Of a stretch of 14,718 bases of DNA, positions 1 through 14,718 are shown piece after piece (the first letter of the stretch is position 1; each line of letters begins with the position of its first letter). The position numbers and the translations under genes are program-made. The DNA is taken from NCBI GenBank assembly GCA_051294375.1, contig CM119267.1:16764821-16779538 (forward strand), written 5' to 3'. Source of the DNA: Paraspadella gotoi (taxonomy: Eukaryota > Animalia > Chaetognatha). The notes under the pieces were generated by a model. The model made no database searches. It was not told the origin of the DNA and saw only the letters and a list, made by a program, of their open reading frames with translations.

Positions 1-59
1 TTCTTTGCCTATAAATCCGTTAAAACATATTTAAAATAAGTTTAAAGCAAAAAATTTTT

Positions 60-1748
60 TTCAACATTTTTAAAAACCCATTTGCATATTGTTGCATTTT
101 ATAATTTTTAAAATTTTTTCACATAAAACTAATCCATTTTTTAAAAGTTTTGGTACACAGATAATATATAATCAAACCTTTAAAAATATACCATCAAACC
201 TAATTTTTAATAAATTTCAAATATTTTTAATGTATTTTATATATTAATAAAAATTATGATTTTAATAAGCATTCCGCTAACTTTTTCAAAGTGGGCATCA
301 TTGAAAAGAGGGCAACTCAAGGATTTCAAATATATAATTTTTTTACCAAATTTAATGTCCCAAAGCTGAGATAATTCTTTCCAAAGTGCTCAAAAATTGA
401 AAAAACACTACTTTTTAATCGTTAATAAAAAATGCGACTATGATAGTTTTGTTTCAATACTTGGTAACTAGGTCAAGAATTGTTCATATTTTGTGGTAAT
501 GTCATGTCCAGGGAATAAAATAAATATTATAGTAGATTCCTCAATGGAAAAAAAACCTTGTTTAAAAATTTTATCTGGAATAGGGGTAACTTAGGCGTAC
601 CAATGGCATCGTCCATGCCAATCGTTCTTTCAAATAATTTTTTTCATTTAATACATTTAAAAGAGAAAAAAAGGAAATTCGAAATGCAGGTGGTATGAAA
701 GTTATAGAAAATCTGGCCATAGTGACTTGATAATCATGACCTTTTATGTCTTGTGTAATGGGGGCAGTAAAGAGACCCAAAAAATTTAATCATTAAGTCA
801 GTCAATCAACCCTTTCAAATAGACTGTTCTGCAAAATTTTTTTCTCTTCACTCAAAAATTTATTTTCTTCACTAAAAAATTTTGCAGAACAACCTATTTG
901 AAAGGGTTGATTGACTGACTTAATGATTACATTTTTTGGGTTTATTTACTGCCCTCATTGGGCAAGACATAAAAGGTCATGATTTTCAAGTCACTATGCC
1001 CAGATTTTTTATAACTTTCATACCACCAGCATTTCGAATTTCCTTTTTTCCCCTTTCAAATGTATTAAATAAAAAAAATTATTTGAAAGAACGATTGGCA
1101 TGGACGATGCCATTGGTACGCCTAAGTTACCCCTATTCCAGATCAAATTTTTAAACAAGTTTTTTTTCCATCTATTTGAGACATTTGGTACTATTAATTT
1201 TTTATTTCTCAAATTCTATTTTGCTCGTAATCAAGAAAATGTCCTTAGCATAATCTAAAACTTCGGTAAAAAAGAAGAAAATGTTCTGCCAAATTATAAA
1301 ATCGATTGAGGATCTACTATTAATACTTATTTTATTCCCTGGACATGACATTACCACAAAATAATGAACAATTCTTGACCAATTACATATATTGAAACAA
1401 AAACTATCATAGTCGCCATTTTTTGATATAACGATTAAAAAGTAGTTTTTTTCAATTTTTGAGCACTTTGGAAAAATTATCTCAGCTTTGGGACATTAAT
1501 TTGGTGTAAAAAAATTATATATTTTGGATCCTTGAGTGCCCTCTTTTCAAGATGTCCACCTTTGCAAAAAGTTAGCAGAATGCTTAGTAAAATCATAATT
1601 TTTAGTCAATAGTATAAAATACATTAAAAATAGTTTGAAATTATAACTTAGGTTTGATAATTTTAAAAAATGGCATATTTTATGCTGAAAAATGTTAAAA
1701 ATTATAAAATGCAACAATATGCAAATGAGTTTTTAAAAATTGTTTGAG
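60..1748. mobile_element. Large foldback (long inverted repeat) element; arms ~60-844 and ~874-1748 around a ~30-bp spacer
   Basis: Arms are reverse complements, e.g. cattaagtcagtcaatcaaccctttcaaatag (791) vs ctatttgaaagggttgattgactgacttaatg (894), and catttgcatattgttgcattttataatt (~79) vs aattataaaatgcaacaatatgcaaatg (~1700). The right arm has an extra ~135 bp (~1172-1306) and lacks ~50 bp present in the left arm. The mirror ORFs 571-780(-) and 936-1154(+) are a by-product. Confidence 0.9.
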
Positions 1749-2249
1749 AACAATTATGTTTTACGTTAGGAGTATCTTATTTTTAGCAGGCATTGACAAT
1801 TGCATTTTTGTAAAAAAAAAAATTGACCTGTGTCAAACAGTTTTTCAAATGCATTGAATTGAAATTCTTATGTATTGTAGGACTACCCAGGCCCACCTGA
1901 TTACTAAAATTTAAAACCATAAATCACAAATACAGGAAGTTATGCATCATTGAAAAAAATGACCCATCAAAAATATTAACACTGATAAATATTGAAAAAA
2001 AATTTTGATAGAATATATCTTACAGAAGCTTTACAAACCCTTCTTGAGTATAAGTTGGAAAATTTTAAGAAAAAAATTTTAAAATATATTAGAGCTATGC
2101 AAGTTTTTTAAAAATTTGACCCAATTTTTAAGTGGTTTAAGATTATTTTTTGATAAAAAAATTGCTTAAATGGGCAATAGCAGCCATCCAGGCAACTTCC
2201 TATTAAAATCCTAAAGCCATTAATCCTATAAATGAAAAGTTATTCCATG

Positions 2250-2643
2250 TACAGACTTACGACATTTCTATTTTGCCGGTACTGTATCTTATTAAAGAGA
2301 TAGTGTAAATATTTTTGCAACAATTTGTTAGTTATAGACGTGATTTTGCTCAAATGGTGCGGGTGCTAGGAAAGCAGGGGATCTCCACCTCGGACGACCC
2401 GCGGTTCTCTGCGTGGAGCAGTGGTGAAACCGAAAGATAAAACCCCAGACCGAAAACATCACACCGTCTATTGGGCGGCCTGTGCAGGAGCTGGCAACCA
2501 ACCCTGCACAGCAGCATACGTGGGCAGACAGGCTAGTCTCTTGCAAATCGTTTCCAGCAACATCAAAAAACCCCTACCGTGACGCTGGCGGGGCATTACC
2601 TGTCCTCTTGTTGCTGAGCATGCGGTCAACACCGGCCATTCAT
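2250..2643 (+). repeat. Indel-rich duplicate of 2689-3088 on the other side of an N gap (probable assembly overlap)
   Basis: Both copies start tacagacttacgacatt and end caacaccggccattcat. They differ mostly by 1-3 nt indels and abut the gap at 2664-2688. Confidence 0.85.
2254..2286 (-). mobile_element. Tc1/mariner-like terminal inverted repeat with TA target dinucleotide, possibly the right end of the foldback element
   Basis: Minus strand reads TA|CAGTACCGGCAAAATAGAAATGTCG, resembling the CAGT-NNN-GGC-AAAA ends of Tc1-family TIRs. The partner end is not in the window. Confidence 0.55.
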
Positions 2644-2793
2644 CTTAATCTCTCTCTTTATTCNNNNNNNNNNNNNNNNNNNNNNNNNTACAGACTTACG
2701 ACATTCTAGGTTTCCGGTACTGTATCTTGATTAAAGGAATAGTGTGAATATTTTTGCAACAATTTGTTTAGTTATAGACGTATGTTTTGGCTC

Positions 2794-3314
2794 AAATTGG
2801 TGCGGGTGCTAGGAAAGCAGGGGATCTCCACCTCGGTGACGACCCGCGGTTCTCTGCGTGAGCAGTTGGTGAAACCGAAAGATAAAATCCCCAGACCGAA
2901 AACATCAGGAGCCGTCTATTGGGCGGCCTGTGCAGGAGCTGGCAACCAACCCTGCACAGCAGCATACGTGGGCGAGACAGGCAAGTCTCTGGCAAATCGT
3001 TTCCAGCAACATACAAAACCCTACCGTGACGCTGGCGGGCATTACCTGTCCTCTGTTGCTGAGCATGCGGTCAACACCGGCCATTCATTTAGAGAAACAG
3101 ACTCTCGTACTGTCCCATGACCCAAACTGGTTCTCAAGAGGTATTAGAGAGGCTATCTAGTATCTACATCAATGCTCTCAAGCCCTCTTTGAACCGTAAT
3201 GGAGGACGATTCGACCTCCCTCCAAGCTATGATTCGCTTATTAAGAGCGTGGTGGAGGCCCCGCCCCCACTACGACCGCACAATCCCCTATCTCCACTCA
3301 ACGAGACAGGCTGA
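2794..3314 (+). pseudogene. 5'-truncated Penelope-like retroelement ORF: end of the linker plus GIY-YIG endonuclease, two frameshifts
   Basis: Joining ORFs 2764, 2930 and 3117 gives LVKPKDKIP..SGAVYWAAC..C..AYVGETGKSLANRFQQH..SSVAEHAVNTGH..VLSHDPNWFSRGIREAIYINALKPSLNRNGGRFDLPPSY. This is the motif series of the PLE (Penelope/Poseidon-type) GIY-YIG domain. Confidence 0.9.
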
Positions 3315-4899
3315 CACCCTTACGCAGGCAAAGGGCAGACGATGCCTCTCCCTCAACTGTAGCAACTCAGTCCTGCGGCTACAGGAGAAGGGAGAGGAGT
3401 CCCCACTCGTGGCAAAGCGGCAAGAATGGACACTTAGGCGTAGTGAAAGTTACATACGAAAATTCTAAAAGTTAATTATGAACAACATACCATCAGTGAA
3501 CATTAATTTGTAAAAAAAATTAATTTTATGTTTTTTTAATTTTCGCAGTAGGCTATATTTATATATATACTATCTCTTATAAAATCGAAAAATTTCAAAT
3601 AGGCTTTTCTTAATTTTGATTGCAGATTTGAATTCCTCGTCAAAGGTTGATAAAAGAAAATATAAATGATTTTTAAAATTCTTTCATTAAGTGGGTTAAA
3701 AATTCTTCCTAATAAACCTCATATTTCTATCATCACTACATCATAATAAATTCTACTCTTCACCACTAAATAATATCCCGCTTTTTTATTTTTGCACCGA
3801 AACACACGCTTAACTAGAACGGACATTTTTTCAATGAAAGCAGGTTCACTATCTTCTCTTAATATATCAAAATTTTCTGTGGAGCGATCCCTAAATCATG
3901 GAAAATAAATGTTTTATATGAAAACACCTGGTTTTAGACACCATTGATATCTCACAGTCTTATTTCGGTTTATCTATAGTATACATTAATTGGCCTACTG
4001 TCGCCTCAAATTTGTAATATTTGATAAAGGTTTTTTCTTATACAGTAACACTGTTTCATTAATATAGCCATTATAAATAGATATGTCGATGGCATATTGC
4101 TCATCGGTTTAAATTATATAATATAAATAAGAGAGTGGAAGAATATTCTTGAGCCGCTCAGCCTATAAAATTGGTAGCAGCCAGCACGAAACCACCCCCC
4201 CACGGCGCAACGCCGCGAGAAGGAGAAGCCGGCAGGCGTAGCAGGCCAAAGAGACATTCAAGTAGCACTGGGAATCCTACCCAGGAAGCCTACCCAATCC
4301 AGCACTAACATCCTCATCAATTACGTCAATCATTATTCTCATAAAATTTAAATCTTTTTTTAAAATATATGACCTGATTAAATTATTATAACATAAAATA
4401 TTATTATTTATATAAGTATCATGAAAGAGCCTGAAAAAAGGAGATTTAAGATAGCCAATCACAATTTGATAAAAATCTTAGATTTACCCTCCAGCTATTG
4501 ATTTTTGGAAAGATGTCTTGTTTTTGAGTATCATAATTAAATTAAAGCTGGGCCGGTTAAATTTTATACTACAGTATTTGCAAGTATGTCATTCTCTTTA
4601 GATTTGAAAGAGCTTTCAGAAGATAATAATATTAATATTATTTTTTTTTAAATTTCTTCAGAAAACTTACTGAAAATAAGAAAAAAAAATTGTATCTAAA
4701 AAAGTGAGTTAGAAAATGAAACCCGATTTTACAAGCCAACTTTCTCCACTCATTGCCAAGGCATATCTTAACTGATCAATATAAAATTTGAACATATAAA
4801 TGACTTTAATATGTTCTACTCAACTAATTTTTAAAATCAATGAAATAACCACTGCAAATGACAGCGTATTTCTACCGGCGCTTGTAAAATTGTCACCAT

Positions 4900-4968
4900 G
4901 TAAGATGCCGCAGTGGCAGTGAGAGTGATGCAAATAACTCGGGATCGAATCCCGATGTTAACTCTTTT
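4900..4968 (+). pseudogene. Degenerate tRNA-like / Pol III head
   Basis: A-box-like TGCCGCAGTGG (4906-4916), perfect T-arm TCGGG-ATCGAAT-CCCGA (4939-4955), then TTTT at 4965-4968. The acceptor stem is not convincing. Confidence 0.45.
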
Positions 4969-5814
4969 ATGTAGATGGCGTGAAATAAAGTTATAATGGT
5001 TTCTGCAATGCCATCTATCGTCTGCAGGAATTGAGCGGAAGTGGCGCTGACGTTGGCGCTGGTGACGTCAATTAATGTTAATTAAAGTTCGAGATTTTAA
5101 AATGAAGGTAACCAACTTGCTTGGTTAGTTAATAAAATAAACCTTAATAAAATAATCAAAGCATATAGATATTCCATACGCTAAGTAGCATAAGTAATAT
5201 CTATATGCAAACAACAATGCAATAAAAGCAATTAATTAATCATTAACGATAGTAAATGATTAATGAGCTTGTTCCAATAATTGATCTCCTTTAAGATGTT
5301 TCCAGTAAACCAATAGAATTAAAATGGTGGAATCAGCTGACTATTTACTAGGTTGATCTTTTGTCTATTACAACAAAAGGCTAACAGTAAAAGTTGTGAT
5401 TAATAATAGAAGGTTTCTAAGCATGGAATAAATATTGATTCAATATGGCCACCCGCTGGCATGAATCAATGATGGCCAGGAAATCTGGGGTTCAAGACTA
5501 CATTTATTTATTTAGGGGTTGAATCCTACAAATCCCTCCCTTTTCTCAGTTATATGTTAAATGGTTAATTGCATCATCTCCATTAGAATAGATTCAGGGA
5601 TGAATCTTAATTCATATATCAAAACAAAGCAGTATTAAAAATATATTGAAGCTGTAAATGTTCTAAAATATTATTTTATATTAAAGAAAAAATAAGATTT
5701 TTTTATTGGCAACAACGATTGTTTATTTTTATTTTGGACTGTTGAATGCGAGTCTTCTACAGCGCTTTATACAACCAGAAACACAACAAATCGAAAGTAA
5801 ATTTTATACAATGT

Positions 5815-6424
5815 TTTTATCGAGCCTACCGGCGAAGCCGGTTCAGCCTCGATATTGATTCGGATCAGCTTCTTTGTGANNNNNNNNNNNNNNNNNNNNN
5901 NNNNNCCTCGTCGTCGTCGTCGGCGTCACGCTTTTTTGTATAAAAACTACTACGCTTTTATAGTTTTGGCTGGGACTTACCGTTTTTTTTAAATAAAAAT
6001 TATTATGAATTACGATGAAGTTTTATAAAAGTGTGCGATCATAGTAAGTTAAAAATTTAGATATGGCTTCTCATCTTGAAATAGCTCTGATATTTTCGTG
6101 GATTTCATTCTCTTTCTTTCTCTCTCTCTTTCTTTCTCTCTCTCTTTCACTCATACACGCATTTGTTTGTTTTATTTATGATGAATGATTCATTGCGTCA
6201 ATGAATGACTATCATCGCATCAAGATTATCATCGTATCAATGAATGATTATCATCACATCAATGAATGACTATCATTGCATCAATCATTTGGTTATTATC
6301 ATATCAATCACTTGGTTATCATCACATCAATCATTTGGTTATCATCGCATCAATCCTTTGGTTATTATCGCATCAATATTTGGTTATCATTGAAGGTAGG
6401 CGAGATCCTAGCCTTCTTTTTTTT
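5815..6424 (+). mobile_element. Non-autonomous Helentron-associated element (HINE/DINE-1/pearl-like)
   Basis: T-runs at both ends; 5' subterminal GCCTACC (5824-5830) and 3' GGTAGGC (6395-6401); 5' hairpin ACCGGC-GAA-GCCGGT; (CGT)n microsatellite at ~5908; internal tandem array; 3' hairpin GAAGGTAGG..CCTAGCCTTC (6392-6416). It spans an N gap. Confidence 0.6.
6189..6392. repeat. 22-23-bp minisatellite, about 9 units in two subtypes
   Basis: atcatcgcatcaatgaatgact-type units switch to atcatcgcatcaatcatttggtt-type units at ~6272. Confidence 0.9.
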
Positions 6425-6694
6425 GCCATTTTCCCCCCTCTTTCATTCTCTCCCGACCTCCTTCAATATTCTCCCTTTCCTCTTCCCTCTCACTACATTT
6501 ACATTGAGCCAAATAAAAAAATCTTTTCTTATGTATTTTAAGAAAAGAAATCAATGGTAATGGAGGATTTTATTTCAATTTTGGTTGCCGAGCAGATTTA
6601 ATAAATCGACAAATTTTGTGAAAATTTTTTTCGCAAAATCAATTTTGAGAAAAAACAAGTACTGACCCTTTCCATTGTATTAAAAGGATGCGGT

Positions 6695-6901
6695 TGTGGC
6701 GACGAAGGTTTCGCCACCATGGGGTCAACCCGAATTGGCCACTGTGTTTAGTGGTTGCAAAGGAAACCGGCTACTAATCTCTCTCTCTCTCTCTCTTATT
6801 TAACCGGTGCCTCTCTCATTGTAGTTAGTCTTGCACGGTCTTGTACATTGAACGTCTGTCATATACATTTTTGCCATTACATGTGATTTTGTACCACTAC
6901 A
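6695..6901 (+). repeat. Family A 5' LTR
   Basis: TGTGGCGACG...GTACCACTACA; 5' hairpin GTGGCGA/TCGCCAC; internal (CT)n. Confidence 0.9.
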
Positions 6902-6905
6902 TAAC

Positions 6906-6919
6906 TGGTGAGCCCAACG
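6906..6919 (+). promoter_or_regulatory. Primer-binding site of family A (tRNA-Trp-like, tentative)
   Basis: TGGTGAGCCCAACG begins after a 4-nt spacer following the LTR CA; TGG is complementary to tRNA CCA; resembles the Trp-type PBS TGGTGACCCCGACG. Confidence 0.75.
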
Positions 6920-7195
6920 AGAACACGCGAAAATCCTGACCAAAACTACAGTGCATAAAATCAACTGTCACGAATTAAGACTAATATATGAAACTAAGTA
7001 TGACTTGTCTATTTGTTTCCTCTGTGAGGTCTACGACGCCCAAGGACCTAAAGAAAAATCTTTCTATAATGCAGTATTAAGAATCTTGAAAGAAGACAAG
7101 GCGCCGAAGTCCCTCGTATTCAACAGCTTCGACAAACGAAGACACCAGTTTATGTTGGGGTTCATGGTGGACTAAAATCCACCAACCGTTCATCA

Positions 7196-7263
7196 GCGGC
7201 CATTGGTGCCGGAGGCAAGTCATTCGCCTCCCAACCCAAAGTCCGGGGTCTAGCCCGTGGTGT
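7196..7263 (+). promoter_or_regulatory. tRNA-derived Pol III internal promoter in the 5' LTR-B
   Basis: A-box-like TGGTGCCGGAGG (7204-7215); B-box-like GGTCTAGCCC (one T short in this copy); CTCCCAA anticodon-like loop. Confidence 0.7.
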
Positions 7264-7266
7264 CTG

Positions 7267-7342
7267 GCAAGTTAAGAGGGACGGGGCGCTTAACCCGCGC
7301 TGTAACATGGTGTTACAGCCTGATCCGAAGCTCAGGGACTGC
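7267..7342 (+). ncRNA. Twister ribozyme, type P5 (copy 1); predicted cleavage between U7291 and A7292
   Basis: Same elements as the 10911-10984 copy, with two single-base insertions (gcaagtt, cccgcgctg) that may be read errors. Confidence 0.7.
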
Positions 7343-7395
7343 TTAATTGAACGGTTCTAGTCACCTTCACATAACAATAATTACTGTCTCTTCAT

Positions 7396-7408
7396 TGGTG
7401 AGCCCGAC
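7396..7408 (+). promoter_or_regulatory. Primer-binding site of TRIM family B
   Basis: TGGTGAGCCCGAC follows LTR ...TTCA-T; its first 10 nt are identical to the family A PBS. Confidence 0.8.
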
Positions 7409-7559
7409 TTCCAACACACAGCAACAAAAACTTTAAGGCGACATGCCTCAACTCGATGCACTTTCCGACGCACAACACATCAGGCACATGCCTCAACTTG
7501 GTGACGCACTTTCCACCAACAACAACAATTCACTGAAGAGACGCAAAAGACTTCTCCCT

Positions 7560-7572
7560 AAGGAGGGGGGGA
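7560..7572 (+). promoter_or_regulatory. Polypurine tract of TRIM family B
   Basis: AAGGAGGGGGGGA directly before the TG of the 3' LTR. Confidence 0.85.
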
Positions 7573-7607
7573 TGTATGGTGGACTAAAATCCACCAACCG
7601 TTCATCA

Positions 7608-7676
7608 GCGGCCATTGGTAGCGAGGCAAGTCATTCGCCTCCCAACCCAAAAGTCCGGGGTTCTAGCCCGTGGCGC
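7608..7676 (+). promoter_or_regulatory. tRNA-derived Pol III internal promoter in the 3' LTR-B
   Basis: GCGGCCATTGGTAGCGAGG...GGTTCTAGCCC (B-box-like at 7659-7669). Confidence 0.7.
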
Positions 7677-7679
7677 CTA

Positions 7680-7755
7680 GCAGTTAAGAGGGACGGGGCG
7701 CTTAACCCGCCTGTAACACGGTAGTTACAGCCTGATCCGAAGCTCAGGAGACTGC
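7680..7755 (+). ncRNA. Twister ribozyme, type P5 (copy 2); predicted cleavage between U7703 and A7704
   Basis: GCAGTT-AAGAGG-GACGG-GGCGCT-TAA-CCC-GC-CTGTAAC(acggta)GTTACAG-CCTG(ATCCGAAGCT)CAGG-a-GACTGC. Differences from copy 3 fall in the P3 loop and a junction. Confidence 0.78.
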
Positions 7756-7808
7756 TTATATTGAACGGTTCTATCATTAACACATAACAATAATTTATGT
7801 CTCTTCAG

Positions 7809-8067
7809 GGTACATAATAACATGTAATTGGCAAAATGTAATACTGAGACAGACGTTCAAGTTGTACAAGACCGTGCAACAACTAACTCACAACTAAGGA
7901 GAAGAGGCACGCGGTCTTAAGTAAGAAAAGAGAGAGAGAAGAGAGAGAGAGAGATTTGAGAGAGAGAGATCAGGTAGCCGGTTTCGCTTTGCGACACGTA
8001 AACACAGTGATACCAATGGATCGGGGGTTGGACTCCATGGATGGCGAAAACGCTTCGTGCGGCCACA
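7809..8067 (-). repeat. Inverted, indel-rich copy of LTR-A, interrupted near its 3' end by the family B TRIM
   Basis: Reverse complement runs tgtggccgcacgaagcgttttcgcc...(CT)n...tgcacggtcttgtaca..ttgaacgtctgtc...ttatgtacc. The missing end plus spacer/PBS start (ccaaca-taaac-tggtg) lies on the minus strand at 7143-7158. Confidence 0.8.
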
Positions 8068-8221
8068 AAATAATAATTTATTTCATAAATTGAATTAGCA
8101 CAGTACTGTCGAAGACTTATTGATCTCCTCCAAAGGTGCAAACATAAATTAAAAATTTTTTCTTGTTATCTATTAGGTTCACATAAACTTGCTTCACAGA
8201 AGTCTCTTTCGCCTCATCGAC

Positions 8222-8380
8222 TATTATGTGAGACTATGACCGGGGCGAAGCGCGGATCCCTGTGCTCTATAATAATATCGCTTTCGCTCTTTGTGCGCTA
8301 CGTCGTGCGTCGTCGTCGTCTTGACTTTGACTTTGAAAGGCAGTTCGTCCGTCGTCGTCGCAGTCTGTCACGCCTTTTTG
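8222..8380 (+). mobile_element. 5' part of a second HINE/pearl-like element
   Basis: Same layout as 5815-5940: ..GGCGAAGC.. hairpin, CTTTGTG, (CGT)n, GTCACGC followed by a T-run. Confidence 0.5.
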
Positions 8381-9313
8381 CAATCATGCTTCTTAAGTGT
8401 GAATATCAATACGAGGGAGTTGAAAATTGTTATATATGGCTTCTTAATCATCAGAGAGTCTTTAAAAAATTCCATGTTTCTCATATCAAATATTCCTATT
8501 TGTTTATGTTTTATTTACAAACAAAAACCTTTAAATATATGTCTGCTTTCCTCTCCTCTCTTTCTTTTAATTATATGTCGCTGCTCTCTCTCTCTTTTGT
8601 TTCTCAGTGCACTGCTTCTTCTGGATTTTGTCCTAAAAACGAGTTCTGGCTCTGCAGGCGTCACATGCAGCGGTCCGTCCAGCTTCTTTCTCTTCTCGTC
8701 TCTGCTCTCTCTCATCTGTCTCCTCTCTCACTNNNNNNNNNNNNNNNNNNNNNNNNNGAATCGATAAACTTAGTTATTACGTTTCAATCGGAGGAAATTA
8801 AAAAAAAATTTTGTGATGTCATTTTCTTAAAAAAATCTACAATGACAAAGTCGTCTCCTTCGAATTCTCAGTTGCCGGAGGCAAATACAACAGCAGCAAT
8901 CGCGACACTGGTGATGGCGCCGCCTCCTGGATGGGTCCCGACGAAAAGAAAGGATGGCTCTACTGCAACCAATGCTTTCACAACTGAAGACGCCTCCACC
9001 ATTACAAACTTTATTTCCTTTGACGACGCATCTACCTTAACACAATGTGGAGAAAGCATAGATGCGTCATGTTCAACTGATCATGTCATTTTGGCGATTC
9101 TGCCATCTCTACTATTGATGCCGCAAATACCAACGCCACCACGCAAATGGTCATCAGTTATGATGTCACTCTTGAGGATGCGATGGAGGCCGCTATTGAC
9201 GTCCTTAACGGGGCGAGACTCTCGTCGCCGTCAATGGATGACAATCTTCACAAACACGGCTCTCACGGCAATTTGTGCTGTACGACGCCAACTCAGGATG
9301 TCAAAGCCGACGT

Positions 9314-9718
9314 TCAAATCGTCTTTGCGAGTTGCAAAGGCGGCGATCCCTTTGCCTCAGCCAGCGCCGCCTCTGCGGCTGGCACCGCCACCTTTGTGGC
9401 TTGCACCACCAAAGTTTTCCCAGCCATATCCAACTTCTCGGCCATTTCCGCCTCCTTCCCGGGTGTTTCAACCTCCTTCCAAAACGGTACCAGTTCGTCA
9501 CATGCCAGTCGTCTCGCGTAGTAGGCTGGCAGCATCGTTTCAAAAGCCAGCCAATTTTTGACAAGCCCTGACGCCACCTCTGCCTCCGCGGCTATCAATG
9601 AATCGACGTACTTACGCCGCCATTTGCGCGGTTTCACCCACAAGACATCAGCAACTGCCACCAATAAAAAAATGCCAGTGTTCCTCTGCGCCATTTCCAT
9701 TTCCACTCCCAAGACCAC
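9314..9718 (-). CDS. Possible antisense ORF (134 aa, E/K/A-rich, helical-looking) just upstream of the family A 3' LTR; function unknown, may be decayed
   Basis: GC-rich island; minus-strand translation ..ELVPFWKEVETPGKEAEMAEKLDMAGKTLVVQATKVAVPAAEAALAEAK.. looks more protein-like than the overlapping S/F/A/T-rich plus-strand frames. Confidence 0.35.
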   Translation of the reverse strand: MVLGVEMEMAQRNTGIFLLVAVADVLWVKPRKWRRKYVDSLIAAEAEVASGLVKNWLAFETMLPAYYARRLACDELVPFWKEVETPGKEAEMAEKLDMAGKTLVVQATKVAVPAAEAALAEAKGSPPLQLAKTI

Positions 9719-9748
9719 GCCCAGAAGAAAGTCCTTTGGACTTTTTCC

Positions 9749-9760
9749 GGGGGGCGGGGA
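9749..9760 (+). promoter_or_regulatory. Polypurine tract of family A
   Basis: GGGGGGCGGGGA directly before TGTGGCG. Confidence 0.8.
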
Positions 9761-9946
9761 TGTGGCGACGAAGGTTTCGCCACTATGGGGTCAACCCGAA
9801 TTGGCCACTGTTTAGTGGTCGCAAAGAAAACCGGCTCCTAATCTCTCTCTCTTACTTAACCGGTGCCTCTCTCATTGTAGTTAGTCTTGCACGGTCTTGT
9901 ACATTGAACGTCTGTCATATACATTATGTGATTATGTACCACTACA
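9761..9946 (+). repeat. Family A 3' LTR
   Basis: Direct repeat of 6695-6901 with small deletions; followed by TSD CGGT. Confidence 0.9.
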
Positions 9947-10835
9947 CGGTTTTTTTGTTTTAATAACGTCAGTATGTACCTCATCTTTTAAAACTAATAA
10001 ATAAGTTAAAAATATTCTCTTTATCAAAAATAAATGCAAGTCACAAAAAGTTACAAATTAAAAGTTGTCTTTAAAAATTATTTGATATTTTTGTAGGTGT
10101 TAAAAGCTTATTCAATAGGCTATATTTTCTGTTAATTTTAACCAATTCGATTTATTTTTGTTTAACAAATTATGATAAAAGACTGAAACTGCAACTTTTT
10201 GACTTGTTAACTTTAAAATAAATTCATAGGCAAACTATAAATGATTTAAGAAAATAAATTTACCCAGAGGTAAAAAAGATATGGAAGAACGGATTTCCAA
10301 AGTAAAAAAATCTTTTCAACTTTCCTTGGCATTCAAATCAGAAGTTGTAAGTAAAAATGGATAAAAGTGGACATAATTTTTTTTCCTAAAAGTTGCCAAA
10401 ATGGTACTCTTTTATCATTAGAAACGGGTAGAGATATTCCTAGCCAATCCTTCGTTCGGCCCAATTTGTGTTATGACACAAAGTTAATCAACATTAAGTA
10501 ACAACTGAACAATAGTGGAAAGAGTCGTTTTTTCCTAAATGCAACGTTTGTATGCGGAACCCAAACAAATCCCCAAAAAAAATCAAAGATTTTGTTGAAG
10601 TGAAAGACAATGTATCATCACATTATGCAGCAGCAACTAAGCCAAATTTATTTTATAGGGGATCAATCTTTTTCACTGCTTGCCAAGGACCATTTTTTGC
10701 CCCAAATCTGATAAAAAACATTGTCAGAAATATAATATTAATAATAATGTGAATAGTCCTCTTGATCAAAAAAAAGTGAAAACAGTTGGAGTATTAGTAT
10801 ATTATGGTGGACTAAAATCCACCAACCGTTCATCA

Positions 10836-10907
10836 GCGGCCATTGGTGCCGGAGGCAAGTCATTCTCCTCCCAACCCAAAGGTCCGGGGTTCTAGCCCGG
10901 TGGTCGT
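10836..10907 (+). promoter_or_regulatory. tRNA-like module (Gly-CCC-like, tentative) in the solo LTR
   Basis: Acceptor-like stem GCGGCCA/TGGTCGT; D-like GGTG/CATT with A box at 10844-10855; CTCCCAA loop; CCGGG/CCCGG arm with B box GGTTCTAGCCC (10888-10898). The anticodon stem is broken, so it is not a functional tRNA. Confidence 0.75.
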
Positions 10908-10910
10908 CTG

Positions 10911-10984
10911 GCAGTTAAGAGGGACGGGGCGCTTAACCCGCCTGTAACATGGTGTTACAGCCTGATCCGAAGCTCAGGGACTGC
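10911..10984 (+). ncRNA. Twister ribozyme, type P5 (copy 3, cleanest); predicted cleavage between U10934 and A10935
   Basis: P5 GCAGTT/GACTGC; GACGG (10923-10927) in place of consensus GAGGG; vestigial P1 GGCGCT; UAA; P2 CCC/G(A)GG; T2 GC-GC; P3 CTGTAAC/GTTACAG; P4 CCTG/CAGG with loop AUCCGAAGCU (typical twister loop GUCCCAAGCC). Confidence 0.82.
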
Positions 10985-11219
10985 TTATATTGAACGATTC
11001 TGTCATTAACACTTATCAATAATTACTGTCTCTTCAATGTATTAAATAATTTTATGCAGTTCAAAAATAATCTTTTTATTCAGTCTTAGGGAGGTCATAT
11101 TAAATATTAAAACTTATTTACCGGCCAAAAAATATTTTTAACAATGAAATTAACTAACATTTCCAAACCGCGACAATATTTTTTTCATCATGGTACCTTA
11201 ATTTTTAGCTTCAATATCA

Positions 11220-11433
11220 TTGTGATTAAACTTTATTTTGTTGTGTTTTTAGATATTTGAAATTAAAGACAAAGTCTTGATACAGCAACGATTTTATTTT
11301 TATTGTTCAGACAAGTTTCGGCTTTCAATCAAGCCGAAAAGCACTGATGAAGGCTTGAATGAAAGCCGAAACTTGTCTGAACAATAAAAATAAAATCGTT
11401 GCTGTATCAAGACTTCGTCTTTAATTTCAAATA
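11220..11433. mobile_element. Short Penelope-like insertion: inverted pseudo-LTR pair with a 34-nt extension and a target duplication
   Basis: 82-bp near-perfect inverted arms at 11254-11335 and 11352-11433; flanking direct repeat TAGCTTCAATATCA (11206-11219, 11432-11445); hammerhead core at the centre followed by AATAAA. Confidence 0.75.
11342..11379 (+). ncRNA. Minimal type I hammerhead ribozyme core (stem I truncated)
   Basis: CTGATGA-A-GGCTT(gaatga)AAGCC-GAAAC-TT-GTC; cleavage would follow C11377. Only 2 bp of stem I (CA/TG) remain. Confidence 0.7.
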
Positions 11434-11606
11434 GCTTCAATATCAAAATTCGCCTCGATAGTTCCAACTCTAAATGTAGAATTTCATGAAATTCGATCGG
11501 GTAGTTTGGTGGGAACAGATTCTGGTGACAAAAAAGGGGTACCTCATTTTATAATATGAAGCTTTCTGTACTATATTTAATGACTAAAAGAAAACAACTC
11601 TTGCAG

Positions 11607-12112
11607 AATCGAGCAACGCTATTGCAATTGGCAGATCGAAGATTCCATGATGGGCAACATTGTTTCAATTGTCGCCTCGACGACCAGCTTGGCTAAATTC
11701 GCCGCAATTAACAGAACCAAATTCATTTCCAACAAAGCTCCATCAAATTATATTCAGTACATTTCTAAGGCCTTTGTGCTTATAATTGTAAATTTTCTGG
11801 GTGTTGCTCAAGGGGTTTTCGGAATGTCACTCTGCTTATACCTTATATATGTCAACAGTTTGTTGAACTGCTTGTCTCTTGTATTCATCACCCCAACTGC
11901 CCTGCTTCGAGTCTTTAGCTTGAGTGATATAAGGAGGCTTCTTCAAAAATTAATGAAAAATACTCTGAACCATAATTTGGCGATCGACAACGAAATATTT
12001 TTCCTGATCATGACTGTGCTTTGGAATGTATGGATTTTTTCATTTTTTTGCCTTTTACAAAAAAACGTTATTCTGAGCAGATTTAACAATCCCTTAATAA
12101 GAGAAGAAAAAG
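11607..12112 (+). CDS. Probable internal exon of a multi-pass membrane protein gene
   Basis: Acceptor ctcttgcAG at 11605-11606, open frame with hydrophobic stretches, donor AAG|GTTTGA at 12112/12113 in phase 1, matching the next exon. Confidence 0.5.
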
Positions 12113-12662
12113 GTTTGATTCATTATTAAACTTATCTAATATCCTTTGCTGTGAAGGGAGAGACATAAAATGGTTCAAACAAAATAGAATTAAAAAATAG
12201 GTCAAATGATAAGCATTCCTTTTTCACTACTGAAGTTGATTAAATTTAATAAACTGTAAAATAAGTAGGGAATATTTAAAGGGATTCTCAAATATGAAAT
12301 CGGGTCTCTTTTCCAAAAGTTCTTCATTCATTAACTTAACTTCATCTCATAAATTCATTATAGTCAAGTTAGATCACCAGGAATTTGAAGTTTTTATCAT
12401 TAATTGCTGTGGTTTTTTTTTCTAATCAATTAGAGGAAATCACATCTGACATCTCTCTTTTTAATATGGGCAAATTAAAGTTAAATTCATAAAAGTAAAG
12501 ATTATTTTTATAGGGAGAATAGTATGAAATCAAAACGCAGAAATTCAAAGGGTAAATATATTTATAAATTTAACTTTCTCCTTAATGATTTCTTTTAAAG
12601 TTTAAAAGTAATCTGACCAAAGAGCAATTTATTGTGCTGAGTTTTCTTTCTTTTTTTTGCAG

Positions 12663-14044
12663 AAGATGATTACATTCCTTGGGGTCTGGCCAATCTGCAT
12701 ACTAATCAAACTCCTCGAGTGACAATATTCCTGGATATGAATAGTGATGGCTACTTGAAATATAGAAAATTTAATGTTGAAGGAAAGGTCTTTGGTAAAA
12801 CAAAATGGTCTTCTTTCAGTTTTTTAAAGCAAAAGCACATTGTTGAAACCTTAGATGGTGAAAGTTCTGAATTGCGCCGTTTTCAAAGTATAAGACTGGG
12901 CAACTACAAAATTCTGAATCCTGGATATGACATAAAGCTACTCCTGGTTTTTCTAGATATTTTTCTTGGCTTTTGCTACATCCTTGTATTTGGAATTATG
13001 AAAAAGGCTTTGATAAAATTAATGAAATCATTGATACCAATGATAATTACTGCTATAATAATCTATTTGAATATTTTCTTTTTCGTTGTTCACATTAATA
13101 TTAATCAATTTAACAATTTAGATGTGTCCAATAAATACCTACCATTTTTACTGATGAAAAAATACAGGCGTATAGTTTTAACCAATGATAAAGTGATTTA
13201 TGCACATTTTCATTCATTAATAACCCTTACAAAATTTTCAAACCTTTTGGCAAATTATTGGATTGCTGCAGCAACAACTGCATTCATAATAATTTTGCAG
13301 AGTGTAGCCACAAAAAAGCATAATCACCAAATATTCTTAGTTTTTATGGGAGCGCTATCTATTTCTTTTCCGGTTGCAACAATTTCTTGGTGGAATAGGT
13401 TGGACCAAACTGCTTTTGATGGCTTTGAAGACATTTGCTCAAAATCATATGTTCAGTTCAGTTCAGATTTTAGTTTTATTAAAGTATACAGGCCTTTAAT
13501 TATCAGATTGATGACCTTTTTTTTTTTCAAGGAAAACTTTTTCTTTCTTACTTTGCTTTCATTTCTGCCCATGTTGAAGGTTGTGTTTTTTGCTTTAACA
13601 TCTCTTTCTTCGAAGAGAAAGGTTGCCAAATTCATGATGGGATCCTTGATCGCTTTGATGGTAATTCCTGTTTATTTCTACACACAAGAATACGGACAAA
13701 TCAACTTGACCCAGAGCCTCATTACAGAAAACATTCATCTGCAAAAGCATTTGTTATATTTTAACAAAATTGGTAAAATAGGAGGGACCATTAACAGAGG
13801 ATGTGAACATTTGGCCCCATCATTCTTGTCGATTATGTCATTTTTTGAAATTTTATCAGATTGTTATGGATTTAAATTATACAATTTGACCAATAAGCGT
13901 ATGGAGGCAATATGGAATAACTTTGAAGAAGTCAAAGATGCAACAAAAAGGGGAATCAATCTTCTATTTTCAAGCAACTCAGCACTCTGGAATTTCCTGT
14001 TGTTAATATTTCCAGCCACTTGGGTGCTGCTTAATTTTCAATAA
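12663..14044 (+). CDS. Probable terminal exon (~460 codons) of a multi-pass membrane protein, possibly chemoreceptor-like
   Basis: Strong polypyrimidine acceptor ttttctttctttttttttgcAG (ends 12662); frame open from (E)DDYIPWGLAN to TAA at 14042-14044 in very AT-rich DNA; about 7 hydrophobic segments. Confidence 0.75.
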
Positions 14045-14115
14045 AAAATTATGTAAACCTATCTAAAAAAATTCTATCAAACTTGAACTGAGTTTATAAC
14101 AGTTTAATTCACAAG

Positions 14116-14303
14116 CAGGGATGTGGAGCTGGATCTGGAGCTGGAGTCGGAGCTGTCGGAGCTGGCATATTTGGCCGAAGCTGGTTCTGTAGCTGAATTT
14201 ATTTTCTTACCGGAGCGGGAGCTGGAGCCGGAGCTTAGATTTTATCTTGGCCAGTGCTGGAGCTGAAGTCGGAGCAGGCAAAAAAAGGTCCAACTCCAGC
14301 TCC
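14116..14303 (+). mobile_element. MITE fragment with (GGAGCY)n subterminal repeats
   Basis: Starts CAGGGATGTGGAGC, followed by many GGAGCT/GGAGCC/GGAGTC hexamers. Confidence 0.7.
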
Positions 14304-14495
14304 AAAAATTTTTTTGGAAATAATAAAATTTTTAAAAATGAAAAATAATATTAATTTTTTCAAATATGAAGGATATGCTATTTGATGACAGTGACCATTA
14401 ATTAAGATAGTTTTACTTACAAGTTTCTGTCTTGAAACTTGTAAACATTTTTATCGCGATTTGATTGAAAGTATTATAAAAAATATACAGGGTAG

Positions 14496-14637
14496 CAGGG
14501 TTGTGGAGCCGACCTAATTTTCTCTCGGCTCCAGCTCCGGCTCCAGCTTCAGGCCAAATTTTTTTCGGCTCCGGCTCCAGCTTCGGCTCCAGCAAAAATT
14601 TCAACTCGGCTCCGGCTCCGGCTCCAACTCCAACTCC
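14496..14637 (-). mobile_element. Second MITE end of the same family, in opposite orientation
   Basis: CAGGGTTGTGGAGCC terminus followed by (GGCTCC/AGCTCC)n; this explains the PAPAP/GAGAG ORFs. Confidence 0.7.
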
Positions 14638-14718
14638 TTGTAATTATATAATTTATATTATGATTATATTTAATATTTATTTTAGAGAGAGCAAAGAATT
14701 TTGAATTTTAACAACGAT

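Follow-up and report, generated by a model that had tools for sequence, protein, structure and literature searches.

Plant LTR retrozymes are non-autonomous retrotransposons with a self-cleaving motif in each long terminal repeat (LTR), a primer binding site (PBS), a polypurine tract (PPT), a 4-bp target site duplication (TSD) and a presumed Gypsy helper, and the two cut sites of a transcript define its unit RNA (PMC4918200, PMC7761336). Their motifs are type III hammerheads, their cleavage and their circles of ~600-1000 nt have been demonstrated, and the accessible parts of the two papers describe them without a tRNA-derived head. Helenus (TRIMp3) elements are miniature LTR retrotransposons (TRIMs) of less than 1 kb, which contain a tRNA-derived sequence in each LTR, a PBS and a PPT, lack coding capacity and leave many solo LTRs (PMC10886601). 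Their TSD is 4 bp in animal families or else 5 bp, the animal 4-bp TSD being tied by Kojima to Gypsy helpers, and their motif consists of box A (TRGCY...YGG) and box B (GGTTC). Twister ribozymes are never mentioned in the accessible text of PMC10886601.

Two other retroelement systems are related through their ribozymes. Amphibian non-LTR retrozymes use type I hammerheads, in which a vestigial stem (1 bp plus a palindromic tetraloop) lies beside the cut site, and the repeated unit supplies two copies per transcript; according to the accessible part of PMC7229834, they form tandem arrays that lack LTR, PBS and PPT. Perere-3 of Schistosoma mansoni, which is autonomous and non-LTR, has T-variant twisters that are active with a flawed P1; each element has a single one, in type-P1 order, at its 5′ end (PMC8501958).

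We analysed a 14,718-nt stretch of DNA from the chaetognath Paraspadella gotoi, referred to as the window below. An element in it shares the general plan of plant LTR retrozymes, from a candidate self-cleaving motif per LTR to the 4-bp TSD, the presumed Gypsy helper and two cut sites that would define a unit RNA. It differs from them by a twister-like instead of a hammerhead motif and by a tRNA-derived head, and its cleavage and circle are predicted from sequence. With Helenus it shares size, tRNA-derived LTR sequence, PBS, PPT, lack of coding, the 4-bp TSD and many solo LTRs, and on this layout it is assigned to the Helenus type; its twister-like domain and its weaker box A set it apart. It also resembles the amphibian hammerheads in the vestigial stem and the two copies per transcript, ribozyme class aside, and Perere-3 in the flawed P1 of a retroelement motif.

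Anatomy, neighbors and abundance of the element

The window contains three copies of a 233-237-nt repeat, two of which enclose a 178-nt spacer while the third stands alone. Positions 7162-7807 almost certainly are a 646-nt non-coding TRIM with the following parts.

7158-7161 (no strand): left TSD, 4 bp, same letters as 7808-7811
7162-7394 (+): 5′ LTR, 233 nt
7165-7184 (+): LTR-start hairpin, 7 bp, with counterparts at 7577-7596 and 10805-10824
7196-7264 (+): 5′-LTR head derived from tRNA-Gly(CCC), with a 1-nt gap in box B within a noisy stretch; box B is intact in public contigs
7395-7572 (+): internal region, 178 nt, non-coding, with an imperfect internal repeat
7396-7408 (+): PBS-like sequence with a TGG motif
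7560-7572 (+): PPT directly before the 3′ LTR
7573-7807 (+): 3′ LTR, 235 nt, TG...CA
7608-7678 (+): 3′-LTR head derived from tRNA-Gly(CCC), with its box B at 7659-7669
7808-7811 (no strand): right TSD, 4 bp
10800-11036 (+): solo LTR, 237 nt, the cleanest of the three copies
10836-10908 (+): solo-LTR head derived from a tRNA, with its box B at 10888-10898

The original prediction, made from the letters of the window, had described an LTR-PBS-178 bp-PPT-LTR layout with a 5′ hairpin in each LTR and no credible coding capacity. All of this is borne out. The 7-bp hairpin was located in all three copies, and the only reading frames in the ORF list that overlap the element are chance frames of <100 aa. 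The left end had been put at 7160 and is moved here to 7162. The target of the element is a reverse-oriented LTR of another element (element B below), and this host LTR is co-linear after removal of one 4-bp TSD, which fixes both the TSD and the left end. The third copy at 10800, predicted as a solo LTR, is real, but its flanks (of 10800-11036) have no matching TSD, so that a TSD is found in one of two insertions.

An alignment of the two LTRs has 219 identical positions, 6 mismatches and 18 columns with gaps. Their small differences are partly assembly error, because insertions abound in 7140-8066 and public contigs contradict the window copies at several single-base indels. In the internal region, 13 of the first 14 letters agree with the internal starts of two wasp Helenus families.

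Element B is a 3.25-kb LTR element at 6695-9946 (+) with LTRs at 6695-6901 and 9761-9946 (TG...CA), a 4-bp TSD, a purine tract before the 3′ LTR and an assembly gap inside. Its PBS-like start (6906-6915) has the same 10 nt as the first 10 of the PBS-like sequence of the twister element, and since the two elements also share the 4-bp duplication length, both may use one helper lineage. A third element-B LTR at 7153-8066 (-), with no clear TSD of its own, lies inside the internal region of B and was the site into which the twister element inserted, making three nested insertions. In six of the eight window frames scanned by Pfam, near element B and elsewhere, gag/pol was not found, and the remaining two gave only a sub-threshold GIY-YIG match, in one of them.

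Other parts of the window were also noted. At 2240-3090 (+), two tandem repeats of ~445 nt with a sub-threshold GIY-YIG match are likely Penelope-like fragments, and each contains by eye a hammerhead-like stretch (~2386-2432 and ~2829-2880) with no Rfam match. Near-perfect inverted repeats that look MITE-like occur at 549-1167 (294-nt arms) and 11251-11436 (85-nt arms), where Rfam miRNA matches are sub-threshold, and a further inverted element spans ~43-1763. The region 11584-14044 (+) has hydrophobic frames of 181 and 467 codons with no Pfam match, possibly a host membrane-protein gene.

For the LTR head, the earlier claim of tRNA-like A and B boxes held in part. ARAGORN and Rfam call no tRNA in the window at default settings, and relaxed ARAGORN reports a tRNA-Gly(CCC) at 7607-7679 as one of 17 calls in the window at that threshold. 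By eye, an acceptor-like stem of 7 bp, a T-like arm of 5 bp and a box B at tRNA spacing are present. The anticodon-to-box-B stretch of the window also supplied a 19-letter pattern for an independent search of genome and viral loci, and this pattern falls in tRNA-Gly(CCC) genes in 26 of 33 prokaryote loci and in the single viral locus. Box B is good (GGTTC) in public contigs and in two of the three copies of the window. A weak box A has YGG and lacks TRGCY, and the anticodon stem has decayed. Judged by these likenesses, the head is derived from tRNA-Gly(CCC).

Parts of the stretch are present in ten public runs from four studies, none of them listed as an RNA run, and in the four runs compared, 3370, 13440, 927 and 2 family records fit the stretch. 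In run X2, unrelated sequence borders the LTR start in 97 and 92 contigs and the LTR end in 63, with low flank agreement (0.42-0.45) at the LTR termini. Many insertions therefore share fixed termini, a behavior that is LTR-like and unlike that of a SINE. In all, the public runs contain thousands of contigs of the family, with fixed termini.

Summed contig depth relative to single-locus contigs suggests ~10^4 LTRs and ~10^3 internal parts, to an order of magnitude only because depth is not copy number. The family is thus suggested to have thousands of copies, with LTRs in excess of internal parts. Two contigs from a second organism also cover the LTR end and internal start. Among viral, genome and metagenome contigs, no family copy was found, and the 38 loci that matched a looser pattern are unrelated and due to chance. 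Three contigs of run X2 join 7394 to 7574 with the internal part missing, and could be head-to-tail LTR dimers.

A twister-like domain in each LTR

Downstream of the tRNA-derived head, each LTR contains a domain with the parts of a type-P5 twister.

7266-7343 (+): twister-like domain of the 5′ LTR, type-P5 order, predicted cut 7291/7292
7285-7290 (+): self-complementary 6-mer replacing P1 in the 5′ LTR
7679-7756 (+): twister-like domain of the 3′ LTR, predicted cut 7703/7704, 6-mer at 7697-7702
10910-10985 (+): twister-like domain of the solo LTR, predicted cut 10934/10935
10910-16/10979-85 (+): P5 of the solo LTR
10921-22/10937-38 (+): P2 of the solo LTR
10942-60 (+): P3 of the solo LTR
10961-65/10974-78 (+): P4 of the solo LTR
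10925-27/10967-69 (+): pseudoknot T1 of the solo LTR
10940-41/10972-73 (+): pseudoknot T2 of the solo LTR
10923 (+): general-base G of the solo LTR
10928-33 (+): 6-mer of the solo LTR

The order in each LTR is P5 (7 bp), P2, the general-base GA, T1 CGG, the linker, UAA, P2, GC, P3 (8 bp), and P4 (5 bp) with the loop U-CCG-AAGC. The conserved core, consisting of the NAA cut site, the general-base GA, U-NNN-AAGC in L4 and GC of T2, is complete in all three copies. By pairing potential, the pseudoknots are T1 of 3 bp (CGG/CCG) and T2 of 2 bp (GC/GC). Type-P5 twisters (RF02684; phage examples L001-L111) have the same part order, GA, UAA, T2 GC and U-NNN-AAGC, as well as a 3-bp T1, P3 and P4, while the LTR motif differs by a 6-nt P1 linker, an A-U closing pair and a 2-pair P2. 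Within the P4/L4 block, three letters differ from the phage twisters, and pairing is kept at all three: T1 is CCG/CGG against CCC/GGG in phages, and the P4-closing pair is A-U against G-C.

A core descriptor, relaxed after sight of the LTR motif, recovers 42 of 48 phage loci; P3, the 7-bp P5 and the linker symmetry stood outside it. In the window it matches the three LTR copies only. No match arises in 20,000 dinucleotide-shuffled LTRs or in 100 window shuffles, and P2 and P4 do not occur together in any of 38 unrelated metagenome loci chosen for the same core letters. Of the 5 window matches to a model that represents the 3′ half of 13 phage twisters, the three LTRs rank first with 12.6, 12.3 and 8.2 bits, which are weak scores (E 0.03-0.4), and one of the 38 control loci likewise reached 12.3 bits. 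An Rfam twister-P5 match had been suggested as a check. The Rfam twister models gave no match in the window or the solo LTR, though the same tool recognised 16/20 and 18/20 phage loci in control sets (20 submitted out of 48 and 20 out of 63 loci). The Rfam scan of the window and the solo LTR also found no hammerhead in the LTRs.

Four departures from canonical twisters were found: the P1 hairpin is absent, P2 has 2 bp, A-U replaces a near-invariant G-C, and a hairpin competes with the fold. The P1 segment is 6 nt long in the LTR motif versus 14-30 nt in 70 of the 71 phage motifs whose P2 strand has 3 nt. In the window copies, P2 consists of 2 Watson-Crick pairs plus a mismatch or bulge. P2 strands of 3 nt are frequent among natural twisters, and at least 3 pairs form in 65 of those 71 phage motifs. 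The A-U version of the P4-closing pair was seen in one viral match, which has no Rfam support. With pseudoknots left out of the calculation, the competing hairpin exceeds the monomer twister scaffold in stability by 7.7 kcal/mol.

Published work bears on these departures. One paper calls the P4-closing G-C pair essentially invariant, suggests that the length of P2 matters, and also reports tolerance of P1 and P2 flaws (PMC5408937). A large-scale assay found flaws in P1, P2 and most of P4 to be tolerated, P4 position 4 excepted (PMC11662667). One family variant, seen in three runs from two studies with its letters from one run, has a fully paired P2 (GAG/CTC) and an unchanged 6-mer. It is a single covarying case, and this copy carries an upstream deletion and one changed T1 base, whose partner is out of view.

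The type-P5 twister that the original prediction saw in each LTR thus stands as far as the core is concerned, being in P5 order in 3/3 copies beyond chance, and does not stand as a regular member of the class, given the missing Rfam match and the four departures. By these features, the LTR motif is not a canonical P5 twister. We regard twister ancestry of the LTR domain as very probable.

Other readings of the same letters were rejected. The most obvious register takes GAGGG for the catalytic strand and leaves P2 with no pairs and T1 with a G-G clash; the reading given above lies one register further. In a type-P1 reading downstream of P4, P2 would overlap P4. HDV-like, pistol, hatchet and twister-sister readings lack core nucleotides, as judged by eye against consensus features.

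Two side observations concern repetition of twister parts. The sequence that surrounds the general-base G and the cut site (10920-10935) reappears, shortened, directly after P4 (10976-10987, +), about one ribozyme length downstream; this may be a relic of a duplication through which a type-P1 twister was permuted to the P5 order, or may be chance. On several phage contigs (L053, L091, L096, L097, L099, L105 and L106), 2-5 twisters of type P5 lie within 0.4-1.5 kb, and P2 has 3 bp in many of them.

Proposed pairing of the two LTRs and other readings

The two LTRs of one element could build the ribozyme jointly, as the self-complementary remnant of P1 points to a two-LTR, dimeric form. In all three copies the linker can form a one-pair stem with a palindromic tetraloop, which 96 of the 4096 hexamers would do equally well. 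Axolotl hammerheads that have a 1-bp stem and a palindromic tetraloop are poor at cutting as monomers and efficient as dimers, and their product is closed into a circle by RtcB (PMC7229834).

In the reading that we favor, at a probability of roughly 0.45, the two LTRs would pair into a double twister. Transcription by Pol III from the tRNA-derived head is likely, again as a prediction from sequence. The 6-mers of the 5′ and 3′ LTRs in one transcript would pair into a 6-bp P1 in a nested arrangement, and the double twister would cut at both predicted U/AA sites, which lie 412 nt apart, excising a 412-nt RNA. This RNA would likely be circularised and then copied by a Gypsy-type helper. An RNA cut at both sites has no terminal repeat, so circularisation would be needed to rebuild two LTRs; a circular step has been proposed for plant LTR retrozymes (PMC4918200, PMC7761336). 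In a stricter form, the element would be a Pol III-driven, non-plant LTR retrozyme with an obligate double twister, such that solo LTRs stay uncut and full elements release the circularised and copied 412-nt RNA. That form we consider possible rather than probable.

Predicted energies are mixed. The double form has -54.5 kcal/mol versus -42.8 kcal/mol for two monomer twister scaffolds, a gain of 11.7 kcal/mol. Two inactive monomer folds have -58.2 kcal/mol, 3.7 kcal/mol below the double form with T1 and T2 uncounted, and the cofold minimum is a different dimer at -69.4 kcal/mol. The pairing probability between the two 6-mers is ~3e-5 in the folded window element, and the 412-nt circle folds modestly (z of -1.8).

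It is also conceivable, although unlikely, that the twister is a dead passenger and that the element moves as an ordinary Helenus. A tRNA-headed SINE with a ribozyme-derived segment of an RTE-type or Penelope-type element would have entered the LTR of a TRIM. Kojima proposes that Helenus originated by SINE insertion (PMC10886601), twisters head RTE-clade elements (PMC8501958, PMC7761336), and P3 opens and closes, by eye, like the Schistosoma examples of PMC8501958. The reading would also account for the four departures and for an inactive fold being predicted as most stable, and a young, uniform family would retain a dead motif unchanged. What it leaves unaccounted for is that the catalytic positions and both pseudoknots are all intact, that both paired-core substitutions keep pairing, and that the variant restores the full P2, as decay would break pairs more often.

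Rather less probable than a dead passenger is a slow monomer twister that stands in for a terminator and makes no circle. Pol III would start in the 5′ LTR, and those transcripts that are cut only in the 3′ LTR would keep a terminal repeat of ~100 nt and enter the ordinary LTR route. Cassandra likewise starts and ends inside the small-RNA part of its two LTRs (PMC10886601), and P1 has been reported dispensable in vitro (PMC11662667, PMC5408937). The competing hairpin could tune the cleavage rate. T4 runs, as terminators, are absent from the element, an absence that is not significant for its composition (2672 of 5000 shuffles). However, identical ribozymes would have to act differently in the two LTRs or most transcripts would be wasted, and the self-complementarity of the P1 remnant, unchanged in the variant copy, would go unexplained.

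Finally, that the twister likeness arose by chance in a merely structured LTR segment is very improbable, since the missing Rfam match, the unremarkable folding z-scores of the domains (-1.5, -0.8 and -0.6) and the after-the-fact descriptor are set against the shuffled LTRs and windows, none of which match, and against an 8-bp P3, a 7-bp P5 and a palindromic linker that all lie outside the descriptor.

Novelty and meaning

No LTR element that joins a tRNA promoter to a twister was known to the original prediction, and the literature search agrees. In the literature searched, which was full-text with few subscription papers, neither an LTR element carrying a twister nor a ribozyme-bearing Helenus came to light, and no natural twister that depends on dimers was described. 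In the accessible part of the Kojima 2024 supplement, where line breaks can hide matches, none of the marker strings of the element occurs, and twister-loop strings are limited to a single stray one in an internal part. Truncated yet active twisters at RTE 5′ ends are mentioned as unpublished work in PMC7761336. Each part of the element is known, and the combination together with the proposed double twister appears new as far as the literature was searched. About 2,600 twisters were tested in the CHiTA study, and similar motifs may be among them.

If the double-twister reading is true, the element would be the first twister-based LTR element and its ribozyme the first natural dimer-dependent twister found described. 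In nature, it would parallel the tandem-twister systems that have been engineered to express circular RNA. As Rfam misses such a twister, more may hide in repeats.

The reading would also carry LTR retrozymes past plants and past hammerheads. A TRIM with a Pol III promoter faces the problem that transcription starts inside the LTR, yet a defined 3′ end and two LTRs are required. A ribozyme in the LTR would solve this problem, uniting TRIMp3 elements and retrozymes, which have so far been described apart. A twister that needs two copies would act as a built-in sensor of full-length transcripts, and would be a new structural mode of the twister class.

Follow-up and report, generated by a model that had tools for sequence, protein, structure and literature searches.

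Twister ribozyme cores in the LTRs of a Helenus-like TRIM, a candidate LTR retrozyme

Results

The window, by which we mean the whole stretch of 14,718 nucleotides that was analysed, contains a non-coding two-LTR element (TRIM) of 646 bp (7162-7807) with a PBS, a PPT and a 4-bp TSD (Table 1). Its direct repeats, the LTRs, are about 235 bp each and enclose an internal region of 178 bp. Aligned as 7162-7397 with LTR2, LTR1 gives 216 identities, 13 mismatches and 13 gap columns; it starts with TC rather than TG, and its one-base indels are probably assembly errors. The TRIM PBS is one base off the tRNA-Trp PBS of Gypsy-32_NVi and Helenus-2_SyJa (PMC10886601 supplement), and its first 10 bases equal those of the PBS of element A, the larger LTR element around the TRIM (6906-6915). 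An ORF at 7443-7721, which overlaps the internal region, has no Pfam match. No TSD of its own is clearly recognisable at LTR3, a solo LTR that belongs to this family. Right at their start, all three LTR copies carry an identical 7-bp hairpin (7165-7184 in LTR1).

Table 1. Features of the TRIM, of the related solo LTR and of the surrounding element.
Feature	Position	Strand	Basis or remark
Element A, LTR element around the TRIM	6695..9946	+	LTRs 6695-6901 and 9761-9946, TSD CGGT
Left TSD GGGT	7158..7161	+	Same 4-mer at 7808-7811
5' LTR (LTR1)	7162..7394	+	Alignment of three LTRs
tRNA-like stretch in LTR1 (probable internal promoter for Pol III)	7196..7263	+	B box, A box scan
Twister core of LTR1, P5-permuted	7267..7342	+	Descriptor match; predicted cut 7291/7292
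Predicted doubly cut unit-length RNA, candidate circle	7292..7703	+	Distance between predicted cuts
Non-coding internal region	7395..7572	+	Short internal duplication (7441/7486), from repeated 10-mers
PBS, likely tRNA-Trp type	7396..7408	+	Directly behind LTR1
PPT	7560..7572	+	Sequence; directly before LTR2
3' LTR (LTR2), TG...CA ends	7573..7807	+	Alignment of three LTRs
Twister core of LTR2	7680..7755	+	Descriptor and element map; predicted cut 7703/7704
Right TSD GGGT	7808..7811	+	Copy of left 4-mer
Solo LTR, same family (LTR3)	10801..11036 (approx.)	+	LTR alignment, twister descriptor
Twister core of LTR3	10911..10984	+	Descriptor and element map; predicted cut 10934/10935

Where did the TRIM insert? 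Element A has protein-like frames and one 25-N gap, and it contains a third LTR in inverted orientation (about 7143-7161 and 7812-8055), which is the target site of the TRIM; this inverted copy may have arisen by rearrangement or by misassembly. Both TRIM flanks align, on the minus strand, to the LTR end of element A, the left flank with matches in 15 of 19 columns, a level that 6 of 5000 shuffles reach. Because the two flanks overlap at the same four positions of that LTR end, GGGT is a true target duplication. The seven ORFs from the element-A span outside the TRIM have no Pfam domain, and no RT or integrase helper was found there; element A is thus not established as an autonomous helper.

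The structure of the family, and nothing beyond it, was read from a public sequencing run, X1, in which 30% of the sampled words matched. The guess for X1 was RNA, but its contigs of up to 25 kb, its AT-rich junction flanks and its coverage of neighbouring non-element DNA look like genomic DNA; the run is perhaps not independent of the source of the window, and its summed depths were not taken for copy numbers. The runs listed include none known as RNA, a result without bearing on expression. The two stretches tried returned 919 and 1067 contigs. At the TRIM, unrelated DNA begins behind 7807 in 18 contigs and before 7575 in 13, and at the solo LTR at least 46 contigs diverge before 10801-10803 and at least 31 behind 11036-11037. 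These divergence points, dozens of distinct junctions, define where the LTR ends lie and show that the insertions are many. Two contigs skip the solo LTR inside its flanking repeat, and one skips 7413-7485 of the internal region. The flanks of the solo LTR (10660-10800 and 11037-11180) belong to another repeated element, which many varied X1 contigs cover. X1 gives no cover at 7842-8057, and runs X2 and X3 yielded no matching contigs, neither of which is proof of absence. With the X1 contigs as comparison, the window appears to carry one-base errors: at 7299 it has a base that X1 contigs do not show (depth 4074/4081), and X1 has extra bases at 7412, 7417, 7427, 7429, 7451 and 7453 in nearly all of its depth (among 12 of the 44 indel rows).

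Each LTR carries a tRNA-like stretch upstream of the twister; the copies in LTR2 and LTR3 lie at 7608-7676 and 10836-10907. By the Helenus definition (PMC10886601), box B (GGTTC) is matched in LTR2 and LTR3 and box A (TRGCY...YGG) with two to three mismatches. In our scan the B box has one mismatch in LTR2 and LTR3 and two in LTR1, and the A box, likewise with two to three mismatches, is without the TRGCY and YGG motifs. A strict script that asked for a B box together with a T stem of 5 bp and an acceptor stem of 7 bp accepted LTR3 only (one of the three copies) and 0 of 5000 shuffles. Neither default ARAGORN nor Rfam 15 reported a tRNA in the element; relaxed ARAGORN made six weak tRNA calls over two stretches, which were rejected as too unspecific. 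A T4 run is absent from 7197-7807, the first one downstream being at 8156. We rejected this absence as evidence, since 1041 of 5000 shuffles are also without T4. From the B box with a poor A box, and by likeness to Helenus, it is fair to infer that Pol III may transcribe the TRIM.

The three LTRs share a twister core. Our twister descriptor consists of a G, an A, a T1 strand, P1, U^AA, P2 (one mismatch allowed), GC, P4, the T1 partner, an A and GC; it follows the layout published for twisters (PMC8501958 Table 1; PMC5408937) and was composed after the sequence had been seen. Over both strands of the whole window it matches the three LTRs only; LTR2 shuffled 20,000 times by dinucleotides gave 4 matches, and 60 shuffles of the whole window gave one. 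The core begins with P5, a P2 strand, the catalytic G, an A, the T1 strand CGG, a 6-nt P1 link, U^AA, the second P2 strand and the T2 GC, and continues with a 7-bp P3, P4 and the loop UCCGAAGC, which contains the T1 and T2 partners. The motif GGCGCTT/AACCCGC, in which the slash marks the predicted cut, occurs in three copies in the window, the A after the cut being at 7292, 7704 and 10935.

That the LTRs have the anatomy of a twister, as the preliminary description held, is borne out by the element map of LTR2 and LTR3, where the catalytic G and A, both pseudoknots and P2-P5 can all be placed. In LTR2 the general-base G is 7692, T1 pairs 7694-7696 with 7737-7739 and T2 pairs 7709-7710 with 7742-7743. 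All three LTRs have the U^A site with its conserved A, and in L1 the general-base G followed by A. Pseudoknots T1 (3 bp, CGG/CCG) and T2 (2 bp, GC/GC) are both intact in LTR2 and LTR3; LTR1 has an extra G after the first T2 strand (7299) and an extra A in P5 which, if real, could impair its twister. P3 and P5, which are optional stems in twisters, have 7 and 5 bp, P4 has 4-5 bp, and in LTR2 and LTR3 the pairing probability of most pairs in these stems is about 0.8-1.0. P2 consists of 2 bp and a C.A mismatch; the 6 nt between T1 and the cut U leave P1, for which the twister definition asks at least 2 bp, with two pairs and a 2-nt loop, or with one pair and 4 nt. Similarly to the Schistosoma rows of PMC8501958, P3 starts and finishes nearly as it does there; T1 is CGG/CCG as against GGG/CCC in six of the seven rows, both sides of one pair being swapped. 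A single degenerate X1 contig weakly hints at pairing in P2, with a swap from C-G to U-A.

Is this core a working ribozyme? With the Rfam 15 twister model no match came up at the gathering score; relaxing the threshold to E<=5 for 5 kb and to E<=10 for LTR2 gave none either. This miss is weak evidence, since a descriptor-plus-CM pipeline recovered just 26% of active P5-bearing twisters (PMC11662667). Searches for independent relatives gave 0 matches for the exact pattern in metagenomes and 0 for the patterns tried in viral contigs; a loose pattern hit 114 metagenome loci, one of which passed the P2 and P4 filters and was rejected as without twister appearance. A competing 4-bp hairpin (7694-7697 with 7706-7709) ties up the T1 and P2 strands. 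In the two-dimensional fold its probability is 0.93-0.99 in LTR2 and LTR3 and 0.56-0.58 in LTR1, and it is 7.7 kcal/mol better than the active-like fold, with pseudoknots unscored; its dominance in the model may mean a slow or dead ribozyme. About 94% of some 2600 natural twisters assayed cleaved; P1 and P2 flaws were tolerated, P1 being dispensable, and pseudoknot or catalytic changes were harmful (PMC11662667). On the whole we regard the LTR twister as probably genuine and active.

The two predicted cuts lie 412 nt apart, as first proposed. This length is nominal because of the one-base errors of the window relative to X1, and the usual unit probably exceeds it by a few bases. To the predicted unit LTR1 contributes its 3' part and LTR2 its 5' part, with the PBS, the internal region and the PPT between them; the unit hence holds one LTR equivalent and no end repeat, again as described. 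The ends expected of twister cleavage, a 5'-OH and a 2',3'-cyclic phosphate, agree with PMC5408937. The further claim, that such a piece could only regenerate two LTRs if circularised, goes too far. An RNA from 7196 cut only in LTR2 would measure 508 nt with a 96-nt end repeat, and an RNA that extends beyond LTR2 and is cut in LTR1 alone would repeat 7292-7394 (103 nt). Singly cut RNAs would thus retain the terminal redundancy of standard strand-transfer templates, and circles are not required. Folded as a ring, the unit is 50% paired, with a z score of -2.0 against 100 shuffles (linear, -1.56), and the competing hairpin also dominates in the ring fold (7398-7807, 3 nt short).

Two kinds of evidence for a circle do not discriminate. 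"Goes back" joints in X1 were considered and rejected: two genomic LTRs yield the same pattern, and contigs cannot separate a circle from these. Likewise, the genomic LTR-internal multimers suggested earlier as a test do not decide for a circle. That test is unspecific because TRIMs without a reported ribozyme form such arrays, as described for Cassandra (PMC7215508) and LTR-11_DR (PMC10886601); furthermore, one turn of a circle would be enough, so that multimers would be no required product.

Discussion

What might an element of 646 bp do with two ribozymes? We propose that this repeated, non-coding TRIM is an LTR retrozyme with a twister and a Helenus-like promoter, the circle being the template for the reverse transcriptase of a helper, and we put the probability of this reading at about 0.5. 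Pol III would start near 7196 and, there being no T4 run, read through the element. Each twister would cut at U^A to leave a 5'-OH and a cyclic phosphate, and the double cut would free a unit of about 412-420 nt; its ends, held together by P5 and other core pairs, would be joined to a circle by RtcB or by the ribozyme itself. Because ligation would rebuild a complete twister, the circle needs an off-fold to survive, and we propose that the competing hairpin keeps the rebuilt ribozyme mostly off, so that circles last. A Gypsy-type helper would then prime at the PBS and copy over the junction without a first strand transfer; the PPT would prime the plus strand and, after the second transfer, a two-LTR DNA would be integrated with a 4-bp TSD. 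These last steps follow the established mechanism of LTR retrotransposons: on a circular unit the minus strand from the PBS passes the junction, and PPT priming and the second transfer come next.

In favour of this proposal, a twister core occupies the same place in all three LTRs and no other site in the window, and mobility is evident from the TSD with its restored target and from junction contigs at both LTR ends. The flaws of the core are confined to P1 and P2, the tolerated kind (PMC11662667). Plant LTR retrozymes, which have the same layout, give circular RNA of cut-to-cut size (PMC4918200), and the uncut primary transcript of a Nicotiana retrozyme was not detected from a 35S construct (PMC9695139). 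Against the proposal, cleavage, RNA ends, ligation and circle are predictions of the model; Rfam returns neither twister nor tRNA, P2 and P1 are weak and the competing hairpin is dominant. The A box is poor, the LTR1 core has indels as assembled, and no RT or integrase helper was found. Finally, the 50% pairing of the ring falls below the >70% stated for retrozyme RNAs (PMC4918200). On balance we regard the Helenus-like TRIM with a well-formed twister core in each LTR as a real feature and the predicted circle as plausible. The fullest form of the proposal, a natural Pol III-twister circular-RNA retrotransposon, that is, a many-copy LTR retrozyme outside plants whose rebuilt ribozyme is silenced by a built-in hairpin, we hold more tentatively, at somewhat less than even odds.

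The twister could instead be active but slow and serve mainly as a 3'-end former that replaces an oligo-T terminator; this is the main rival reading, which we consider rather unlikely. The template would then be a linear RNA (about 7196-7703), uncut in LTR1 and cut in LTR2, with circles as by-products or absent. The geometry of such an RNA leaves the 96-nt redundancy, and Cassandra replicates with just an 18-bp end repeat (PMC10886601); partial cutting could result from the competing hairpin. In published Helenus LTRs a T run often stands behind the tRNA-like part (by eye and uncounted, fish families being without it; PMC10886601 supplement), and the TRIM has none of the T4 type before 8156, although this absence is within chance. 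Two points argue the other way. Since transcription reaches LTR1 before LTR2 and the ribozymes are near-identical, a fast twister would be expected to cut LTR1 first; and natural twisters mostly cleave well in vitro (PMC11662667).

It is improbable that the TRIM is an ordinary element of Helenus-like type that replicates through a linear, uncut template, with its twister-like fold a captured relic no longer able to cleave. The Rfam miss, the weak P1 and P2, the dominance of the alternative hairpin and the indels in the LTR1 core would all suit a relic, as would the result of the metagenome and viral-contig pattern searches, which found no independent homologous family to show covariation. However, the catalytic G and A and both pseudoknots, the most critical elements (PMC11662667), are intact in LTR2 and LTR3, and the model miss counts for little given the recovery rate quoted above. 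The core also varies little over X1 contigs: for LTR3 and its flanks, among 40 listed substitution rows out of 80, the LTR accounts for 8 and the twister core for 1, in the P3 loop; 0 of 7 indel rows lie within the LTR. It is very improbable that an error-prone assembly created the two-LTR layout and the spacing of 412 nt by joining repeat pieces: the window does have 25-N gaps and many one-base indels relative to X1, the inverted, indel-rich element-A LTR adjoins the TRIM and none of the X1 contigs listed spans the whole element, but the PBS lies exactly behind LTR1 and the PPT exactly before LTR2, the TSD restores a contiguous target, and X1 contigs cover the internal region, single ones crossing 7368-7506.

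How does the proposed twister retrozyme compare with known systems? The plant LTR retrozymes (Cervera, Urbina and de la Pena 2016; PMC4918200) are, like the TRIM, non-coding, with a self-cleaving ribozyme in each of two LTRs, a PBS, a PPT, a 4-bp TSD and solo LTRs. As predicted for the TRIM, their double cut removes the R repeat and a circular template was proposed, so that the analogy drawn in the preliminary description follows the same argument as PMC4918200. They differ in several respects (PMC4918200). Their ribozyme is a type III hammerhead, not a twister; their units are 600-1000 nt as against about 412 nt, and their LTRs 300-400 bp as against about 235 bp. The TRIM, unlike them, has a tRNA-like promoter in the LTR and a Trp-like rather than a Met primer. 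For the plant elements circles were observed, whereas the circle of the TRIM is predicted only, and the TRIM host, an AT-rich eukaryote, is in contrast to theirs probably no plant. A preprint of July 2026 defines LTR retrozymes by type III hammerheads and places them mainly in plants (bioRxiv 10.64898/2026.07.22.740005). We found no hammerhead core in the TRIM LTRs, with two loose matches elsewhere in the window; without a type III hammerhead in its LTRs the TRIM is no LTR retrozyme as defined, though it likely works alike.

The layout of the TRIM, as distinct from any sequence relationship to published families, is that of Helenus / TRIMp3 (Kojima 2024; PMC10886601). Both are shorter than 1 kb, with a tRNA-derived stretch containing a GGTTC B box in each LTR, a PBS matching a tRNA 3' end, a PPT and, likely, a Gypsy helper. 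The 4-bp TSD, seen for one TRIM insertion only, and the tRNA 3'-end PBS are traits of animal-type Helenus. Pol III transcription of Helenus was not validated in that paper, and its text describes no ribozyme, the word "ribozyme" occurring once, in a reference title, and "twister" not at all (PMC10886601). Two twister loop motifs gave 1 and 0 matches in its consensus file, where line breaks can hide matches.

In two of the wasp families of that collection, Helenus-2_SyJa-LTR and Helenus-2_SyUm-LTR (PMC10886601 DataS1), a hammerhead core can be made out by eye behind the tRNA-like part, with a closed stem I, a stem II and complementary loops. These are two of the five matches for the hammerhead core word in DataS1; they also have, by eye, a tRNA-Trp PBS, and the paper is silent on a hammerhead. 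On their sequences, Helenus-2_SyJa and Helenus-2_SyUm may be unrecognised insect LTR retrozymes.

Twisters have been described in mobile elements of the non-LTR kind, namely Perere-3 and RTE elements (PMC8501958, PMC7761336, PMC9695139, PMC6765202). The twister of Schistosoma Perere-3 (PMC8501958) resembles that of the TRIM in lying inside a retrotransposon and in a core with very similar P3 and L4. Perere-3 is autonomous and non-LTR, with one type-P1 twister that trims the 5' end, whereas the TRIM has two P5-permuted copies in its LTRs, with T1 swapped. Animal non-LTR retrozymes (PMC7761336; bioRxiv 10.64898/2026.07.22.740005) are, like the predicted TRIM unit, small genome-encoded and ribozyme-bounded, with circular RNA in animals; unlike the TRIM, they form tandem arrays with type I hammerheads, are without LTR, PBS or PPT and have Penelope-like helpers. 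In the open literature, subscription journals being mostly outside it, we found no twister-bearing LTR element; supplements of twister surveys may list the sequence without its context.

The likeness to engineered Tornado circRNA vectors, also drawn in the preliminary description, stands in part. Tornado is engineered and not mobile, and its circles reportedly shed their ribozymes; in the TRIM, ligation would rebuild the whole, intact twister inside the circle, and here the likeness fails. It holds for the Pol III promoter, the flanking ribozymes, the 5'-OH and cyclic-phosphate ends, the joining by RtcB and the pairing that holds the ends, all of them features of Tornado (bioRxiv 10.1101/2023.07.11.548538) that are predicted for the TRIM.

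The design of a ribozyme within LTRs has so far been described with hammerheads, mainly in plants; the TRIM would be a twister version of it. Twisters are widespread with few assigned roles, and in the literature consulted those of mobile elements are placed at the 5' end of non-LTR elements (PMC7761336, PMC8501958, PMC9695139). The design would be independent of any one ribozyme class if the LTRs of a small TRIM do carry a twister. If this is true, and if the wasp hammerheads are as well, TRIMs with tRNA promoters would have captured different ribozymes more than once and at the same spot behind the promoter, and would form an unrecognised class. An element of 650 bp also makes the choice between a circle and a singly cut linear template, a question that belongs to the retrozyme model, directly testable. 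Furthermore, a natural unit of promoter, twister and circle would serve as a reference for the design of circRNA vectors.

Other features of the window

Nested long inverted repeats of foldback- or MITE-like appearance occupy 43-1763, with arms at 549-842 and 874-1167 of 294 nt each that are 94% complementary. A Penelope-like fragment at 2290-3470 has a weak GIY-YIG match (E 0.018, below the cut-off) and is duplicated over an N gap with a spacing of about 445 bp. An intact ORF of 441 codons (12719-14044) encodes a hydrophobic product, for which Pfam, Atlas and searches of 5.8 billion and 1.84 billion proteins returned no relatives. At 11251-11436 lies a near-perfect inverted repeat of 85 nt with a 16-nt loop; sub-threshold matches to miRNA families there were rejected, as they reflect the hairpin shape only. 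Finally, 6190-6385 and 14119-14632 hold a 23-bp minisatellite together with 6-mer-based repeats in inverted arrays.
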